Of a DNA stretch of 64,000 nt, positions 1 to 64,000 are shown piece after piece. The DNA is from a virus, in IMG/VR virus record IMGVR_UViG_3300005732_000005, positions 76,375 to 140,374 of that record, one strand, 5' to 3'. Under the pieces are notes generated by a model, which saw only the letters and a list, made by a program, of their open reading frames with translations, did not search any database and was not told where the DNA came from. How positions within the stretch are numbered: the stretch's first letter is position 1; every line of letters begins with the position of its first letter. The position numbers and the translations under genes were made by a program.

Positions 1-551
1 AACATCTCTTTCTTAGTTTGGAGTTCTAGGAGTTTCTTATCTGCATCTTCTTTAATGCGATCCATTTCACTTTCAACTTTGGCAAGAGAATAAACCTTCT
101 GCCCACGCTTGTTGACCATATCCATGTAACAATCAAGGGAAGTTCCTTTTTCCGCAGAGGTTCTTTGTTTATCAGATTCTGTAGATAATTCTTCCACAGA
201 AGATTCAGAGAACTGTTCGATAAAAGTATCTTCTTGTTCAAAAACATCTTCCACAGTTTTATCCTTTAACCCAAACCCCACTAACAAATCGTCGGGTGCA
301 AGGGATAATTGGTGGAAACCTTTCGGTATATAGGTCATACCTGTTTTATCAAACCAACCTTCTTCATCGATATCCATTCCCTTTAAGAAAAGTAAACTTT
401 TATCTTCTGAATTCTTAAGGCAAGGGACTAAATCTTCCATAAGATTCTCACCTTCTGCAGTTACTAAGTTGAAAAGTTTAATTGGCTTGCCATCTTTTTC
501 TTGTTGACAAATCCATTCATCATCGTTACCAAACTTACAAATCTTTATCAT
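1..551 (-). CDS. hypothetical protein (runs off the window edge)
   Basis: ATG at 551 preceded by a GAGGA RBS; frame stays open to the window start (MIKICKFGNDDEW...). Confidence 0.7.
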   Translation of the reverse strand, partial: MIKICKFGNDDEWICQQEKDGKPIKLFNLVTAEGENLMEDLVPCLKNSEDKSLLFLKGMDIDEEGWFDKTGMTYIPKGFHQLSLAPDDLLVGFGLKDKTVEDVFEQEDTFIEQFSESSVEELSTESDKQRTSAEKGTSLDCYMDMVNKRGQKVYSLAKVESEMDRIKEDADKKLLELQTKKEM

Positions 552-635
552 ACAAATATTCCTCTCTTTTTAAATTAACCTAATTTCAGTATAACATGTT
601 ATAATAAGTAGTCAATAATAATAAAGGTTATAATT

Positions 636-1961
636 ATGGTTAATGAATTGGATGATTGGGGGTTTTACCCCTTAGATGCTCAAGGTAACCCTTACCAAGA
701 AGTAGGTTTACAACATGGAGCTACTTTTGAAGGCAGAGTAAACTCCAGATTTACAACAGCATGGAACCGAATGAAGATTACGTCTGTTGCTACTCAAAGA
801 TCTATATTTGATAGATCTGTCAATGGAGACTTATCTAAAGGTATATACATCTTAGAATACGAACAACCTCCTACTAAGGATTATGTAAGATTTTTAGATG
901 ATTCCAAGGCAAGACAAATATATAAGAGTCAGCCAAGGGATTTAGTATCTTCTAACTGGTATCTAGATTTTCTAGTATTTGAAGTTCTTGAGTCCACACA
1001 ACCTCAGGTTGATGTTTGGAGGGCAGCTAATCTGGACACCCTTTTCAGAACTAAGTTATATAAGGTTGCAGAAAGTACTACTTCTTTTGACAGTTTACAA
1101 GATTTTAAAAACTTACAATACCAGTACCAAGGTTGGAAAGCAGATAATTACTTAATAGGTGTTTCTAGATACGATACTATGGATGTGGACGAATCTAGGA
1201 TAAGGTACTTAGATATCACAGCCAAAAATGATGGTAGGTTTTTTAATACGTTCCACCAAAATGTACATCACAATAGTAAAAACGACTTTCCAAAAGGTAT
1301 GTATGCAGTATACTCTCAGGCAGAAGGTTTAGATGTTAATGTACGGTACGATATATCTAGTTTTCAAATAAAGAGGGATTTAGACGGGATTTCGGGATCG
1401 GATACACTATTAAGTACCAACAGTATAGAGAGAGGGGTAAGACCTAGCGGATATTGTCACTTGATAAGGAGGATTTCTAGTTTTACAAATTCGCCTGAGA
1501 GTAACCCTAAATTTCCTGAAATAAAAGTACCTTCTTATATGTTAGGTACGTATAGAGGTGCTAGAGTGTACACGTTCAAACTAGATAACTCTAATGTGAA
1601 TAACAACTCGGTAACTTTCAGAAGTAATATACATGGTAATGAACCTGTAAACACAAGTACACTTGTACTGGATACAAAAGACCCTAACACAGGCAGCCTA
1701 CATGGAGGACTTGCGCGCGCGGTAGGTTTCTTGAAATGTGTTAAGGGTGGCGGTAAACTTAAAGTTTCTAGAAGTGACCCACAAGGGAATTATCTGAGCG
1801 TATACCAAGGTTTAACATCTTGTGGTTTTTATTCTACAGATAATCCTACAAAAATTATTATGCAGGATTCTGCAGACGGTACTGTATTTCTAGGTTTGAA
1901 TTTAAAATTGGAAGGGACAGGTACTTTGGAAGGGACAGAGTGGGAAGTGGTTTATATATGA
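636..1961 (+). CDS. putative virion structural / tail-fibre-like protein
   Basis: 441 aa; preceded by the TGTTATAAT motif (597-605); beta-rich C-terminus; N-terminal W..D..G.P pattern loosely like ORF 30150. Confidence 0.4.
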   Translation: MVNELDDWGFYPLDAQGNPYQEVGLQHGATFEGRVNSRFTTAWNRMKITSVATQRSIFDRSVNGDLSKGIYILEYEQPPTKDYVRFLDDSKARQIYKSQPRDLVSSNWYLDFLVFEVLESTQPQVDVWRAANLDTLFRTKLYKVAESTTSFDSLQDFKNLQYQYQGWKADNYLIGVSRYDTMDVDESRIRYLDITAKNDGRFFNTFHQNVHHNSKNDFPKGMYAVYSQAEGLDVNVRYDISSFQIKRDLDGISGSDTLLSTNSIERGVRPSGYCHLIRRISSFTNSPESNPKFPEIKVPSYMLGTYRGARVYTFKLDNSNVNNNSVTFRSNIHGNEPVNTSTLVLDTKDPNTGSLHGGLARAVGFLKCVKGGGKLKVSRSDPQGNYLSVYQGLTSCGFYSTDNPTKIIMQDSADGTVFLGLNLKLEGTGTLEGTEWEVVYI

Positions 1962-1964
1962 AAT

Positions 1965-1988
1965 AAAGGGAGCTAGATACTCCCTTTT
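1965..1988. terminator. bidirectional intrinsic terminator
   Basis: AAAGGGAG-ctagata-CTCCCTTTT between convergent genes. Confidence 0.8.
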
Positions 1989-1998
1989 ATAGTTATCT

Positions 1999-3090
1999 TT
2001 AATTTCTTATTTCTAACTCAAAAAGTATACATTGTTTCATATCAGGTAAATAGTTTGTTGAATCCGCATACAGTACTATTTGGATAGTGTTAGCTTGATA
2101 GTTACCAGAAGTTTTACCACAAGCCACCCATGCTTCATCGAAGGTTAAACTGAAACCTGTAGTCCCTGTGACGTTTGGTAAAGGTCTCATATCTTCATTG
2201 TGTAGACCTATCTCCCATACAGGATTGGTAAGACCAGTTAAAAGTCCTGCACCTGAACTACCATTTAATGTCAATGCACCATTACCTTCAGTTAAGGAAA
2301 CATCCCACACCTCGTTACCTGTCAAAGATCCTATGGAAACTCTACCACTACCAAAAGCTGTCAGGTTAGTTATCCCTGCACTGCCAGATGCATCTCCTAG
2401 TATAATATCTACAGTTTCATGAAATGTCTCGTTGCCTCCCTGAGAATGTATCGCAGTATACCCTGTAGCTACGTTCTGGGGGCTATCCGAGTCTAAGGCG
2501 GTAATTATAAACCTGAGACCTTCCTCTCTGTACCTATTAGTTACTGGGTATTTTATGCCTTTATTCCCCCACGCTTGTCTATACAACTCTAAAGTGGTCT
2601 TGGTGTCTGTGTGGTTCATTCTTACAGCACCATCGTAATCTGACAATTGCCTAGGTCGTTGATCATTGAAACCACTTAACATTTTCCATCTTATAGAAGC
2701 AGGTACTATCGGTGGGGTAAATCCTGCAGTACCAGCTACATCTCCTAAGGGGTCTATACCGTCATACACTAAACTGTCATTCCATCCCACAAACCCTTCA
2801 TAACGTGCATTCCAAATATTACCATCTGAGTATACACCTCCTCCTGTATAACCTTGCCAGTGTCCGTCAGGGATGTTTATCCAACCATCTTTACCTGTAG
2901 GTATATAATCTGGGTCTGGGGGCGGGTACTCTTGACCAACATCAGGTAATCCTCCACTTCCACCGTCAACATTACCACCTTTACCGAAACCTGCACCTAT
3001 AAGACCAGTCCCACTCCAACCATTATGTCTAGCACCCATATTAATTTCTTGGATGATACCTGACCACCCATTATGTCTTGAATTAGGCAT
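1999..3090 (-). CDS. putative virion fibre/decoration protein
   Basis: 363 aa, rich in Gly/Thr/Trp; duplicated N-terminal RHNGWSG; Gly/Pro linker; downstream of the late-type motif at 3520-3528. Confidence 0.4.
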   Translation of the reverse strand: MPNSRHNGWSGIIQEINMGARHNGWSGTGLIGAGFGKGGNVDGGSGGLPDVGQEYPPPDPDYIPTGKDGWINIPDGHWQGYTGGGVYSDGNIWNARYEGFVGWNDSLVYDGIDPLGDVAGTAGFTPPIVPASIRWKMLSGFNDQRPRQLSDYDGAVRMNHTDTKTTLELYRQAWGNKGIKYPVTNRYREEGLRFIITALDSDSPQNVATGYTAIHSQGGNETFHETVDIILGDASGSAGITNLTAFGSGRVSIGSLTGNEVWDVSLTEGNGALTLNGSSGAGLLTGLTNPVWEIGLHNEDMRPLPNVTGTTGFSLTFDEAWVACGKTSGNYQANTIQIVLYADSTNYLPDMKQCILFELEIRN

Positions 3091-3103
3091 AATATTCTCC
3101 TAA

Positions 3104-3484
3104 TTACTTATAAGTAGCTTCTCGGTTACCAGCTAGCGAATCTTGGTAGAAGTAGATTGAATATGTACCTGTGACACTTGTTGGAGTAACTGTTACTGAA
3201 TGCACCCAGTTATTTTCGATAGTGAATGATTGTAAATCTGCTGCTGAAAGTGTAACAGTTCGTGCTGCTCCCGCCGCATCTAGTAAGACTTCATCATTAG
3301 CTTTAGGATGATACTTCACATGAAAAGCTAATGTACCTAAATCATCTGTTGTGTTTGCGTATGCAAAAGATACTTGTGTAACAGGTGCTCTCCAATGACT
3401 AAGAACAATCTCTTGAGCACCATCTGCCTGAGTAAGTCCTTCTACTTCTGTTGTATACTTTTCCACTTCGCCTAAATTTGCCAT
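3104..3484 (-). CDS. small beta-rich putative structural protein
   Basis: 126 aa, AGGA RBS, late-type motif upstream. Confidence 0.5.
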   Translation of the reverse strand: MANLGEVEKYTTEVEGLTQADGAQEIVLSHWRAPVTQVSFAYANTTDDLGTLAFHVKYHPKANDEVLLDAAGAARTVTLSAADLQSFTIENNWVHSVTVTPTSVTGTYSIYFYQDSLAGNREATYK

Positions 3485-3651
3485 AATTTTTATTTCCTAT
3501 TGTTGTATAAACTATAGGTATTATAACATACCTGTTGATACTTAGGAAGCTTCTGTGGTATAATAGCTTACAGTAAGAGGGGAGGTGCTTGGTGGACACA
3601 ACCTTTAGATATTTACACCACTGATTATAATCATAAAATAGGAATAAAAAT

Positions 3652-4011
3652 ATGCGTAAGTTAGAAATGGTTTCAAAGGTATACCCTGAGGTTGTAGAAG
3701 TTAAAGGTAGTGATGCAGCTATCACTCATGAGTTAGATCGTGTTGTTGATTCTCTAGAAGTAATCCCTGCTGGTATCACTCTTATTGCAGATGGTTCTGT
3801 TGTTACCGCTGCTGCAGGTGATGATATTGTAGTGACAGGTTCTCTTGACGGTATTAACTTCTTCGGTTTAGGTGCTACACATGCTGCACCAGCTACTATG
3901 GCACTAGATGAGCCTATCCCTGTAGCAATCACTTCTGCTGTTAAATACCTTCGTTTTACTTCTGCTCAAATCCAGAATACGGAAGAGTGGAAAGCTCATA
4001 TCGTACTTTAA
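3652..4011 (+). CDS. small beta-rich putative structural protein
   Basis: 119 aa, GCT/GGT/GTT-rich codons like the sheath gene, terminator follows at ~4024-4050. Confidence 0.5.
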   Translation: MRKLEMVSKVYPEVVEVKGSDAAITHELDRVVDSLEVIPAGITLIADGSVVTAAAGDDIVVTGSLDGINFFGLGATHAAPATMALDEPIPVAITSAVKYLRFTSAQIQNTEEWKAHIVL

Positions 4012-4063
4012 TAGTGTAAATAATAAGGAGGCTTAGTGCCTCCTTTTTTATTGGGAGAAATTT

Positions 4064-4351
4064 ATGTCACAAGAAAACAACGATTTTCAAAAGCAAGCTT
4101 TAGGAAAAACACCTTCCGCAGCACTAGCTATCTGTGGAATAATTATAGCTCTTTCATTAAGTTTCAATATCGCCAATATAAATATTTCTGAAGGCATTAA
4201 TAGGTGGTTAGCTGCAAAAGCCCTTGCCACGGAATTAGAGGTTCAGAGAGAAAACGTTCCTGTAGATAAAGAACTTTTAAAAAGAGTTGAAACTTTAGAG
4301 GAAGTGGTGGAAGATCTGAAAAAGAACTCCCACCCTCCTGCAAGGAAATAA
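4064..4351 (+). CDS. membrane protein with C-terminal coiled coil
   Basis: one hydrophobic segment (ALAICGIIIALSLSF) followed by a heptad-rich tail. Confidence 0.5.
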   Translation: MSQENNDFQKQALGKTPSAALAICGIIIALSLSFNIANINISEGINRWLAAKALATELEVQRENVPVDKELLKRVETLEEVVEDLKKNSHPPARK

Positions 4352-4352
4352 T

Positions 4353-4919
4353 ATGGCTACAGATAATACTATAAAACCTGTGGCGATTATAGATCCACAA
4401 ACCAAACGGGAAGTGTACACATCTTCCTTAACAAATATGCGGGGAAGCGGTTTTTATGGCTTCCAAGATACACAATACACTGGGGCTAATAAACTCCTTG
4501 TAGCAGAAGACATCCAAACAAAACTCACTTTCACTAGTCCAACATTTGTCAAAGATAAACGTCCTCAAATAGGAAACACTTTCTACGATATGTATGATTT
4601 CACTTCACAAACAATTATGACATATCCTGAGTTTGAAGATGGTATTTATCGTGTAAGGTTACAATTTGTTGCAGAGAATACTACAGGTGCGAGTGGGCAA
4701 GGTGTCAGGGTTAGTCTGTACAGTCCGTCACAGGGTTTTTCTTTGGATAGGAATACGATTGCACTAGTTAAGGGTGCAGGTGAGCCACAGAGGGTTAGAG
4801 AGGTCTTTACCTTCTATTCAGATTCTTTGACAGATGATGGTTTAGAAATAAGGATCACTCCTTTGAATGGAGATGTTCGTATCTATAATGCTAACCTTTT
4901 AATAACAGCTAATATGTAG
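4353..4919 (+). CDS. putative structural beta-sandwich protein
   Basis: 188 aa, coupled to its neighbours. Confidence 0.4.
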   Translation: MATDNTIKPVAIIDPQTKREVYTSSLTNMRGSGFYGFQDTQYTGANKLLVAEDIQTKLTFTSPTFVKDKRPQIGNTFYDMYDFTSQTIMTYPEFEDGIYRVRLQFVAENTTGASGQGVRVSLYSPSQGFSLDRNTIALVKGAGEPQRVREVFTFYSDSLTDDGLEIRITPLNGDVRIYNANLLITANM

Positions 4920-4927
4920 GAAAAATA

Positions 4928-5287
4928 ATGGCTTTTACAAAAACATTTTCTCACACAATAGATATTGCTTCAGGAAATTATTCTACTGGGACAGATGATA
5001 TTGTGATGAATATTCTCGACAAAGAAGTTTATACTTTACAATTAACAATTGTAGATGGTGGTACTGCTGTCGATCTAACCTCTCTCACAGCAGAATTCTT
5101 GGATGGGACAGTTGCCTTACCAAATGTATCTGTTACGGATGCTGCTACTGGTAGAGTGGATATTACTTTTGCAGATGTATCTGGTTATTCACAGAATGAC
5201 GTTAAGAGTATTATCTTGAAGATTACAGATGGCACTCTAGAACGTCATTACAAAGGATTTAAGATGTCTTTCTACACATTACCTTAG
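4928..5287 (+). CDS. BppU-N-like Ig-fold structural protein
   Basis: LTIVDGGTAVDLTSLTAEF...VTDAATGRVDITF pattern typical of BppU N-terminal domains. Confidence 0.55.
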   Translation: MAFTKTFSHTIDIASGNYSTGTDDIVMNILDKEVYTLQLTIVDGGTAVDLTSLTAEFLDGTVALPNVSVTDAATGRVDITFADVSGYSQNDVKSIILKITDGTLERHYKGFKMSFYTLP

Positions 5288-5304
5288 AAAGAAGATATAG
5301 CCTC

Positions 5305-5896
5305 TCAGAGTGGATTTGAGGGGCTTTCCATAAACATCTCAACAGGACTTTTCCCTCCTAGAATAGAATAATATTCTCCATCCTCCTTATATTGTGAGAA
5401 GTAGTGAAGTGCTTCATCTAATTGTTGCTTCTCTGTTCCACCATACACACTCCACAAACCAAGCTTACACTCAATACTATTTTCCTTCACAATAACACAT
5501 TTCTGAAAATCCTCTAGTAATTTAATAGTCACTTCACACCTCCCAAGTTTTATCTTTCATATCAAAAATACCTTGCTCAAATAAACACACCCCTTGTCCA
5601 AGACAGTATGCTATCAAGAACGTATAGTTGTCAAGCATTTTATATTCTGAACGTTTCTCTATTGCATCCAAGAGAGTGTGATACAAAGTATAACCAATTT
5701 TCTTATAAGCTCCATATGCAAAAGTGCCACTTTCTTTTAGAGAGTGCATTGTTGTTAAGGGTTTACGTTTCTCAGACATGATTATGTAATAATGGTGCGT
5801 TAGTTCATCATCAACACACTTTGCCAGATTAAGTTGTGGAAGATGATATTCACCTTTTCCAATGATAATTTTTCCTTCGATATTTAGTTTGTACAT
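5305..5896 (-). CDS. two small hypothetical proteins (5305-5532, 5534-5896)
   Basis: coupled ORFs with GGAG RBS. Confidence 0.6.
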
Positions 5897-5986
5897 GGTA
5901 TACTCTCCTAAATGTTATTAATTTAGAAGTATGTTATAATAGAGTATTATATATTGTCAAGAATGATTTTTGTTGAGGAGGTGATT

Positions 5987-7240
5987 TTGAGAGGAATAGA
6001 AGATAGTTTTACAGGTACAAAGTTTGATACTCCTAAAGGAGGTGTACTTACTGTGCTAGGTCATAATGGTTTGGCAGGGAATAAGAGGAAGTATTTCGTT
6101 GAGTGCAACATTTGTAGCAAGGATGAGGAGTTATTTCCTGATGGTTTTGTCTCCAGTAAAGGTAACCTTTTAATTGGTAGGATTCCGTGTGGCTGTGCTG
6201 TTAGTACTAAGTGGACGGAAGATCAAAGAATTGTCCAGATAAAACGGAAGTGTGAAGAGAGGGGTTACGATTTTCTAGGGTTGGCAGAAGAGTTTAAAGG
6301 TGGTCGTACTAAATTGAAGTTGTACAATCCCAAAACAAACAATACTTGGGAAAGTTCAAATATAACAGGTTTCCTTCGAGGAAGTGGAGATCCTATTGAA
6401 GGGTTTTTGAAAACTAAGGAGGCTAGTACTTCACTTGATGAGGTACACATTGAAGAGTTTATTAAGACAGGTAAGTTCTTAGAAGGCACAACCTTCACAC
6501 GTAATACAACTAAGAAGGATTCTAGAGGAAGGTATCCGTACTGGGATGTAATATGTCCTTTGTGCAGTGATGATGAATACGTGAAGAATCGTGTATGTTC
6601 TGGTATTTTTTCATGCGCGACCAGTCACCTTAAAAGGGGTAAACTTACCTGCAGGTGCTCCAAAACTTACCGTTGGACACAAGATCAAAGAGAGTATCAA
6701 ATCGGAAAAGTATGCTCGCAAGAAAACCTTACTTTCATTGGTTGGGAGGGAGAGTATAAAAACTGTAAAAGTAAATTTAATTGGAAGTGCTCAGAAGGCC
6801 ATAGGAACGTAACTTCTTTAAATGATTTCTTAAAAGGTATCAGATGTACACAATGTTTTCAAGAATACTCGGTTATTAACGGTTATTACCCTGACCGAAC
6901 GAAAGAACAAGATTACTTATATATCTACTATTTATCTGAGGAGAATTATCTAAAGGTAGGAAGAAGCTTCAACTTAAGCCGAAGGCAAAAAGAGAACCAA
7001 ATACGTATAAATAACTACAACCCACATTCAAAAATACGTGTCCTTAAAACCTTTACAGGTACTCACAAAGATATATACGATCTTGAACAAAAAATCCTAT
7101 CTGACTTGAAAAGTTTCCAAGTAAATGGTTACGGTTCGAGTGAATTATTGTCTGTAGAAGCCTTACCTTCTATATGGAATATCATTAATAGTTGTCAGGA
7201 AGTGACTCTATACCAAAATAAACTTATAAAAGAGGAATAA
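5987..7240 (+). mobile_element. free-standing homing endonuclease: Zn-ribbon repeats plus C-terminal GIY-YIG-like (T5orf172-type) domain
   Basis: repeated CxxC...CxC..W modules; C-terminal YLYIYYLSEENYLKVGRSFNLSRR...E; TTG start after GAGGAGG. Confidence 0.7.
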
Positions 7241-7244
7241 AATA

Positions 7245-7796
7245 ATGGATTTTTCAAGTAAATCGGTTCCAGTTATTGCAGAGTACCTGAGGTTTTGGCT
7301 AGGTTCGGCAGGAGACTCTGTAATTTCAGATGAAACCCTGAATTATATCATTGAACTAACCCTTGCCCAAAATGAAAGTGCCTCGGGTTGTGATATAATT
7401 TTCAAATCGGCCATATCAACATTGGAATGGTTGATTCGTAAAAGCGAACAAGGTAGTGCTGGTACTAGTGTTGGTGCGAGCGGAGAGTTGGAGAGTTTCA
7501 CAGAGCAGGTGGGCGAGGTCACCATAACCAAGAAATTTGACGTTTCTGGAACAACAACTTCGGGCAAGGAGGCTGGGTGGGATCGAATATTGTCTGATCT
7601 CCTTGCCGACCCAAACAGCATCGGGTGTGTTGTCACTCAATCTGAAGCTGTTGTTAAAGGTGTCGGGGAATGTCACTTCGGAGGAACATCCAACGAAGAA
7701 TACTCACGTGTCAAGAACAACCCTGACTCAAGAGGGGCATTCTCTTCATACTCAGCACCTTACCGACAGAATCTTGCTGGAAGAAAACTTTACTAA
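7245..7796 (+). CDS. head-tail adaptor / head completion protein
   Basis: LRFWLG...ISDETL N-terminus and EQVGEVTITKKF motif typical of myophage adaptors. Confidence 0.6.
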   Translation: MDFSSKSVPVIAEYLRFWLGSAGDSVISDETLNYIIELTLAQNESASGCDIIFKSAISTLEWLIRKSEQGSAGTSVGASGELESFTEQVGEVTITKKFDVSGTTTSGKEAGWDRILSDLLADPNSIGCVVTQSEAVVKGVGECHFGGTSNEEYSRVKNNPDSRGAFSSYSAPYRQNLAGRKLY

Positions 7797-7824
7797 CAAA
7801 AAGGAGGCTTACGCCTCCCTCCCC

Positions 7825-8805
7825 TTACCTCAAAACCTTCTTCTCAACAATTTTCCACTTCTCAGCACCACTCACACCTTGCACAAAAGAAGTAAACCCT
7901 GCCACAAAGAATCTCTGCTGCCCAATATAAGCCTCTGTTTCAGTGAAGTAACTATCCCTAACAAAGATGCTTATACGTTTCTGATTGTTATATGGAACTG
8001 TAAACACTTTTGCCGTCTTTGGCAAGTTCTTTTTAATCTCATTAAGATATTCTTTCAAAGAAGCAAACCCTGTGGCAGAGTTACAATTCTTATCACAACC
8101 ATTCACCCAATCAAGAAACCTTACTCGATACTCATGATACCCTACCTTAACTTTCTCTCTTACAATTTGATACTGTGGCTGAGACATTGCTGCTTGTGCC
8201 TTAGCTAAGTTTTCTTCAACAACCTTTCTTTCGTGATCATTACTTGCCCATAGTTCGAACATTGGTTGACAAGTAGTTCTGATCAAATTGTCCTTTGGTA
8301 AACGTAAAAGTGTCTTTAAGGGAGACTGATTACTTTCTACATGTGTTCTGTATGTCCTTAAGCAATGCATATTACTTTCCACAGCAAAACTAAACTCTGC
8401 AGACTCTTTCATTACAGATTGAAATCCTGCACAATTATTATCCTTATCAGCAAACACTCTTCCAACCTGAACACCTGCAGCCCAACTACCATTCCCGAAA
8501 GCATTATTCTGCACACCAGATAACCTTGCCTTAGAAGCACCTGCTGATACATAACTAAAACTCTGAGCACAACTAGCACCATCCTTACCAACACTATTTA
8601 CAGGAATATTACCTATTGGACTACTGAGATACATTTGTTGCTGCATAACCGCTGTGTTGGCATTAGATATCGCTTGTGATTGATCCTGACTCCACACCTC
8701 ATTCTCACTAGAAGGGTAATTTGGGCAAGTTCCATCTGAGCAAGTGTTATTTGCCAAAGTGTTTGTTGCAAAAAGTAAAGCTGTTGTTAAAATAAGTTTC
8801 TTCAT
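7825..8805 (-). CDS. exported protein with Sec signal peptide
   Basis: MKKLILTTALLFATNTLA signal; several Cys pairs; GGAG RBS. Confidence 0.65.
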   Translation of the reverse strand: MKKLILTTALLFATNTLANNTCSDGTCPNYPSSENEVWSQDQSQAISNANTAVMQQQMYLSSPIGNIPVNSVGKDGASCAQSFSYVSAGASKARLSGVQNNAFGNGSWAAGVQVGRVFADKDNNCAGFQSVMKESAEFSFAVESNMHCLRTYRTHVESNQSPLKTLLRLPKDNLIRTTCQPMFELWASNDHERKVVEENLAKAQAAMSQPQYQIVREKVKVGYHEYRVRFLDWVNGCDKNCNSATGFASLKEYLNEIKKNLPKTAKVFTVPYNNQKRISIFVRDSYFTETEAYIGQQRFFVAGFTSFVQGVSGAEKWKIVEKKVLR

Positions 8806-8943
8806 CAATAATCTCCTAATGTAATCAAATTTAGTTACTTTGCCTAATGTAACCATTTTCAGTTACAGCTAAATTTCAGGCAATAAAAAAGCTTGACCAG
8901 AATAATATCCGACCAAGCTTTTATTGTCAACAACTATTTTAAA

Positions 8944-9540
8944 TTAATCAAAATATGATTTAACGTTGTAAGATGTCTTATGTTCAGTAGTGACTGTTTG
9001 TAAATTAGTTTTCACTGTTTGGTTATAAGTATTACCTTCATTGATACTGCCAATCTCTACACCAGTATCATAAATCTTACCAGAGAAACGGCTACCACCA
9101 CTCACTTCTGTCACAGACTGATTATCCATCGTAGTGATATTTGTGTGAGATAAACGCTCTGAAGAGTTACCTGCCTTGAATGCTCCCAACTCGGTTGACA
9201 CTTCGCAGATAGTCCCTGTTGCAGTGTTATCAATTGTTTGAGTAATATCTAGTTGTGTAGTGGATTTTTCCCAAGACTTGAAATCGCCGATCACAGAGTA
9301 ATCATTACCTTTATTCACATCAGTAACACAACCCGAACAAGGATACACTGTGATATCATAATCACCTTTGATACCCTTAAGACTTACATTTGACCAAGAC
9401 TTGTCTTGACCAGTGATCTTTACATCACCAGTTGTTCTAACAGTTTTTGTCCCTGTAGTAAAGTTGCTTGAGAAGTCTACAGCTTGTGAACTGAATGTTG
9501 TTGCTAAAAGTAATGTTGCTACTGCTAATAATTTTTTCAT
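8944..9540 (-). CDS. exported Thr/Ser-rich beta protein with Sec signal peptide
   Basis: MKKLLAVATLLLATTFSSQA signal; GAGGA RBS; TGTTATAAT upstream (9578-9586). Confidence 0.65.
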   Translation of the reverse strand: MKKLLAVATLLLATTFSSQAVDFSSNFTTGTKTVRTTGDVKITGQDKSWSNVSLKGIKGDYDITVYPCSGCVTDVNKGNDYSVIGDFKSWEKSTTQLDITQTIDNTATGTICEVSTELGAFKAGNSSERLSHTNITTMDNQSVTEVSGGSRFSGKIYDTGVEIGSINEGNTYNQTVKTNLQTVTTEHKTSYNVKSYFD

Positions 9541-9622
9541 AGAATATTTCCTCTTTGTTAATGTTTGTTTATATTTAATTATAACACTTTTGTAGTAGGT
9601 ATGCTACCAACCTTTTATCTAA

Positions 9623-11548
9623 TCACTCCTTCAAACTACCCTCCTTTGTTCTGATTAAGTATATTTCACTCTCATCACAATTACGTTCATAATGATACCA
9701 AGATCCAGGACGGTGTTTTCTGCAACTCAATCTTAAGAAAGTTGTTCCGTTAAAAAGAGTGGATTCTACATCTAACACATCTACAACGTTACCCTCGTCC
9801 ATATAAAAATCCGCATCCCCACTAACAACAATTTCCACCTCATCACCAACCTTAATCCCTAAATCCTTCCAATTTTCCAGAGTGATACGTACTCTGTTAG
9901 AGCTTACCTTATTGGTAGGTGTTTCTAGCTTCTCAGTGATACTCTGAGGGACTTTCTCTACCAAGCAAGGTGAATACTCCTCGGGAGATAACATACGCTC
10001 CAAAGCTTTCTCATGAGCCGATAGAATACCTTTTGCAAAGTGTAATTGTTTCTCAAGGGTTTTAATCTTAAGATTAATCTCTTCTACAGCAAGTTTATCG
10101 TTGTAAATAGTTTCTTGTAAATTTGTAATTTGTTTCATAATTATAACCTCTCTAAGATTGAAACCGCTATTAAAATTAAAACTGGAGTAAATAACGCACC
10201 CATACAAAAACCTTTCCAAAAATCATCCTTATCTAGCGAATTCACTTCCCTGCAGTGTAGTGCTTTTGGTGGAACTAATCTACTCTTACCATTACTACCT
10301 GAAAATTCTGACATCACTCTTTCTCCTCTAGCTAAAAACCACTTCCCACAATACCACTATCATTGCAAACAAGCAACCTATTTTTGCACCTAATGTGAAA
10401 CTTTGCACAACACGTTTCTTCACCCTAGGAACTCTTTTCATAATGGCTTTGCTTGAGAGTAATGTCAATGCTACCAAATAACAAATTGTTGCATAAATTA
10501 TTATTGGAATAGCTGTCACTTTGTTTTCTCCTCAAACTTTTTCTTTAAACGTAGATATTCCTTCTTCTCGAAATATTCTTTTGGTAGAGTGCAAGTGTAT
10601 TTCTGAGTACCTGCTTGTCGAGAACAATTCCTCCGAAAGAACTTATCTATTGTATCAAAATAGCCACCTGAGTCAATACCTTTTTCAGGGATATGTTTCA
10701 CTAAGATTCCATGATCACGGCAATCTACTTCTGTCATATATGCTTGGTGACCTGACAATACTCTATAATAACATTTACCAGAGACCTTTCCTTGGTATAA
10801 TTTACTACTCCCTCCCCAAACACCTCTGTTAATATCTTTAATCTCTACGTAACCCTCTGGCAGAGCATAACTCATACTAGGTAATCCAACCATACCTACC
10901 AACAATAAAACCTTCTTAAAACTCATTCTACGTCCTCCTAAAATCAATTTCACAAACAAGAAAGCCCTCTCACCAAGACTCCCTCTTCAATAAGGAAATA
11001 TTAGCAAAAGGGCTTATGTTGTGTCAAGAGTTATTTTTGTAAATCCACCAATTTAATTTCAATAAGGCCACATTTATAACGAGACTGTCCTTCCCACCAC
11101 TCATCCACTTCGTCGTCAGTTTTCCAACCCAAAATCTCATAAGTGTGGTTACTTAGAAACAATTCAATACTATCCGTTTTACAATAATGAGCTGTCTCAA
11201 TAATAACACCTGAACCTAAAGTGTCATGTACAACCCAAAATTTAGGTGAAAGTTTTTGTTGTTTGTTCATTATCTTCTCCTTTATATAAAATTTAAACAT
11301 CCATATAAATAAGCTTTTATAGACTTATCGCAATTAGCTCCGTTAATAACTTGATATTCTCCGTCACCTAAATCGAAATACAATTGCGAACCTGTACTCA
11401 ACGATGACATAAAACCTGCCTTTTGGTAAACTTTAAAATCTGCAAACCATTTTGGTTCGTCATAATGAGAGTTAATCTCGTTTAATAGGTCAGCGATCTC
11501 TTCATCAGGGTGTTGTGGTTTGTAAGGTAAAAATGTTGTTGATGGCAT
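9623..11548 (-). CDS. run of small hypothetical genes (9623-10138, 10328-10519, 10516-10926, 11031-11270, 11282-11548)
   Basis: head-to-tail ORFs with GGAG/GAGG RBS; no family recognised. Confidence 0.55.
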
Positions 11549-12105
11549 TATCTATTCTCCTCAAAATTAATTCTTACACTTTGCCAATACTTATCACTAA
11601 CAGTTTTCTGACCTTCACACCTGTTTTTGCAATAATAGAACTTTCCAAACTTACCTTCTTGAGGTGTCATACTTTCTCTACAACAATTACATGTAGGAAA
11701 TTCTTTATAAAGGTTATTGCTTGCTTCTTTATTCAACCAAGTAGTGTCATTTAATTTGGTGTAACCTAGGTCAATTAAATCTTCTTCTGATAGTGTTTCT
11801 GGATCAAAACGGTCTCTTTGGACATTTCCTGTTCTAGACTTAAGTGAGTGTGCTAGTTCAAAATCCTTCACTGCATGAGCTAACTCATTTTCAACAGCTT
11901 CCTTTGTAGGGATATAACTTCTATCCCAAGCAGATTCAACACTAGGATCACACTCTTGTCCCAGTTCATTAATGATACCTGCTTCATAAGCTTCGTGGAT
12001 TCCTACTCTCCCTGCAACATAATCATCACAAAAAGCTTCGTGGTCAATACACATATCTAAGGAATCTTGTGCATGTTGTCCAATTACAAAGCCTCCCAAA
12101 CCCAA
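11548..12105 (-). CDS. protein with C-terminal topoisomerase-type C4 zinc ribbon
   Basis: PTCNCCRESMTPQEGKFGKFYYCKNRC. Confidence 0.6.
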   Translation of the reverse strand: MGLGGFVIGQHAQDSLDMCIDHEAFCDDYVAGRVGIHEAYEAGIINELGQECDPSVESAWDRSYIPTKEAVENELAHAVKDFELAHSLKSRTGNVQRDRFDPETLSEEDLIDLGYTKLNDTTWLNKEASNNLYKEFPTCNCCRESMTPQEGKFGKFYYCKNRCEGQKTVSDKYWQSVRINFEENR

Positions 12106-12401
12106 GTTTCAACTTTCCTAAGTCTACATTTTACAAACTCCTCTCCGTTTTCTAAGCAGTGTTTGGCATCTTTATATCTATTGTCTCCTTGGTACTCTTG
12201 CATCCAATATCCTCTCAAATGGTCTGGTGTAGGTTTATCACAATAATCTTCGTAACAAAAATAAGTATTATTTACAGAAATTAAGTACTTGGTTTGTGGT
12301 ACACCCTTCCTCCTGTCAACAAGTATTTCATCTTCCTCTGTGAAATTATCTACGAGTATGTCTAAGTCTTCTTTAGAAAGGTTGTGTGTTGATGTTACCA
12401 T
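12084..12401 (-). CDS. hypothetical protein
   Basis: 105 aa with GAGGAG RBS. Confidence 0.6.
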   Translation of the reverse strand: MVTSTHNLSKEDLDILVDNFTEEDEILVDRRKGVPQTKYLISVNNTYFCYEDYCDKPTPDHLRGYWMQEYQGDNRYKDAKHCLENGEEFVKCRLRKVETWVWEAL

Positions 12402-12469
12402 TATTTATTCTCCTCAAAATTAATTTCAACAAAATGTATCTTATCGTAAAAGGGTTGTTTGTGCAAGTG

Positions 12470-13735
12470 TTAAAACTCTATGTCGTAAAAACAGTTTCTA
12501 TTATCACCAAGCACTTCTTTCCAACCATCCCTCATAGTCTGTATCAGAAGGTCTCTATCATTAACTGAAACTACAAAACTATCGTGCCAAGGAAGTACAC
12601 ATTTACTAAGGTTCGTGAACACGTTTATAACATAAGCTGCAATCTCAGAATCATAGTGTTGCAACATTGCCCACAAATCTTCTTTACCAAACCAGTGAGC
12701 TATATTTTCATTCTTTTCAATAAGCCTATCGAATATTTTTGTTATATCTCCCTTCCCAAGACGGATACCTTTGAATTCAGACTTTTCTGAGAATATCTTG
12801 AACAAAGCTGCTTTTGCTGTTTTAATATCCTTGGAGTTAAGTAGACACATCATAGCATATTTACTTAAAAGTCTGGATGAATTTGTATCATCACCCTCTC
12901 CAAGTATATCTTTTATACAACAGTAAGGTTCCCAACTCATAGGTTTATAAACTTTATCTATTTCCATTAAGATTCTAGGGTGCATCTGTTTAAAATCAAC
13001 TTCTGTTGTTTTCATTCCATTAATGGTTATGTGTTTCCTGAACTCAGATCTGGTAGTTTGTAAACAACTTTGAGTGTACCACCTACCATGCTTATCTAAA
13101 CAGTCAGTGAAAACTCTTTTATATACTGCACAAACAGGATGCATTTTACACCTTATATCGAAAGCTTCAAGAACCTTATTATACTTTACTACAAGCTCTC
13201 TTTTATTCTTTATACCTCTTAATTTACTTAATTCGGTAATAAGGTCTCCCGTCTTAGAATCCCTAAGTTCGATAAATGTTGCAACAGGAAGTGGTCTACC
13301 TACACGCTCCATATCTACCTTATCAAAAACTTCTATAAGTCTATCAGTTATAGTGTAGCAACTTTTTAAACTGGTATTTGTTTCTAGATCAAAGAAACCT
13401 TTATACAGATTTATGTAACCTAGTTTATCAAGTGTTTCAACAACCCTCTTACACTTTACATAAGAGATCTTACTTCCATTAAGTTCATTTGCCTTTGTGT
13501 AATTAGCTTTTCGTAAGGAAAACATGCTACCACTAAGTCCCTTTTTTATAGGGTTAATAGCTGATGTGATAAAAACCCAAACCTCTTTTTTGTGATTACT
13601 AGGTAAGTACTTCATAAAATGATTGTGGACAGGTATAAGCTTCTTATTCTCATTGAAACCTATATAGAAAGGTTCACAACCTATCGTTATTAATGTTCTG
13701 TCTTCTGGAGATAGATCCTTTAGATTTATTGTCAT
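12470..13735 (-). CDS. minimal PolA / T7-RNAP-like polymerase (TV-Pol-like) with probable N-terminal winged HTH
   Basis: HGRWY pre-motif, motif A EVDFKQMHPRIL, motif B SRLLSKYAMMCLLNS, LQHYDSEIA, motif C VLPWHDSFVV; no exonuclease domain. Confidence 0.7.
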   Translation of the reverse strand: MTINLKDLSPEDRTLITIGCEPFYIGFNENKKLIPVHNHFMKYLPSNHKKEVWVFITSAINPIKKGLSGSMFSLRKANYTKANELNGSKISYVKCKRVVETLDKLGYINLYKGFFDLETNTSLKSCYTITDRLIEVFDKVDMERVGRPLPVATFIELRDSKTGDLITELSKLRGIKNKRELVVKYNKVLEAFDIRCKMHPVCAVYKRVFTDCLDKHGRWYTQSCLQTTRSEFRKHITINGMKTTEVDFKQMHPRILMEIDKVYKPMSWEPYCCIKDILGEGDDTNSSRLLSKYAMMCLLNSKDIKTAKAALFKIFSEKSEFKGIRLGKGDITKIFDRLIEKNENIAHWFGKEDLWAMLQHYDSEIAAYVINVFTNLSKCVLPWHDSFVVSVNDRDLLIQTMRDGWKEVLGDNRNCFYDIEF

Positions 13736-13877
13736 TACATTCACCTTCGTTATTTAGGTTAATATTGTTAATCATTATGTAATTTACGCATTTAAGTATA
13801 TAAGTGGCTCTGGACATACTAGCTCTATTAGAATCAATATACTCTAATATAGGTCTAGGAAGTATCAATTTCAACAT
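13674..13877 (-). CDS. ribbon-helix-helix (CopG/Arc-like) DNA-binding protein
   Basis: MLKLILPRPILEYID...MSRATYILKCV: beta strand, helix, SR-helix pattern. Confidence 0.6.
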   Translation of the reverse strand: MLKLILPRPILEYIDSNRASMSRATYILKCVNYIMINNINLNNEGECNDNKSKGSISRRQNINNDRL

Positions 13878-13970
13878 AAGTATTTCTCCAATAAGTATGT
13901 ATATAGTTAGAAAGGGGAGTTCATATGGTTCGCTAAAAACTATAAAACCTATATAAAATAATCACTTAAC

Positions 13971-14201
13971 CTACGTTTTTTGAATTCGGTTTGTTAAATG
14001 TATCTCTATTTCACCTCCCAATACCTTAATAACTTCTACTATTACATCCACACTTACATCAGATCCTGACCTAGTTAAAATAGAGGTTAATTGGGATTTG
14101 TGAAAACCTCCATCTCCCATCGCAACTATTTGGTCGTAGGTGAGCTTGTTTTCATACTTGAGAGTTTTAACTATATCGCAAAGCTTGCTTTTAACATTCA
14201 T
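13971..14201 (-). CDS. XRE-like HTH regulator
   Basis: LTYDQIV..G....SQLTSIL...VSVDVIVEVIKVLGGEIEI. Confidence 0.65.
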   Translation of the reverse strand: MNVKSKLCDIVKTLKYENKLTYDQIVAMGDGGFHKSQLTSILTRSGSDVSVDVIVEVIKVLGGEIEIHLTNRIQKT

Positions 14202-14448
14202 TTGATTTCTCCTGTTCATAATACATTATACCATGAATATTTCTATATACCAAGTTTCCTGAACAACTATAAAAGTAGGTAGGTTTTATCAAGATTATTC
14301 TCCTACAAATTACCCCTATTATACAACTATGGTGCCCTCTAAGACGTAAGTCTATGTTTCATAAGGAAAAGCACCTCTAAAATTACCTATCACTGGAACA
14401 CTAAAAAACCACTCCCATTTGCAACAATTTTCCTTCGAAATAATGACC

Positions 14449-16145
14449 TCATCTCAACTTCACACTACTGGCACAAAACTTATAGCTAGAACAATCATTA
14501 GCCACAATATGCTTGCCAATAAAAGTTTTCATATGTTCAATAAATTCATCATTTGTCATATCATCTAGTGTATCCACATCTCCAAAGGTGCCATCTTCAT
14601 CATCAATTGCAAAATCAATAATTACAACACCTCCAGTAGTTGTCTCTACAATAAACCCTTCGAAATAGGATTGTTCCCACACATCATCATAACCCTCTTC
14701 CACACCTACAATTTCACCTTCAATCTTCATAACAACCTCTCACCATTATACCTACAGTAGTGTGATATTTAATCACTTCCAAACCCATTGAATCTTTGTC
14801 TCAGAATATCCTTTTGGGAAAACTATGTCAATTGTGTAATAAGTATCAAGGTCTTTAATTACATCAATAATTTCGAAACAATACTCATTTTTCAATTGAT
14901 CAATCACTTCATCAAGACCTCTTATAGACCCGTAAGCACTCAAATAGTTTTTAATGGAAAGTTTATCCGAAAAAGGGAAATTATATCCATCACTATCTAG
15001 GTAAAAATATTTCTTATTCATAACAACTCCTTCAAATGACTTAGTGTAAAAGAAAATCCATCAAGATATCTTTCTTCTAACCTTGTAATAAATTCTTTAG
15101 CAGTTTCCTCTTTTGTAGAAGAGTCTGTCAATTCCTCTAACAAATCTTTAATCCAATATTCTTCCCAACAAGAATCATAACCATCATCCTCAAAGTAGCC
15201 AACTGTACCATCAAGATACACTACCAAACTCTTATCACCACCATCCGTTACAACAAAACCTTCTTCTGTAGTTTGTTCCTCTTCATGAAGGACATTATTT
15301 GTAATAAATTTTGGTTTAATATCATACCTACTATCTTCGATATATTCCATCATAAGCTTTAGTTCTTGTTTAGTGATTAAGTTTTTCATATTATTTCTCC
15401 TCTAATTTTCCAACACTACCATAAACTAATTCACTCTCAACTTCAACATCCACTTCACCATAATAATCTTCTGTGTAAGATGTTTTCAATTCAACTTTGA
15501 TCATAACGTTATCACCTTCTCGGACATCAAAATTATCTTTAATCAGCCCATGCATATCCATACATTCCCAATGCAAAACAGATTCCTCATCATAAGAGAG
15601 ATATTCTGTATCAAACTCCACATCTTTGTCAAGGATTTCATAGTTAATATCACCTAGATAATGTAGCTGGTATTTTATTGTGCATGTTGGAGAGATTTCT
15701 TGTAATCTATATTCCGTACGTTCAATGTCTCCAATCTCTTGTATTGCTATATTCCAGTTAAAACTACTCATCACTCACCTCTAATTCAAAATCACACTCA
15801 AGGATAGCACTCTTTACATCAGATAGTGACATTTCCTTACATTCATAATCCCAGTGATACTCAATCGAACTCACGGTTATATTAATCTCACCATCACGGA
15901 TCATCTCTTTGATAACCTCTTTAATTAATTTCTTATCCATATTAACCTCCCAATAAATAACCTATAATGAAAAATATAACCGTCACCAATACCTGTGCAT
16001 CACGTATACTTTCTAAACGATTCTGTATGTCATCTTCTAACTTACTCAAGTGTATCCTTTGTAGGGTAGCATCCTTGCCCAGAACAGCTTGATTGTAAGA
16101 TTCAAGAGTATCTTGGTTGATACGGTATCTACTGGACATCCCCAC
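14449..16145 (-). CDS. run of small, mostly acidic hypothetical genes (14449-14730, 14773-15021, 15018-15389, 15391-15774, 15942-16145)
   Basis: coupled ORFs with RBS. Confidence 0.55.
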
Positions 16146-16434
16146 TCTCTATCATCACCATACACCCTTGGTAAATATCTTTATTCACTTCTTCTACAAC
16201 AAACCATGTGTGAACAAAACCTAGCATCACAGCAATTACATGTAGGAACATTAAAGCACCTCCTGTAATAAACCCTAAAGCAAGAAGCATAAGGATTGCT
16301 AATCCCCAATCGTTCTTACCGCAATAGAAGTAGTGTGCTCCGAAAGCTCCTAAGAAAAATCCAACGATATATGCGATAAGGGCATTCTTCTTGCGACTGT
16401 TGTATAACATTTCTACTTGTAACATCTTATTCAT
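16129..16434 (-). CDS. TM2-domain membrane protein
   Basis: KKNALIAYIVGFFLGAFGAHYFYCGK TM2 signature. Confidence 0.8.
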   Translation of the reverse strand: MNKMLQVEMLYNSRKKNALIAYIVGFFLGAFGAHYFYCGKNDWGLAILMLLALGFITGGALMFLHVIAVMLGFVHTWFVVEEVNKDIYQGCMVMIESGDVQ

Positions 16435-16666
16435 CATTCTTCTCCTCATTGTTAATTTCTACCGACTCCATATCTTCGAAAGGGTTTAACTCCCAAGACA
16501 CCACCTCATTCTCACTGAGTAACGTTTTGAGAGCATTTCTCAAGTGACGAGTATCTTGTTCTACCTTACGGTCATATTCCTCTTTGTGAGCTTTCTCTAC
16601 TTCAAGGATACGTTTATGGTAAGCATCTATTCTTGCTTGAACTAATGGTTCGTATAAGAGTTTCAT
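16427..16666 (-). CDS. hypothetical protein
   Basis: 79 aa, GAGGAG RBS, TTGACT..TATTAT promoter upstream. Confidence 0.6.
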   Translation of the reverse strand: MKLLYEPLVQARIDAYHKRILEVEKAHKEEYDRKVEQDTRHLRNALKTLLSENEVVSWELNPFEDMESVEINNEEKNDE

Positions 16667-16753
16667 TGTTAGTCTCCTCTGTTTCGATAGGTATAATATT
16701 CTCAGAAAAGATCTCTCTAGTCAAGGACTTTTTGAAAAATCTTTTATTAGGTA

Positions 16754-17473
16754 TTAAATAAACTCATCCTCTTTAAGTTTCTTATGTAAATAAAGCTCAC
16801 CTTTTCCAGTGACCATTGTTACATTGAAAACTCGACTGTTCCTAGTAGTCTGTTTCACCACAAAGTAACCTTGATCCACAAATCTTTGGTAAGGGCGGTT
16901 GTTGTCCATAAGGATCTTAAGTTCTCTTAATTTATCGTATAGCTTATTCCTGCCTACACCAAGAGCTTTCGCTACACTATTCATATCCTGCAGATTAACT
17001 ACCTCACTAACATCATTGGCGAAATCAATCTTGTGCTGATTGTCTTTTCTGAAAATCAGTCCTTCTCTGATTATAGTTTTAGCATCTGCAGGTAAGTCTT
17101 TGTAGAATGTCTCCATAATAAGGTCTACATCACTAACAAAACCACCTGTCTTACGTATTGTTGGTAATACTTCTTCCATCACCCAATCTTGGAATTCTTC
17201 TGCATTAGACATCCTACTCCTCATTACCAACCTATACACATCTTTCTCAGGGATGAGTTTAATACCTGTAGGTTTTGCATCCATACCTAATTCTAACGTT
17301 TCGTTATAATTAAGTTTAATCAAGAACTTACAATGGTCTTTTAAGGTTTTACTAGGATTTGTGTACTCTAGTATCTTACAAACCTCGTTACCTACAAAAT
17401 AAGGTTTATCCTCATAAACCACCACTTCCAATTGACCAAAAACTTCATGGTCAAACTTATTCACTTTCGTCAT
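16754..17473 (-). CDS. BRO-N + ANT/KilAC antirepressor
   Basis: FGQLEVV..PYFVGNEVCKILEY...PEKDVYRLVMRS...FQDWVMEEVLPTIRKTG; C-terminal GRNKLY..LR...PYQRFVDQGYF..VTGKG. Confidence 0.9.
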   Translation of the reverse strand: MTKVNKFDHEVFGQLEVVVYEDKPYFVGNEVCKILEYTNPSKTLKDHCKFLIKLNYNETLELGMDAKPTGIKLIPEKDVYRLVMRSRMSNAEEFQDWVMEEVLPTIRKTGGFVSDVDLIMETFYKDLPADAKTIIREGLIFRKDNQHKIDFANDVSEVVNLQDMNSVAKALGVGRNKLYDKLRELKILMDNNRPYQRFVDQGYFVVKQTTRNSRVFNVTMVTGKGELYLHKKLKEDEFI

Positions 17474-17545
17474 AATCTTTCTCCTCTTTTATTAATAAAT
17501 TTATTCCCACATTTAACCTTCCTTTTCAAAACTACTCTTCCATAA

Positions 17546-17881
17546 TCATTCCTCCATCAAATTTTCAATGTCACTAAGTATATCGTCACAATCTTCAAAG
17601 TCAACCATTTCTTCAAATAAATTTTCCTCGGGATTGTTCATTAAGAAAGTGTTTCTCAAGTCTTCAATATCCAGACAAGGGTCTACCTTAGACCAACACC
17701 CCACTTCCAACTCGCCACTTTCTGCCATCTTCCTTAACTCATTAAGACGTTCTCTTATCTTAAGATACTCTTGTTTTGGCATACGATCTATGAAGTCAAG
17801 ATGTAACCTAGCAAAGTAAAGTTTATCCCAATACTCTTTGTTTATAACAGGATCTAGGAATGACGGAACATGACCTTTCAT
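17546..17881 (-). CDS. hypothetical protein
   Basis: 111 aa ORF with GGAG RBS. Confidence 0.55.
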   Translation of the reverse strand: MKGHVPSFLDPVINKEYWDKLYFARLHLDFIDRMPKQEYLKIRERLNELRKMAESGELEVGCWSKVDPCLDIEDLRNTFLMNNPEENLFEEMVDFEDCDDILSDIENLMEE

Positions 17882-18117
17882 ATAATACTCTCCAAAACAT
17901 CTTTCAAAATAAACATATCTATCACTAACAATATCAACCCAACAAGAACTTTAATCTCCAAGGGAATACTTGGGTCAACAAGAACGTTAATTAAAATAAA
18001 AGCCATTACACACATGATCTGCTCCTGATTTATTTAGTAAGAACATTGTAAGAGAAGAAACCTTTTACGTCAACAACTTTTTGAAAATTTTATCTAATTG
18101 ATAATGGTTGTTATTCC

Positions 18118-18126
18118 TGTTATAAT
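18118..18126 (+). promoter_or_regulatory. putative late promoter element TGTTATAAT (extended -10)
   Basis: same 9-mer precedes other islands at 597, 3520(-), 5932, 9578(-), 26644 and 43243. Confidence 0.6.
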
Positions 18127-18151
18127 AACTAATAAACACGGAGACATATTT

Positions 18152-18292
18152 ATGACAAAGAAAGTTGTTAAAGTGACACGTAATTATCCAGATGGTTCCA
18201 AAGAGGAACTTGAGATTGAGGTCACTCCTAAAAAGAAAACAACTCCTCGCAAAAAGAGGACAACTAATGCAAATAAAGATAACGAGAAGTAA
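18152..18292 (+). CDS. small basic protein
   Basis: GGAG RBS; Lys/Arg-rich tail TPKKKTTPRKKR. Confidence 0.55.
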   Translation: MTKKVVKVTRNYPDGSKEELEIEVTPKKKTTPRKKRTTNANKDNEK

Positions 18293-18743
18293 AGATAGAC
18301 GACCATTAAATAGGTTATTATCTAGAATCCAAACTCTCCACAATAAAAGTGTCTCAATAGGTTACTTTAAAGACCAACGTGCTCACAAACAAGCTGATAT
18401 GCCTTATGCAAACCTCCTTTTTATACACGCTTTTGGTTTGGTAGATGGTGCTCCTGTGAGGGATGTGATGTCTAACATTAAACCTTTCTTGGGTGGTGGT
18501 GAGCAACAGAGTAACTTTTTTAAAGACCTTCTTAAGAGATATTTTAAGAAAGGTTCTAGATATACAGCACAAGAGTTTCTGAGTGATATTGGCCAGAGTT
18601 ATAGAGATAAAGGTAAGGCAGTGTTTGGTAACCCTAACTTACTGGAAGTTACTAACAATCCTACACCTTTACTAGACACTAAAGAGCTTAGAGATAACTT
18701 TGCTTACAAAACTTCTATTACAATGAAAACAGTTACGAGGTAG
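18267..18743 (+). CDS. neck / tail completion protein
   Basis: VSIGYF...YANLLFIHAFG...NPTPLLDTKELR motifs; position in the cluster. Confidence 0.7.
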   Translation: MQIKITRSKDRRPLNRLLSRIQTLHNKSVSIGYFKDQRAHKQADMPYANLLFIHAFGLVDGAPVRDVMSNIKPFLGGGEQQSNFFKDLLKRYFKKGSRYTAQEFLSDIGQSYRDKGKAVFGNPNLLEVTNNPTPLLDTKELRDNFAYKTSITMKTVTR

Positions 18744-18745
18744 GT

Positions 18746-19111
18746 ATGTCGATTAGTTTATTTAACAGATCAGAGACCTTGTACAGGACAAACTCTAACA
18801 ATTGGTATTATGGTGAAGATGGTAGACCTGTCTTCACGGAAGATACTGAGACAATAACTTGCTCTATTCAACCATATCGTGATGGTAAAAATACCTTCCG
18901 AGTGCCAGAGGGTTTCCAAAGTATTTACGGTATAAAGGTTTACTCTAAAGAACAGATTATTGCCAACGATGAAGTGCTTGAGACGCTCGGAGACGAGATT
19001 GAATATGAAGGTCAAAGGTTTGTATGTATTGATGTAGCAAACTTCACAGGACACGGCCTGACTATCCCTGAACACTACTTAGCTCTGTTCTACAGAAAGG
19101 ATAAACGATAA
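18746..19111 (+). CDS. head closure (stopper) protein
   Basis: CSIQP..PEG...IKVYS...DEIEYEGQRF. Confidence 0.7.
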   Translation: MSISLFNRSETLYRTNSNNWYYGEDGRPVFTEDTETITCSIQPYRDGKNTFRVPEGFQSIYGIKVYSKEQIIANDEVLETLGDEIEYEGQRFVCIDVANFTGHGLTIPEHYLALFYRKDKR

Positions 19112-19689
19112 TGAGTTTTGAATCCAAGAAATTAGAACTAGCTTTAGGTGATATGGTGTCCGTAGCAATTGGTGACAAACTATCTACTATGAGAAAAATG
19201 GTTGATGGCACAGTGGTTGATGTCCCAAGTGTGATCCTTGCTAGAAATATGTCGCCCATTAGTGGGAAAGTTCCTCCTGCCCCTGATTATCCTTTCTTGA
19301 TGGTAGATAAAGCTCAGACACAAAAAGTGGTTAGTGTACAAGAGAAATACTTTGATGGTGATGATCATATTCACGAAACAGGTATTGTTGTCAGAGTAAA
19401 TGTTAAAATCTTTGGAACAAGTGATCACGATGTAGATGATATTGCTGGATTACTTGACCAATCTTTCACTGTTGATGATTACAGAAACTTAATAGAAACA
19501 AATTACGGTAAAAGATGTCGCATGATGAGGACAAGTGATGTGGTAACAACTGCAGCCTCTCTAAACGATGTCTACCAAGAAGTAGCTACCTTTGATGTAT
19601 ATTTCTCTACAGTAAGAAGTTTCACTGTAAAGGATGCACCTTCTTTCGGAAAAGCCGAAACACCAGATTTAGACTTGAAAAGAGTTTAA
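19111..19689 (+). CDS. tail terminator protein
   Basis: PDYPF motif; lies directly before the sheath gene. Confidence 0.65.
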   Translation: MSFESKKLELALGDMVSVAIGDKLSTMRKMVDGTVVDVPSVILARNMSPISGKVPPAPDYPFLMVDKAQTQKVVSVQEKYFDGDDHIHETGIVVRVNVKIFGTSDHDVDDIAGLLDQSFTVDDYRNLIETNYGKRCRMMRTSDVVTTAASLNDVYQEVATFDVYFSTVRSFTVKDAPSFGKAETPDLDLKRV

Positions 19690-19743
19690 ACTCACAGTGT
19701 ATACGCGATGCACTAAAAATAACTATAATTATAGGAAGATAAG

Positions 19744-21165
19744 ATGACGGTACAATTAGCAACCGCAGATATCTCGTTCGGTAGTTCTACTGTTGCAAGA
19801 CCTTCTGTTCAAAAGCAGATTTTCTTAGCACGACATAACTACTGGTCTGAGAAAACAAAAATTTATACAGACTTGGATAGTATCATTGAGGATGGTGTTC
19901 CGTCAACAAGCTCTATCTATCGTGCAGCACGTTCTCACTTCGCACCAACTCCCCATTTACGAGAGTTTAAAGTGGGTCGTTTAGAAACGACAAGTATTAT
20001 TGCTCCAGTGGATGTTGTTACTGGTAAAATTTATGGTCTTACTCTGGATGCTAAAGATGCTGCGGCAAGTGTTGACTTTGCTTATACAGCTCAAGCGGCA
20101 GACACAGAAGAAGATATCGTAACAGCTCTAAAAGCAGCTATTGACGCACAAGCTGATATTACAGCAAAGATTACGGTGACAGTAGTAGGTACTGGTGCAA
20201 ATGCTACTATCACTCTGGCACACGCAGTAGAAGATGATTGGTTCACTGTTTCAGCACTTCTTAACGTTACAGAAACATTCCCTGCAACACCAGAACGTCC
20301 TGCTGCAGAAGAGTTAGCTTCTATCAACGATAAAGATGACGACTACTATGTAGTGACGAGTGATGTTAAAGATGGTACGTTTGTTACACAATTAGCTGGT
20401 GAACTTGAGTCACGTTTCAATTTCTATTGTGTATCTCTTGCTGAAGCAGATGTTTACTTAGGTACAGCTACTGGTTCATTCAAGACACTTATTGCAGACA
20501 ATGCTTACTTGTCAACATACCCGTTCTATCACCACGAAGCAGAAACTACTTACCCAGAATGTGCTCACATGAGTGAAGTGTTTACTTTAATTGACACAGG
20601 TATTACTTTTGCAAACCGTCCTACTTCAGGGGTTGGTGAGAGTAAAACTGTTGATGGTGAACCGCTTACAGCTACTCAAACAAACAACCTTATGACAAAT
20701 GGTGTTAACTTCTTTGCACGTACTCAGGTTGCAGGTAGCCAATCAGCTCAAGCTCTTAACTCTGCTATCTCAACAGGTAAAGATGGTGGTGGTCGTGTTG
20801 CTTCAGGTGAGTATGCTTTCAACGTGGTTGGTCGTGATGTAATGCAGATTGAGATTGAAGCTTCTCTGACAGATTTACTTACTTCTCAGAAGACAGGTCG
20901 TTTGGCATGGGATTCAGCATCTCTTGCAAAAGCTTACTCTTCTATTAACAAAGTTATGAAGAAGTTTGCTAACACTGATGGTTGGAACTTAATCTATGGT
21001 CAACAAGACTTAGACTTCCCATACCGTATCACTTTACCAGAACTAAATTCGCTATCAGCAGCAGATCGTAAACTTGGTGTATTAAAGAACGTTACGTTCC
21101 GAGCATTCCTTAAAGATGCTATTCACCTTGCACAGATCACTGGTAACCTTGATCGTCCAGCATAA
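19744..21165 (+). CDS. tail sheath protein (DUF3383-like)
   Basis: 473 aa, highly expressed codon usage, C-terminal ADRKLGVLKNVTFRAFLKDAIH. Confidence 0.85.
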   Translation: MTVQLATADISFGSSTVARPSVQKQIFLARHNYWSEKTKIYTDLDSIIEDGVPSTSSIYRAARSHFAPTPHLREFKVGRLETTSIIAPVDVVTGKIYGLTLDAKDAAASVDFAYTAQAADTEEDIVTALKAAIDAQADITAKITVTVVGTGANATITLAHAVEDDWFTVSALLNVTETFPATPERPAAEELASINDKDDDYYVVTSDVKDGTFVTQLAGELESRFNFYCVSLAEADVYLGTATGSFKTLIADNAYLSTYPFYHHEAETTYPECAHMSEVFTLIDTGITFANRPTSGVGESKTVDGEPLTATQTNNLMTNGVNFFARTQVAGSQSAQALNSAISTGKDGGGRVASGEYAFNVVGRDVMQIEIEASLTDLLTSQKTGRLAWDSASLAKAYSSINKVMKKFANTDGWNLIYGQQDLDFPYRITLPELNSLSAADRKLGVLKNVTFRAFLKDAIHLAQITGNLDRPA

Positions 21166-21180
21166 TAGGAAATAATAACA

Positions 21181-21678
21181 ATGGCAAAGATTTATTCACC
21201 AGAAGACGTTAAGCTGACATTTGCTGGTATCGAAGAACTATCTGGTTGGAAGAGTATCTCTATTACACGTAATAATGATAACTTCTCTCCAAACCCTTCT
21301 GCAGACGGTGTTCAGGCTTACACAAAGATTGCTGATAAGTCGGGTATGATGACTATCTCAGTTCCTCACACAGCAACTAAATTCCACACAGCAATGGCTG
21401 CTTACCAAGCACTTATTGACGCAAACCCTTCTAAGGATGTGACAGTAGATGCTTCTTTAATTGACCCTGCGGGTGGTAACTGTACTATCCTTGATGGTAT
21501 CCGTCTTAACAAAATGGCAGATCCTTCATACGAAGCAGAGATGACTGACTCAGAGTATACTTTCTTAATTGACAATGTGTATTATGCACCTGTTCCAGAA
21601 GGTTATGACGAGACAGCAAGTGAAATCAGCAACGCATATACTTTCGCAAGCACTATTGCAGCAAACGCTGGCTTATAA
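21181..21678 (+). CDS. tail tube protein
   Basis: IYSPEDVKLTFAG...ADG...DKSGMMTIS; follows the sheath gene. Confidence 0.8.
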   Translation: MAKIYSPEDVKLTFAGIEELSGWKSISITRNNDNFSPNPSADGVQAYTKIADKSGMMTISVPHTATKFHTAMAAYQALIDANPSKDVTVDASLIDPAGGNCTILDGIRLNKMADPSYEAEMTDSEYTFLIDNVYYAPVPEGYDETASEISNAYTFASTIAANAGL

Positions 21679-21693
21679 TATAAAATAATAATA

Positions 21694-21731
21694 AAAGCAC
21701 TATCCCACTTCATTAGGGGTGGTGCTTTTTT
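21694..21731 (+). terminator. intrinsic terminator
   Basis: AAAAGCACTATCCC...GGGGTGGTGCTTTTTT. Confidence 0.8.
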
Positions 21732-21753
21732 CGTTTAAAGAGAGAGAAGAACT

Positions 21754-22230
21754 ATGGCATTCGTAGCAAAGAAAATCGAATCAAAGCAAAAGAATCACAC
21801 ATTTGAAATTGAGTTTAAAACATTAGATATTTACAAAGCATTTTCGTATCAATCATTTATTGGTGAAATCATTCTTCCTATCACAGGTGGTATGATGGAT
21901 GAGCAAAGTAACGTTTCTGAGGATGATATCTTTGGCAATAAGAGCACAATGTTCAAGGACTTATTCACCCACTTAGCTAAGAGTTTAAGCGATCCTCGTA
22001 TGCAAGAATTGTTTGCAGAGATGATGGAAGGTGCTCAATACAAGTGTCCTATTACAAAACAACAGAAACCTCTTAATCCAGAAGAATTATTTGATGGTGA
22101 CTTTGCATTTATGAACGATGTGTTCATGCAAGCATTGGAGGTGAATTTCAGCCACCTTTTTACAGAAGGCGGTATTCTCAAGTCACTGACAGGAAAGACA
22201 CTGGGTCTACTGTCAACAGAGATCGAGTAA
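21754..22230 (+). CDS. tail assembly chaperone
   Basis: lies between the tube and tape measure genes. Confidence 0.75.
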   Translation: MAFVAKKIESKQKNHTFEIEFKTLDIYKAFSYQSFIGEIILPITGGMMDEQSNVSEDDIFGNKSTMFKDLFTHLAKSLSDPRMQELFAEMMEGAQYKCPITKQQKPLNPEELFDGDFAFMNDVFMQALEVNFSHLFTEGGILKSLTGKTLGLLSTEIE

Positions 22231-22439
22231 TTAAGCAAGTAGAAAACTTCAAACAAGATCCTATCTTAAATAGAATTCACCGAGTAGGGAAGTATGTAGC
22301 CAAACACTACTTACTTCCTTTAGCTTATGTTAAGGATAATATGAGTGTGAGTGAGTTTCTTGATATGGAAGATGAGATGTTGATATCAGAAGATTTTGAA
22401 AATGCCTATTATCTGGATACCGCACCAAAACAAGAATAG
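22155..22439 (+). CDS. -1 frameshift extension of the tail assembly chaperone (G-T type)
   Basis: -1 frame is open across the chaperone 3' end to TAG at 22437-22439; slippery candidates CCTTTTT (22155-22161) and AGGAAAG (22191-22197). Confidence 0.6.
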   Translation, partial: PFYRRRYSQVTDRKDTGSTVNRDRVIKQVENFKQDPILNRIHRVGKYVAKHYLLPLAYVKDNMSVSEFLDMEDEMLISEDFENAYYLDTAPKQE

Positions 22440-22446
22440 GTAATTT

Positions 22447-24657
22447 ATGGCAAAGAATTATATTGAAGAATACTTCATAAAAATCTCCGCTGACAGTAAT
22501 GATGCTGTTAAAAAGATTAAACAGGATATGGCGAGCTTAGTTGCCAATTCTACAAAACTTACTAAGCAAGCTTCTAAGATAGAGGAGAATCTTAAGAAGA
22601 AGACCACTGCAGCAAAGACAGCCGCTGAGAAGGAGTATGATACTGTAGCAAGCGCTCTTAGAAAGAAAAGGGTCTCTGATGAGGAAAAGGCTTCTAAAAG
22701 AGAGATTGACTTAGCAAAATCTGCCTACAGTAAGAAAGTTAATATCACAAAAGCTGCTGTTGCTCAAATAACCAACTCTAATAATGCAACCTTGTCTAAA
22801 ATGAAGGACTTCTATGAAGATCAGGTTAAGATTGCTAAGGGTGCTAATGAAGATTTCTTACTTGTAGAACGAGCTTTAAACAAGAAGATACTTGCAGATA
22901 CAAAAGACAAGACTCAAAGAGAAATTGACTTAGCAAAAATCAAGCACAAAAGAGAAACCCAATTCACTAAGCAAGTTGTTTCACAGATAACTGATAAGAA
23001 TAACACTGTTTTACAACAGATGAAAGATTTTTATAAGGAAGAAGAGAAACTTGCTAAGAAGAGTTATGATAACAAGAATACTAGACTTAGTGCCATTGAA
23101 AGAAGAGTTAATGCTATAACAAGGACAGCCTACTTCCAAGACCTTGAGCAAATGTCTCCTACCAAACACAAAGCTGCTATGAAGAATATTCGTGAGGCAG
23201 CAATGAGTGGTGATTTAGAGGCTGTTAAGGATGCTGCTGCGGGTGCCCAGAGGGAAGTGAGAAATCTTCGTAGGCAAATGGTTGGTCTGCAAGCTGTGCA
23301 GAATGGATTAACTGATTCTACGAGGAATATGTTGAGAAGTTATATTTCCTTGTTTGCATTGTTTGAAGCTACAACTGCTATTAAGAATGTTGGTATGCAG
23401 TTTGAAGGTATGCGCGCCTCTATGTTAGCTGCAACTTTTGGTACTGAAACTTCTGCTGACAACCTTAAGTTCGTAGATGATCTAGCTGTTCGTCTAGGTA
23501 TTAACTTGAAAGATGCAACAGATGCCTATATCAAGCTGAAATTTGCTGCTAAAGGTAAGATGGATACGGGTCAAATGGAAGAACTCTTTACAGCAGTTAC
23601 AGAGTTTGGTACAGCGTTGAAAGTTGATAAAGAGGCTATGAAAGGTGCTCTAAAAAGTATCTCTCAGATGTTGAATAAGAATCAGTTAATGGCAGAAGAG
23701 GTCAAGAACCAATTTTCGGAACATTTGCCCGGTGGTTTAGGTATTTTTGCCAAGGCAATGAATGTCACTGAACGTGAGTTTTTGAAGATGATGGAACGTG
23801 GAGAGTTGATGGCTACAGAGGTTCTTCCTCTAGTTACAAAAGAGCTTCACAAATCAGCAAGAGCTAACGGTGCATTAGAGCAAGCATTAAAATCTGTATC
23901 TGTTACTGAAGGTCAATTAATAACACAATCTCAAAAGGCTGGTGATGAGATATTTAGGTCTGGTTTTGGAGAAGGCCTGACAGAACTATACAGAACACTA
24001 ACAAATATTTTGAAAGATGCAGGACCACAGTTACAGAAAATAGGTAAAGTTTTTGGGACGATCTTCAAAGGTATAGCTCATGTACTGAAACTAATTGAAC
24101 CTCCTTTAAAAGCTATTATCAACAACATAGAGCTTCTAGGTGGTGCTTACATTATAGGCAAGTTGGCAACCTTACGAGTAGCACTGATGAGAACATTCTT
24201 ACCTATAACAGCAGCTCTTGGTGCAGCAGAAGAGTTAATTTCGTTATTCAGTGATAAGCTTGTCGGTGCAACAGAGAAGAAGTTAGGTTACCAAATCAAT
24301 GTTGCAGAAGGGACTAGAACAGACCTTGTGCAGAGAGGTGATAAGATTTACTCTCAAGCTCAAACAAGGCGATCACTACTAGCAGACCCTTCTTCAGGTA
24401 AAACAGAATTAGCTACTATGACAGAAGCTCAGTTCGACAAACTAGGTATGTTAGACAAAGCAGGTTTAGTGGTTGAACAAATAGGGGCAATGCAAGCTGA
24501 CCTTTTCAAACAAGGTCTTCATAAGCTTTTCTGGGACGATATTAAACCTGTTTCACCTAACGTTACAGTTAACAACAATATCTCAGGTGCTGGAGACCCA
24601 GAAGCAGTTGCTAGAGAGGTTGTGAGACAATCTTACCAGAATTTAGGAGTCAGGTAA
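22447..24657 (+). CDS. tape measure protein
   Basis: 736 aa, helical; tape-measure domain QMLNKNQLMAEEVKNQFSEHLPG. Confidence 0.9.
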   Translation: MAKNYIEEYFIKISADSNDAVKKIKQDMASLVANSTKLTKQASKIEENLKKKTTAAKTAAEKEYDTVASALRKKRVSDEEKASKREIDLAKSAYSKKVNITKAAVAQITNSNNATLSKMKDFYEDQVKIAKGANEDFLLVERALNKKILADTKDKTQREIDLAKIKHKRETQFTKQVVSQITDKNNTVLQQMKDFYKEEEKLAKKSYDNKNTRLSAIERRVNAITRTAYFQDLEQMSPTKHKAAMKNIREAAMSGDLEAVKDAAAGAQREVRNLRRQMVGLQAVQNGLTDSTRNMLRSYISLFALFEATTAIKNVGMQFEGMRASMLAATFGTETSADNLKFVDDLAVRLGINLKDATDAYIKLKFAAKGKMDTGQMEELFTAVTEFGTALKVDKEAMKGALKSISQMLNKNQLMAEEVKNQFSEHLPGGLGIFAKAMNVTEREFLKMMERGELMATEVLPLVTKELHKSARANGALEQALKSVSVTEGQLITQSQKAGDEIFRSGFGEGLTELYRTLTNILKDAGPQLQKIGKVFGTIFKGIAHVLKLIEPPLKAIINNIELLGGAYIIGKLATLRVALMRTFLPITAALGAAEELISLFSDKLVGATEKKLGYQINVAEGTRTDLVQRGDKIYSQAQTRRSLLADPSSGKTELATMTEAQFDKLGMLDKAGLVVEQIGAMQADLFKQGLHKLFWDDIKPVSPNVTVNNNISGAGDPEAVAREVVRQSYQNLGVR

Positions 24658-24658
24658 C

Positions 24659-25264
24659 ATGACAGCTAAAACAAAGTTTTACTTTACACGGAAAGATAAC
24701 TCTGACACTTATGAACTGTCATCAACAACAGCTTGTAGGGTATCAGAATCTGCCCGTATTACAAACAGACGTGTTGAGGATGGTAAGTCTCTTTCGGACA
24801 ACTACTATCTTGAGAATAGAGTGGTAACCTTTGATGGAATCATCACCGATATTCGTAACAATAGTAGTGTTGAAGGTACAGAGAAATTCTTGAATGAATT
24901 ACGTGAGTTGAGAGGACTGGATATTCCAGCTCTTCTCGATGTCCAAGCAAACAATCAATTCATTCCAAATTGCCTTATCCAAACACTAGATATTTCAACT
25001 GATCCTAAGACAGGTGTTTACGCTTGGAAAGTGAATATGGTTTTGAAGGAGGTAACTTTTGCAGAAAGAGCTTCTCTAGTGGAAGTTGCTGAACCAAAAG
25101 AATCTCGTAAGGATGAAGTTAGCGGTACAAGAGACCGTTCTACCAACACTGTCCAAGAAGTTGAAGTGAGCACCACTATCGGTGCAGATGCAGCTTCTAC
25201 AATAGGGCTACTTCCTTCAGGAATACCTGTAATACCACCACCTACAGACAACGGAGGCACATAA
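24659..25264 (+). CDS. Dit-like tail tube initiator / baseplate protein
   Basis: ITNRRVEDGKSLSD...VTFDGII motif after the tape measure gene. Confidence 0.7.
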   Translation: MTAKTKFYFTRKDNSDTYELSSTTACRVSESARITNRRVEDGKSLSDNYYLENRVVTFDGIITDIRNNSSVEGTEKFLNELRELRGLDIPALLDVQANNQFIPNCLIQTLDISTDPKTGVYAWKVNMVLKEVTFAERASLVEVAEPKESRKDEVSGTRDRSTNTVQEVEVSTTIGADAASTIGLLPSGIPVIPPPTDNGGT

Positions 25265-25620
25265 TGCCAAAGGCTATACGTGTAGATGATTTATCTTCTC
25301 AAGTGCAGCAAATCACTTTAAATGGTATCACCCTTTACTTGAAGATTTACTTCCTAACAGGATACACTTCTAACGGGTGGTATGTAGATTTCTTGGATCA
25401 AGATAGGAACCTTCTTTACGGAGGTAGACGTATTACAGCAGGAACTAACCTCACATACCTTTCTCCTGATGTAGTGGATACTTTAGGGGGTCATATCTTC
25501 TGTGTAAATGTTGCCGCCACAAGAGAACCTCTCACAAGAGATAATTTCTCTACAAAAGGAGATTATCAGTTGTGGTATTATACTAACGAGGAGATTGCAA
25601 ATGCCACTTCTCAAGCGTAA
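25264..25620 (+). CDS. baseplate protein
   Basis: QQITLNG...WYVDFLD pattern; synteny. Confidence 0.6.
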   Translation: MPKAIRVDDLSSQVQQITLNGITLYLKIYFLTGYTSNGWYVDFLDQDRNLLYGGRRITAGTNLTYLSPDVVDTLGGHIFCVNVAATREPLTRDNFSTKGDYQLWYYTNEEIANATSQA

Positions 25621-26581
25621 ATATAGATTAGTGGTAGGAAAGCCTCCTATCACTACTATCACTACAGAGTATATTACTGAAGATGAAGTATTTGGTCAAC
25701 TGTTTATTCCCAAAGAGAATGATTACCGTACAGTGACATTAAATGCTGTAGAGATAACCGAGCTTGATATAAACGCCACTATTTCAAGTAAGGCAGGTGG
25801 TAAGAATTCGTCATCTGTAATTAAGATTTATAACTTGTCAGAAGATACTCGTAATATTGTGGAAAGAGTGAATAACTACGTTATTCTAGAGGCAGGTTAT
25901 GCTTCTGATGAAGAGCTTAAAGTTGTATTTACTGGTCAAGTGAGTGAGTTCTTTACAGAGAATGTCGGAGAAGATTTAGTGACTACTTTACAATGTAAAG
26001 ATGGTTATATTCCAAACAATACCCTCAGGGTAGACAAGTTCTTCCCAGCAGGGGTTACCGCAGATACCATATTTAAGTACATAATTGACCAGTATAAAAA
26101 GGTTGGTGTTCCGTTAGGTTTCTATTCAGGGTTTAGCGATAAGAAGGAACGTGTTGAGTATGTCCAACTTCCTATGCCACAAGACACCACTTTCTATATG
26201 GGATACACTTTAACAGGTTATCTCTGGGATGAACTAAAAGACTTGACTAAAAGTTTGGGCTATGTTTGTTATATTACAAACGGAAGATTGTTCATCCACC
26301 CGAAGGGATTCACTCGTGCAGTGGAGCAGTTTGAAGTAGATCATTCTCAAATATACTCTATTAAGAAAAGTGGTAAAGCCAACAACAATACTACTGGTAA
26401 ATCAGATACTGGTGTAAATATATCACTTCCTTTAGATGCAAGGATGGATGTTGATAAACAGATCAAAGTTATTGGCGGAGACTTTGAAGGTGTTTATAAA
26501 ATTATGGAACGTTCATTTAATATCAGTATTTTTGATGGAAACTTTGATACCAATCTAGTTTGCAAATCGGTAGAGGCATAA
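25601..26581 (+). CDS. baseplate hub protein
   Basis: IKIYNLS...VILEAGY...VFTGQV...CKDG. Confidence 0.75.
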   Translation: MPLLKRKYRLVVGKPPITTITTEYITEDEVFGQLFIPKENDYRTVTLNAVEITELDINATISSKAGGKNSSSVIKIYNLSEDTRNIVERVNNYVILEAGYASDEELKVVFTGQVSEFFTENVGEDLVTTLQCKDGYIPNNTLRVDKFFPAGVTADTIFKYIIDQYKKVGVPLGFYSGFSDKKERVEYVQLPMPQDTTFYMGYTLTGYLWDELKDLTKSLGYVCYITNGRLFIHPKGFTRAVEQFEVDHSQIYSIKKSGKANNNTTGKSDTGVNISLPLDARMDVDKQIKVIGGDFEGVYKIMERSFNISIFDGNFDTNLVCKSVEA

Positions 26582-26681
26582 TCTTGCCTTTACCACACTC
26601 ATTCTCTCCCGTCAACACTCCTCTCGCATAATCCTCTCTTTAATGTTATAATAAATAATACAAACAACATAGGAGAGAGGG

Positions 26682-27341
26682 ATGCCCTTTTCAACACAAG
26701 ACGCTCCTGATTTAAAGATTATTCTGGAAAAAGAATTAGATATCTTTAAAGAAAGGGTTAACGTCTCAATTCCTGCTGTTATCCAAGAATTCGACCCAGA
26801 AGAACAAGTTGCAAGAGTTAAACCTACTATTTACGAAATGTATAAAGATGGTGTAACTAAATCTATGCCAGATATATTTTACGTTCCAGTCATATTTCCT
26901 TCTAGTGGAGGTGGTAGTTTAACTTTTCCAGTAAAGAAAGGTGATGAAGTTATGCTGGTATTCTCCCAAAGAGCTTTTGATCAGTGGTGGGTGAGTAGTA
27001 AAGTTCCTTCTAAGCCGACTGTACAACGGTATCACGACTATAATGATGCGGTGGCTATCATTGGGTTAAAGAGTAGACAAAACAGCCTCAAAGCAAGCAC
27101 AGAGAACGTAGAGCTAAGGTTTGATGATGATCAAGGGGAGATGATTAATAAAATCACAATGACCCCAGAAGGTAAGTTCAAAATAGAGAATAAAGAAGAA
27201 GAGTTGTTACAGGTGATGGAAGATTTTATCACTGCTGCAATCAATATGACAACAAGTACTCTTCCAAACCCTCTACAACCTCCTAACAATAAAGCTGAAT
27301 TTGAAGCACTATTACCAAGAATAAAGAAATTGAAGGGGTAG
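26682..27341 (+). CDS. baseplate spike (Gp138 N-terminal domain)
   Basis: PVIFPSSGGGSLTFPVKKGDEVMLVFSQR...RYHDYNDAVAI. Confidence 0.85.
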   Translation: MPFSTQDAPDLKIILEKELDIFKERVNVSIPAVIQEFDPEEQVARVKPTIYEMYKDGVTKSMPDIFYVPVIFPSSGGGSLTFPVKKGDEVMLVFSQRAFDQWWVSSKVPSKPTVQRYHDYNDAVAIIGLKSRQNSLKASTENVELRFDDDQGEMINKITMTPEGKFKIENKEEELLQVMEDFITAAINMTTSTLPNPLQPPNNKAEFEALLPRIKKLKG

Positions 27342-27347
27342 AATATT

Positions 27348-27530
27348 ATGCCAATGGTAGATGCAGATGCTGTAGCAAGAATTATGGCAAGAGTAAGAGC
27401 AGTAGACTATAACAACACTCCTGTCGATAATGAGCAGCACATACAGACACTTGTCGAAGAGATATTAGCTGAAGTTAGAAATGCCACGGTCACCACACCA
27501 ACAGACGGAGCTTCAGGAACAATATCATGA
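27348..27530 (+). CDS. small baseplate / spike-associated protein
   Basis: 60 aa, between spike and wedge genes. Confidence 0.5.
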   Translation: MPMVDADAVARIMARVRAVDYNNTPVDNEQHIQTLVEEILAEVRNATVTTPTDGASGTIS

Positions 27531-27886
27531 CAGATGTAGTATTAGATGAAAATTTCGGAATAGTTTTTGAAGACAATGATATGAAACTTTTCCAAGAAGA
27601 TGACCCTCGTTTGGTGGCACAACGTTTAGAGATAAAATTATCCTCTTACAAAGGTGAGTGGTTCTTAGATAGAAACTATGGTATTCCTTGGATACAAGAG
27701 ATCTTATCTAGAAGAGGAACTAAAGACCTTGCAGATGCTAACATTCGAAGAGTAATATTATCAGATCCTGATGTTAAGTCAATAACAAATTACCGAAGCA
27801 GTGTAAGAAATTCTAAGTTAGAGGTAGTTTTTGACGGAACACTTGTTAACGGATCTAGTTTCACAAGTTTAACATTACAGGTGTAA
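27527..27886 (+). CDS. baseplate wedge / sheath initiator (gp25-like)
   Basis: QRL..L...KGEWFLDRNYGIPW. Confidence 0.8.
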   Translation: MTDVVLDENFGIVFEDNDMKLFQEDDPRLVAQRLEIKLSSYKGEWFLDRNYGIPWIQEILSRRGTKDLADANIRRVILSDPDVKSITNYRSSVRNSKLEVVFDGTLVNGSSFTSLTLQV

Positions 27887-27887
27887 G

Positions 27888-29336
27888 ATGGCAGATTTTG
27901 GTTTAACAGATAAAGGTTTTGTGGCAAAACGGTTTGAGGATATCGTTAATGACCGCAAGAGCCAGATACAACAAGAGTTTGGGATAGATTTAGATTCTAA
28001 TCCAGATAACGCTCTAAAGATTTATACACAAATTTTATCACTAGCTTCCTCAGAAAACTGGGCTACAACTGCAGCACTACAATCCGTAATGGATATTGAC
28101 AATGCGAGTGATGTTTACTTAGATATACTGTGTGCTGCAAAACTTATTTATCGTCAAGGAGCTGAACCTTCAAGAGGAGATGTTCTTGTTGAGATAAATG
28201 AGATTTCAGAACTAACACTTCCTGCTGAAAGTAGCTTCTATAACGTTAACAATAAACAATTCAATACTGAAGAGATATTCACTTTAAGTGTAGCTAATCC
28301 GCAAACAGTAAGTATTACTCCAGAAGCAACTTATACAGGAGATATTAATTTCTCAGTAGCAGGTGCAAGTTTTAGTAAGAATGTTACCGCAGAAGGTGGA
28401 ATTTTACAAGCATTACAAGCCTTGAGAGATGACCTTTTAGCAGTAGATTACTTTGCAGAAGTAGTGGATGCCTCCACATTAAAGATTCGAAAGATTGAGG
28501 ATGTAGGTGCTACAAGCTCAGACTTCTCTTATGCAAGTGTTTCTGGTACAGGTGATGTTCTTATCGGAAGATATGTTACGGTAGCTTACACAGAGTCTGG
28601 AGACTTCACATTCCCTGAGGACACACTTACCGTTGCCCCTAGTTTCTCGGTCATACAAAGTTTCTATAACAAAGAGATTACTGGTGGTAGGTATCGTGAG
28701 ACAGATGAAGAACTTCGTTACCGTTTTAAGAATGGTCAGAGTGTTTTAGGTAATGGTACACCTTCTGCAATCAAGTCCAAGCTTTTAGGTATAGATGGAG
28801 TAAGTGCAGTAAGTGTTGAAGAAAACCATACAATGTTTGAAGACAGTAATGGTCGTCCACCTAAGAGTCAAGAGATTATTGTAAAGGGTGGAGAGGATGT
28901 TGAAGTTGCTCAAATGATTCTTGATAGTGCAGCAGGTGGTATAGAATTATTTGGTAATACAAGTGTTACAATCAGAGATTTGAACGGAGATAACAGGGCT
29001 GTAAAATTTAGCCGTATTACCCAACAATATATCACTTTACGTATTGTATTTGAAAAGTACGATGAAGAGCAATTCCCTGCAAACGGTGCAGAACTTATTG
29101 CACAAGCTTCTCAGGATTATATCAACTCTTTGAATGTAGGTAATGATGTAATAGGTGGTAGGATTTCTGCGAACATTTACAATAAAGTGAGTGGTATAGA
29201 AGTGGTGGAAGTTCAGATGTTTGTTTCAGATGATCCTTCTCAAGCAGCTACAAGCTACCAAACAGCCCCTATCAGAATTTCAACTTCTCAAGAAGCAGTT
29301 TGTTTAGATGGGAAAATATTAGTCGTAGAGGTGTAA
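27888..29336 (+). CDS. baseplate J-like wedge protein
   Basis: GRYRETDEELRYRF...GVSAVSVEEN...PPKS. Confidence 0.9.
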   Translation: MADFGLTDKGFVAKRFEDIVNDRKSQIQQEFGIDLDSNPDNALKIYTQILSLASSENWATTAALQSVMDIDNASDVYLDILCAAKLIYRQGAEPSRGDVLVEINEISELTLPAESSFYNVNNKQFNTEEIFTLSVANPQTVSITPEATYTGDINFSVAGASFSKNVTAEGGILQALQALRDDLLAVDYFAEVVDASTLKIRKIEDVGATSSDFSYASVSGTGDVLIGRYVTVAYTESGDFTFPEDTLTVAPSFSVIQSFYNKEITGGRYRETDEELRYRFKNGQSVLGNGTPSAIKSKLLGIDGVSAVSVEENHTMFEDSNGRPPKSQEIIVKGGEDVEVAQMILDSAAGGIELFGNTSVTIRDLNGDNRAVKFSRITQQYITLRIVFEKYDEEQFPANGAELIAQASQDYINSLNVGNDVIGGRISANIYNKVSGIEVVEVQMFVSDDPSQAATSYQTAPIRISTSQEAVCLDGKILVVEV

Positions 29337-29337
29337 T

Positions 29338-30138
29338 ATGTCAGACGTTAAAAACATTGACTTTAATACCTTTCCAGATGAATTACTTCCTACCAGATTC
29401 TTATCAGATGATAGTCACACCCGTTTCTTAAAGGTATTCCTTGAAGAAGAGCAATTGTTCCAAGATGAACTGAGAAAGTTTATCGAACAAGGGATGGACG
29501 TTGACAAGGCTACTGGTAGACAGTTAGATATTGTTGCAAAGTTATCTAATATTATCAGAGACACTGATGAGGCAGATGAAGATTTAAGAAGCAGAGTTAA
29601 GCTTCGAAGGTTTATTGATAATTCCTCAGGAACGATTAATGAACTTTTAAGATTTCTAAATGAGATTACAGGTAATACAGAGAGTAAACTCTTTGAATAC
29701 TATCCTGCTTCTATAATGGCACAGACCACTTCTGAAGATTACCCTGCAGACCTAGCAAATAGTTTTGATAAATTATGTGCCTCGGGTGTGAATGGTCATA
29801 CAGTTTTACACCTTCGAGGTGGTAATGGTTTAATTTTCGAAGATAGTGCTGCTACCCACACTCTTGTTGCAACAGGAAGTGGTGAAGTTGGTATGGGGGC
29901 AGGAGAGGATACAGCACTCTCAGCAGGGTATGTATTACCAGACGACCCATCTACCGTAAAAGAGTCCAGTAAGTTGGTAGATTCTACATTACTATATAGA
30001 AGCTCTCTAAGAAACTCTGGTGAAGACAGGATGCACTCTGGAGAAAATGAAGCTGATTCAGGCGGACTTATTTTAAATGATCCCCCTATTCTGAAAGGTG
30101 TTCTTGGTAATACATACACTAATGATAAATATTTGTAG
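29338..30138 (+). CDS. baseplate wedge protein (DUF2612-like)
   Basis: DKATGRQLDIV...DEDLR...SSGT. Confidence 0.75.
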   Translation: MSDVKNIDFNTFPDELLPTRFLSDDSHTRFLKVFLEEEQLFQDELRKFIEQGMDVDKATGRQLDIVAKLSNIIRDTDEADEDLRSRVKLRRFIDNSSGTINELLRFLNEITGNTESKLFEYYPASIMAQTTSEDYPADLANSFDKLCASGVNGHTVLHLRGGNGLIFEDSAATHTLVATGSGEVGMGAGEDTALSAGYVLPDDPSTVKESSKLVDSTLLYRSSLRNSGEDRMHSGENEADSGGLILNDPPILKGVLGNTYTNDKYL

Positions 30139-30149
30139 GAAATTATATA

Positions 30150-31016
30150 ATGGCGAAGGTTAATAAACAAGCTATTACTTGGTGCTGGGAACTTACATAC
30201 GATGTAAACGGCAGACCGAGTAGAGAATTTATGCCATATGAGATTGCTTTGAAGGGATTAGTTTCTGATGAGCAAGGTATTGGTAGGCAACAATTTAATG
30301 AATTATTTTACCAGTTTGGTCAAGCGATTGTTACTGTAGAAGAAGGTTATGAAGAGGCAGTTTCTGCTGAGGCAGATGCTCGTTCTCAGGCAGATAATGC
30401 TTTACAGCAGAACATTAATCAAGAAGTAAGCGATCGTCAACAGGCTGATCAGACTATACAAGAGAATCTGGATAGAGAGATTGACTTTTTAAACCAAGAT
30501 CTTGAACCTCTTACAGGAGCTTTAGCTCAAGCTATCATGCAACAGCTACACCCTGTAGGGAGTGTGTGGACTACTGCTGGAAATCAAAATCCTGCTACAC
30601 AATTAGGTTTTGGTACTTGGACTAAGAGAGGCGGTTTCGTAGTAGGTCAGGAAGATGGTGATGCAGATTTTGGTACTGCAGGTAACACTGGTGGTAGTAA
30701 GGATCATACACATACATTCTCAGATGACCCTACAACATCAAGTAATGGCGGAGAAAATCTAACTATTCCTAGAGATGGTTGGGGGGTAGATGGCGTTACT
30801 CCTGCTCCTGCACAGGCAACTACCTCAGGAAGGATGATGGTTGGAAGTGGTCTAGTGGATAACACAGAAACCTTGGAATCGTTAAACGGTGCAGGTAATG
30901 ACCAAACTGTTACCACAACAGACCACACTCATACAGTAAGTGTCTCTGGAACAACAGGTTCATCTTCAAATCTACCTCCTTATCGAGTGTATAATGTCTG
31001 GGAAAGGACAGCTTAA
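30150..31016 (+). CDS. short tail fibre / baseplate protein
   Basis: coiled coil, then HPVGSVW...NPATQLGFGTW, HTH metal motifs and NLPPY..VWERTA (T4 gp10 C-terminal-like). Confidence 0.75.
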   Translation: MAKVNKQAITWCWELTYDVNGRPSREFMPYEIALKGLVSDEQGIGRQQFNELFYQFGQAIVTVEEGYEEAVSAEADARSQADNALQQNINQEVSDRQQADQTIQENLDREIDFLNQDLEPLTGALAQAIMQQLHPVGSVWTTAGNQNPATQLGFGTWTKRGGFVVGQEDGDADFGTAGNTGGSKDHTHTFSDDPTTSSNGGENLTIPRDGWGVDGVTPAPAQATTSGRMMVGSGLVDNTETLESLNGAGNDQTVTTTDHTHTVSVSGTTGSSSNLPPYRVYNVWERTA

Positions 31017-31056
31017 GAAAGGAATATTTTCTGAGAAGGAATTTTGGACAAAAAGA

Positions 31057-31088
31057 AAGCCCGTCACAATTAAGTGAACGGGCTTTTT
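31057..31088. terminator. bidirectional terminator between tail and replication modules
   Basis: AAAGCCCGTCAC-aattaa-GTGAACGGGCTTTTT. Confidence 0.8.
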
Positions 31089-31120
31089 GTTTATGTAAGT
31101 TATTGTTTTAAAACAACTTT

Positions 31121-32344
31121 TTAGAAAGGGATCGTATCATCAAAGTCATCTAAATCTTCTACAGGTAAACTTTCTACAGGTTTACTTGCATTAACTTCCT
31201 CTTTAGGAACACTCTCTTTCACAGAAGTTTCCTTTCGAGCAGGAGGTTGTTCCTGAGATTGTTCACCTCGGATTTCAGAAATAGCTTTAGCAAAAGGAGT
31301 AGATGTATAATCAACACCCTTCTCAAAACTATACTCATTACCTGTCTTCTTAGAAACACCTTCAATCAAGAATGTCTTACTAGATGAAGCACGTTTAAGG
31401 AAACCATAACTATCTAGGCTGATGTATTTCATCTCATCCTGTGATAAGTGACTTACATCGTCAAGCAGCGCCCCAATGAAAGGCATTAACTCTTTACCGT
31501 CAAAAGCTTTCTTAATCTGCTGGTCTGCTGTGAAAACAGAATCATCTGGCATATCAAGGTCTTGCACTTCAGTAGGTTTTGCACAGCTAAAGAACACACC
31601 TACCTTACCTGAACCATCTTCTTCATTGTAATCACGATCATCTAAATCAGCTTTAACTGTAAATGAACAAACAGCTTCTGCTAAAGTCGCAATATCGAAC
31701 TCACTAGAGATTAACTCTTTCTCTCGACCTGCTGCTGCACAAATCTTATAAACAAGATTGTTTTCACGAACAGGTTTGTAACTGCCATCAAAAACAATTG
31801 TCTTGTAGAAGTCTGTGTGGAAGCCTGTAGAACCATTCAAACAAACACGTAAAGGTTTTTCACCTAAATGTCGCATACTTTCATTAGGGTTCTTTGAATG
31901 ATCAATCATAACCTGTGGAAAGTCTACCGTCACACCATATTCCTGTTGAGGAAAGCTAGGTGATGTTTGTTTACGAACACGTTCACTTTTCTTAGTCTGA
32001 TCATTATACTCCATAGTCCAAACGAAATCGTGAGTAGGGTTCTTTTCTTTCCAAGCAAGCTCTTCCTGAGAATACTCTTCACCTTCTGCGGGTAAAGCAC
32101 ACTTCGTAGTCCACTCACTATCTTTTGCAGGAGGGAAGCCTAAGTCTTGGATGTAACTTACCACACCAATTAAACTCTTCTCCTTGCGTTTCTTACCGTT
32201 AGCTAATTCTTTCGCTTTAGCATTAAAACATTCCCACTGATATAAATTCCAAGCATTACGTTCCTCTTGTGACACACCGCCACCTGATTCACCGTTACCT
32301 GTATTCATGGGTTGGTCTGCTGCTGCTTTCTTAGAAAATGCCAT
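31121..32344 (-). CDS. putative single-stranded DNA-binding protein
   Basis: acidic C-terminal tail DLDDFDDTIPF; high-expression codons; in the replication region. Confidence 0.55.
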   Translation of the reverse strand: MAFSKKAAADQPMNTGNGESGGGVSQEERNAWNLYQWECFNAKAKELANGKKRKEKSLIGVVSYIQDLGFPPAKDSEWTTKCALPAEGEEYSQEELAWKEKNPTHDFVWTMEYNDQTKKSERVRKQTSPSFPQQEYGVTVDFPQVMIDHSKNPNESMRHLGEKPLRVCLNGSTGFHTDFYKTIVFDGSYKPVRENNLVYKICAAAGREKELISSEFDIATLAEAVCSFTVKADLDDRDYNEEDGSGKVGVFFSCAKPTEVQDLDMPDDSVFTADQQIKKAFDGKELMPFIGALLDDVSHLSQDEMKYISLDSYGFLKRASSSKTFLIEGVSKKTGNEYSFEKGVDYTSTPFAKAISEIRGEQSQEQPPARKETSVKESVPKEEVNASKPVESLPVEDLDDFDDTIPF

Positions 32345-32600
32345 ATTATACTTCTCCTCTGTTAGTTTTAAGTATATTCATTGTTGTATCTCAAATGTTT
32401 GTATATCTAAATTCTGTGATTAAGTCACAACTCTGTGTTGGAATATCTCTATCCCGAAAGGTTCTTATTACGAGCTACCTTTTGTCAGAAAATCACGTTT
32501 CAAAGGTTGTCTGATTCAACAAAGTGGTAGCTTATAATGTATGATAACTTTTTAAAGGTTGTGTGTCAAGGGAGATGTTAGATAAATCTAACTTTTCCCT

Positions 32601-33061
32601 CTAATTAAAAATTTTACCAAAAAGTTTATTTATTTTCTGCGAGTATCTTACACTAAAGACTTTCAAAAGTAAACCTATTAATGTAAATAATCCTAGTAAG
32701 AAAATGCCCGTCATTCCCAGAAAGAATACCATTGCCCCGAGAATGAATCCTATTAGTAGTGATAATTTGTTCATAGTTAATCTCTCCAACCTAATAATTT
32801 AGCTACAATATTTTCGTGCTGGTTAAACACACCTTTAGGCCAACAACTTAATTGAGAATTACCTGCAACATAGGTGATCAATTCTTCCTGTGTTTGCTCC
32901 AAACAATTAATACCTACGTCCTTCCTGCCATACAAATAAGGATAGGCAATTTGCTTTAAAGCTTTACGTTCCTCACCTTTAATACTTTCATCTTGGAGTA
33001 GTTGGATAAGTTTTAACGTATCTACGTCACCCTCGCAGATAAATTGTGTTTCTTTAGTCAT
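32601..33061 (-). CDS. small membrane protein (32601-32774) and hypothetical protein (32777-33061)
   Basis: hydrophobic ORF plus a 94 aa ORF with RBS. Confidence 0.55.
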
Positions 33062-33084
33062 AATCTTCTCCTATAATTTTTAAA

Positions 33085-33864
33085 TTAACTCTTAACAACA
33101 CCCTTAAACACTTGAGCGATTTCATTGATATTCATTTTACTCTTTGCTTCGAATAAGTCAAGACTTTCTTGAACAATTTTTGTTGTGCAGACAATATTAT
33201 CTTTAGAGACAGGTTTTGTCTTATCCTTCACCCACACAGAACGGTCTGACAAGCTCTCTGGCAAACTATTTCCTGTTAGCTGACACTTCTTACGCAAGAG
33301 AGTTCTTTTGTAGTCAGAGAATCGTACATCAAGCCTGCCACCACTGTCAACAATTAGTTCTCCCCACTCAGAGAACATCTTAGTAACATTCACTTCTTCT
33401 AAACGTTTCTTTCTCTCACGAGCTTCATTTGCCAGACGAATATTCTCTTTAGCAATGTTACTCTTGATGTCAAGGTATGGCTTCTGTCGATCAGATAATA
33501 CTTCTGGAGAGTTGAATAGTTTTGTCAAGGATTTGACAAGGTTTTCTTCCTCCACAGTGTTTGCGACAAGGGATTCTCCTCTATCGATAATAACGTTCTT
33601 GATGTCATTGGCTACCTTTGTCACCCATACACAGTTTTCAAGAGAGTAAGGCATCTCTGAGTTGATACGTTCTATCGTAGGGTAGTAATTATGGTTACTG
33701 CTTTTATTGAAAACAAACTTCTTGTTGGTATAAGCACAATTCTCCGTAGAGCGTAATTTGTAAAAGTGTTCAAACTCTTCAAGAGAGAAATTCCATGCAA
33801 GGTTACGTTTTGCTGCAAGTTCTTTCTTGTGGTTGTAATATTCTTTGATAGACATGTTTGACAT
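33085..33864 (-). CDS. T4 Srd-like protein with a duplicated His-Me-finger-like domain
   Basis: AAKRNLAWNFSLEEF...CAYT...TIERIN...Y..ENCVWV...AN; degenerate second copy CQLTG...PVSKDNIV. Confidence 0.5.
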   Translation of the reverse strand: MSNMSIKEYYNHKKELAAKRNLAWNFSLEEFEHFYKLRSTENCAYTNKKFVFNKSSNHNYYPTIERINSEMPYSLENCVWVTKVANDIKNVIIDRGESLVANTVEEENLVKSLTKLFNSPEVLSDRQKPYLDIKSNIAKENIRLANEARERKKRLEEVNVTKMFSEWGELIVDSGGRLDVRFSDYKRTLLRKKCQLTGNSLPESLSDRSVWVKDKTKPVSKDNIVCTTKIVQESLDLFEAKSKMNINEIAQVFKGVVKS

Positions 33865-33993
33865 AAATTATTCTCCAATTGATTAACTGTGATAATGATA
33901 ACCTTGGTGGTGAGGGGTGTCAACAATTATTTGAAATAAATTTTATATAAAAAGCCCACTCTCCGAAGAGAATGAGCTTTTGTTAAGGAGAGA

Positions 33994-34293
33994 TTAATCC
34001 TCTAGTTTACGTAGTTCTTTTAAGTGAGACATACCTTTAGAAAGATCCTTCTCTTTATTCTTACGAATATAGTTGGCAAATTGAAGAAGATCCTTGTTGT
34101 TAGAGAGCTCCTTTGCAGAAAACTTTGTACGGGATTTACTAGTTCCACGACCATTAGTGATCTCTATAGAAATAATATCCTCTGCATTTAGGCTTTCTAG
34201 CTGAAGGATAAGTTCTTTAACAACCTCTACATTTTCTTCAAGAATATGTTCCATCTCATCAGGCATACCTTTGAACATTTTACTTTTTGACAT
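33994..34293 (-). CDS. hypothetical protein
   Basis: 99 aa, GAGGTG RBS, followed by a terminator at ~33950-33980. Confidence 0.6.
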   Translation of the reverse strand: MSKSKMFKGMPDEMEHILEENVEVVKELILQLESLNAEDIISIEITNGRGTSKSRTKFSAKELSNNKDLLQFANYIRKNKEKDLSKGMSHLKELRKLED

Positions 34294-34499
34294 AATACAT
34301 CACCTCTTAGATAAATGTCTGTAGGAGAAGTATTTCCCCTACAAAAGTATTATATCACGAAAGAGACTATTCTGGAAAAGGGTGTTCCTCTGAGTAAGGG
34401 TATTTGTTGTAGAGAGTGATTTCTGTGGTCATGTTATTTCTCCTAAATATTTAATCTGTTAATTATATTACTGTGTGAAAGTTAAGTTGTCAAGGGAAT

Positions 34500-34730
34500 T
34501 TAATTAAATTGCAACTTAATAAACTCTCCTCGAAGATTGCACACATTCTGCTTATTACTTCTATAAGCAAGGTAACTTTCCCAAGATAATCCATGACTTC
34601 TATGAGCAGGAACTCTGTAAACATTAATCAACTCCACACCAAGATCATTCTTCCAAAGATATAACCCTTCTGAGTTAATATGATTACCTGTGAAAAGGGA
34701 TTTATCTATTTTAAGGGTTGGTACTTTCAT
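34500..34730 (-). CDS. hypothetical protein
   Basis: 76 aa, GGAG RBS, TTGACA promoter upstream. Confidence 0.55.
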   Translation of the reverse strand: MKVPTLKIDKSLFTGNHINSEGLYLWKNDLGVELINVYRVPAHRSHGLSWESYLAYRSNKQNVCNLRGEFIKLQFN

Positions 34731-34865
34731 AATATTATTTTCTCCAAAAGGTTTGTTTCGTTGAGAGGTATATTAGGGGAAAAGGAGGTGGATGTCAAGG
34801 GGGAATTTTGGGAAAAGTTTTTGTTGGGGAGGTGGGTGGACACGCTAGGTGTCCGATGTGGGAGG

Positions 34866-35933
34866 TCACACAATAGATGTGTATCGTTCTTGACGAACCA
34901 GAGGGTAGATGTTGCCATCAAAGAGTTTATAGCATTTTTGAGGAGGAAGATCCTCCTTGACAACCTTCATCGTTGTCTGGTGAGGCTTATTCTGAAACTT
35001 GTACCATAAGCACTCATTGGTCTTCCCAGTTTTATTGGTGTAGAAACCCTTACTTCCCGTAGAAACATTATAACCTGAAAGAATTCCAGCAAGATGAACA
35101 CCTTCAGATATATTTGTCCAGTTCTGAGTGATAACTTTTATACCATTTTTACTAAGGTGTCCATCTGCTTTTTGAAAAGCATCCATAAAGGCTTCGACAT
35201 TACTGGTCGGTTGATCAATAATAAACCCAACAAGGTCTATTTTATATTTACAAAGTCTTTCAAACCCTAATTTTTCCCAGTAATCCCTGAACCATTGAGA
35301 CTCTATGTAGTAGTTTCTGCATACGTTTGGTGACCGTTTTCTCTTGTGTGAGAAAGATAAGCAGCCTAACCTATTCATTAAGTTTTCTATCTCCTTGCCA
35401 TACTTGTTATCATTCTGAGTTACTGTTGCAATGACACCTTTCCTTTTACCAAAAGATGCTGATGTCCTCTCAGATTTCTTGCTCCAACTTATATATCCGT
35501 CAGATAATAACCACCCTAGTAATCTACACTCGTCTTCTGTTATATTAGTTTCACTGTTGTTCCGAAATGTAGCGCTGTTTCTGATATGGAATTCGCAAGA
35601 TAAATTGTCCACATTCCTATGATCCAAAATATGTTTTCTGGAATTATCTGATAGAGTCATTCTCCTATATCCAAAAACTTTGTTGTCCTTTGAATACTTA
35701 AATTTCCAAAAACTATGTGATAACTCTACAACGCCCTTAAAACCTTCATGGATATTCTCAATAGTGTACCAAGAGTATTTGAATTCTTGGTCGGAACAAA
35801 GGATCTCTGTACCATTATAAATGTTCCAGACGGGTTTCCAACCTTGTTTAGTTAAGACATAACTGTCATCCGTAATCCAAGAATCAGATTCCATGTCACT
35901 TCTTTCATGTAAAATAATGTTGCTCAAACTCAA
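34866..35933 (-). mobile_element. free-standing intein-derived LAGLIDADG homing endonuclease (splicing residues lost)
   Basis: TTG start after AAGGAG; Hint block A-like WITDDSYVLTKQGWKPV; LAGLIDADG motifs LLGWLLSDG and FMDAFQKADG; block F/G-like KCYKL...LVRQERYTSIV with no terminal (H/G)N. Confidence 0.75.
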
Positions 35934-35960
35934 TATTTTCTCCTTATTTATTAATAAACA

Positions 35961-35985
35961 AAAATACCACCCCGAAGGGTGGTTA
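35961..35985 (-). terminator. intrinsic terminator after DNA polymerase
   Basis: ACCACCC-TTCG-GGGTGGT-ATTTTT on the - strand. Confidence 0.8.
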
Positions 35986-35992
35986 GTTAAAA

Positions 35993-36418
35993 TTAGTGTG
36001 CTCCAGCCCACCCTTCTGTGTGATGAGCTACCAAGTATTCCCCTGTAATGTGTACAGGACAGTTTAATTCCTTGTAGGCATCCTCTATACACCTTACCAT
36101 TAACTCACCTGCTCTGGAGTAGCACCTTCCTATACTTCCGTCCTCAAGAACTTTAGTATTACCTGAAAGTATAAATTTTCCACCCTCAAGATTATCAGCC
36201 TGATCTTTTGCCTCTATGATACACTTGAGTTGCTCCATTGTCATGTTGTATTCTTTTAGCATTTCTTTAGCTGTCTTATAGGGCTTCCCTTTTGATTTAG
36301 CTTTCTTAGATTTAGCTACATCTGCAAGTAATCTTTTTACAAGGTCTTGATCTGAAAAACCTGTTTCAAATCTCTTCCATCGGACAAGTTTGTCTGGAAC
36401 TTGTAGCTGGTATTCATC
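35993..36418 (-). CDS. polA: DNA polymerase family A, exon 3
   Basis: begins DEYQLQV, completing motif C (YYH|DE); ends GWAGAH. Confidence 0.9.
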   Translation of the reverse strand, partial: DEYQLQVPDKLVRWKRFETGFSDQDLVKRLLADVAKSKKAKSKGKPYKTAKEMLKEYNMTMEQLKCIIEAKDQADNLEGGKFILSGNTKVLEDGSIGRCYSRAGELMVRCIEDAYKELNCPVHITGEYLVAHHTEGWAGAH

Positions 36419-36647
36419 CTTCCTGTTATAAGAGTCGTTAGCTCTTTCTGAGATCACTCTCAGTGTCGGGTCATATCACATTCCACGAGGGAATCCCACC
36501 GTTTCAGATACACTTGTATCCTACGAACAACTACGTTCTGACCTCCGCACGTTCCCTTTCGGGCTTCGCTCAGGATTACCTCGTAAGGCTTCCCTGAATT
36601 AGATGGGTTTTTCGACATACATTGCTGTATGAAGCCACAATGAGTTT
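36419..36647 (-). ncRNA. group I intron (IA-type, no ORF), 229 nt
   Basis: P1 CCAU|AA...UUGUGG with U.G at the 5' splice site; P AAUUCAGGGAA, Q AAUCCUGAGC, P3 CCCAUC/GGUGGG, P7 GGUCA/UGACC, terminal G; removal restores HDE in frame. Confidence 0.92.
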
Positions 36648-36980
36648 ATGGTAGTAAATGGTCCTAGCTACACCCTTATCCAACAAACCTTCTTCTAAAG
36701 CTCTCTCGTGCCACAAAATACCTGCCAAATCCATCCCTATAGCTCCTGCACTTTGGAGATAACAATTTAACAATGAGTGCTTACTTCGTGTCCAGATTTT
36801 TCTTCCGTCAACGGCAACGATATACTTTTTACCTGAAGATTCCCAAACTTTCTCTAGATGTTCCTTTCTTTTCTTTAATCCGATGTTTCCATCCCAGAAA
36901 GCATCAATAACTTTTTGTCCTACTTCCTTACTTACTCCTAACATATTTGCTATTTTAGGGGCTGCTGCACCATACATTAT
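36648..36980 (-). CDS. polA: DNA polymerase family A, exon 2
   Basis: IMYGAAAPKIA...DGRKI...HSLLNCYLQSAGA...TIYYH; 333 nt. Confidence 0.9.
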
Positions 36981-37274
36981 CGTTACAGTCACACAAGGTC
37001 GTTAATCTTGCGCGGTTCTCTTATGAACTCCTGTACGTCTCCGTACAGACTAGACTATATCTTTCTCTTCAACTTTACTTGTTAAGAGATCTGCCGTTTC
37101 GATTTAAAGCTTTCCGCTACCACTTGGCTCTACTCCCATCTCAGGGATAGTCGTTACACGTTCAAGAACATAATGTTCAAGCTTCGCTCGGTATTGTCTC
37201 TTCAAAAGAAGTAACTTCCACCGAATTAGACAGTATTCAATTATAGGTTTCCCTATAAAGGGGCTAATTATTTA
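36981..37274 (-). ncRNA. group I intron (IA-type, no ORF), 294 nt
   Basis: P1 GGU|UAA-AUAA-UUAGCC with U.G; P AAUUCGGUGGAA, Q AAUACCGAGC, R GUAACGACUA, S AAGAUAUAGUCUA, terminal G; removal gives KGITYG|IMYG. Confidence 0.95.
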
Positions 37275-39233
37275 ACCATAAGTGATGCCTTTGCCACCTT
37301 GCCTAGTTACCTCCCTTCCTGCAGCCTTGGAGTAGTTTTCAGCATTTCTTGAGTGAGCATCTTCTTCCTCCATTATCCTAAGATATTCTCCTCCGTCAAA
37401 GTCATAGGCTGCCCACGCTGCACACATCCCTTCCAAGTTACTACCATCGATACCTAGTTGCCAGAATCCTTTTGGAACGGTGAATAAGCTCCTCATTTCA
37501 TGACCTAAAAGTGCATCTGTAGAAGGTATATTTGCTATAACTGAGTGTTTTCTGCGATTCGTATTGGTCAGACCACTATATCTTGCAGGTAATTTACCAT
37601 CTATTTTCAGACGAGGGTGGTTCAGCCAACCAGTTTCCTTATCTTCGTCAAAAGCTTTAATTACCGACCTCCTGTTACGAAGAGATAGCCACTTAACTAT
37701 CTGACCCGCCATCTCACCATCAATCTTTTCCAGATTAGGGCAAAGCTCCCCACGATCATCTTTCAACTTTGCAGACATCGGTAAGAATCTTCCCTTTTTA
37801 ACCACCCTTTGCATATCTTTGTGCTTCTCAGAGGTGATTTTCCTAATATCGAAGCCCATCTCCTCATTAATCCATTTTATGTAGATGGAGTCCTTCTTAT
37901 CCTGCACCCATTCCCATGCCCTTTCCAAGACTTCAAATTCTGGGCGGTTCTTCTTGTTCTCGTCTCTTGTAACATCTTTTGTTCCTAGTATGGTAGGTAT
38001 CCAACCACCTTCCTTAACCAACCACTCCTTTATATCTGCCTGATTAGCTAGTTTCATCGGCTCTTTTAAGAACTCTTCTGGAATATGTCTATCCTCTAAT
38101 TGTTTTCTTAGTTTCTTCATCTGGTCATCAGGTAAAGGAACTAAGGTATTAGCTTTATTAAGCTGACCACGTATAAAATCGGGCATCTTATCTTCATCCT
38201 CCACACCCATCTTAATACAATAGTTATAACCGTTCTTACTTAGAGATCCGTCCTTCTTAAAGGCAGTTTTCGGAGGAGATACGTGTTGAAAGTATTCCTC
38301 ATTAGGTTTGTAGCCTAAATACTTTCTTGCATAGTTCCATCCGTGACTACTTATTTCCCCTGCCTTATCAAAAGGATTAGCTGGAAAGTTAGGTTGACGA
38401 CTCTCAGGTACATGTTTTAAAGGCAGTTTGGGTTCCACATCTTCCTCTATTTCCCTCATCATACTATCCACTTTCTCAAGCAATTTCCAAGCAGCCTTTT
38501 CATCGAAGACTACTCCCTGCTCCTCTTGGATTTGCATCAGATAGTCTGATTGAGAATTTCTTAATAAGGGAACTCTCCAATCAATACCCTTATCCTTCCC
38601 ATCCTGAGATTCTTTAACCAAAGCTTGCCATTGCAATTCATTTATGATCACATCAACCCATACTCTGTCGCAATACTTCCACAAAGGTAGCCCTCTCCAG
38701 TCTTCTATTTGAACTTTTTGATTTGCAAGCTTATAGCCCCAGCTCTCTAATGAATGGCTGCCAATCGTCTTAGCCTTACCTCCAGAAGGATTCTTAACCT
38801 TAGAGGGACATCCGTGAGGTAATGGTCGGTCAGGGTATAGTGCCCTTGACATACTTAGTGTATCAAACAATCTTAGTTTTCTACTACCAATACTTTCTGG
38901 AAACATACTTGATTCCAATCCAAATTGATCAGCGATTGCCAGCAAATCGAATCCAAACTGGTTTTGACAACCTATAGCAGAAATGTCAGAGTCGTTCTCA
39001 ATCCAATCAGGAAACTCTTTTAAATCTTTAATTCTTAGGTTGACATTTTTCTTATCAACAAATTCTTTTGCTTCTTTAAACTCGGGATGGGAGTGATCAA
39101 GAAAGATCACCCAATCATCTTTTGCATATTGTTTAAAGAGCATTACGTGAAAGTGCGTCATATGGTCTTCAGGTGCAATGCTTTTACCAGCTAAACCGTC
39201 ACTTTCAGTATCGTAAATATATAAGCCCTTCAA
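37275..39233 (-). CDS. polA: DNA polymerase family A, exon 1 (3'-5' exonuclease, motifs A and B); spliced product ~905 aa
   Basis: ExoI YDTESDG, ExoII NQFGFD, motif A GIDGSNLE, motif B RQGGKGITYG. Confidence 0.93.
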
Positions 39234-39246
39234 TACTTATCTCCTC

Positions 39247-41019
39247 TTAAAATGGTTCATCATCTTCCATATCTTCTTCGAAGTCGGGTAGAGGATCAAA
39301 GGTTTCTTCCTTCTCGTCGTCCCCTGCAACCGCTACCTCAGGTTCTTGATATCTTTGAACAGGTGTCCATTCACTCAACCTTTGACAGTATTCATCTTCA
39401 AGAAAGCCTTCAGGAGGCTCATCCAGAACCCCTGTATCTACATCATAGAACAAAGGTATTTTTGCTGTCCTACCGAACTTCCTATCATCTAGAACTAGGA
39501 AATGCCGTGTGTTTCTGACTTTTTCTGGTTGCTCAGGATCTTTATTGCCTTCTAATCCGAACATGTAGTGACAGGCTTGCATCATCGATCTAGATCCACG
39601 GAACTGACTACTCATAATCTTACCACCAAACTCGTGAGAAGGACCTCTCTCGGGAGCTTTCAGGTGGCAAAAGCAGTAGTAAGTAAAACCTAAATCTTGA
39701 CTCATCTTACTAATCTCATCAGCAAATCTTTCCAACTCTGTGTTGGCTTCTGCAGCACTCATACCAGCAGTTAAACGAGTAATAGGATCAATAAAAATAT
39801 CCTCTATATGCTCTACTAATACAGCGTGTCGTATAGCCCCCTTCAACTCATCCCAATTACAACGACCATAGTTATTGTACATCACTAATTTATGACCTAC
39901 AGAGTCTACAGCTTCTGTCAATTCTTCATGAGTGAAGTAACTATTTTTAACAGTTTCATCTAAAGGGTTTCCCCATATATCTACTTCATTACCTTCGTTA
40001 TTTATGAATATAATTTTCTCAGGATCAGAAAAGTTCTTCCTGTAAAACTTACCTGCTACTTTCTTGACAGTTTCATCTGGTTGCTCTTCAAATTTGAACA
40101 GAGCTACCTTTTGCGGATCTCCAAGTTTGTTTTTATCGTGAGTTGTTATGTGCTCAGTCAAAGTATCTACGATAACAGATTTACCCATCTTAACCCCTGC
40201 ACCAAAGTAATACCCCTCGCCTATACGTCTACCTAACGTAACTTTAGTAAGGCTTTTCCAAGGCCAAGGTTTACCTAGTGTAGGTAACTCAATAGCTTTA
40301 TCACGGATTTCATCATATTTAACAAAACCTTCAGGTGTAAACTGGATCGGCTTCATTAACGTCCAATAAAACTCTTCCTCTCCAAGTTCTTCCCAAGCTT
40401 CGCAAGGGTCTTTATCTTCAGGTAAACTCACAACTTTGATATCTGGTAGGAGTCCATACACATTTGCCGTTGCTTCTTTACCCTTAACAATACCTTTTAC
40501 TTTTTCATCGGCCGTTGCAGAATCGTTGTCAAAACATAGTATGTTTTCTGGGAACTTTTTCAAGTACTTTAAGTTATGTTTTTGGCCTATATTTTGAACT
40601 GCTGTAGCCGTACCGTTAGATATTGAAACAACACTTGGATTCCCAGAGGGATATTTGTTTTTTAGAGTTTGCCAAACAATCATGGCATCAAATTCACCTT
40701 CTGTGATCCAAATCTTCTTACCTCCAGTCTTATTGGATGCGTGAGTGCCAAACAAATCACATTTTATACCTTGATAACCAACCACATCAAAATGTCCTGC
40801 CTGCTGTTTAGGTTTTGTTAAATCTCTTTTCTTAAAACCTACAAGCTCTCCGTCAATGTGGTAAGGGAAGTAATAGGCGATAGGAGTTATACCGTCTTTA
40901 CCACTGTAAGCAGTTCTAACACCGAATTTCTCTGCAGTTTTCTTACCGATACCTCTACTATCGATCGCATCACAAGGGTAATTTAATATGTCCTCTAAAG
41001 TCTCTTTTGTGTAAGTCAT
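39247..41019 (-). CDS. T7 gp4-like primase-helicase
   Basis: TOPRIM ITEGEFD / CFDND / KDPCE; Walker A GAGVKMGKS; IFIDPIT, CHL, FRGSRS; acidic tail DDEPF; alternative TTG start at 41073. Confidence 0.9.
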   Translation of the reverse strand: MTYTKETLEDILNYPCDAIDSRGIGKKTAEKFGVRTAYSGKDGITPIAYYFPYHIDGELVGFKKRDLTKPKQQAGHFDVVGYQGIKCDLFGTHASNKTGGKKIWITEGEFDAMIVWQTLKNKYPSGNPSVVSISNGTATAVQNIGQKHNLKYLKKFPENILCFDNDSATADEKVKGIVKGKEATANVYGLLPDIKVVSLPEDKDPCEAWEELGEEEFYWTLMKPIQFTPEGFVKYDEIRDKAIELPTLGKPWPWKSLTKVTLGRRIGEGYYFGAGVKMGKSVIVDTLTEHITTHDKNKLGDPQKVALFKFEEQPDETVKKVAGKFYRKNFSDPEKIIFINNEGNEVDIWGNPLDETVKNSYFTHEELTEAVDSVGHKLVMYNNYGRCNWDELKGAIRHAVLVEHIEDIFIDPITRLTAGMSAAEANTELERFADEISKMSQDLGFTYYCFCHLKAPERGPSHEFGGKIMSSQFRGSRSMMQACHYMFGLEGNKDPEQPEKVRNTRHFLVLDDRKFGRTAKIPLFYDVDTGVLDEPPEGFLEDEYCQRLSEWTPVQRYQEPEVAVAGDDEKEETFDPLPDFEEDMEDDEPF

Positions 41020-41059
41020 CTTCTTATTACCCCCTGTTCTTTTGTTCTTATAATAACCA

Positions 41060-41551
41060 TCAGAATTTCCCAATTTCCATCTCCTCTAACTTTTTCAAAC
41101 CGTCACTAGCCTCACAAGCTAATCTATCCGCTAAGTCATTCATTGGGTGGTCGGAATGCCCTTTTACCCACTCCCATTCTACAGAGTGATATTGGCAAAG
41201 CTTATCTAACTTTTGAATAAGGTCTTTGTTCTTAACATCCTTACCGTTAGCCGTTTTCCACCCTCGCCTTTTCCAACCACTCAACCAAGTTGTCATACAT
41301 TGTATACAATACTTGGAGTCCGTTATTAACTTCACATTGCAAGGCTCCTTTAAAGACTCCAATGCTAAGATACATGCTGTGAGTTCCGAGATATTGTTAG
41401 TCCCTTCAGGTATAGGATGCGAAATCTCTTTCATTTTACCTTTATACAACAAAACAACTCCTGCTCCACCATGATACTTAGTTTTGTCCTTTATTTGTTT
41501 TATAGCACTTCCGTCTGTGTAGGCTACAACACACTTCCTCTCCCCACTCAC
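41060..41551 (-). CDS. rnhA: ribonuclease HI
   Basis: YTDGS, TNNISEL, TDSKY, WKRRGWKT, VKNKDL, WVKGHSDHPMNDLAD. Confidence 0.95.
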   Translation of the reverse strand: MSGERKCVVAYTDGSAIKQIKDKTKYHGGAGVVLLYKGKMKEISHPIPEGTNNISELTACILALESLKEPCNVKLITDSKYCIQCMTTWLSGWKRRGWKTANGKDVKNKDLIQKLDKLCQYHSVEWEWVKGHSDHPMNDLADRLACEASDGLKKLEEMEIGKF

Positions 41552-43141
41552 AACTCTCTCCCCAAAACACCCACACAATTATCCAAACTCCCTTCCACAA
41601 AACATTCCTTCACGACAACAAACCCTTTCTCAAGTAAACTTCTTGCTGTAAGGGTTGTGTAAATTCTTGCACAAGTGTTGTCCTTGTAATAACTAAAACT
41701 CTGTTTACCATTATCCATTTGGAACACATATATTATTTTTCCAAAAGATATCTGTATAAGCATAGTTTTCTGAGCACTGGTTAATTTATCCATCAAAACA
41801 CCCTCATATCAAAACTATAATTTATCCGATGACATAACGCTTTTGCAGATTGTCTATCTATTCCTAATAAATCAGCAAATTGTTGGTGTAAATCTACTCC
41901 TTCTGCAATTAACAGATTTGCCTTAGGTTGTTTATACACTTTAACAAAAGCTAATATCTGTTCATCATTAATAAAAGTATAATCCATCTTGCTCTACCTC
42001 CTTTTCTTCGTAACAACTGTTCATATGATCATACCACTCATCAAACTCTTCGTAAAGACTTTTATACTCACCTGATATAATGTAAGGCTCGAACATTTCA
42101 AAAAGGTTTTCTATCTGACTTTCATAGTTCTTCAGTTCCGCTGTACCTTTTACATGCAACAAATCATCTTCTGCTTCAATCATTTGAACACTTGTAAACC
42201 ACCCTTTCCGACCATTATTAAAGAATTTGTAATCTTTAAAATGAGGAGGGTAAATCTTATATGTAAAGTGTTCACTTTCGCTGTGTGGTTCTTTCAGCCA
42301 CTCAATAAGTTCTATCAAGTTGGTATCTTTCTGCAATACTAAGTCATACTTGAGTTCCGTATACATACCCATCTCTATCCTCCAATCTTCATAACAACAT
42401 TATGTACCATTGCCAAATATTTTTCAGCAGCACGTTCCCATAATAAATCTTCCACTTGTTTAATGCAAACTTTAATATCTCCATCTTCTTCTAAATCAGA
42501 TAATTTTATGTCCAACCTCTTTGGTAGGAGATCATAAGCATCCACATAAACCTCTATAATATAATTACAGAAAGACCAATCTACAGCAAGGAATTCATCT
42601 TCAAGTATACCTGTGATAACACCTTTTGTGATATCAGGGCAACCACTTTCCGTCTTTTCCAACCCAATCATCTTCGCCAATTCTACTTTATTCATTACCA
42701 CTCTCCATAAGACGACCCCACTCTTCACTTAAAATCTTCTCTACAGATTCTCTGTGGTATTTCAATTGTGACAAATGATTCCATAAAACAGGATTCACTT
42801 CCACCTTAAAGAACTCTGGAGCAATGTCCTTAAACCCTTCATCAAGATTATAATACTCTTGAATCATTAATATTTCATATTCGTTTGGTAACTTACTCAT
42901 CACCTACCCCTCTTTCTAAAACAGTATTTTTATAAGAGTTTAGATCCCATTCAGTTGGGTCACCTTTACACCAAACACCTGCCTGACCTGAAAAATATTC
43001 CGACATATAATTTACAGTACTCCCTTTCTCAGCACAAAGCTTTTCAGCATAATAAATATCTACACCATCGATTGTTTGCCAAAAACAACCTGACAAGGAT
43101 AGTACTCCTGCAGTAATAATTGACATCTTAATTTTACTCAT
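41548..43141 (-). CDS. run of small hypothetical genes, including a lipoprotein (42893-43141)
   Basis: coupled ORFs; LSLSGC lipobox in the last. Confidence 0.55.
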
Positions 43142-43256
43142 AACAAATATTTCCTCCGTCTATCCACTATTTTAATATATTAATACCTATCTTTAGTGAT
43201 TGTCAATCACTAATTAGACAAATTTGTATTTATTTAAAATAATGTTATAATTAAGT

Positions 43257-43500
43257 ATAGGGTGCAGGGAAAGCAGAGCTTTCTTTACGTCACCACCCTG
43301 ATACTTGGTTAATCCTGTATAAACCACTAGGTTTGATTAGGTTCGAAACTGATCACTATAAACGCTTAGAGGCAAAGCCTCAACGCTTAGGACTGAATCC
43401 GTTTAGTGGATAGCGTTAGCTATCTTCAGTATGTGGCATCACAATTTTCTTGACTAGCCAAATCTTCTAATACTTGTTGTATTGGGTGAAGTTCATCCCA
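43257..43500 (+). ncRNA. candidate structured non-coding RNA
   Basis: ORF-free, GC-enriched, behind TGTTATAAT (43243-43251); several nested stems and a T-loop-like GGUUCGAAAC. Confidence 0.6.
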
Positions 43501-43502
43501 TC

Positions 43503-46438
43503 TTAAAGGGTGTTTAATTTCCATTCTTCCTCCATACACTCTTTCATTCTTAAAGTTGTAGCATCATTCAAATACCAAGTATCAAAAGGTAGTTTACCTT
43601 GTTCACGTTCACTTAGTTCCAAATTAGCTAACCAAATCTTTGCATTAGTAAGGGCTGTGAAATTAGGATTACCCTTCCCTTTACCAATTGTATTATAATC
43701 AATAATTTGTTGACATTTTTCTCTTGTTACAATCACACCCACCTCCTCCAAAATTTCCAATCTTTATAAATAATCTGCCCGTTAAAGTGTACCTCTTTGA
43801 ACCGAGATAAATCTTGGACAGAATAACCTTGCTCATAATATGTATCTTGGTCAGTTGTTGTATAAAGTTTACCACTGTGAATTAATTGTTCACACCAAAA
43901 ATGTTCCACATTATGTCCGATAATAATTCTTGAAACATTAACAATACCTGTCCAAGTTATAGTTGTCAAGTAAGCATATTGTTTTTCACTAGTATCATTT
44001 TGCATAAAACTTTCCTTTGTCACAATAATTGCATGGTAACTTCTGAGGTTTTTGCCAACGGTAAATTGTCATTCCGTCTAGTTTATATCCTTCAGTGTAT
44101 CCTTTATCTTTGCAGTGTTTACATTTTGGTTCACTCACTCTCCCACTCCTTAAACTGTTCTTCCAAGAACTCTACTGCATAAGGATCATTTGTTTGGAAA
44201 CTACTATTGGAAAGCAATTCTTTGCAGAAACCCTCCAATACAGAAAATTTATCTTCAACAGGTGTTTTTGCCGAAGGTAGTTTATCTTTATAGTCTCCCC
44301 ATTTAGGATTCCAATCTTTCCCAATAATCAATCGTGCTCGCCAGTCTGACATATCCGCATAACGACCACTTTCATCAACAATAGTTACACTTACAGAATC
44401 AATTCCATCTACATGACGTTCAATCTGTTCTTGGATTTCTGCTGCTTGTGAAAGGCATTCTTTGATGGTACGTGACATACCTCCCATACTAATACATCCA
44501 AAATCACCTGCACTTTTAGGAGTGAGTTCTAAAGTAAAATCGAAACACACCATTTTTGTCATCATAATAACTCATCACCTTCTTCCTCCACTATCAATAC
44601 ATTTCTTGCACATCACTTTATCAAAAGCTTTCCCCGTTAACAAGGAACTCTTTCCACAATAGTCACATTTTCTTCTAACACTCACTATTGCTAAGAGGAA
44701 AACTGTTATACAAATAAGAGCTACGATACTCATATTACATTCCCAAAGCTGTCATAAACATTCGGAAAATAAAGGATGCCACAACTAAAAATACCACTAT
44801 CACTACAGGTAGTGCAAAGAATAAAATAAATGTAGTACACACCTTATCACTTAAATTATCTTCGTTGTGGTAACTTATAACTAAGCATATACAAAACCAT
44901 ACGCAACCTATAATAGCAATACTTTGCTCATCCATCACACAACCTCCAACCTATTCACTTCAGCAAGCTTCTCTTTTGCATCTTCAACCTCTTGTTCAAG
45001 TTCACGGATCTCTAACTTCAGATTACGAACCTTGTCAGCATATGTATCAATAGTGAAACGACAACGTTGTGTGATACGAATCTTCTCTTCTTTGGTGATA
45101 GTTTTAACATTACTCATCAAATCTCTCCCTCTTTAATCATCTTAACGATTTTACTAATTTCTGCAGCAATTCCTGTTTCTGGCAGGGTGTCTGTATTATG
45201 GATAAGCTCACCATCTCGGTATACATATAAACAATGACCATATTGCTGAATGACACAATCCTTATAAATTTGAATATTGTGCATCTACCTTCCCTCCTCA
45301 AAACGTTCTTCCGAAATAACACCTATATCACTATTCATACACTCCAAAACTACCTCACTAGGATAATGTCCATGAGTAGATTTAAAATCCTCTTGAACAC
45401 TTACTCTCAGCCAATCCTTTGCAAGAGCTTCACCTTTATCAGTCCACTTCTGAGGAGGTAACTCTACCTCAATCCCAATCTTCTTGTCAACAACTTTCAC
45501 TTTAAAAATATATTCTTTCACACATCCTCCTCAAACCCTCTCAAACACTCCTGACGCTTCTTATGTTTCTTTAAGGAACGTTCGTCCTTTCCACAAGAGA
45601 TATCCTCTCCAGAAGCTTCCTGCTTACTAGAATTAATCTTTTCTAGTATGTTTTCCTTAAAAGGTTTATATGTATCCCCTTGTTCAGCCATCCCTGCCAA
45701 ATAAATCATCCCTTTCTTAGACAACACTTTCAGCATCTCATATTGCCAAGCGTTATACTTTCTTTTGAGGTAGGACATTATTTGCAAGTTCTTCTTTGCA
45801 ATAGAAAGTTGACTCTTGAGAGCAGTGTTATCTTCTTCAAGTTCACGGATTCTCTCTAGGTAATGTTCGTTCTTCATAGACATACTCATTCTCCTACAAT
45901 TTAATTGTTTCAAGGTTATTTGTCTTCAATTTACGCATCAGTTCTTCAAATGTCAAGTCCGAAAGTTCATCCCCATCAGGGTTTATTTTCTTGAGCTTAT
46001 CTTCTGAACAAGCGATAATATTCCCCTCTTTAGTTGTGAATGGTAAGAACCAACCAAATTCGTAATCGTTTTTTAACGGGTTATAATATTTACTAGATTC
46101 ATTCAGTACAAACCTCTTACCTAACAAACTCTTGTTTTTGTGCTGATGAACATAAATAATCTCCACCAAATCACCTTTCTTGAATTTCATTATTTCTTCC
46201 TCCAAAGTTTCTTATTTTGTTGCTGCTTCACCCAAAAATGTTCTTCTTCTAGTATACCGTCTTTTGGTAGAAGGAGTGTAACCGAGTCACATATCAATCC
46301 TTCTTCAGGAATACCTACAACCACTACCTCTTTTCCCGCAACCTTTAGTGCAGTAATAATATCTTCTGAGTAAACAACATCCTCATCTGCTGTAAAACTT
46401 ACATAAATCTTTTCTTCGTACATAATTATTTCCTCCAA
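43503..46438 (-). CDS. run of about 10 small hypothetical genes
   Basis: head-to-tail ORFs with RBS; divergent promoter region at ~46440-46620. Confidence 0.55.
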
Positions 46439-46632
46439 TCAACTTGCCAACAAATCTATCTCACAAATATTCCTGTGTCAAATATTATTTTCGGTAAACT
46501 TTAATTTACTTATAAATGTTTTGTAAGAGGTATTCCTCTTAAAGTAAAATATATTTTCCCAAGTAAAGTTGTTGACAAGGAGAATATGTTTGGTAAGATG
46601 TGTCTTGTTGAAACGAATTAGGAGAGTAAATA

Positions 46633-47442
46633 ATGATGAATAAACAATTAATACACAACAGCATACAGTGCCCTGATGGAACTATCCTTGTGTCTAAACA
46701 CAGGTATGATTTTAAACAGCACATTCAAGAAGATGGAAGAGAGTACTTTGTAGATGGAGGAGTAGATTATCAAAGAGTAGGTCACTCCGATGACGAGTGG
46801 ATTAATCTATCAGTGTATGTAGGTGATGCACATGGCAAAATTAGAGAAGTTTTCACTTGGACTAGACAACTAGACGCCAACGGAAATGTATTACCAGAAC
46901 CAGAAGTTGTTTTATTAAAAGATATTACTGATGACCACCTGAACGCTTTGGTAGAATGGACTCTTGACGGATATCCTGATTATATCAATAGTGTTTTTGT
47001 TGAAGAAGTTAACTGGAGAAAGGGAGAATAAGTAATGAATATCAAAGAATTTTACACAGCAAATTTTAAGCAACAAGTGGAAGAAAGAAATAAACCTATC
47101 GACACAACTCAGCTTCAATTAGATAGTGTCCAACTATTTATGGAACAACTTGGGTATAAATTGCACCACCCTCAAAAAGATTACCCTTCTCTATGGAAAG
47201 GTTTTATTAGAAAGGTTGATATTGAAGGCGTGTTGTTACCAAAGTGCCTGAGTTTTCAATACACCTGTCGTTTACATAACGCTGTTACAGAGAAAGAGTA
47301 CCAGTTTACAGGTGCAGTAGCTAATTTCCCTGTAAACGTACTTATTTCCGCTTGCAAAGCTAAATTAGTTGAAAAAGTTTATTTACAACGAAAAGGTAAA
47401 AGTGTTAAAGTACAACAACATTGGGTAAAATTAGTAGATTAG
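46633..47442 (+). CDS. two hypothetical proteins (46633-47031, 47035-47442)
   Basis: first has a SKHRYDF...FVDGG.DY.R conserved phage motif; TTGACA..TAAGAT promoter upstream. Confidence 0.6.
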
Positions 47443-47878
47443 GAGATGCTTATTATGAGTAACAGGTTAGATATTAAGATTTTAGGTGTGACTGTATGAC
47501 ATCATTTCAATATGATCAGTGAACATACGAAAGATAAGGGTAATTTAGATTGGAACTTGTTAGTGAATAGTGGTACACAGATTGTAACAAGAGAAGTTTG
47601 GGGGCATACTTATGAAATTGTTTTTAGTTATTGCCCTTATGAGGAAATTCTTATAGCAGAGTGTGTAAGATGAAAATTAAACAAACATACGTCAGAACCT
47701 TTAACCCTGCAGAAGCCTCCTATGCAAGTATCAGGACTGCAGCATGGTATCCTGTCACAAAAGCTGGTGTTTGGGGTGGAGGTAGAATAGTCAATAACAA
47801 TGGCGAGGTATATTATATAGATTTGCATAGTGTAGAAGTATGCCCTTATTGGGAAATTAAAACTGTGGAGGTGGAGTT

Positions 47879-48394
47879 GTGAAAATGAAACACTTCCTTA
47901 CAATATTACTTATCTTCTCAGGAATGTCTATGGCAAAAGATTGTTCTAAGTGGTATGATTTATCAGATGAACAAAGATATCGTCTCCAGTGGGCATATAG
48001 CTATGGTAAACAGTATGATCTAGGGTGGAGTATGTCTTCAATAGCGTGGCACGAATCTAAGGCAGGGGTGTATAAAGTCAACAGTAATTCTCAAGACTAT
48101 GGCATCTTCCAAGTGAATATTACTACGGCAAGCGACATCTTGGGGGTGTCAGGTTATTGGAATAAGCAAGCCCTTATTACAAGAATGGTTGTTGATGATG
48201 AGTTTAATGCTTACTTAGCTCTACACGTATTGCAACATTTCCAGAAAACAAGAAAGTCTTGGAAGAGTGTTATTAGGTCATACAATGAAGGTAACAAATG
48301 GCTAAGGGATGAAAAATCTTCAAAGAAAAGTCTTGACTATTACCAAAAGATACGTAACAATGTGGTTACTTTGAGACAGTGTAGTGGATTTTAA
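47879..48394 (+). CDS. lytic transglycosylase (SLT-like) with N-terminal signal
   Basis: IAWHES (catalytic E), DYGIFQVN, RSYNEG. Confidence 0.85.
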   Translation: MKMKHFLTILLIFSGMSMAKDCSKWYDLSDEQRYRLQWAYSYGKQYDLGWSMSSIAWHESKAGVYKVNSNSQDYGIFQVNITTASDILGVSGYWNKQALITRMVVDDEFNAYLALHVLQHFQKTRKSWKSVIRSYNEGNKWLRDEKSSKKSLDYYQKIRNNVVTLRQCSGF

Positions 48395-48478
48395 GGGGAG
48401 CAAATGTACCACTTAGCAATAAAACAACTTTACAAACAACAATCTGAACAACAGAAAACTTTAGAGGAGAAATAACTT

Positions 48479-50530
48479 ATGGCGGATTATGATTACAACT
48501 TAGCAAAACAAACTATTCAGAAATATTCAGACCTACTGGAAGAAGCATCGCTTGGTATGGCAGAAGATTGGTTTTGGACAGCAGAAACTGTTTACGAAGA
48601 AGGTGTGTTTAAAATTAATTTAGATGAAGAAAATCTAATGATTGCAGGTATCGGGGGATCTACTTGGGCAACACCTACATTAAGCTTAAAGTTTAAAGAT
48701 GGCTCGGAAAAACTACTACCTTGTTATACAGGTGAAACAGATATTACTAAACGTCCTGAATGGTTAGAATTAGGTTGTTTGTCACAGCCTTGCCAAGATG
48801 AAATGGATAAGAAGCTAGGTAAGTACTTAAACTAAAGGAGAAATAGATTATGGAATTCTTGAAATACCTGTACTTTAGTTTTAACCCTTTCCACAAACCA
48901 AGATTTAAAATTGGTGACAAGGTGCAAGAGAAGCCTAAGATTGTTTTTGAGGAGGAGGTTGTAGATTACAAAAAGATTCGCACAATAGCAAATATCTCCA
49001 CTTGTGGAAAACATTATAAACTTTATGATTTTATGGAATGTGAATCAAAATCTTCTGTAGCTTACACCGATGCAACACACCGACTAGTTGAGGAGGAGAA
49101 ATAATATGAATTTCAAAGAAAAACTGCAGTCAATCTACACAGCACCTTCTGAAGAAGAGATCCTTGATATGCAAGACTTTCTTCATCGACACGTAGAATA
49201 TTGTTTTAAAGAGGGTGTTGATTCAAGAAGAATTCTTATTTCAAGTGAAGAATTTATGAGGAATGATATTGACTCGAAGAAGTTTATCAAGTATCTTGAA
49301 CAGGAAGATATCGAGCACGAAGTTGGTAGGACAAATGCTTTGAGTAAAATTGAGAATGTTGTGATTGATTTGGAGGTGTAAGAGATGAGTACAGAGAAGA
49401 AATATTTATCAGATGGTCGTAAAGTTGTAGTTATTGGCTCTATCAACAAAACAGAATATATTGTGCAAGAGGTGTATGTTACTGAGGATGGTAGTGAGAT
49501 CCCAAGTGGTGAAAACTTTACAGCAAAGAATCTTCTTGATGAACCAGCTAAATCTTGGAAAGAGAAAGAAGCTGAGAAAATTGAGAAACAATTAGAGGAT
49601 TGGAAACTTGAGAAAAAGAAGCTTGACACGGAGATCCGTAACCTTAAACAAAAGCGTCTTGCACATAGTACCTTATTACAATCAAATGAGAAGTTTTTAG
49701 AATTGTTCGAAGGTTGTGATACAGAATTTATGGCTGACCTAATGACAGGTAATATGAAATATGTTATGCCTAAAGAGGATGCTTATTCACGTTTCGAAGT
49801 GAAAACTTTTGAAGAGGCAGTATATCGTTTTGAACGTCAATACTATGATGATGTTTATACTTTTGAAGGTATTCGTATGATTTCAGTAATGGCCGCTAAA
49901 GGAAGTAATTACCCTTCAGATAGAAAGTTTCATGCAAAGATTCACACTTACCAAGATGGTAGTGGTGGTAGTCGAGAACACGATTTCTTCAAGGACTTGG
50001 AATCTGTTAAAGAGGAACTTACTAAACGTATGTATAACCTTTTAAAGGAACGTAACAAGAAGAGTGATAAACCTTCTGCAACCACGCCTCGGACAACATT
50101 AACCTTTAAAGAGATTGCTGATCTTGAAAAGTGGATTATTGTTCCAGAGGAACTAAAGGAAGCTTCTAAAGAAGAAGATGTTCGTTTGGCAAAGGTTCGT
50201 TATGAAGAAGCTATTAAACGTGCAGAGGAGCAGTTTAATAAAGAAATTGGGGAGGTGTAGAGTATGTGGCTTAATTTATTTTTAATTTATGTTGGAAGTG
50301 TATTAATCTTGCTGGGGATGTTGAAACTTAGTAATAATAGTGATACTTTCCGAGAGTGGAGTTGTATTGGTCATAACGATAATTATAATACGTTGGTTAA
50401 TACTTCTCTTGTTCCTGTGATTAACACTTTTATGTGCATAATTATTGTGATGGCAGCTTTAATTAATACAGCTTTCAAAAGTGGATTTGGTAGTAAGATT
50501 GGCAATTTTATTAAGAAGATTGTGGAGTGA
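48479..50530 (+). CDS. hypothetical genes (48479-48835, 48850-49104, 49106-49381, 49385-50260, 50264-50530)
   Basis: ORFs with RBS; 49385 is a coiled-coil protein, 50264 has two TM segments. Confidence 0.6.
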
Positions 50531-50596
50531 GTATGAACCTTTTAAACACATATAAAACTAATCTCTGCAGAAATGCTTTGGAACACTGGAGGGTTT

Positions 50597-51496
50597 ATGG
50601 CTACAAGTAAAGTATTTACTAAAGGGAAGAGATACTTCTCGGAAAAGTATGGTTGGGCACAGATTGTTGAGTACAGAGATAAGTATGACGTACTTATAAG
50701 ATTTGATAGGACAGGTACTATATCTTCTGTAACTTGTGCTTCGTTAAGAGGGTGTTCTTTTCAGGATCTCAACCAACCTACCTTACTTGGTGTAGGTTAC
50801 AGAGGTTATGGGAAGTACTCTACGAGAAGTTCTGATAAGAACGGTAAATCAAGTTCATACCTCTACTGGCAAAGGATGTTAAGACGTTGTTATGACCCCA
50901 AGTGTGCTGATTATAAAGATTATGGTGCGAAGGGTATTACTGTTTGTAAAGAGTGGCATAACTTTCAGAATTTTTCTGAGTGGTTTTATTCTCAAAAGAA
51001 CCATACAAGGAAAGGTTACCATTTAGATAAAGATCTAACTGTTAGAGGTAATAAGATCTATTGTGCAAAGGCTTGTAATTTAATACCCGCAGAGTTAAAC
51101 ATTATGAATATAGATAAGATTGCAAAAAAGTTTTCCGTTAGTTCAGCAGGTAATTACAGGTTCAGTTCTAGGGAAGGTGGGTATTACTCTTCTTACGAAG
51201 AGTGTAAAAAGGAGTATACTAAGTTTAAAAGAATTAAACTGGGAAACCTGATAATTAAAAACTATGAGGAAGGTTTGATACCTTATGAAGTTTACAAGAA
51301 TCTTCTATTTATATTGAATGATAATTTTCCCTCTGAAAGTGTAGATGAGTTTTCTTTATGTAATATGGACACACCAGAAGATACGGTGAAAGATATTATA
51401 GATCTTTTACCAGAAGTTAATGCACCAGAGGGGTGTTACCATCTTTTGAATAAACTAGTGGGTAAGGTTGAATGGGATAACAAACATTATAAATAA
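50597..51496 (+). mobile_element. HNH homing endonuclease
   Basis: WQRMLRRCY...YGAKGITVCKEWHNFQNFSEW...HLDKDL...N..Y....CNLIPAELN. Confidence 0.8.
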
Positions 51497-51596
51497 CCTC
51501 AAAAACTAATTGCTTTATTGAAAGAGGTTCTTCATACTAGAGTCTCTTTCTTAATAATACAATTCATAAATAGATAAGTTTTTACAGGAGAAAATT

Positions 51597-52807
51597 ATGA
51601 AACAATTTAATGAAGATTTTTACACTGCAGATTTTGACCAAGAAATGGTTGATTTCTTACTAAGAGAGGGTCATGCTGTGACAGGTCAACAACAAACTCT
51701 GAAACCAGATACGAAGGATAAATATTTAAAATACAGTAAAGCTGTTGGTTGTTTTTGGACAGACAGTTTTGGTGTGTTTAAGTTTAGACACCTAACAAAA
51801 CAACAATTTAAGGAGAAAATCGGCATGACAGAAAAATCATCTGAAAAGAAAATCAAACATTGGTTAGTGGAAACTTTACCAGAAAATACTACCTGCCACC
51901 CGAAGAGTTTTATTGCAACTAACCTGAGCGAGTCTGGTTCAAGTTTCTACGGAGAAAAATCTACAGGTGATTGGTTCGATTGTTACAAACTTCGTTGGAA
52001 ATATACCCCTGTTTACGAAGAAACTGTTTCTCAAGAAGATTATTCTCAAGATAACCCTTTCACAAAGAGTATGCTTAAGAGTGGTCAAGTTGTGGACCTT
52101 AAAGAAGATTGTGTTCATAATAGGGGTATTGTGATTGAAGACAAAATATTATTTGAAGATGGGATTCTAAGTTTAGATTCTTTTACCTCTGATTTAGAAT
52201 TTAAAGATGAATGGATGCGTGAGTTAGGGATAATCAAGGTTTTTGTTACAGGAAGACATTTCGGACTAAGAGACCTATCTTCTGGAGAAAACCTCACACT
52301 TATCTGGCAACGAGAAACTCCTGAGCAAGCACAGAAACGCCTCAAGAGAGAGGAACTTGAGAAGAAAGTGTGTTTGCTTAAAGAAGAGCTTAAACAGGCT
52401 GAGAATGAATTGAAGGAGGTTTGATATGTGGTATATTAAGAATGAAGAAGGTTTGTATTATGCAGGTTATACTAACGGATGTGTAATTTGGAAAAGTCAT
52501 TGGTCGAGAGCTTATTACTCTGGAGATATGGGTTACCTTCACGGAGTGGTAGATACTTTGACAGAGGTCATTGGTTTAGAAGGTTTAACAGTGGAGTGGG
52601 AAGATGAGTAAAACATACCATACAGTAGTAAGACGGACTTTTATAAAAGATGGCTTATTACAAGAAGAATATAAACGCTTAGAAGATGACTATTATGAGA
52701 GTGCAGATTACTATGAAAAATATTACTCTGATTCTTGGAGTTATCCTGATACAATAAGTGCTGTTGTAGTTAATCAGTTTGTTACAGAGGATAGTGATGA
52801 TGAGTAA
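51597..52807 (+). CDS. hypothetical genes (51597-52424, 52426-52611, 52604-52807)
   Basis: ORFs with RBS. Confidence 0.55.
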
Positions 52808-53429
52808 AATTAACGCACTCTCCCATCAAAATGAACTTATCTTTACAGACCACCCTTACACAATAATCAACTGGGATAGAATGGCAGGTGCAACAACAGG
52901 TATGTTCTTGAAATGGATATGTTCTCAACAAAGCGTCTTGATGGTAGATGAAAGGGATGTAAGATTTTATACGTGCTGTTACTTCTTGAAGGAGCTTGGT
53001 TTAGAGTTTAATGTTGGCGGAGATAGAGTATACGGGTACAGAAGAATTATTTTGAAAGACACTTTGTTGTCGATAGATTTTTACAATTACAAAAGTTTTC
53101 TTGAGACAATACACTATTTACGGCCAAATCAAACTCTATGGTTAATTGATAATGTTGATATGTATTTCAATGATAGAGAAGTGGAATCGATTATTAACAG
53201 GCTTAATTATAAGCAACAAATTGTATTTTCTTGTGACAGGAATAATCTTGGTTGGAGACATTTAGAATACAATCGTGGTGAAGCAGTTTTTGATGACAAA
53301 GGTAATCTTGTTGTAATGGAGTATTCTTGGGATAGGTGTCTTATTGATTGGAAGCATAATGATCTGAAGAGACATTTTGCTACAAAGGTAGGAGAGGAAT
53401 TTTATAAGATGGGAGTGAGGGTGTTATGA
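52797..53429 (+). CDS. degenerate terminase-large-subunit-like ATPase domain protein
   Basis: HQNELIFTD..YTIINWDRMAGATT (Q motif plus Walker A without Lys), WLIDNVD (Walker B without Glu), IINRL...IVFSCD. Confidence 0.4.
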   Translation: MMSKINALSHQNELIFTDHPYTIINWDRMAGATTGMFLKWICSQQSVLMVDERDVRFYTCCYFLKELGLEFNVGGDRVYGYRRIILKDTLLSIDFYNYKSFLETIHYLRPNQTLWLIDNVDMYFNDREVESIINRLNYKQQIVFSCDRNNLGWRHLEYNRGEAVFDDKGNLVVMEYSWDRCLIDWKHNDLKRHFATKVGEEFYKMGVRVL

Positions 53430-53626
53430 GTATACGCCAATAATGGAGCTATGCAGAGGGTATAAAAACACACTTAACTTATTGAATCTTATAAAGAAAA
53501 TGACCTCTCTGAGATTTGAAATCTTCTATAACAGAGTGCTGTTAGGCATTTACGACAGTAAAACCTCTTTTAAAAGGGTGATAATATTAAAATCAGGTAA
53601 TTAAACGTAATTAAGGAGCTTAAGGT

Positions 53627-53950
53627 ATGATTTTTAAAAAGGATAAATGGTATGTTTATTTCTTCAGGAGTGGTAAAACACATAACTATAAAATAGGTTA
53701 TTCTAAAAACCCTCATCAAAGGTGGATAGACCTTCAAACAGGTAATCCATACTTAATATATCGTATAGGGTATATAGAATTACCTTCAGAATTTTTGGCT
53801 AGAAAGGTTGAGAGTAGGTTGCACAGTAAGCTGACAAAGAAAGGAAAACATGTATTAGGTGAATGGTTTTGGTTAAAAGGTGAAAGCATTCCTAAACTTA
53901 TTGAATCTATTGGTTCAGACCCTAAAAGCTTTATAGAAGATGATTCTTAA
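53627..53950 (+). CDS. GIY-YIG (T5orf172/MUG113-like) protein
   Basis: YVYFFR...YKIGYSKNP.QR..DLQTGNP...VE..LH....GEWF. Confidence 0.85.
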   Translation: MIFKKDKWYVYFFRSGKTHNYKIGYSKNPHQRWIDLQTGNPYLIYRIGYIELPSEFLARKVESRLHSKLTKKGKHVLGEWFWLKGESIPKLIESIGSDPKSFIEDDS

Positions 53951-54030
53951 CCCCAATCCAATTTTTCACTTGACAGTTATTTCTAGAGAGTGTAACCTTA
54001 TTGGCAAGTTAATTATTGAGGAGAATAATT

Positions 54031-54429
54031 ATGAATCGATATACGCTAGCTAGAGACTTTTCTAACTATATCACCGACCTTTGTAAGAGATATAAAATAA
54101 TTAATAATGATGTTGGAATAAACGTCAACTTTATTTTTGAAAAACACCTGATGGATAGGATTATAGATAGGAAGATAGAAGATACAACAGTAAAGAGGTG
54201 TATTGAGAAGATTATAAAATTCAAAGTTTGCGAGCTTATATATCTTTGTGAATCCTCAGGAAAAGACCACACTAGGGTTTTGTGTAGGTATAGAGATTAT
54301 GTAGTAGGTGTGACAATGTGTAAGACTCGTAACGGTAATTACCGAGCAAAGATAAACACTATCTATTTAGAAAGAAAAAGAGTCAATGGGCGAGAAATAA
54401 GTACTTTTGAAATAGATATTACAAACTAA
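54031..54429 (+). CDS. hypothetical protein, possible BECR-type RNase fold
   Basis: KHLMDRIIDR...INTIY pattern. Confidence 0.35.
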   Translation: MNRYTLARDFSNYITDLCKRYKIINNDVGINVNFIFEKHLMDRIIDRKIEDTTVKRCIEKIIKFKVCELIYLCESSGKDHTRVLCRYRDYVVGVTMCKTRNGNYRAKINTIYLERKRVNGREISTFEIDITN

Positions 54430-54466
54430 TTAAAATATTAACATTAAACTTATTAGGAGAGAGAAA

Positions 54467-55579
54467 ATGACAAATCCAACAAACTACAAGTTCCACAGCA
54501 CTAATCAATTCCGCAATGTTGTGAAGAACATTAAACACGCATCACAATATAAAGGTTTTAATGCAGAAAAGAATGAACCTATTATTGATCGTAATGCTGT
54601 TGCACCAAGACTATCCTACATCGGAACAGTAAAACTGCACGGTACAAACGGTTCTGTTGTAAAACATGAAAATGGGGATATCAGTTTCCACTCAAAGAAT
54701 AATCTTCTAGGTTATATCCGTGACGGAGAGTTTACCCTACTGTCTGACAATGCTGAGTTTGCACAGTCAATGTTTAGACGTAAAGAAGAACTTGAAGATA
54801 TTATCCGTGTAGTAGAACGTAAAGTAAAAGGTTTATATGGTGAAGTGACCTACCCTTTCAAGTTATCAGGAGAATATTGTGGTCAAGGAATCCAAAAAGG
54901 TGTAGGTATTTCTTACCTCGATAAGCGCTCTTGGTTTATCTTTGGTGTCAAGGTTGGTGAGACGGATCAGGAAAACAAGATAGGTTGGTTAAGTGTAAGT
55001 CACTTAGAAGGGATCACTGATAACTCATCTCACGAAAAAGGTATTTACTCTATTACAGATTTTCCAGTATTCAAGGTTGATATCGACTTTCAAAATCCTG
55101 AATACAGTCAGAACAAGTTAGTAGAGTTTACAGAGATGGTTGAGAACTGTTGTCCTGTAAGTGAAGTTCTTGGTCTTAAGAATAGTGATGGAGAGCCGCA
55201 ACGCCTTGGTGAGGGTTTAGTTTGGACACCTGTTAGTGAAGATTATTGCTATGACTCGGGTAACTTTTTCAAAACTAAAGGTAAGAAGCACTCTGTATCT
55301 AAAGTTAAATCTGTAGCTGCAGTTTGTCCTGAAAAGCTAGAGTCTATTCAAAAGTTTGTTGAATATAGTGTTACTGATAACCGATTAGAACAAGGTATTC
55401 AAGAAGTAGGTCTTGACCAGAAACTTATCGGACAGTATATTGGCTGGGTAAATCGTGATGTCAACAAGGAGGAAGCAGATACTTTAGAAGCTTCTAATCT
55501 TACAATGAAAGATGTTGGTAAGAAGATTAGTGATAAAGCTCGTCAGTTCTACCTTGATAGGTTAAACAATAATTTTTAA
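54467..55579 (+). CDS. RNA ligase 2 (Rnl2 family)
   Basis: motif I KLHGTN, GEYCG, FIFG, GEGLVW, FKTKG. Confidence 0.85.
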   Translation: MTNPTNYKFHSTNQFRNVVKNIKHASQYKGFNAEKNEPIIDRNAVAPRLSYIGTVKLHGTNGSVVKHENGDISFHSKNNLLGYIRDGEFTLLSDNAEFAQSMFRRKEELEDIIRVVERKVKGLYGEVTYPFKLSGEYCGQGIQKGVGISYLDKRSWFIFGVKVGETDQENKIGWLSVSHLEGITDNSSHEKGIYSITDFPVFKVDIDFQNPEYSQNKLVEFTEMVENCCPVSEVLGLKNSDGEPQRLGEGLVWTPVSEDYCYDSGNFFKTKGKKHSVSKVKSVAAVCPEKLESIQKFVEYSVTDNRLEQGIQEVGLDQKLIGQYIGWVNRDVNKEEADTLEASNLTMKDVGKKISDKARQFYLDRLNNNF

Positions 55580-55650
55580 ATAAACACTTTACAAAAGAAG
55601 CTTGGTGAGGTATGATTCTTATCAAGCTTTTATTTTATGAGGAGAATAAT

Positions 55651-56745
55651 ATGGAAACTTTAAAATTTTTAAACAAATTTGGGATTGAAAAACTACAGGA
55701 AGAATTCGCAATCAAGGTAAGTGTTGATGAGCGTTTCCCTGATTTATACGTACTTAATTACAATCAAATAGATTCACCTAAAAATCATCCTATTGTTAAA
55801 GAATGCCGTTCTTTAGTAGTAGGTAGTGAAGATGGTGTAAGTTTTAATACAGTAAGTCGAGCTTTTGATCGATTCTTTAACCAAGGTGAAAATGGTGAAG
55901 ATTTTGATCTATCTAAGGTGAAACTATGTGAAAAGGTTGATGGTAGTTTGGTAAGTGTGTTCTATACAGAAAAATATGGTTGGCTATACCGTACCAAAAG
56001 TATGATTATGCCAGAACTAAGTGCACAAGGTTGGGATCGTACTTGGAAAGATCTTATTGAAACCTGTTTAGGTTGGAAAGGTTTCGACATATCTTTGCTT
56101 GATCCAGAGTACACTTATATCTTTGAAGTGGTAGGTCGTGAGAATCGAGTAGTGGTGAATTATAAACAAGAGGAATCTTACCTCCTAGCTGTACGAGAAA
56201 ACCTCACAGGAGCTTATAAAGAAGCTGTAAACACGACTTTTAAGCAATCCCGTACATACTCATTTAACTCCACAGAAGAATGTATGAAGAGTTTGAAAGA
56301 GTTACCCAATCTTGAAGAAGGTTATGTTGGGTATATTGATAATATACCTGTTGTAAAAATAAAGTCACCTCAATATTTGGCCGCACACCGATTACGTGGA
56401 GAAGGGTTAACTCCTAAACGTATTATTGAAATGGTAGTTATTAATGAATATGATGAATACTTTGCAGTATTCCCTGAAGACAAACCTCATTTTGAAAAAT
56501 ATATTAAAGCTTGGGGAAGGTTACATGAAGTAGTGGTATTACAATATGAACAAAACAGTCACATAGAAGATAAGAAAGTGTTTGCACTTAACATTAAAGA
56601 CCTTTTCTTTAGTGGAGTGTTGTTTCAAGCAAAACAATCAGGTAAAGAAGTGTTGAAAGTCTTGCATTCACAAAAGACTTCGTTTAAAGTGAAGCTACTT
56701 GAGACAGCTATTAAAAATGGTTATGAAGAAGGAGTGACAGAATGA
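55651..56745 (+). CDS. RNA ligase 1 (T4 RnlA family)
   Basis: ECRSLV, AFDRFFN, EKVDGSL, FEVV..NRVVV.Y, EGYV, VKIKS..Y. Confidence 0.9.
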   Translation: METLKFLNKFGIEKLQEEFAIKVSVDERFPDLYVLNYNQIDSPKNHPIVKECRSLVVGSEDGVSFNTVSRAFDRFFNQGENGEDFDLSKVKLCEKVDGSLVSVFYTEKYGWLYRTKSMIMPELSAQGWDRTWKDLIETCLGWKGFDISLLDPEYTYIFEVVGRENRVVVNYKQEESYLLAVRENLTGAYKEAVNTTFKQSRTYSFNSTEECMKSLKELPNLEEGYVGYIDNIPVVKIKSPQYLAAHRLRGEGLTPKRIIEMVVINEYDEYFAVFPEDKPHFEKYIKAWGRLHEVVVLQYEQNSHIEDKKVFALNIKDLFFSGVLFQAKQSGKEVLKVLHSQKTSFKVKLLETAIKNGYEEGVTE

Positions 56746-57635
56746 AAGTAATTATTACACAAGGTTGTAGTGCTTCAGGTAAAACTTATTGGTCTGAGCA
56801 ATTTGTAAAAGATAATCCTGATTATGTAAATATTAATCGAGATGACATTCGCGGTGAATTGTTTTGTGATGGTGGACTTGATTGGTCAAAATATAAGTTC
56901 ACAAAAGGTAATGAAAACAAGGTTACTGAAGAACAAACACGGTTGATTGAAGAAGCCGTGTTGCAAAGTAAGAACATTATTATCTCAGACACAAACCTTA
57001 ATCAAAAGTATCTGGATAAGTATGAAGAAATGGGCATCTTGAAAGGGTACGAATTTGAGTATAAAGTATTTGAAGAAGATTTATTAACACTTTTAAAACG
57101 TGATGCTTTGCGAAAGAATGGTGTTGGTTATGAAGTTATTACTTACCAGTATGAACAGTTTTGTAAGATGTTTAAATCTGGACAACATCATACCTTCTCA
57201 GAAGACAAGGAAGATGCAATGATTATTGATGTAGATGGTACAATTGCAAAAATGGTTTCTCGAAAACCGTTTGATTGGGATAAGGTGGGTGAAGATGAAC
57301 CTCGTAAGGAAATCATTTCTATGGTAAAAGGTTTGTTGTACGAAGGATACACCCCAATATTCCTATCAGGTCGGGATAGTTGTTGTATGAACCTCACACA
57401 AGAATGGATTGAGGTACAATTTCCAGAGCTTGAAGGACATTTTACCTTACTGATGCGCTCTGAAGGAGATATGCGAAAAGATGTTGTAGTTAAAAAAGAA
57501 ATCTTTGATAGGTATATTGGTCATCGTTACAATGTACGTGTTGCAATTGATGACCGACCTAGTGTATGTCGTATGTGGAAGCATGAACTCGGTTTAAATG
57601 TTGTTAACGTAGGAAACCCTTATCTAGAGTTCTAA
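56742..57635 (+). CDS. pseT: polynucleotide 5'-kinase / 3'-phosphatase
   Basis: GCSASGKT, NRDDIR, DTNL, HAD motif DVDGT, SGR, R.D.VVK, DDRPSV. Confidence 0.93.
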   Translation: MKVIITQGCSASGKTYWSEQFVKDNPDYVNINRDDIRGELFCDGGLDWSKYKFTKGNENKVTEEQTRLIEEAVLQSKNIIISDTNLNQKYLDKYEEMGILKGYEFEYKVFEEDLLTLLKRDALRKNGVGYEVITYQYEQFCKMFKSGQHHTFSEDKEDAMIIDVDGTIAKMVSRKPFDWDKVGEDEPRKEIISMVKGLLYEGYTPIFLSGRDSCCMNLTQEWIEVQFPELEGHFTLLMRSEGDMRKDVVVKKEIFDRYIGHRYNVRVAIDDRPSVCRMWKHELGLNVVNVGNPYLEF

Positions 57636-57978
57636 CCTCTCCTACAGCCTCTCTCCTTCACACAGAGAGGCTTTCTCCTCAAAGTAATACAATCACCCTC
57701 CAAACAGTTTTATCACCTCACAATTGTTCCTAGAGGCTTATATAGATAGGGAAATGATGTGATTTTTATCCCGCAGATTATTCAGACCTCGATAAAAGAT
57801 CCATTTCCCAAAAATTCCAACTCGATAAGATTTTTATTCCACAAATTATCCTAGAAGCAACTAAGTCAATTTCAAAAGATCATCCCCCAGATCTTTCTAG
57901 AGAAATCAAATTTCATTTCCCAAAAGATATCACTCCCAACAAAGGGATTTTTCTATAGAGGGAACTATTTTCAGACAG

Positions 57979-58059
57979 GATATGTTATAACATAACACTT
58001 TGCTAATGAGATGTTATATCGTAACAAAACGTTTTTGTAATGTTATATTATCACAAAAT
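57979..58059. promoter_or_regulatory. three tandem Zur-box-like palindromes, 29-bp period
   Basis: GATATGTTATAACATAACACTTT (57979), GAGATGTTATATCGTAACAAAAC (58008), GTAATGTTATATTATCACAAAAT (58037), compared with the gammaproteobacterial Zur consensus GAAATGTTATA-N-TATAACATTTC. Confidence 0.65.
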
Positions 58060-58066
58060 AAATAGT

Positions 58067-58082
58067 TGGCATGAAATTTGCT
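58067..58082 (+). promoter_or_regulatory. sigma54 (-24/-12) site
   Basis: TGGCATGAAATTTGCT: GG-N10-GC, one mismatch to TGGCACGNNNNTTGCW. Confidence 0.65.
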
Positions 58083-58200
58083 TGTTGTCAGGAATGGCAG
58101 GCAGGGGCGGTGTATATCTTCAAGACTTACTCTTTACTATGTATATAAGTATATAAAAGCCTGACCAATAGATCAAGCTCTATTTGCAAAAAGTTTTAAA

Positions 58201-58392
58201 TTATTTAAAGATGTTTTTATAAATCTTATATTGTAAATTAGAAACCTCTTTATAATACCTTTCACACTTATCTTTTATACTTTCATCAGTATGACCGTAA
58301 CAGTTCACAACCTGACCATTACTTAAAGAAATTATATGAGAAGTTTTCTTCCCTTGCTTAGTTTTAAAATCCTCAAAAGTAACAACCTTCAT
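58201..58392 (-). CDS. hypothetical protein
   Basis: 63 aa with AAGGTG RBS, TTGACA..TACAAT promoter, and a terminator at ~58155-58182. Confidence 0.6.
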   Translation of the reverse strand: MKVVTFEDFKTKQGKKTSHIISLSNGQVVNCYGHTDESIKDKCERYYKEVSNLQYKIYKNIFK

Positions 58393-58566
58393 AAAATCAC
58401 CTTTTCAATAATTAATTTGTTTCAACTGGGATACATTGTATAGAAGATTCTCTTGTTGTCAATAGGGGATTTAAAATAAAATTATTTTTAAAATAGTGTT
58501 GACTTGTCGAAAAGTATCATTATAATTGAGTGCAGATTTTGAGACAAATTAATTTAAGGTTATATT

Positions 58567-58986
58567 ATGAAGGTTACAAGGTTAGTAAGAGACTATCACC
58601 GCTACAGGTACGAGCAAAAGATCCCTTTATGTATCCGTAACAAGGTAAAAGAGATCTCTCTTCATCAAGTTATTAATGAACGTGTAGCAGAGGATATTAG
58701 ACGACCGATCCCTAAATATGTGTATAACCTTATGAAGCTAGACCGAACACCTAAAAGAAAAATAGAATTATTTATAATTCATGCATTTAGTGAAAAGAAT
58801 ACACGATTAATACGTGTAGTTTTTAATAGGTTTTTCGGTAAACTATTGGCATTATTAAAAGAAGGTAGAATCTCAATCAGATTTTATGATGATAGAGCTT
58901 TTAAGATCCACAATTATCAATTTATTTCAAACAATAAAAAGCATAATAACTGGTATACAAAACTTAAAAATAATGTTGACTTATAA
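58567..58986 (+). CDS. basic hypothetical early protein
   Basis: TTGACT-17-TATAAT promoter with A/T UP element at ~58499-58527. Confidence 0.6.
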   Translation: MKVTRLVRDYHRYRYEQKIPLCIRNKVKEISLHQVINERVAEDIRRPIPKYVYNLMKLDRTPKRKIELFIIHAFSEKNTRLIRVVFNRFFGKLLALLKEGRISIRFYDDRAFKIHNYQFISNNKKHNNWYTKLKNNVDL

Positions 58987-59044
58987 AAGCACCGTGTAAA
59001 ATGGTTACCAGATTTTGAGAAAACAATTTTTAAAAGGCTATAAC

Positions 59045-60073
59045 ATGCTCCCGAACAAACTAGGTACATGCTGCCAAATCCTAGACGCTAATGGCAAACA
59101 ATACAAAGATACTGTGATCGGCACTGTACAACAAGCCACACTGGACAAAATACTCGCACAAGGTTTGTTCAGTGATCATAAAGTTGTTACTTCTAACCCA
59201 GTTACTCGCCTAGACATATTACAAAACAATCAAGCCAAGTTTAAACAGTGTCATGATAAAGTGTTAACCAAGGTTAAGCAAAACCTATCAGCATTACATA
59301 AACAGCTTAAACACGTTGCACAAATGCCAGACGATTGTAAAATGTTCCGTATTAGTAGTAATCTCTTGCCAGTGTTTGATCATCCTGAATACAAGTATTT
59401 ATATGATGATAAAATGATCATTATTGTCGAGTATGGGTTATCTCTTTGCAAGAGAGTTATTGATGACTATGGGATCGTTGTGTCGTGTCATCCTGATAAA
59501 TTCTCAGTCATTAACAGTGATAAGGAATCTGTTCGTTTAAAGTCGTTTATTACCTTAGAATATCACCGTTATTTTATGGAACAACTCACAACTTATGATC
59601 AATCTTGTATCAATGTACACGTTAACGGCAAACTTGATCATACCCCAGAATTTGACAATGGTTTGTATCCTGAGCTTAGAAAATGGCTATCTATAGAAAA
59701 TGATTGTTCTATTAGTCACGCTGGAGTGCATGAAACGTTAGCTTATTGCCAAAAGTATAATATTAAAATGGTTTATGACTTGCATCATGATTATTGTGAA
59801 AATTCGGGCACTAAAAGACATGCAGATGATGATCGTACTATGGCGAGTATAATTAACACTTGGCAAGGACAGACACCAATCTTTCATGTATCAGATAGCC
59901 GCGACCCTTTAGGGTCTACCCCTAAAAAGTTAAGCCCTCATAGTGACTATATTAATTGTGAGAAAGTTGTTCAGCGTGTTAGTGAGTTGCTAGAATTTGC
60001 TAGGATTGAGGTGGAAAGTAAAAAGAAAAATCTCAGCACATTAGATTTACGAAACAAATTATTAAATAATTAA
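59045..60073 (+). CDS. uvsE: UV-damage endonuclease (UvsE/UVDE, TIM barrel)
   Basis: FRISSNLLP, SCHPDKFSVINS, NVHV, IEND, YDLHH, FHVSDS, PHSDYI, EVESKKK. Confidence 0.9.
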   Translation: MLPNKLGTCCQILDANGKQYKDTVIGTVQQATLDKILAQGLFSDHKVVTSNPVTRLDILQNNQAKFKQCHDKVLTKVKQNLSALHKQLKHVAQMPDDCKMFRISSNLLPVFDHPEYKYLYDDKMIIIVEYGLSLCKRVIDDYGIVVSCHPDKFSVINSDKESVRLKSFITLEYHRYFMEQLTTYDQSCINVHVNGKLDHTPEFDNGLYPELRKWLSIENDCSISHAGVHETLAYCQKYNIKMVYDLHHDYCENSGTKRHADDDRTMASIINTWQGQTPIFHVSDSRDPLGSTPKKLSPHSDYINCEKVVQRVSELLEFARIEVESKKKNLSTLDLRNKLLNN

Positions 60074-60148
60074 AATTAGTTGTTGACAAGGATAGTCTAT
60101 CTGCTAGTATGTATCTCAGTTAAGACAAACAATTTAAAAGGTTATGTT

Positions 60149-63100
60149 ATGAAAAAGTTATCAGTGAGTGAAAGAGAAGTTTTAGAGAAAGAGATTATTC
60201 AATTAAGACGTCAAAACTATGAACTAGAACAAATAGCACGTGAGGCAACGGAATCTGTGAAAAATCAAACCGATCTTTTAGATAGTATGATTAAACAAAG
60301 AGATGAATTTTTAGAATTATGTAAAAAATTAGCTAAAGAATTAAATTTAGATTTATTCGATTAAACCATTGACAGGGGATCAATTTTCCCCTAATATTCT
60401 AATTGTTCCCAAGGGAATGAAGCAAAGCTTCACCGCATAGCGGCATTTACTCAAGCAAACGGGAATTATCCCAAACTTAATAAAACGAGCATATTATGAA
60501 AAACTTAAACACTATCAAACACTACGCACTACCAACAAGAACACTTGCACGTCAATTCACTAACATTTTAAAAGAGCAAGGTCATAGCACAACTCAGCCT
60601 AAAAGTAAAAATTTAGATCATTGGCTTGTATCCACCAATACCAAGTTTAAAAAGCCTACTGCAAAGAAAGTGTTTACTGTTGTTAATGGGCAAGCTATCC
60701 AAGCTTAATTTAAAATAAAGTAATTTTCTTATTGACAGCTATTAACTTTTGAATAATAATAATGGTTGTCAATTCAAAAAGATTATTTAATTAAAATATG
60801 GTGAGATTATGAGTGTATCAGAATCAATCAAAGTAGGTTTTAACTGGTCGCAAGATTGGGATCAACTATTCACAGAGTGTGAACAACAAGCACAGACAAT
60901 TGATCAAGATTGGGAAAACGGATCAACACAATATAACTTTGTTGATAATAGCTGCCTTGTAATTTGTGGAACTTTTGTAAACAGTTACAACGCACAAAAT
61001 TAATTAAAATTTTTACAAAATAATCATTGACAGCCTGACACAATTTGATAAACTGAACGGGCTTTCAACAAACAATCTAAATCTTAGGAAAATATTATTA
61101 TGAAAACTTTCAACGCTTCTACAAATTGGCTAAACGGTGATGACAAGCACGAGCAAAAAGGCCGTGATCACTTTGCTGGGGTTCTTTCAACTCTAGAATT
61201 TTACCAAGAGCATGGAACAAGCTTAGAAGGCTACGAGCATGAAGGTAAAACCCGTAGAGATTTATTAGAAGAAGGTTTCGACCGTCACGAGGTGAAGGAA
61301 ATACTGGACATAATGTACGAGTTTGAACATGGCTGTGGTTCTTTCTATAACTACGGTTTAAGCTTTGATTTTGTGGAAGCAGACGAAGAGACAGACGGCT
61401 ATTATAGATTCCAAATTTGCTGGGGCGGTCCTTCTAGTGAGATCAGATTCTTTCCAGACGGACAAATAGAGGCGGTTTACATGGATTGGTTTGTTGGTGT
61501 AGGTTTTAACGTTACAACTTGGGACGCTTTCAACTGGTTAGGGAATTGGTTCAAAGAGTGCGAATGTATAGATTTCTATTCTAAAGAGATGAGCGAAGTT
61601 TGGGCAGAGGATTACAGAATCGTAAACGGCCTTTGTGAAGACGAAGAGGAATATTAATCAACAAACATTCAAACGAGGCAATACGCCCCAAACAATCTAA
61701 ATTTGAAATAGGAATATATTATCATGAAAATTTCACCAATGAAAAGAAAAGTAAACCGTCTACACTCAGAAAGCTATGAGCGCGGCCTTGAACGTCAACA
61801 AGAACATAAATCTGTTAAAACGAGTCGTAACATTGCTCGAAAGAATAAACGTCTTAAAATGGCTATGGGAGCGTAAAGGATGATGGTTAATTCAATTAAC
61901 GCTTTTATCAAGAACCTATTTGCAGACAAACAGCCCGAACAAGATGTAATAGTTGTTCAAAGTGTAAAAGATTTGTTTAACCGTGGTTATATGCTCAACA
62001 GTGAACAACTTTTTGATGATGCAATAGAACGCATTAAAAAGAATAGTTTAACTTTAAATATTAGTTTACCAGACAGGGAGTTAGTTTTTAAAGAGGGGGT
62101 TTTGATATGCAAAAGTTAGAAGACTTGATCGCCAGTGCTTATACTTTCTTAGAGTTTGGTAAAAGTTTTGCAAATTATCAGAGTGATTTAATAAATTTAC
62201 AAGATGGACTTACAAGAGAACAATTGAGAGGTGATTGGGATATGATAAGAGCGGATTACAATCTAGTTAAAAAGTATATGACAGATACCGCCTTACAGCA
62301 CGCTTATAGTTTAGTAAAGGATCACTATTAAACAAAATATTGTTAGATAATGATCTATCTATCCGTAGCCGATCATTTTCTAAAGTGGTCGGCTTTTTTG
62401 CACCTAAAATAAGCTCAAAATAAATTTTGAATTTAATTGAAATTATTTATTGACAAGGGTGCTTTATGTGATAAAGTTATACATATTGAAGCAAGGGACG
62501 TTCCCAAGCAAATTAATTGAGTGAGAAAAGGTATGAATACAAACATCATATACAAGAACGGCACAAACGGTGTGAAATGGTTCAAGGATTATTCTGCGGC
62601 TAGAAATTTCTTTTTCAAAAATCGTGATAGTGTAAAGAGTGTGACAGATAGAATGGGGAATAGAGTATAATGGATGGTGCAGAGATTATGAAAGAAGTTG
62701 AGAGGGTGAAGCAATCAACTAAAACAATACACCTTTTAAATGAATTGTTGAAAACAAAACTTGACAGCAATCAACACTACCTATTAAGTGAAATTATTAA
62801 AAGTTATGGAAAAGAGTGGGAATAATAGTTGATCTTTAAATAATAGGCGTTTACAATAGCGTCTATTGATAAAGAAGCTTTAACAAAGCAAACATTTAAC
62901 AAAGAGAGAATTTTAAAATGTTACAACTTGAAACTAGTGAACTATACGAAAAAGAGCTTTTAGAGTTTTTAACTGAAAGGATGGATGATGGCTGGGGAAA
63001 ACCTTTTGAGCTTTTCAGTGAAGAAGACAAAGAAACTATATTAGAAGAGTTTGCAAATTCAGCACAAGAACAATTCGAAAATCTAGGTTATCAAGAAATA

Positions 63101-63602
63101 AAAGGGAAGTATTTAAAAGTTGGTCAATGTGGAATTTTCGAGTTAACAGAAAGCCATTTTAACATAGTTTATGAAAGCAACATTTCAGATTATAAAAGAA
63201 TGCCTTTAAAAACTTTCATTGAACAAAGTGTGTTATTTAGTGAAAATAGTTGATATTATTGTTACTTGTGATACAGTGTATACATACAAAACTTAAACAA
63301 ACAAAGAGAATTTTAAAATGGAAAAATTAGTTAAAATCGACAACGTTTCAGATACAAATGAAAATGGCTTCAAATGTTTTGAAGAAACAAAGAAAGGGCA
63401 AATTCTAGCATTCAGTTTACTAATCTACATTCTATCAGCCTTCACACAAGCTTTTCATATGGGCTTTAAAATGACAGGTATGCAAGAGCAAAACCCTTTT
63501 CTAGGCATGATCAATGTGCATCAAGTGTTCTATGCAAAAGCGGGTATGATTGATTCAATTTGTTATACTCTTGGGAGGTTAACGGCTTGGGCGGTAATGT
63601 AA
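60149..63602 (+). CDS. early-region small genes (60149-60364, 60496-60708, 60809-61003, 61100-61657, 61724-61877, 61880-62119, 62107-62331, 62918-63253, 63318-63602)
   Basis: short ORFs, most with their own TTGAC-type promoter and A/T UP element. Confidence 0.65.
62368..62399 (+). terminator. intrinsic terminator
   Basis: AGCCGATCATTT-tct-AAAGTGGTCGGCTTTTTT. Confidence 0.8.
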
Positions 63603-64000
63603 AAATTATCCTATGTAAAATAATTTGAAAATTAGCTTGCTTTTAATAAAAGGAACCTTATACTAAAGGCTCCTTATAATTAGATATGTTCCTTAAACAA
63701 ACAAGAGAATTTAAAAATGAAAACATTCAACCAACAAGTAAATCAAGTCATGAAAACTAAATCTAAAATAGAATCCTTTTTGAATAACCTTTCATTCTCG
63801 TTATGGTGTGTTATTGGCGGAACTACTTTTGCAATGATGTTATTCGGACTAGAGATCATTAGTTTAGAAAATTGGCCTTTTTAATAAATAAAGTATTGAC
63901 ACAGATAACCAGTTTGCTACTATAACCTTACTGAAACAAAACAACTTAAGAGAACATTATGAAAGTTAAAAACTTAGAGTCACTAAAAGAATTAATCTTT

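Follow-up and report, generated by a model that had tools for sequence, protein, structure and literature searches.

A small nuclease-free polymerase of the PolA/T7-RNAP superfamily in an ICP1-like phage: a candidate origin-specific priming enzyme

A marine phage genome of about 140 kb, of Vibrio type and resembling the cholera phage ICP1, encodes a 421-aa protein that is very probably an active polymerase of the PolA/T7-RNAP superfamily. We predict that this polymerase is an origin-specific priming enzyme that starts replication of the phage DNA, a reading to which we assign a probability of roughly 0.4. The gene is the last of three in an operon in the window (the whole 64,000-nt stretch of DNA that was analysed):

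13971..14201, minus strand: probable HTH gene, the first of the operon, 76 aa (82 aa from 14219), by PF13744 and phrog matches
13674..13877, minus strand: RHH-like gene, 67 aa (phrog_31326, E 8e-16)
12470..13735, minus strand: minimal polymerase gene, 421 aa, phrog_4756 family (open reading frame; phrog_4756 E 3e-129)

In its longest form the polymerase open reading frame spans 12470-13744 (minus strand; 424 aa, GTG start at 13744). The ATG at 13735 is the likely start, judging from the GAAGGTGA ribosome-binding site that precedes it, and the resulting 421-aa form agrees with the database protein. The HTH gene probably starts at the ATG at 14201, not at 14219. The operon precedes the tail genes, which begin near 19.7 kb. 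The polymerase gene sits among small early genes without known function and adjoins an anti-repressor-like gene. Also encoded in the window are a replicative polymerase (37272-39233) and a primase-helicase of TOPRIM type, as in T7 (39247-41073); the former is the separate, full replicative PolA that an earlier, sequence-only reading of this DNA had described.

The AlphaFold2 model of the 421-aa protein (pLDDT 91.5, pTM 0.87) comprises two parts:

13295..13645, minus strand: winged-helix DNA-binding domain, aa 31-147 (model secondary structure, VIA-align)
12473..13294, minus strand: catalytic core, aa 148-421, with reduced thumb, GR hairpin, palm and fingers (VIA-align, Foldseek)

When compared with PolA and T7 RNAP, the predicted fold is that of a right-hand polymerase. 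The core aligns over about 236-258 residues with PolAs and single-subunit RNAPs at VIA-align Z-scores of 12-15 (apicoplast Pol 14.8, yeast mtRNAP 13.8, Aquifex Pol I 13.3, T7 RNAP 13.0); the Z-score for N4 RNAPII (PDB 6dt7) is 8.2. Foldseek returned 95 PDB matches at E<=1e-3, and the top 50 listed are all family-A DNA polymerases. Klenow, apicoplast Pol, Pol nu and the T7 and mitochondrial RNAPs have the same fold of palm and fingers and the same catalytic constellation. Unlike family-A DNA polymerases and T7-type RNAPs, however, the protein has no exonuclease, no promoter-binding domain and a reduced thumb. In the model the thumb is cut down to about one helix and the core to about 270 aa, a T7-like N-terminal domain is absent, and no hairpin that could act as a promoter specificity loop lies between the last fingers helix and motif C. 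No exonuclease domain was found in the model or in fold searches, in agreement with the earlier claim that the enzyme lacks one: only residues 148-421 form the polymerase core, and the N-terminus is predicted to be a winged helix. Its secondary structure elements follow the order H-b-H-H-b-wing-b, and it matches the CodY wHTH, ADAR1 Z-beta, Nse winged helices and ribosomal proteins at a VIA-align Z of about 5. Two family members have weak Pfam winged-helix matches (HTH_34 and Cdc6_C).

The active site was delineated with an alignment of 79 homologues (22-41% identity), in which conservation was scored:

13076..13087, minus strand: GRWY, the T/DxxGR hairpin motif, aa 217-220
12980..12997, minus strand: motif A, D247-F-K-Q-M-H252, with the catalytic Asp
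12836..12874, minus strand: motif B (O-helix), R288-x3-K292-x7-N300
12578..12586, minus strand: motif C, H384-D385-S386, with the second catalytic Asp

By this alignment, motif conservation lies far beyond chance. In the hairpin, G217 and R218 never vary and Y220 is kept in at least 90% of the homologues; R218 is the counterpart of Klenow R668, and GRWY aligns with TATGRLSS of E. coli Pol I and KRGRTY of N4 gp15. In motif A, D247 (codon at 12995-12997) is invariant and aligns with Klenow D705, and H252, at least 90% conserved, aligns with E710; a His occupies the steric-gate position. Motif B includes RLLSK (aa 288-292, nt 12860-12874), with K292 invariant, R288 at least 90% conserved and a family consensus ending in LN; compared with the T7, N4 and E. 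coli sequences, Asn stands in place of the Tyr of PolA and T7 RNAP. H384 and D385 of motif C (HD at 12581-12586) are invariant and S386 is at least 90% conserved, where T7 RNAP has HDS, N4 gp16 HDC and E. coli Pol I HDE. R233 and Y271 are likewise invariant in the 79 relatives. The sequence-only reading had described a superfamily-A polymerase of ~421 aa with four motifs and had named conservation of the catalytic Asp residues as a check. All four motifs are where it had placed them, the length is 421 aa, and D247 and D385 are both invariant.

Absent are the family-A hallmarks (the Glu of E710, the Tyr-Gly of Y766-G, and HDE), with H252, N300 and HDS found here, and equally those of T7-type RNAPs (Gly at D+5 and the Tyr639-type O-helix residue), for which the protein has His and Asn. 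The active site combines hallmarks of DNA and RNA polymerases, with both sugar-selection positions altered.

Among described enzymes, TV-Pol is a minimal, nuclease-free PolA/T7-RNAP-like core that was predicted to be a primase-polymerase (Iyer, Abhiman and Aravind 2008, PMC2579912). The 421-aa protein has such a nuclease-free core, with invariant R218, D247 and D385 and the RxxxK of the fingers (K292 invariant, R288 at least 90%). From its context and motifs, gp030 of Microcystis phage Ma-LMM01 is presumably the published TV-Pol; it adjoins transposases, matching the description by Iyer et al. (2008, PMC2579912). The family profile found gp030 among 63 Ma-LMM01 ORFs at E 3.7e-4 (hmmsearch), and hhalign against the gp030 family gave E 7e-5 (probability 63%, 177 columns) with all motifs in register, which makes the earlier comparison with TV-Pol an apt one. 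Such weak links were seen with unfiltered hmmsearch and hhalign alone, and a genome search with the family profile returned nothing in Ma-LMM01, N4 or T7. The hhalign match to the single E. coli Pol I sequence was non-significant (E 0.11), with the GR motif and motif A in register, and an hhalign alignment to T7 RNAP was rejected for its wrong register.

The two proteins share the hairpin Arg, both palm Asp, the fingers Lys and the lack of a nuclease, as well as a set of derived marks: R-x-Y following that Arg, D-x4-H in motif A, LQ preceding motif C and K-x7-N in motif B (K-x7-N-G in the gp030 family). Priming is predicted for both. However, the gp030 family is without the Arg of RxxxK, the N-terminal region of gp030 did not align with the winged helix, and the gene for the 421-aa protein, unlike TV-Pol, is fixed in large lytic phages already equipped with a full replisome. 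No D5-like helicase, resolvase, integrase or transposase was found within several kb in the window, ICP1, PWH3a-P1 or 249E41-1.

CcPol-MP of SCCmec is a PolA-type enzyme able to prime, and no other PolA-type primase has been demonstrated experimentally (Bebel et al. 2020, PMC7581432; bioRxiv 10.1101/2022.12.02.518924). Points of resemblance to the phage protein are that it has the PolA fold, is carried by a mobile element, lacks proofreading and depends on a small partner whose gene belongs to its operon. The OB-fold partner of CcPol is encoded downstream, followed by a helicase, whereas the 421-aa protein is unmatched by PF00476, has its HTH and RHH partners upstream and has no adjacent helicase. 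CcPol itself is closest to the CHEAP PolA subfamily, with three exonuclease helices kept (2023 reclassification, PMC10201439). The gene downstream of the phage polymerase encodes a 105-aa protein. A downstream gene as an MP-like partner is disfavoured by non-conservation, as the genes there are unrelated among four phages.

The phrog_4756 family comprises 5,902 clusters at 50% identity (3,773 of these at E<1e-10) and is present in phages of Vibrio, Aeromonas, Shewanella, Pseudoalteromonas and Klebsiella. Over a wide phage clade the gene is single-copy and syntenic. No paralogue was identified in the source genome, and some relatives show two places. Neither Pfam nor NCBIfam has a model for the family. 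PF00476, a model that at E<=0.001 does not detect the replicative polymerase of this phage either, matches neither the protein nor any of the 79 relatives, one of which matches PF00940 (RNA_pol; E 0.005). Searches of PDB sequences with phmmer and family profiles found no polymerase chain at HMMER level; matches to an EF-hand protein and ECs1815 were set aside as noise. In the Rheinheimera phage Barba31A a relative bears the annotation 'DNA polymerase', and the automatic name given to one Atlas cluster is 'DNA-directed RNA polymerase family protein'. The literature on ICP1 gp102, TV-Pol, CcPol and PolA-type phage primases yielded no study of this family.

The earlier description of the locus as a plasmid-like cassette is not supported. 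Only 2 of 72,556 plasmids carry a relative, one copy being interrupted by IS21, and we reject a plasmid-replicon reading on these grounds. Distant members (26-28% identity) adjoin Rep_3 initiators in small viral contigs.

Of the two partner genes, the first encodes a 76-aa protein that matches PF13744 (HTH_37) at E 4e-5 and 23.7 bits, under the 27-bit cut-off, as well as phrog_8994 (E 1e-21) and phrog_2339, 'HTH DNA binding protein' (E 1e-4). An HTH gene upstream of the polymerase, as previously proposed, is supported by a Pfam match below cut-off and by phrog_2339. HTH orthologues are found upstream of the polymerase in 249E41-1, PWH3a-P1, ICP1 (ORF98) and locus L014; a search for related loci with the close-relative alignment gave six loci. 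The 67-aa protein, whose gene is conserved in relatives, has no Pfam match. Its model (pLDDT 79-92 for residues 1-40) consists of an extended N-terminus, helices 8-17 and 23-36 and a disordered tail, which is the ribbon-helix-helix layout. The six Foldseek matches are all to RHH proteins (YiiF, CdbA, CopG, AmrZ) and weak (E 2-10), with an rmsd of 1.9 over 37 columns for CopG. The part of the gene that encodes the disordered tail shares 62 nt with the start of the polymerase gene, as expected from the overlap reported earlier. The probable role of the two small proteins, HTH and RHH, is to control the operon or to assist in choosing the target. They do not form a fixed unit with the polymerase: both partners are limited to the Vibrio-phage clade, and more distant phages keep the polymerase without them.

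Three signals were located in the intergenic DNA of the operon:

14225..14253, minus strand: sigma-70-type promoter with extended -10 (TTGGTA-17-TATAAT, TG; 10/12 matches plus TG)
13917..13933, minus strand: conserved 17-nt element GCGAACCATATGAACTC in the HTH-RHH gap (comparison with relatives)
13934..13957, unstranded: 9-nt tandem repeat, 2.7 copies of TAAAAACTA (TAGKTTTTA on the minus strand; TRF score 34)

The promoter fronts the HTH-RHH-polymerase operon and is the single one for all three genes; such sites are no more frequent in the region than in shuffles, so that its position is the main argument for it. The element GCGAACCATATGAACTC is near-unchanged in 249E41-1 (L002) and a J2-1-like contig (L011), where the remaining gap has diverged, and it is unique in the 140-kb genome with up to 3 mismatches allowed. 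Its possible roles are those of an operator, of a promoter element inside the operon, or of an initiation site. A third TAGKTTTTA copy lies inverted at 14280-14288; the motif is present 21 times in the genome, and the repeat is therefore a weak signal. The two gaps previously described as AT-rich both exist and contain promoter-like signals, but their AT excess is slight (GC 0.26-0.31, against 0.33 in the surroundings). Iterons, DnaA-box-like arrays and strong AT-rich tracts were not found beside the operon, nor were Rfam families in the 11-19 kb region of the window. GC skew tracks gene orientation and gives no origin position.

The trio of HTH, small protein and polymerase genes corresponds to gp100-102 of ICP1_2006_E (58,588-60,618). 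The theta origin of ICP1 was placed "near 60 kb" by published read depth, a position known at kilobase resolution and from a phage with an upstream CRISPR-Cas deletion, such that the coordinates could move a few kb if reads were mapped to the engineered genome. Origin priming gains circumstantial support from the coincidence of gp100-102 with this origin, and also from the Rep_3 initiators that adjoin distant members. The ICP1 papers name no initiator, know of no phage RNAP and leave control of the expression programme unexplained, and reviews call its replisome incompletely described and an RNA polymerase absent (PMC9040626, PMC13595925).

We envisage the following mechanism. The enzyme is very probably an active, stripped-down polymerase from a large phage-borne branch, kin to the predicted TV-Pol primase-polymerases, and its gene would be transcribed early by the host RNA polymerase from the extended -10 promoter. 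The winged helix may position it at the phage theta-replication origin, within or close to its own operon, where the core would synthesise a short primer de novo or extend a nascent strand. The T7-type primase-helicase and the PolA replisome would then continue. What is shown is the fold, the conservation of the active site, the anatomy of the operon and its synteny with ICP1; catalysis, initiation de novo, binding to the origin and the type of nucleotide are inferred. Priming at origins is known for T7 RNAP and mitochondrial RNAP, and ColE2 Rep is an origin-specific plasmid primase. The proposed mechanism resembles the former two, for which transcription is, unlike here, the main job, as well as CcPol-MP as a PolA-based primase. 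With ColE2 Rep it has the concept in common, that one protein recognises the origin and makes the first primer, although the fold is different. A more specific version, which we hold only tentatively, is that ICP1-type phages encode the smallest known single-chain, template-directed T7-RNAP/PolA polymerase, a combined origin-recognition and (RNA) primer-making enzyme that acts de novo at one site.

Several findings count against origin priming. A TOPRIM-type primase-helicase is already present, and a second primase is not obviously needed. Neither iterons nor a marked AT-rich unwinding element adjoin the operon, and the polymerase persists in distant phages that lack the HTH and RHH partners. 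Furthermore, the GRxY, DPY and HDS signatures are RNA-polymerase-like, and N4 RNAPII gp16 is the best profile match among five reference enzymes.

The last two points would fit a small RNA polymerase with a specialised task, analogous to the N4 RNAPII heterodimer but made of one chain. It would act on a limited set of phage templates, for example certain middle genes, a non-coding RNA, or DNA that is single-stranded or being replicated. Targeting would fall to the winged helix or to the two small partner proteins, and this explanation overlaps origin priming if the product is a primer RNA. GRWY resembles RGRVY of T7 and RGRTY of N4 gp15 (GRLS in E. coli Pol I), DPY resembles DIY of T7 and DAY of N4 (DIH in E. 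coli Pol I), and HDS is identical to that of T7 (HDE in E. coli Pol I). The match to N4 gp16 (E 7.8e-5 per sequence) has motifs A, B and C in register. Consistent with these are the structural scores for yeast mtRNAP, T7 RNAP and N4 RNAPII, the weak PF00940 match of one member, the auto-named Atlas cluster, and the ICP1 papers, with no known phage RNAP and expression control unexplained. N4 RNAPII (gp15 and gp16) is, in addition, an early phage product and the smallest known T7-like polymerase, with the same motif order (gp15 closes with GRxY, and gp16 carries A, B and C in turn) and similar spacing. It differs in having two chains (673 aa in total), Gly at D+5, Tyr-Gly in the O-helix and no winged helix, whereas the 421-aa protein is a single chain with His and Asn at the D+5 and O-helix positions. 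Both residues by which T7-type RNAPs accept NTPs are thus replaced (Gly to His, Tyr to Asn), and the model lacks the specificity loop and the T7-like N-terminal domain.

Promoter content also argues against such a polymerase. Early and replication genes have TTGACA-N17-TAtaaT promoters and late genes have TGTTATAAT; sigma-70-type motifs and TGTTATAAT are the only enriched promoter motifs in the genome, and ribosome-binding sites are the only conserved motif of at least 14 nt, leaving no phage-specific promoter of that length. All gene classes have sigma-70-like promoters, which is evidence against a general phage RNA polymerase and weakens that role. We consider a specialised small RNA polymerase unlikely, though it is the main rival of origin priming.

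An auxiliary DNA polymerase that extends primers but does not initiate is improbable. The residues that grip the primer-template are kept, namely R218 and Q359 (the counterpart of Klenow Q849, by the local patterns MQGTAAD and LQHYDS). Motif A, DFKQMHPR, is similar to the DNA-polymerase form DYSQIELR, the His at the steric gate is bulky, and the Barba31A relative carries a DNA polymerase annotation. TV-Pols, moreover, are found in transposon-like elements (PMC2579912). The gene, however, is single-copy and syntenic, and its surroundings contain neither a transposase or integrase nor terminal repeats. A near-absent thumb is a poor match for processive synthesis, and the fused, sequence-reading winged helix together with early expression suggests a site-specific role.

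Counter-defence genes are abundant in early phage regions, and the location among small early genes beside an anti-repressor-like gene is compatible with a counter-defence or host-manipulating nucleic-acid product (a decoy or signal-like oligonucleotide) outside phage replication and transcription. We regard this as very improbable, given that conservation across phages of five host genera is unusual for accessory genes and that the Rep_3 neighbourhood favours replication. A catalytically dead fold, acting solely as a DNA-binding initiator or regulator, would suit the winged helix and the DNA-binding partners, and the PolA-SSB family includes some members regarded as vestigial (bioRxiv 10.1101/2022.12.02.518924), but it is scarcely credible when the two catalytic Asp, the Arg of the hairpin, the Lys of the O-helix and the His of motif C are all invariant in the 79 relatives.

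With thousands of clusters and no Pfam or NCBIfam entry, the family implies that many phage genomes carry an unannotated polymerase. Its altered active site bears on the evolution of nucleotide choice and de novo initiation in the superfamily, and very small polymerases are of practical interest too. ICP1 is a leading model of conflict among phage, satellite and host, and gp102 of ICP1_2006_E provides a concrete candidate for its initiator, with catalytic residues clear enough to mutate, making the question of the ICP1 initiator directly testable. If de novo priming at one specific site by this polymerase is true, it would represent a third route besides DnaG-type and archaeo-eukaryotic primases, one that is widespread in marine phages.

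The complete phage genome is 140,374 bp with direct terminal repeats, and its right-hand 64 kb make up the window. The phage groups with 115-145 kb myophages of Vibrio, Pseudoalteromonas, Aeromonas and Shewanella, including ICP1. The polymerase-like gene lies in an operon with the following features:

14253-14225 (-), sigma-70 promoter with extended -10 (TTGGTA-17-TATAAT with TG)
14201-13971 (-), HTH gene, first in the operon, likely start ATG 14201; a 93 nt gap separates it from the 67-aa gene
13877-13674 (-), gene for a 67-aa protein
13735-12470 (-), polymerase-like gene (421 aa), overlapping the 67-aa gene by 62 nt

ATG 14201, preceded by AGGAGA, is the likelier HTH start because ATG 14219 falls within the promoter. 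The two non-coding gaps of the sequence-only reading exist, and are mainly promoter regions. Tail genes are present in the window, as are other replication genes, encoding a T7-gp4-type primase-helicase (phrog_239) and a family-A replicative polymerase (phrog_17), so the phage does already have a full replicative PolA. The latter (37272-39233 (-)) is assigned by PHROGs; Pfam PF00476 is unmatched genome-wide (E<=0.001).

The 421-aa protein has no match in Pfam, NCBIfam or PDB sequence searches, and its PHROGs family, phrog_4756, is listed as of unknown function. An AlphaFold2 model built with 24 homologues (pLDDT 91.5, pTM 0.87) has 95 Foldseek matches in the PDB at E<=1e-3; the top 50 listed are all family-A DNA polymerases, the best being apicoplast Pol (5e-7). 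A second, independent comparison, an all-against-all structural search, aligned residues 148-421 with apicoplast Pol (Z 14.8), yeast mitochondrial RNAP (13.8), Aquifex Pol I (13.3), Pol nu (13.2), T7 RNAP (13.0), Klenow fragment (12.8) and N4 RNAPII (8.2). DNA and RNA polymerases of the superfamily therefore tie as structural neighbours. In the model, residues 31-147 have a winged-helix element order (winged-helix proteins matched at Z ~5), the thumb is cut down to about one helix and an exonuclease domain is absent. BFVD contains 11 close structural relatives, all from phages and one annotated "DNA polymerase", with ordinary phage PolAs ranking next. Judged from the model, the protein is a predicted polymerase of the PolA/T7-RNAP superfamily.

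A profile search matched 5,902 clusters at E<=1e-3 (3,773 at E<=1e-10) among 1.8 billion representative proteins, and most of the 150 best matches listed are 400-460 aa long. Conservation was measured in 79 members with 22-41% identity to the query: G217, R218, R233, D247, Y271, K292, H384 and D385 are invariant, and Y220, E245, H252, R288, N342, L358, Q359, D362, S363 and S386 are at least 90% conserved. A local alignment to E. coli Pol I has the expected register (GRWY with TATGRLSS, D247 with D705, H252 with E710, R254 with R712) at E 0.11, alone not significant. Together, the fold matches and the invariant catalytic residues uphold the earlier claim of a minimal second polymerase with palm motifs and no exonuclease.

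Active-site positions of the phrog_4756 family, with reference motifs taken from the actual T7, N4 and E. coli sequences
After the hairpin Arg: family GRxY; RGRVY (T7), RGRTY (N4); E. coli Pol I GRLS
Between motifs A and B: family DPY; DIY (T7), DAY (N4); E. coli Pol I DIH
Motif C: family HDS; HDS (T7), HDC (N4); E. coli Pol I HDE
D+5 (steric gate): family His; single-subunit RNAPs Gly; E. coli Pol I Glu
O-helix: family Asn; single-subunit RNAPs Tyr; E. coli Pol I Tyr

The hairpin, DPY and motif C positions are RNA-polymerase-like, and the steric gate and O-helix fit neither class; the choice between NTPs and dNTPs is not readable from sequence.

In an unfiltered hmmsearch against five reference proteins, the family profile matched ICP1 ORF100 (1e-74) and N4 gp16 (7.8e-5, in register across motifs A, B and C), and gave no significant score to E. 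coli Pol I or T7 RNAP. Iyer et al. (2008; PMC2579912) list an element of the TV-Pols, predicted primase-polymerases, for Microcystis phage Ma-LMM01. Among 63 Ma-LMM01 ORFs only gp030 scored (E 3.7e-4); it encodes 506 aa and adjoins two transposases. Combined into one profile with five homologues, gp030 aligned with the family profile at E 7e-5, the 177 aligned columns running from the GR hairpin through motif C. Both groups have R-x-Y, D-x4-H, K-x7-N and an LQ motif, whereas phrog_4756 has an N-terminal domain that differs or cannot be aligned, and another gene context. Given this alignment and the common motifs, we regard phrog_4756 as belonging to the TV-Pol assemblage, as a distant and separate branch. 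A Bro-N/anti-repressor (Ant)-like protein (239 aa, 16754-17473 (-), phrog_130, E 5e-61) is encoded in the same leftward early block, and the Brucella TV-Pol element also has a Bro-N/KilA-C protein (Iyer et al., PMC2579912); this may be coincidence.

In the 67-aa model an extended N-terminus leads into two helices, and the tail is disordered; all six of its Foldseek matches, each weak, are ribbon-helix-helix (RHH) proteins (including YiiF, CdbA, CopG and AmrZ). The HTH protein matches phrog_2339, and PF13744 under the Pfam cut-off. With the 62-nt overlap, these matches agree with the earlier description of an overlapping RHH gene and an upstream HTH. The strongly conserved tail NEGECND of the 67-aa protein is, in another frame, the RBS and start codon of the polymerase. 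This C-terminal tail (13735-13780 (-)) is more conserved than the N-terminus, yet is modelled as disordered; the constraint probably acts on nucleotides, through a regulatory site or translational coupling. Within the HTH-RHH gap, positions 13917-13933 form a 17-nt element that two relatives keep and that occurs nowhere else in the genome. The three genes are syntenic in 249E41-1, PWH3a-P1 and ICP1 (ORF98-99-100), and the HTH persists in one contig whose polymerase is just 27% identical. Other small genes lie upstream in Aeromonas and Klebsiella phages, and the downstream gene is not conserved. In a distant relative, Vibrio phage 1.101.O (L031:3152-3730), the gene directly after the polymerase (1-nt overlap) encodes 192 aa and is annotated as winged-helix DNA-binding; the polymerase is preceded by an XRE-type HTH from a different family. 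DNA-binding partners recur beside the polymerase with non-homologous proteins.

Three lines of evidence favour a role for the polymerase in replication over one in general transcription. The ICP1_2006_E trio (gp100-102) lies at 58,588-60,618, and Barth et al. (PMC7145576) place the theta origin, an 8-min read peak, "near the 60 kb position"; their data are in low-resolution 1-kb bins from ICP1_2006_E without CRISPR-Cas, an upstream deletion that may offset the coordinates by a few kb. Distant members in two small viral contigs adjoin a Rep_3 initiator, a BrnT/BrnA pair and an HK97-type capsid gene, and the Rep_3 neighbours again point to replication. Finally, TTGACA-N17-TAtaaT promoters precede the early and replication genes of this genome, and a TGTTATAAT extended -10 is the promoter form of the structural genes; no longer phage-specific promoter consensus was found. 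This fits use of host RNA polymerase throughout infection, as the ICP1 literature likewise assumes, and points away from general transcription.

The two contigs (L015:2643-4663 and L016:607-5051) are GC-rich IMG/VR sequences of 8.8 and 6.6 kb, with family members of 376-377 aa beside Rep_3 and the HK97-type capsid, and BrnT/BrnA in L016. Such contigs may represent a phage-plasmid or a satellite whose replication module has two parts.

The exact 9-mer TGTTATAAT, usually followed by A or T, has 13 copies in the genome (window 597, 3528(-), 5932, 9586(-), 18118, 26644 and 43243, and six outside). Most have a structural or late-looking gene 20-105 nt downstream and no -35 box. They look like the phage's class of late promoters, a pattern that suggests transcription by host RNA polymerase aided by a phage factor making the -35 element dispensable. 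Overlapping palindromic repeats of the TATGTTATAACATAACA type recur close to both genome ends (genome 3111-3119, 4573 and 134355-134360, the last being window 57981-57986), and may serve as operators or in packaging or replication. The ICP1 rolling-circle origin is reported near the pac site, at the genome end.

The sequence-only observation holds throughout, and its interpretation finds partial support. The best available reading is TV-Pol-type origin priming, in which the polymerase would prime replication at the phage origin. It is supported by the prediction of priming for TV-Pols (PMC2579912) and by CcPol-MP, a PolA-type enzyme able to act as a primase (PMC7581432). Against it count the phage's existing TOPRIM primase-helicase and the absence of iterons flanking the operon. 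A specialised RNA polymerase is kept alive by the RNAP-like signatures of the active site and the N4 gp16 profile match; should the enzyme make an RNA primer at the origin, this reading and origin priming would be one and the same. The plasmid-like cassette proposed alongside priming in the sequence-only reading was not borne out by a plasmid search.

We rate the polymerase as a variant of an already predicted kind; literature searches found no published study of the phrog_4756 family or ICP1 gp102. The finding is of interest because it offers a concrete, testable candidate for the replication initiator of the model phage ICP1.

Follow-up and report, generated by a model that had tools for sequence, protein, structure and literature searches.

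In TnpB elements, the bases situated just past the right end serve as the guide. Solitary CRISPR repeat units, which are carried by viruses and bind Cas proteins, are known as RNA anti-CRISPRs. OMEGA systems include stand-alone omegaRNAs (Altae-Tran et al. 2021, as summarised in PMC10691335), which act in trans and were described from genomes with a compatible effector locus. Gene-less PATEs encode omegaRNAs which require TnpB in trans (Meers et al. 2023, 10.1101/2023.03.14.532601).

The DNA considered here (the window, i.e., the whole stretch of 64,000 nucleotides) comprises bases 76375-140374 of a virus genome of 140,374 bp with direct terminal repeats, which is rated complete; the primase/helicase of this phage is 82% identical to its counterpart in Vibrio phage 11895-B1. 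One gap in the window encodes, with a probability of roughly 0.8, an orphan scaffold of the omegaRNA family. The RNA family is encoded beside a clade of TnpB proteins and is therefore considered a guide-RNA scaffold.

As in the stand-alone omegaRNAs of OMEGA systems, neither an effector nor a transposase adjoins the window scaffold, which occupies a separate site and has its own flank as the presumed guide, and action in trans would be expected. It differs from them by its location in a complete phage genome without an effector and by promoters of its own, one of which is of the phage type. Stand-alone omegaRNAs as such are known; the unusual part is the absence of any nuclease. The homologues resemble the omegaRNA (reRNA) of the IS200/IS605 TnpB elements ISDra2 and ISGst in that a multi-helix scaffold follows tnpB on the same strand, and in that the scaffold end is the element boundary, followed by a variable flank. 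In contrast, the scaffold of the present clade does not overlap tnpB, being situated 45-65 nt past it, and has its own sigma-70 promoter; and unlike in IS200/IS605 omegaRNAs and PATEs, neither a Y1 or serine transposase nor a conserved left end was found. A further difference to described omegaRNAs is that no Rfam or other model matches this family, one bacterial copy of which is located among integron attC-like repeats. RNA anti-CRISPRs are comparable insofar as a scaffold-only RNA of an RNA-guided nuclease is present in a virus without the nuclease; however, TnpB is not CRISPR-Cas, there is no evidence of inhibition, and the same type of RNA stands beside TnpB in a related phage.

The earlier note on this DNA had proposed a new ncRNA. 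A structured non-coding RNA without Rfam match is indeed encoded on the + strand, but it belongs to a TnpB-linked family and is not isolated, and the locus should no longer be filed as an unexplained new ncRNA. The results define an RNA family outside Rfam together with its clade of TnpB proteins of about 483 amino acids, with intact RuvC triad, in marine phages, Veronia and Motilimonas. In this clade the guide RNA appears as a separate, promoter-driven gene without overlap with tnpB, and a virus which lacks the nuclease can retain a guide scaffold, seemingly under constraint.

Extent, fold and family of the RNA

The RNA-bearing gap is placed between a gene for 82 amino acids (42893-43141, minus strand) and an ORF of 32 codons (43426-43524, minus strand). 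From about 31 kb to 47 kb of the window the genes are on the minus strand, and the RNA gene is opposite in orientation to all neighbours there, in agreement with the antisense position claimed before. Likewise, the gap is free of ORFs of at least 30 codons on the + strand, and it is GC-enriched (local GC 0.36-0.415 vs. 0.29-0.35). A highly structured RNA of ~245 nt had been postulated; a structured and conserved RNA was found, but its length and fold are different. It is a conserved omegaRNA-like scaffold of about 180 nt (43256-43435, + strand), of which the core (43256-43412) is covered by a covariance model, R1; the window copy matches this model with 169.9 bits (E 2.5e-40). The consensus fold has -49.7 kcal/mol in the window copy, the minimum free energy fold -51.3.

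All helices are on the + strand. P1 (43260-43264/43294-43298) encloses the hairpin P1a (43266-43274/43278-43286); in ten RNA copies P1 is 100% paired, with compensatory changes at 3 of 5 pairs, and P1a is 96% paired, with such changes at 7 of 9. The domain described before as AGGGTG/CACCCT around GGAAAGC/GCTTTCT is therefore present, and it is conserved with covariation in ten homologues. P2 (43299-43317/43328-43345) is a long, irregular helix with five G.U pairs in the window copy and 5-7 per copy in general, and therefore forms only on the + strand; its 17 pairs are 90-94% paired, 12 of them having changed on both sides. P3 is a multi-branch domain (43354-43408) with the closing helix CACUA..AAC/GUUUAGUG and the hairpins GAGGC/GCCUC and GGA-CUGAA-UCC, its 21-nt core TAGGACTGAATCCGTTTAGTG being identical among the window copy and both copies of L028, a 7-kb fragment of a related phage. 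The junction CACTA..AACG/CGTTTAGTG with two small hairpins, also drawn previously, was recovered here and is conserved with covariation in the ten homologues. The hairpin P4, GAUAGC-GUUA-GCUAUC (43409-43424), is present only in the window copy and in L028 copy 1, with a 1-nt deletion in the loop as the sole difference; the pairing GATAGC/GCTATC thus exists in the window, but is not conserved across the ten homologues. P5, ACUGA/UCAGU (43348-43352/43426-43430), encloses P3 and P4 and shows a compensatory change from G-C to A-U between the window and L028 copy 1 (ACUAA/UUAGU).

Other pairings suggested before did not survive the comparison. A long-range stem (43305/43452) would have its 3' half beyond the element end (43435); the bases of its 5' half are paired locally, with 43328-43345, in all copies. 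The hairpin TAAACC/GGTTTG competes with the conserved P2 and is lost in other copies, as is the T-loop-like hairpin GATTAG/CTGATC, whose 5' arm is part of P2. A tRNA-like (T-loop) identity was rejected, since ARAGORN found no tRNA or cloverleaf and the putative T-arm hairpin is not kept elsewhere; the statement that the RNA is neither a tRNA nor a recognisable group I intron was correct, the gap region having no match at E<=10 to any Rfam family, among them group I intron, 6S, Y RNA, HEARO and the IS605-orfB motifs. The duplication of AACGCTTAG is real in the window, but it is unconserved in TnpB-linked copies; L028 copy 2 contains AATGTCAAG and AAGACGTAG instead. Nothing was found in support of a two-site protein sponge, whose "two sites" would be this repeat, unconserved in the family, or in support of an antitoxin mimic or a virion-assembly RNA.

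Taken alone, the thermodynamic evidence for structure is modest. For 246 nt the folding z was -2.55 (+ strand) and -2.28 (minus strand), corresponding to a rank of about 23 among 2,560 folding windows (about the top 1%), and that of the 181-nt unit was -2.05. Folding energy does not discriminate, because a known group I intron is outside the 30 most stable folding windows. The DNA polymerase region contains a group I intron (37031-37283, minus strand; Rfam RF00028, 74.9 bits). GC-corrected folding energies beyond that of the RNA gap (z -2.4 to -3.2) were obtained for the regions 7651-7950 and 10851-11150 on the minus strand and 26401-26600 and 29451-29800 on the + strand.

L028, the first relative, was found by a scan for the duplicated 9-mer and is 83-87% identical to the window over three common stretches. 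It carries two RNA copies, copy 1 at 6233-6412 (+ strand) and copy 2 at 4448-4607 (minus strand), the latter being divergent in sequence; copy 1 is the closest copy to the window RNA (92.8% identity). Model R1 was built on five copies from a hand-checked, nearly fully paired structure. It matched copies outside the model in Motilimonas eburnea (L049, E 5e-13) and Veronia pacifica (L050, E 5e-9; L138, a second, tnpB-less copy in Veronia, E 2e-14) and, with filters off, gave weak full-length matches exactly after tnpB in the loci L051 (E 0.013) and L053 (E 0.032). No match with R1 was obtained beside 80 more distant TnpBs or in nine related phage records, and six other RNA copies had no match in Rfam at E<=1. 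Contigs with TnpBs of 78-96% identity (one of 140,903 bp) were outside the survey of RNA copies. A blastn search of the gap region against 50,697 phage records gave no match, and in related phages the DNA upstream of the primase gene (nine loci) is without the RNA and most of the flanking genes. A pattern match of TTAGGTTCGAAACTGATC in L003, inside a coding region, and a match of the 19-mer core in metagenomes (L045), in a high-GC gene, were rejected as chance; the 19-mer core had no match in genome contigs.

The covariation across relatives called for in the earlier note is present. In the ten RNA copies 93.9% of pair cells (49 pairs) are paired, vs. 40-51% with slid partners, and changes on both sides occurred at 35 of the 49 pairs; the observed values were reached in 0 of 500 shuffles. 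Fitting the ten-copy alignment to the model biases it towards the structure, but the difference from the controls is wide, and three of the copies did not depend on the model. G.U pairs amount to 18% of pair cells, and this on the + strand only; in keeping with the many G.U pairs noticed before, 95.2% of cells pair on the + strand vs. 77.6% on the reverse strand. From the share of G.U pairs and the poorer pairing of the reverse strand it follows that the RNA is read on the + strand of the window; G.U-rich helices also rule out a structure at the DNA level. Wherever the two are linked, the strand of the RNA is that of tnpB.

The linked TnpB clade

Between its two RNA copies L028 contains a gene for a 483-aa protein, which is TnpB/Cas12f-like. 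Searches with this protein gave a Cas12f1-like TNB zinc ribbon in Pfam (1.2e-15), with weaker, sub-threshold matches to RuvC and OrfB_IS605, and "transposase" in PHROG (3e-33); the best PDB matches were TnpB and Cas12f. Twenty sequences of the clade were compared: all of them have D266, E349, D440 and three zinc-finger cysteines, and the fourth cysteine, C414, is present in at least 90%. Because these residues are invariant or nearly so, the TnpB of the clade looks like an active RNA-guided nuclease.

Further TnpB loci were drawn from viral and genome collections. The proteins are 82% identical in Pseudoalteromonas phage J2-1 (L047), 85% in L048, 55% each in Motilimonas eburnea (L049) and Veronia pacifica (L050), and 36-38% in three loci from uncultured gammaproteobacteria; clade members are also found among proteins named by their sources as Vibrio and Photobacterium. 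The clade is rare, with 1 of 400 sampled Gammaproteobacteria and no further members there. Among 151 Vibrionaceae genomes, a single one (1/151) contained the RNA, and it was also the only one with a TnpB of the clade.

A copy of the RNA is present in seven of eight clade loci, the eighth (L052) ending 177 nt after tnpB. In six of seven tnpB-linked copies (L028 copy 2, L047, L048, L050, L051 and L053) the RNA follows the tnpB stop at a distance of 45-65 nt, on the same strand; L028 copy 2, for example, begins 65 nt past the stop, behind TTGACT-16-TATAAT. The Motilimonas RNA is situated 630 nt upstream of tnpB, and L028 copy 1 is not downstream, but divergent from the tnpB start. Because of this variable placement, the RNA is not always at the right end of a transposon.

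Several of these loci deserve description. In L028:4448-6412 the TnpB gene stands between two diverged inverted RNA copies, which have their own promoters and outward 3' ends; this arrangement may represent a single nuclease served by two guide genes, or else two elements side by side. An interpretation of copies 1 and 2 as terminal inverted repeats was rejected, as their tips are unrelated. The 483-aa TnpB gene of J2-1 (L047:1501-2952; MF370964.1 85576-87024) is without an annotated feature in GenBank; its RNA gene is at L047:3017-3195. In Veronia pacifica, L050:1-2209 (tnpB and RNA) and L138:1500-2086 (RNA only) are embedded among repeats of the type GTGCGCAGCCGTGTAGGCGGCACTGAAG, which look like attC sites of chromosomal integrons; owing to such surroundings, the unit of tnpB and RNA may perhaps travel as a gene cassette. 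A run of U follows the scaffold in both Veronia copies, and the flanks there are homologous. In L048, three tRNA genes (899-1122) are directly upstream of tnpB. This contig was binned as a Flavobacteriaceae MAG; with its TnpB 85% identical to a phage TnpB, it is probably a mis-binned phage contig.

Promoters, element end and the missing nuclease

The RNA is preceded by two putative promoters. A phage-type box, TGTTATAAT (43243-43251, + strand), would place the start near 43258. This box recurs: seven copies are present in the window (597, 3520, 5932, 9578, 18118, 26644 and 43243) vs. 1.57 expected, a number reached in 0 of 100 shuffles, and six more elsewhere bring the genome to 13. They are mostly located 20-30 nt before a ribosome binding site, in the common context TGTTATAAT-WA..TAT and without a -35 box, and they head, among others, the tail-completion/sheath/tape-measure operon (18118) and the baseplate operon (26644). 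The box looks like the phage's own promoter class. Of the "late-type promoter" of the earlier note, the box itself was confirmed, and it is also found before tail and baseplate operons, but late timing is only plausible. Relative to L028 copy 1, the window box arose by an insertion of about 9 nt. The second promoter is sigma-70-like, TAGACA-17-AATAAT (43215-43243, + strand), and points into the RNA; equivalents are TTGACA-16-TAAAAT at L028 copy 1, TTGACT-16-TATAAT at L028 copy 2 and a TTGACT box at the same place in L047 and L048. In the opposite direction, TTGACA-18-TAATAT (43177-43206, minus strand) serves as a predicted promoter for the 82-aa gene, and the homologous region of L028 heads tnpB. 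Operator-like inverted repeats (43194-43221), namely TAGTGATTG-T-CAATCACTA and TTGTC-N12-GACAA, overlap the -35 boxes of these divergent promoters; in L028 a variant, TTGTCAA-N8-TTGACAA, is found at the same place before tnpB. No terminator was found on the + strand after the RNA.

The window and L028 copy 1 are homologous between about 43168 and 43435; the homology ceases at 43435/6, the flanks beyond being unrelated; the bases after copy 1 in L028 are homologous to window positions 51568-51492, which is a different site. An end which is common to two insertions in different contexts looks like the right end of a mobile element. The three phage RNA copies downstream of tnpB diverge straight after GATATAACAY. 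At the same point of the window a PinA-like gene is cut: of its 32 codons (43426-43524, minus strand) the first 30 match phrog_15899 and are followed by ATY-stop. The match corresponds to the N-terminal half of this 65-aa family and ends with ...ENCD, the last codon being 43438-43440; the C-terminal half is absent throughout the phage genome. CR3_233 and a ChuuTotoro protein annotated as "host protease inhibitor" belong to the family, which is a distant relative of PinA. The truncated gene retains its ribosome binding site and 30 conserved codons, and it overlaps the end of an upstream 85-aa gene. A minus-strand intron or translational bypass was considered and rejected: a 40-codon frame has no family match, the C-terminal half is missing, and the fold is on the + strand.

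The stop of homology at 43435/6 and the PinA-like gene cut there argue for an element end with a guide derived from the flank. The presumed guide, i.e., the first 20 nt of the flank (43436-43455, + strand), runs antisense to the cut gene at its conserved ...LASQENCD codons. Over positions 2-26 of the flank, pinA genes of distant phages agree in 22 of 25 nt, which is a weak match (E=7). An intact PinA-like target gene was not found in ten related phage records, nor was a second match to any candidate guide or tail found within the phage genome. A common TAM could not be read from the two junctions; the sole vacant site (window 51492-51568 vs. the L028 flank) is approximate, with indels at the junction.

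No TnpB was detected in the complete genome of 140,374 bp, either with the L028 protein, with the TNB domain or by six-frame tblastn. A Y1 transposase is absent from the phage of the window and from the complete phage J2-1, and upstream of tnpB in L028, L047 and L048 no conserved left end was found. The site expected of an omegaRNA, on the strand of tnpB and at its 3' end or beyond, is occupied by six of the seven tnpB-linked homologues, but not by the window copy. The place of tnpB in L028 is occupied in the window by the 82-aa orphan gene (42893-43141, minus strand), whose product had no relative but itself among 5.8 billion proteins, belongs to no Pfam or PHROG family and has no similarity to TnpB.

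Possible roles of the orphan copy

Since this phage lacks TnpB, its RNA is either a remnant or relies on a nuclease from another genome. For the second case a mechanism of guidance in trans, as for a stand-alone omegaRNA, can be outlined tentatively; it is the best-supported reading, although we would put it somewhat below an even chance. Points against it are the absence of TnpB from the phage and the rarity of the clade, the target gene not found intact in ten related records, the lack of a readable TAM, of a terminator and of a transposase or left end, and the position of the RNA, which varies relative to tnpB. The RNA would be made from its own promoters, i.e., the sigma-70-like box and the phage TGTTATAAT box, and the transcript would extend past the scaffold into about 16-20 nt of the flank, which would act as a guide antisense to the PinA-like ...LASQENCD codons. 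It would stay idle unless a compatible TnpB arrived in trans, most plausibly from a co-infecting relative of the L028 type. Such a TnpB would then cut uninterrupted copies of the PinA-like target gene. During repair of these cuts the RNA module would be copied into the genes and thereby spread, as has been proposed for gene-less omegaRNA elements.

It is rather unlikely, on balance, that the RNA is a relic, possibly transcribed, but functionless. In that case a TnpB element, or a module of tnpB and RNA, would have lost its nuclease gene by deletion or by exchange for the 82-aa gene, and the RNA would be the end that remains. This would agree with a complete genome devoid of TnpB, with an 82-aa orphan at the tnpB position of L028 behind a homologous promoter region, with the truncation of the neighbouring PinA-like gene and with the lack of the RNA in nine related phages. 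The pattern of changes speaks against it. The RNA is 92.8% conserved between the window and L028 copy 1, whereas the adjoining 110 nt upstream, with the divergent promoters and the operator-like repeats, are 74% identical (65% counting gaps). The two RNAs differ by 13 substitutions and one loop deletion, and none of these breaks a pair; three substitutions changed G.U to A-U, and one pair was changed from G-C to A-U on both sides. With the copies downstream of tnpB as outgroup, 11 differences in the core could be considered, of which 8 fell on the branch of the TnpB-bearing L028 and 2 on that of the window (one-sided binomial P ~0.055 for <=2 of 10). The gain of a box of the phage's own promoter class points to use as well. 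Unbroken pairs, the split between the branches and the gained TGTTATAAT box argue for constraint, or else for a very recent loss of tnpB, which would account for the signs of constraint, too.

If constraint on the orphan omegaRNA scaffold is accepted, a lytic phage without nuclease might keep the guide scaffold of its rivals under selection, either hijacking TnpB in co-infection or using the RNA as a decoy; this proposal is speculative and, in our opinion, unlikely. Hijacking, if true, would make the RNA a guide-only gene-drive parasite, by which phage DNA is copied into rivals. The decoy taken by itself, a scaffold which soaks up or misdirects the TnpB of rival phages or of the host, and thus a TnpB equivalent of RNA anti-CRISPRs, is improbable. 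A scaffold kept under constraint in an effector-less genome, strong predicted promoters, including the box that heads late structural operons, and the apparently active TnpB of related phages could be explained by it; however, nothing indicates that phages are attacked by TnpB of this clade, the L028 copy adjoins TnpB, which is a poor fit for an inhibitor, and there is only one copy per genome.

Still less probable is an effect in cis, by which transcription from the late-type promoter would oppose and shut off early minus-strand genes (43426-43760 and beyond), the scaffold being incidental. The orientation against all neighbours between 31 and 47 kb, the + strand without terminator and the TGTTATAAT box common to structural operons would suit such an antisense function, which leaves unexplained, however, the covarying fold in ten copies and the linkage to tnpB; moreover, some copies are co-directional with their neighbours. 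The least probable alternative is a TnpB-linked RNA other than a guide, e.g., a regulator of tnpB expression or a structure of the transposon end, as might be suggested by the variable position (upstream in Motilimonas, divergent in L028), by the operator-like repeats in common with the tnpB promoter and by the homologous flanks of both Veronia copies, which start with a U-run, but the RNA resembles omegaRNAs in its size and multi-helix form, in closely following tnpB on the same strand (six loci), and in its sharp end, past which the flanks are unrelated.

Follow-up and report, generated by a model that had tools for sequence, protein, structure and literature searches.

The window, a 64,000-nt stretch of marine phage DNA, contains a gene-free gap (NCR1) in which three imperfect palindromes resembling Zur operators are followed by a sigma-54-type element and a conserved single-copy core. 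These sites are non-random, are confined to NCR1 and a second gene-free region (NCR2), match real Zur operators, and are conserved in other phages. Our preferred but tentative reading is that the three boxes are host Zur-type operators acting in cis, with NCR1 serving as a control region for several host factors. If Zur and sigma-54 polymerase do dock here, lytic marine phages would be able to read or manipulate the metal and nutrient state of their hosts via bare DNA, a control layer essentially undescribed beyond temperate phages using LexA or Fur, and the untranslated repeat regions of T5-like phages, which have long lacked an explanation, could be approached by experiment.

The source genome is a single viral contig of 140,374 bp (36% G+C), of which the window is the last 64 kb. 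The presence of tail sheath, baseplate, tape-measure, primase-helicase, and DNA polymerase genes indicates a large myovirus. It is known from a metagenomic viral genome, and in its coding DNA it is most similar to Pseudoalteromonas phages PH357 and J2-1. The contig ends (genome 1–68 and 140307–140374) are identical over 68 nt, representing an assembly overlap; the assembly is therefore a closed circle that marks no physical genome ends. GC skew tracked gene direction only and gave no origin position. Family searches identified an RNA-repair cluster on the left side of NCR1 (two RNA ligases and a polynucleotide kinase); on its right side is a long run of small rightward ORFs and then UvdE. Two further neighboring ORFs have no family match. 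The preliminary description had placed the block at the head of the early region with no zinc-related gene nearby; it does precede a run of small early-type genes, and none of the neighbors covered by the family searches (RNA ligases, kinase, the two ORFs, and UvdE) is zinc-related. No loci related through the kinase gene were found.

The layout of NCR1 is given in Table 1. The gap contains no credible gene apart from one small minus-strand ORF, no Rfam family or tRNA, and, by the ORF list, no plus-strand ORF for ~480 nt downstream of the boxes. The minus-strand ORF had no match in family searches. It shares conserved His/Cys residues (H19, C31, H34, and C43) with its homolog in Vibrio phage 501E54-1, and these could make a small metal-binding site. 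The hairpin at its 3′ side is the probable terminator of this gene. As previously described, the adjacent ORFs have their own sigma-70 promoters. Beyond the gap, a 55-bp intergenic stretch (window 62822–62876) is 96% identical to PH357 (record ~11181–11234) between unalignable flanks; it has the layout of a sigma-70 promoter (TTGATC-17-TACAAT) and contains an inverted repeat.

Table 1. Sequence features of NCR1 (window coordinates; boxes are given as 23-mers)
Feature	Position	Strand	Basis or remark
NCR1, 930-bp gap from polynucleotide kinase to first small early-type gene	57636–58566	.	ORF list, family searches
Terminator-like hairpin and T-rich tail, 3′ of kinase gene	57647–57680	+	Read from sequence
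Two 26-nt direct repeats	57756–57781, 57824–57849 (span 57756–57849)	+	
TCCCAAAA motifs	57806–57813, 57918–57925	+	TCCCAAAA also upstream of boxes in J2-1
Box 1, core TGTTATAACATAACA	57979–58001	+	Perfect 6-3-6 palindrome
Box 2, core TGTTATATCGTAACA	58008–58030	+	Counterpart of box A in J2-1 and contig L034
Box 3, core TGTTATATTATCACA	58037–58059	+	Doubles as extended −10
Sigma-54-type −24/−12 element, TGGCAT-N5-TTGC	58068–58082	+	Exact pattern match
Conserved single-copy core, AGGAAT..GCAGGGGCGG TGTATATCTTCAA N7-9 TTTACTATG	58090–58160	+	BLAST, alignment
Hairpin then U-run	58156–58181	−	Minus-strand fold, z = −2.0
63-aa ORF	58201–58392	−	Homolog at equivalent place in Vibrio phage 501E54-1
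Divergent near-consensus sigma-70 promoters	58435–58526	.	Promoter scan
Rightward promoter, TTGACT-16-TATAAT	58499–58526	+	For early block
Leftward promoter, TTGACA-16-TACAAT	58462–58435	−	For small minus-strand ORF

The three TGTTATA-type palindromes noted earlier were recovered at an exact 29-bp spacing, with cores starting at 57983, 58012, and 58041. Zur, whose operator consensus is GAAATGTTATA-N-TATAACATTTC, occupies its site as a dimer of dimers and was crystallized on a 31-bp DNA (PMC4219657). Compared with the 7-1-7 Zur core TGTTATAWTATAACA, boxes 1, 2, and 3 have one, two, and one mismatches; compared with the 23-bp consensus including AAA/TTT flanks, they match at 19, 17, and 17 of the 23 positions, their right flanks being mostly AAA rather than TTT. 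The earlier description of the cores as Zur-like gained support from individual operators. Box 1 is the exact reverse complement of TGTTATGTTATAACA, the predicted Zur box of the Zur-regulated verA promoter in V. cholerae (PMC8248653), and its 15-mer recurs at genome position 3116 and in PH357. Box 3 agrees at 14 of 15 positions with the E. coli znuA/znuC operator core TGTTATAATATCACA (znuA strand); the sole difference lies at the central W position, and the TATCACA deviation is common to both. Every box contains an extended −10 (TGnTATAWY), as found in the E. coli znuA operator region. In box 3 it reads TGnTATATT with GTAACA 17 bp upstream and scored 9/12 plus TG in the promoter scan. About half of the boxes have C at position −7 of this putative −10.

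The distribution of the motif in the genome was non-random. Only six matches to the Zur core with up to two mismatches occur in 140 kb, three in NCR1 and three in NCR2 (genome 3111, 3116, and 4578), two regions that together account for ~2% of the genome; Markov-shuffled genomes gave 1.9 scattered matches each. NCR1, NCR2, and the small genes between them form an ~11-kb arc that holds all Zur-core and sigma-54 matches, and this confinement rules out a chance origin of the boxes. The heptamer TGTTATA itself is at background level (28 and 27 copies compared with ~25 expected per strand); since it is not enriched genome-wide, a general phage promoter motif was also ruled out.

At least 120 genome stretches contain the perfect 19-nt Zur palindrome. 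In the sampled marine genomes (eight, comprising seven Vibrionaceae and one Pseudidiomarina), nine of ten genes flanking a palindrome encode ZnuA, a ZnuC-type ABC protein, or RibA. The perfect palindrome adjoins znuA, znuC, or ribA in Vibrio, Grimontia, Enterovibrio, Photobacterium, and Salinivibrio, and in a Pseudoalteromonas MAG the flanking gene belongs to the MerC family. The phage boxes have the 15-bp core and the internal extended −10 in common with gammaproteobacterial Zur operators, and their unit size agrees with the ~30-bp dimer-of-dimers footprint. They differ from known operators in lying on a lytic phage without an attached zinc-homeostasis gene, in standing three in tandem, and in the degeneracy of their right half and flanks. 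On balance, sequence comparison supports their assignment as putative Zur-type (Fur-family) operators.

The sigma-54 −24/−12 site reported after the boxes was also borne out, as one member of a cluster. TGGCATgaaatTTGC is an exact GG-N10-GC element, and the stretch extended by one nucleotide, TGGCATgaaatTTGCT (58068–58083), fits TGGCAY-N5-TTGCW. The genome contains six exact −24/−12 matches, compared with 0.19 expected, all located between genome positions 134441 and 3889, across the assembly junction. These counts support a sigma-54-type identity for the candidate element in NCR1. Neither a sigma-54 activator in the phage (PF00158 search) nor a downstream ORF for the element was found. Transcriptionally inactive sites for sigma-54 holoenzyme occur in E. 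coli (PMC4591121), and the phage element resembles them in combining a consensus −24/−12 with the lack of both an activator and a gene to transcribe; as with those sites, a stable closed complex may form here. It differs from them in being carried on phage DNA, within a six-site cluster in the ~11-kb arc. Searches of the phage proteins found no Fur-family protein and no sigma-54 (PF04552), besides the missing activator, implying that the binders of such sites would be host proteins.

NCR2 (genome 3050–4976, outside the window) is a larger, 1.9-kb gene-free array ~9 kb downstream of NCR1, in which the site types of NCR1 recur. No other part of the genome is as dense in palindromes: perfect inverted repeats reach counts of 19 and 16 per 500 bp, compared with a mean of 1.7. 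More than 35 different short palindromes are present, many with a 6-3-6 structure, often 28–31 bp apart and followed by AAA(G); the box trio in NCR1 thus has the same unit size and layout. Among the NCR2 sites are three Zur-type cores, three sigma-54-type sites (a further one at 3826 fits a looser pattern only), and many GAGAAT-N-ATTCT units, and G-rich and C-rich blocks of 100 bp alternate sharply. Judged by matches to the 19-bp Fur box (up to five mismatches), of which only three among 24 genome-wide fall in NCR2, the GAGAAT-N-ATTCT units are not classical Fur boxes. A scan for DnaA boxes found none in NCR1 or NCR2 of this phage. NCR2 stems often close with C-G. Selection of the palindromes only as hairpins or cruciforms was rejected, because the same palindromes recur letter for letter across genera with no co-variation; such recurrence in different phage genera points to sequence-specific recognition.

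The arrangement of the two regions is common to several phages. In this phage, PH357, J2-1, and H101, the large array directly precedes a gene for a 426-aa protein (phrog_2467/PF27199, YonV_C; genome 4977–6257 here), and NCR1 lies 6–9 kb from the array, beyond a block of small genes. The model of the 426-aa protein (pLDDT 91) has an XPD/DinG-like SF2 helicase fold, which was set aside as a clue because it says nothing on the role of the array.

We next examined the conservation of NCR1. BLAST searches with NCR1 found only a ~55-bp part of the core (58100–58153) in other phages. Pattern scanning and reading of the context identified the core in six lineages, namely this phage, J2-1, L034 (a 129.5-kb uncultured viral contig), H101, and Vibrio phages 424E50-1 and 501E54-1. 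An alignment of the six lineages revealed no conserved RNA fold in the core; overall, the RNA searches yielded no tRNA, known family, or conserved fold. The core was also rejected as a sigma-70 promoter, as no hexamer pair is conserved at a workable spacing. In this phage, J2-1, L034, and H101, ATGTTATA boxes precede the core, always in the same orientation. Box number varies (three here, two in J2-1, two in L034, and one in H101), and boxes A and B of J2-1 and L034 are spaced by 27 bp compared with 29 bp here. Conservation in relatives, which the preliminary description had put forward as a check, applies to the boxes and their place upstream of the core, but not to spacing or number. The counterparts of boxes 2 and 3 in J2-1 and L034 are boxes A and B, respectively, and the flanks atgaga (left of box 2 and of both A boxes) and ttgtta agree as well. 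The box 3 15-mer is identical in J2-1, where a sigma-54-like element follows after 21 nt, and matches at 14 of 15 positions in PH357 and H101. Consensus DnaA boxes are located between the boxes and the core in H101, J2-1, and L034, at the position occupied by the sigma-54 element in this phage.

The half-sites are not equally constrained. Conservation of only the TGTTATA half in relatives had been named in advance as a sign of phage late-promoter or terminase sites. Across all NCR1 copies the left half ATGTTATA is indeed invariant and the right half keeps only T11, A12, C14, and A15 (TA-CA), so that the pattern named in advance is half borne out. Zur-core matches numbered nine in PH357, five in H101, and 12 in J2-1, compared with one to two for a reversed control, and most of them lie within arrays. 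Compared with a closer relative, whose helicase is 76% identical, TTATGTTATA-nnn-TAACAAA forms an island of identity in otherwise unalignable DNA. In Vibrio phages 424E50-1 and 501E54-1 the core is preceded by repeats of CCATACTGTATAA in place of boxes, and no Zur-core match was found in these two phages; the repeats upstream of their cores read (A/C)CATACTGTATAA (locus 2880–3000 in 424E50-1 and 2870–2990 in 501E54-1). A scan of viral contigs for tandem ATGTTATA was uninformative, chance matches predominating among the matches listed.

Binding of Zur and sigma-54 polymerase, and its action in cis, are what we infer from these patterns. At approximately one footprint for every 29 bp, the boxes would line the left border of the early gene block and, together with the sigma-54 element and the 55-bp core, would load host proteins onto the phage DNA, specifically zinc-bound Zur and sigma-54 RNA polymerase in a closed complex. 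Because an extended −10 is embedded in the boxes, much as in the znuA operator region of E. coli, they would most simply act as Zur gates for rightward transcription, or for access, into the conserved core, depending on the state of the host. This reading is favored because of the matches to real operators, the absence of a phage-encoded binder of these site types, the embedded extended −10, and the substitution of site types across lineages; the occurrence of DnaA or sigma-54 sites at an equivalent place in different lineages is suggestive of a cis-acting complex. Several observations count against it. The boxes have neither a zinc-related gene nearby nor a plus-strand ORF within ~480 nt, the flanks of boxes 2 and 3 are poor (17/23), and all NCR1 copies have a degenerate right half-site, unlike an ideal symmetric Zur site. 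The change in spacing from 29 bp to 27 bp in relatives keeps no helical phase, and the frequent C at position −7, present in about half of the boxes, means that some cannot be good promoters. Moreover, given dozens of other 6-3-6 palindromes in NCR2, the Zur-like ones could be one variant of a wider family read by another protein.

The regularity of the repeats raises the alternative that they are iterons or operators for a phage protein, for example a replication initiator or an early repressor. NCR1 would then be a switch or an origin, and its boxes would look like Zur boxes by coincidence or through mimicry. The direct repeats do adjoin a single-copy core with a G-run and then AT-rich DNA, DnaA boxes stand beside the core in three lineages, and the left half is invariant with fixed polarity; the different repeats of the two Vibrio phages are what would be expected if sites and binder co-evolve. 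However, no candidate binder or initiator was found, the adjacent ORFs having no family match, and the small minus-strand ORF is common to a Vibrio phage without boxes. The 27–29-bp spacing is not a multiple of the helical repeat, and coincidence would have to account for the exact agreement with two real Zur operators. We regard this alternative as rather unlikely. The extended −10 in every box would also fit plain tandem sigma-70 promoters without a repressor, whose short rightward product, a non-coding or antisense RNA, would cross the core and oppose the small minus-strand gene. Promoter scoring picked up box 3, with GTAACA as its −35 and a spacer of 17 bp, and at least one box whose last letter is T (TATATT or TATACT) is retained in every lineage. 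Nevertheless, the key T at −7 is so often C, the −35-like element is supplied by the previous box, leaving a 15-bp spacer in relatives with the 27-bp spacing, the TA-CA conservation in the right half is unexplained, and no conserved RNA structure follows downstream, which together make such promoters improbable.

The preliminary description had suggested a decoy or sponge. Acting in trans, the boxes and the NCR2 sites would titrate host repressors during phage replication, derepressing, for example, zinc uptake. A DNA titration locus of this kind exists in E. coli: datA is a cluster of regulator sites without a gene under its control. The phage sites resemble datA in this respect, lying in gene-free DNA without regulated cargo; several regulator-type motifs occur in one arc, packing is tight (28–31 bp per unit), and six sites per genome multiplied by a burst-size copy number might exceed a low-abundance repressor. 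They differ from datA in being few and in having their position tied to the conserved core. A titrating array would not readily account for that fixed neighborhood, nor for a box number that is not maintained among lineages (3, 2, 2, and 1), imperfect variants that are conserved letter for letter without drift to the optimum, and a constant half-site asymmetry; we consider a decoy unlikely and do not favor it. A broader version, in which NCR1 and NCR2 would form a protein-free host-takeover device, a library of operators titrating global regulators as the genome replicates, seems quite unlikely. It is likewise doubtful, to the same degree, that such a library, with sites for Zur, Fur-like proteins, and sigma-54, and for DnaA or LexA-like proteins in relatives, would reprogram metal, nitrogen, and replication control.

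The closest published analog of NCR1 and NCR2 is found in phage T5, whose first-step-transfer DNA, in the left terminal repeat, contains untranslated regions rich in repeats, palindromes, and paired DnaA boxes, for which an injection stop via binding of host DnaA has been proposed as a hypothesis only (Davison, bioRxiv 10.1101/866236). That preprint makes no mention of LexA, Fur, or Zur. Our scan of T5 revealed a 19/20 LexA box at 9409–9428, a second LexA-like site at 6211–6230, overlapping Fur-like sites at 9653–9718, and a weak Zur-like site at 6070. Both phages thus have gene-free blocks of repeats and palindromes amid pre-early or early genes, more conserved than the surrounding DNA and containing host-factor boxes (DnaA in the T5 literature, LexA-like and Fur-like by scan). 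Applied to our phage, the T5 model would have host proteins on NCR1 and NCR2 hold or pause the first-entering DNA at the membrane, an idea parallel to the roadblock or anchor that the preliminary description had proposed. The two arrays bracket ~9 kb of small early-type genes, as the T5 regions do within first-step-transfer DNA; the T5 regions carry LexA, DnaA, and Fur-like boxes; and NCR2 and the T5 injection-stop region have an 18/19-nt site in common. Against such an entry anchor, a tblastn search found no A1, A2, or dmp homologs of T5 in the phage, which has the sheath and baseplate genes of a myovirus; kinship with T5 was rejected, and the resemblance is therefore one of kind, not family. 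The phage also differs from T5 in having sigma-54 and Zur-type sites instead of DnaA boxes, and in palindrome density (19 compared with 5 per 500 bp). The assembly is circular and so marks no genome end at the arc, and even for T5 the mechanism is a hypothesis; we judge an entry anchor very improbable.

The preferred reading, docking of host Zur and sigma-54 polymerase in cis, is directly testable, as J2-1, H101, and PH357 have been cultured with Pseudoalteromonas hosts. The PH357 record contains a 2.1-kb gene-free array (16919–19085) with the same box types and a sigma-54-type site. The PH357 array also carries an ARG-box-like site, TGAATAAGTATTCA, and a palindrome, GCGAAT-CGTTATC-ATTCGC, that resembles one in the T5 injection-stop region.
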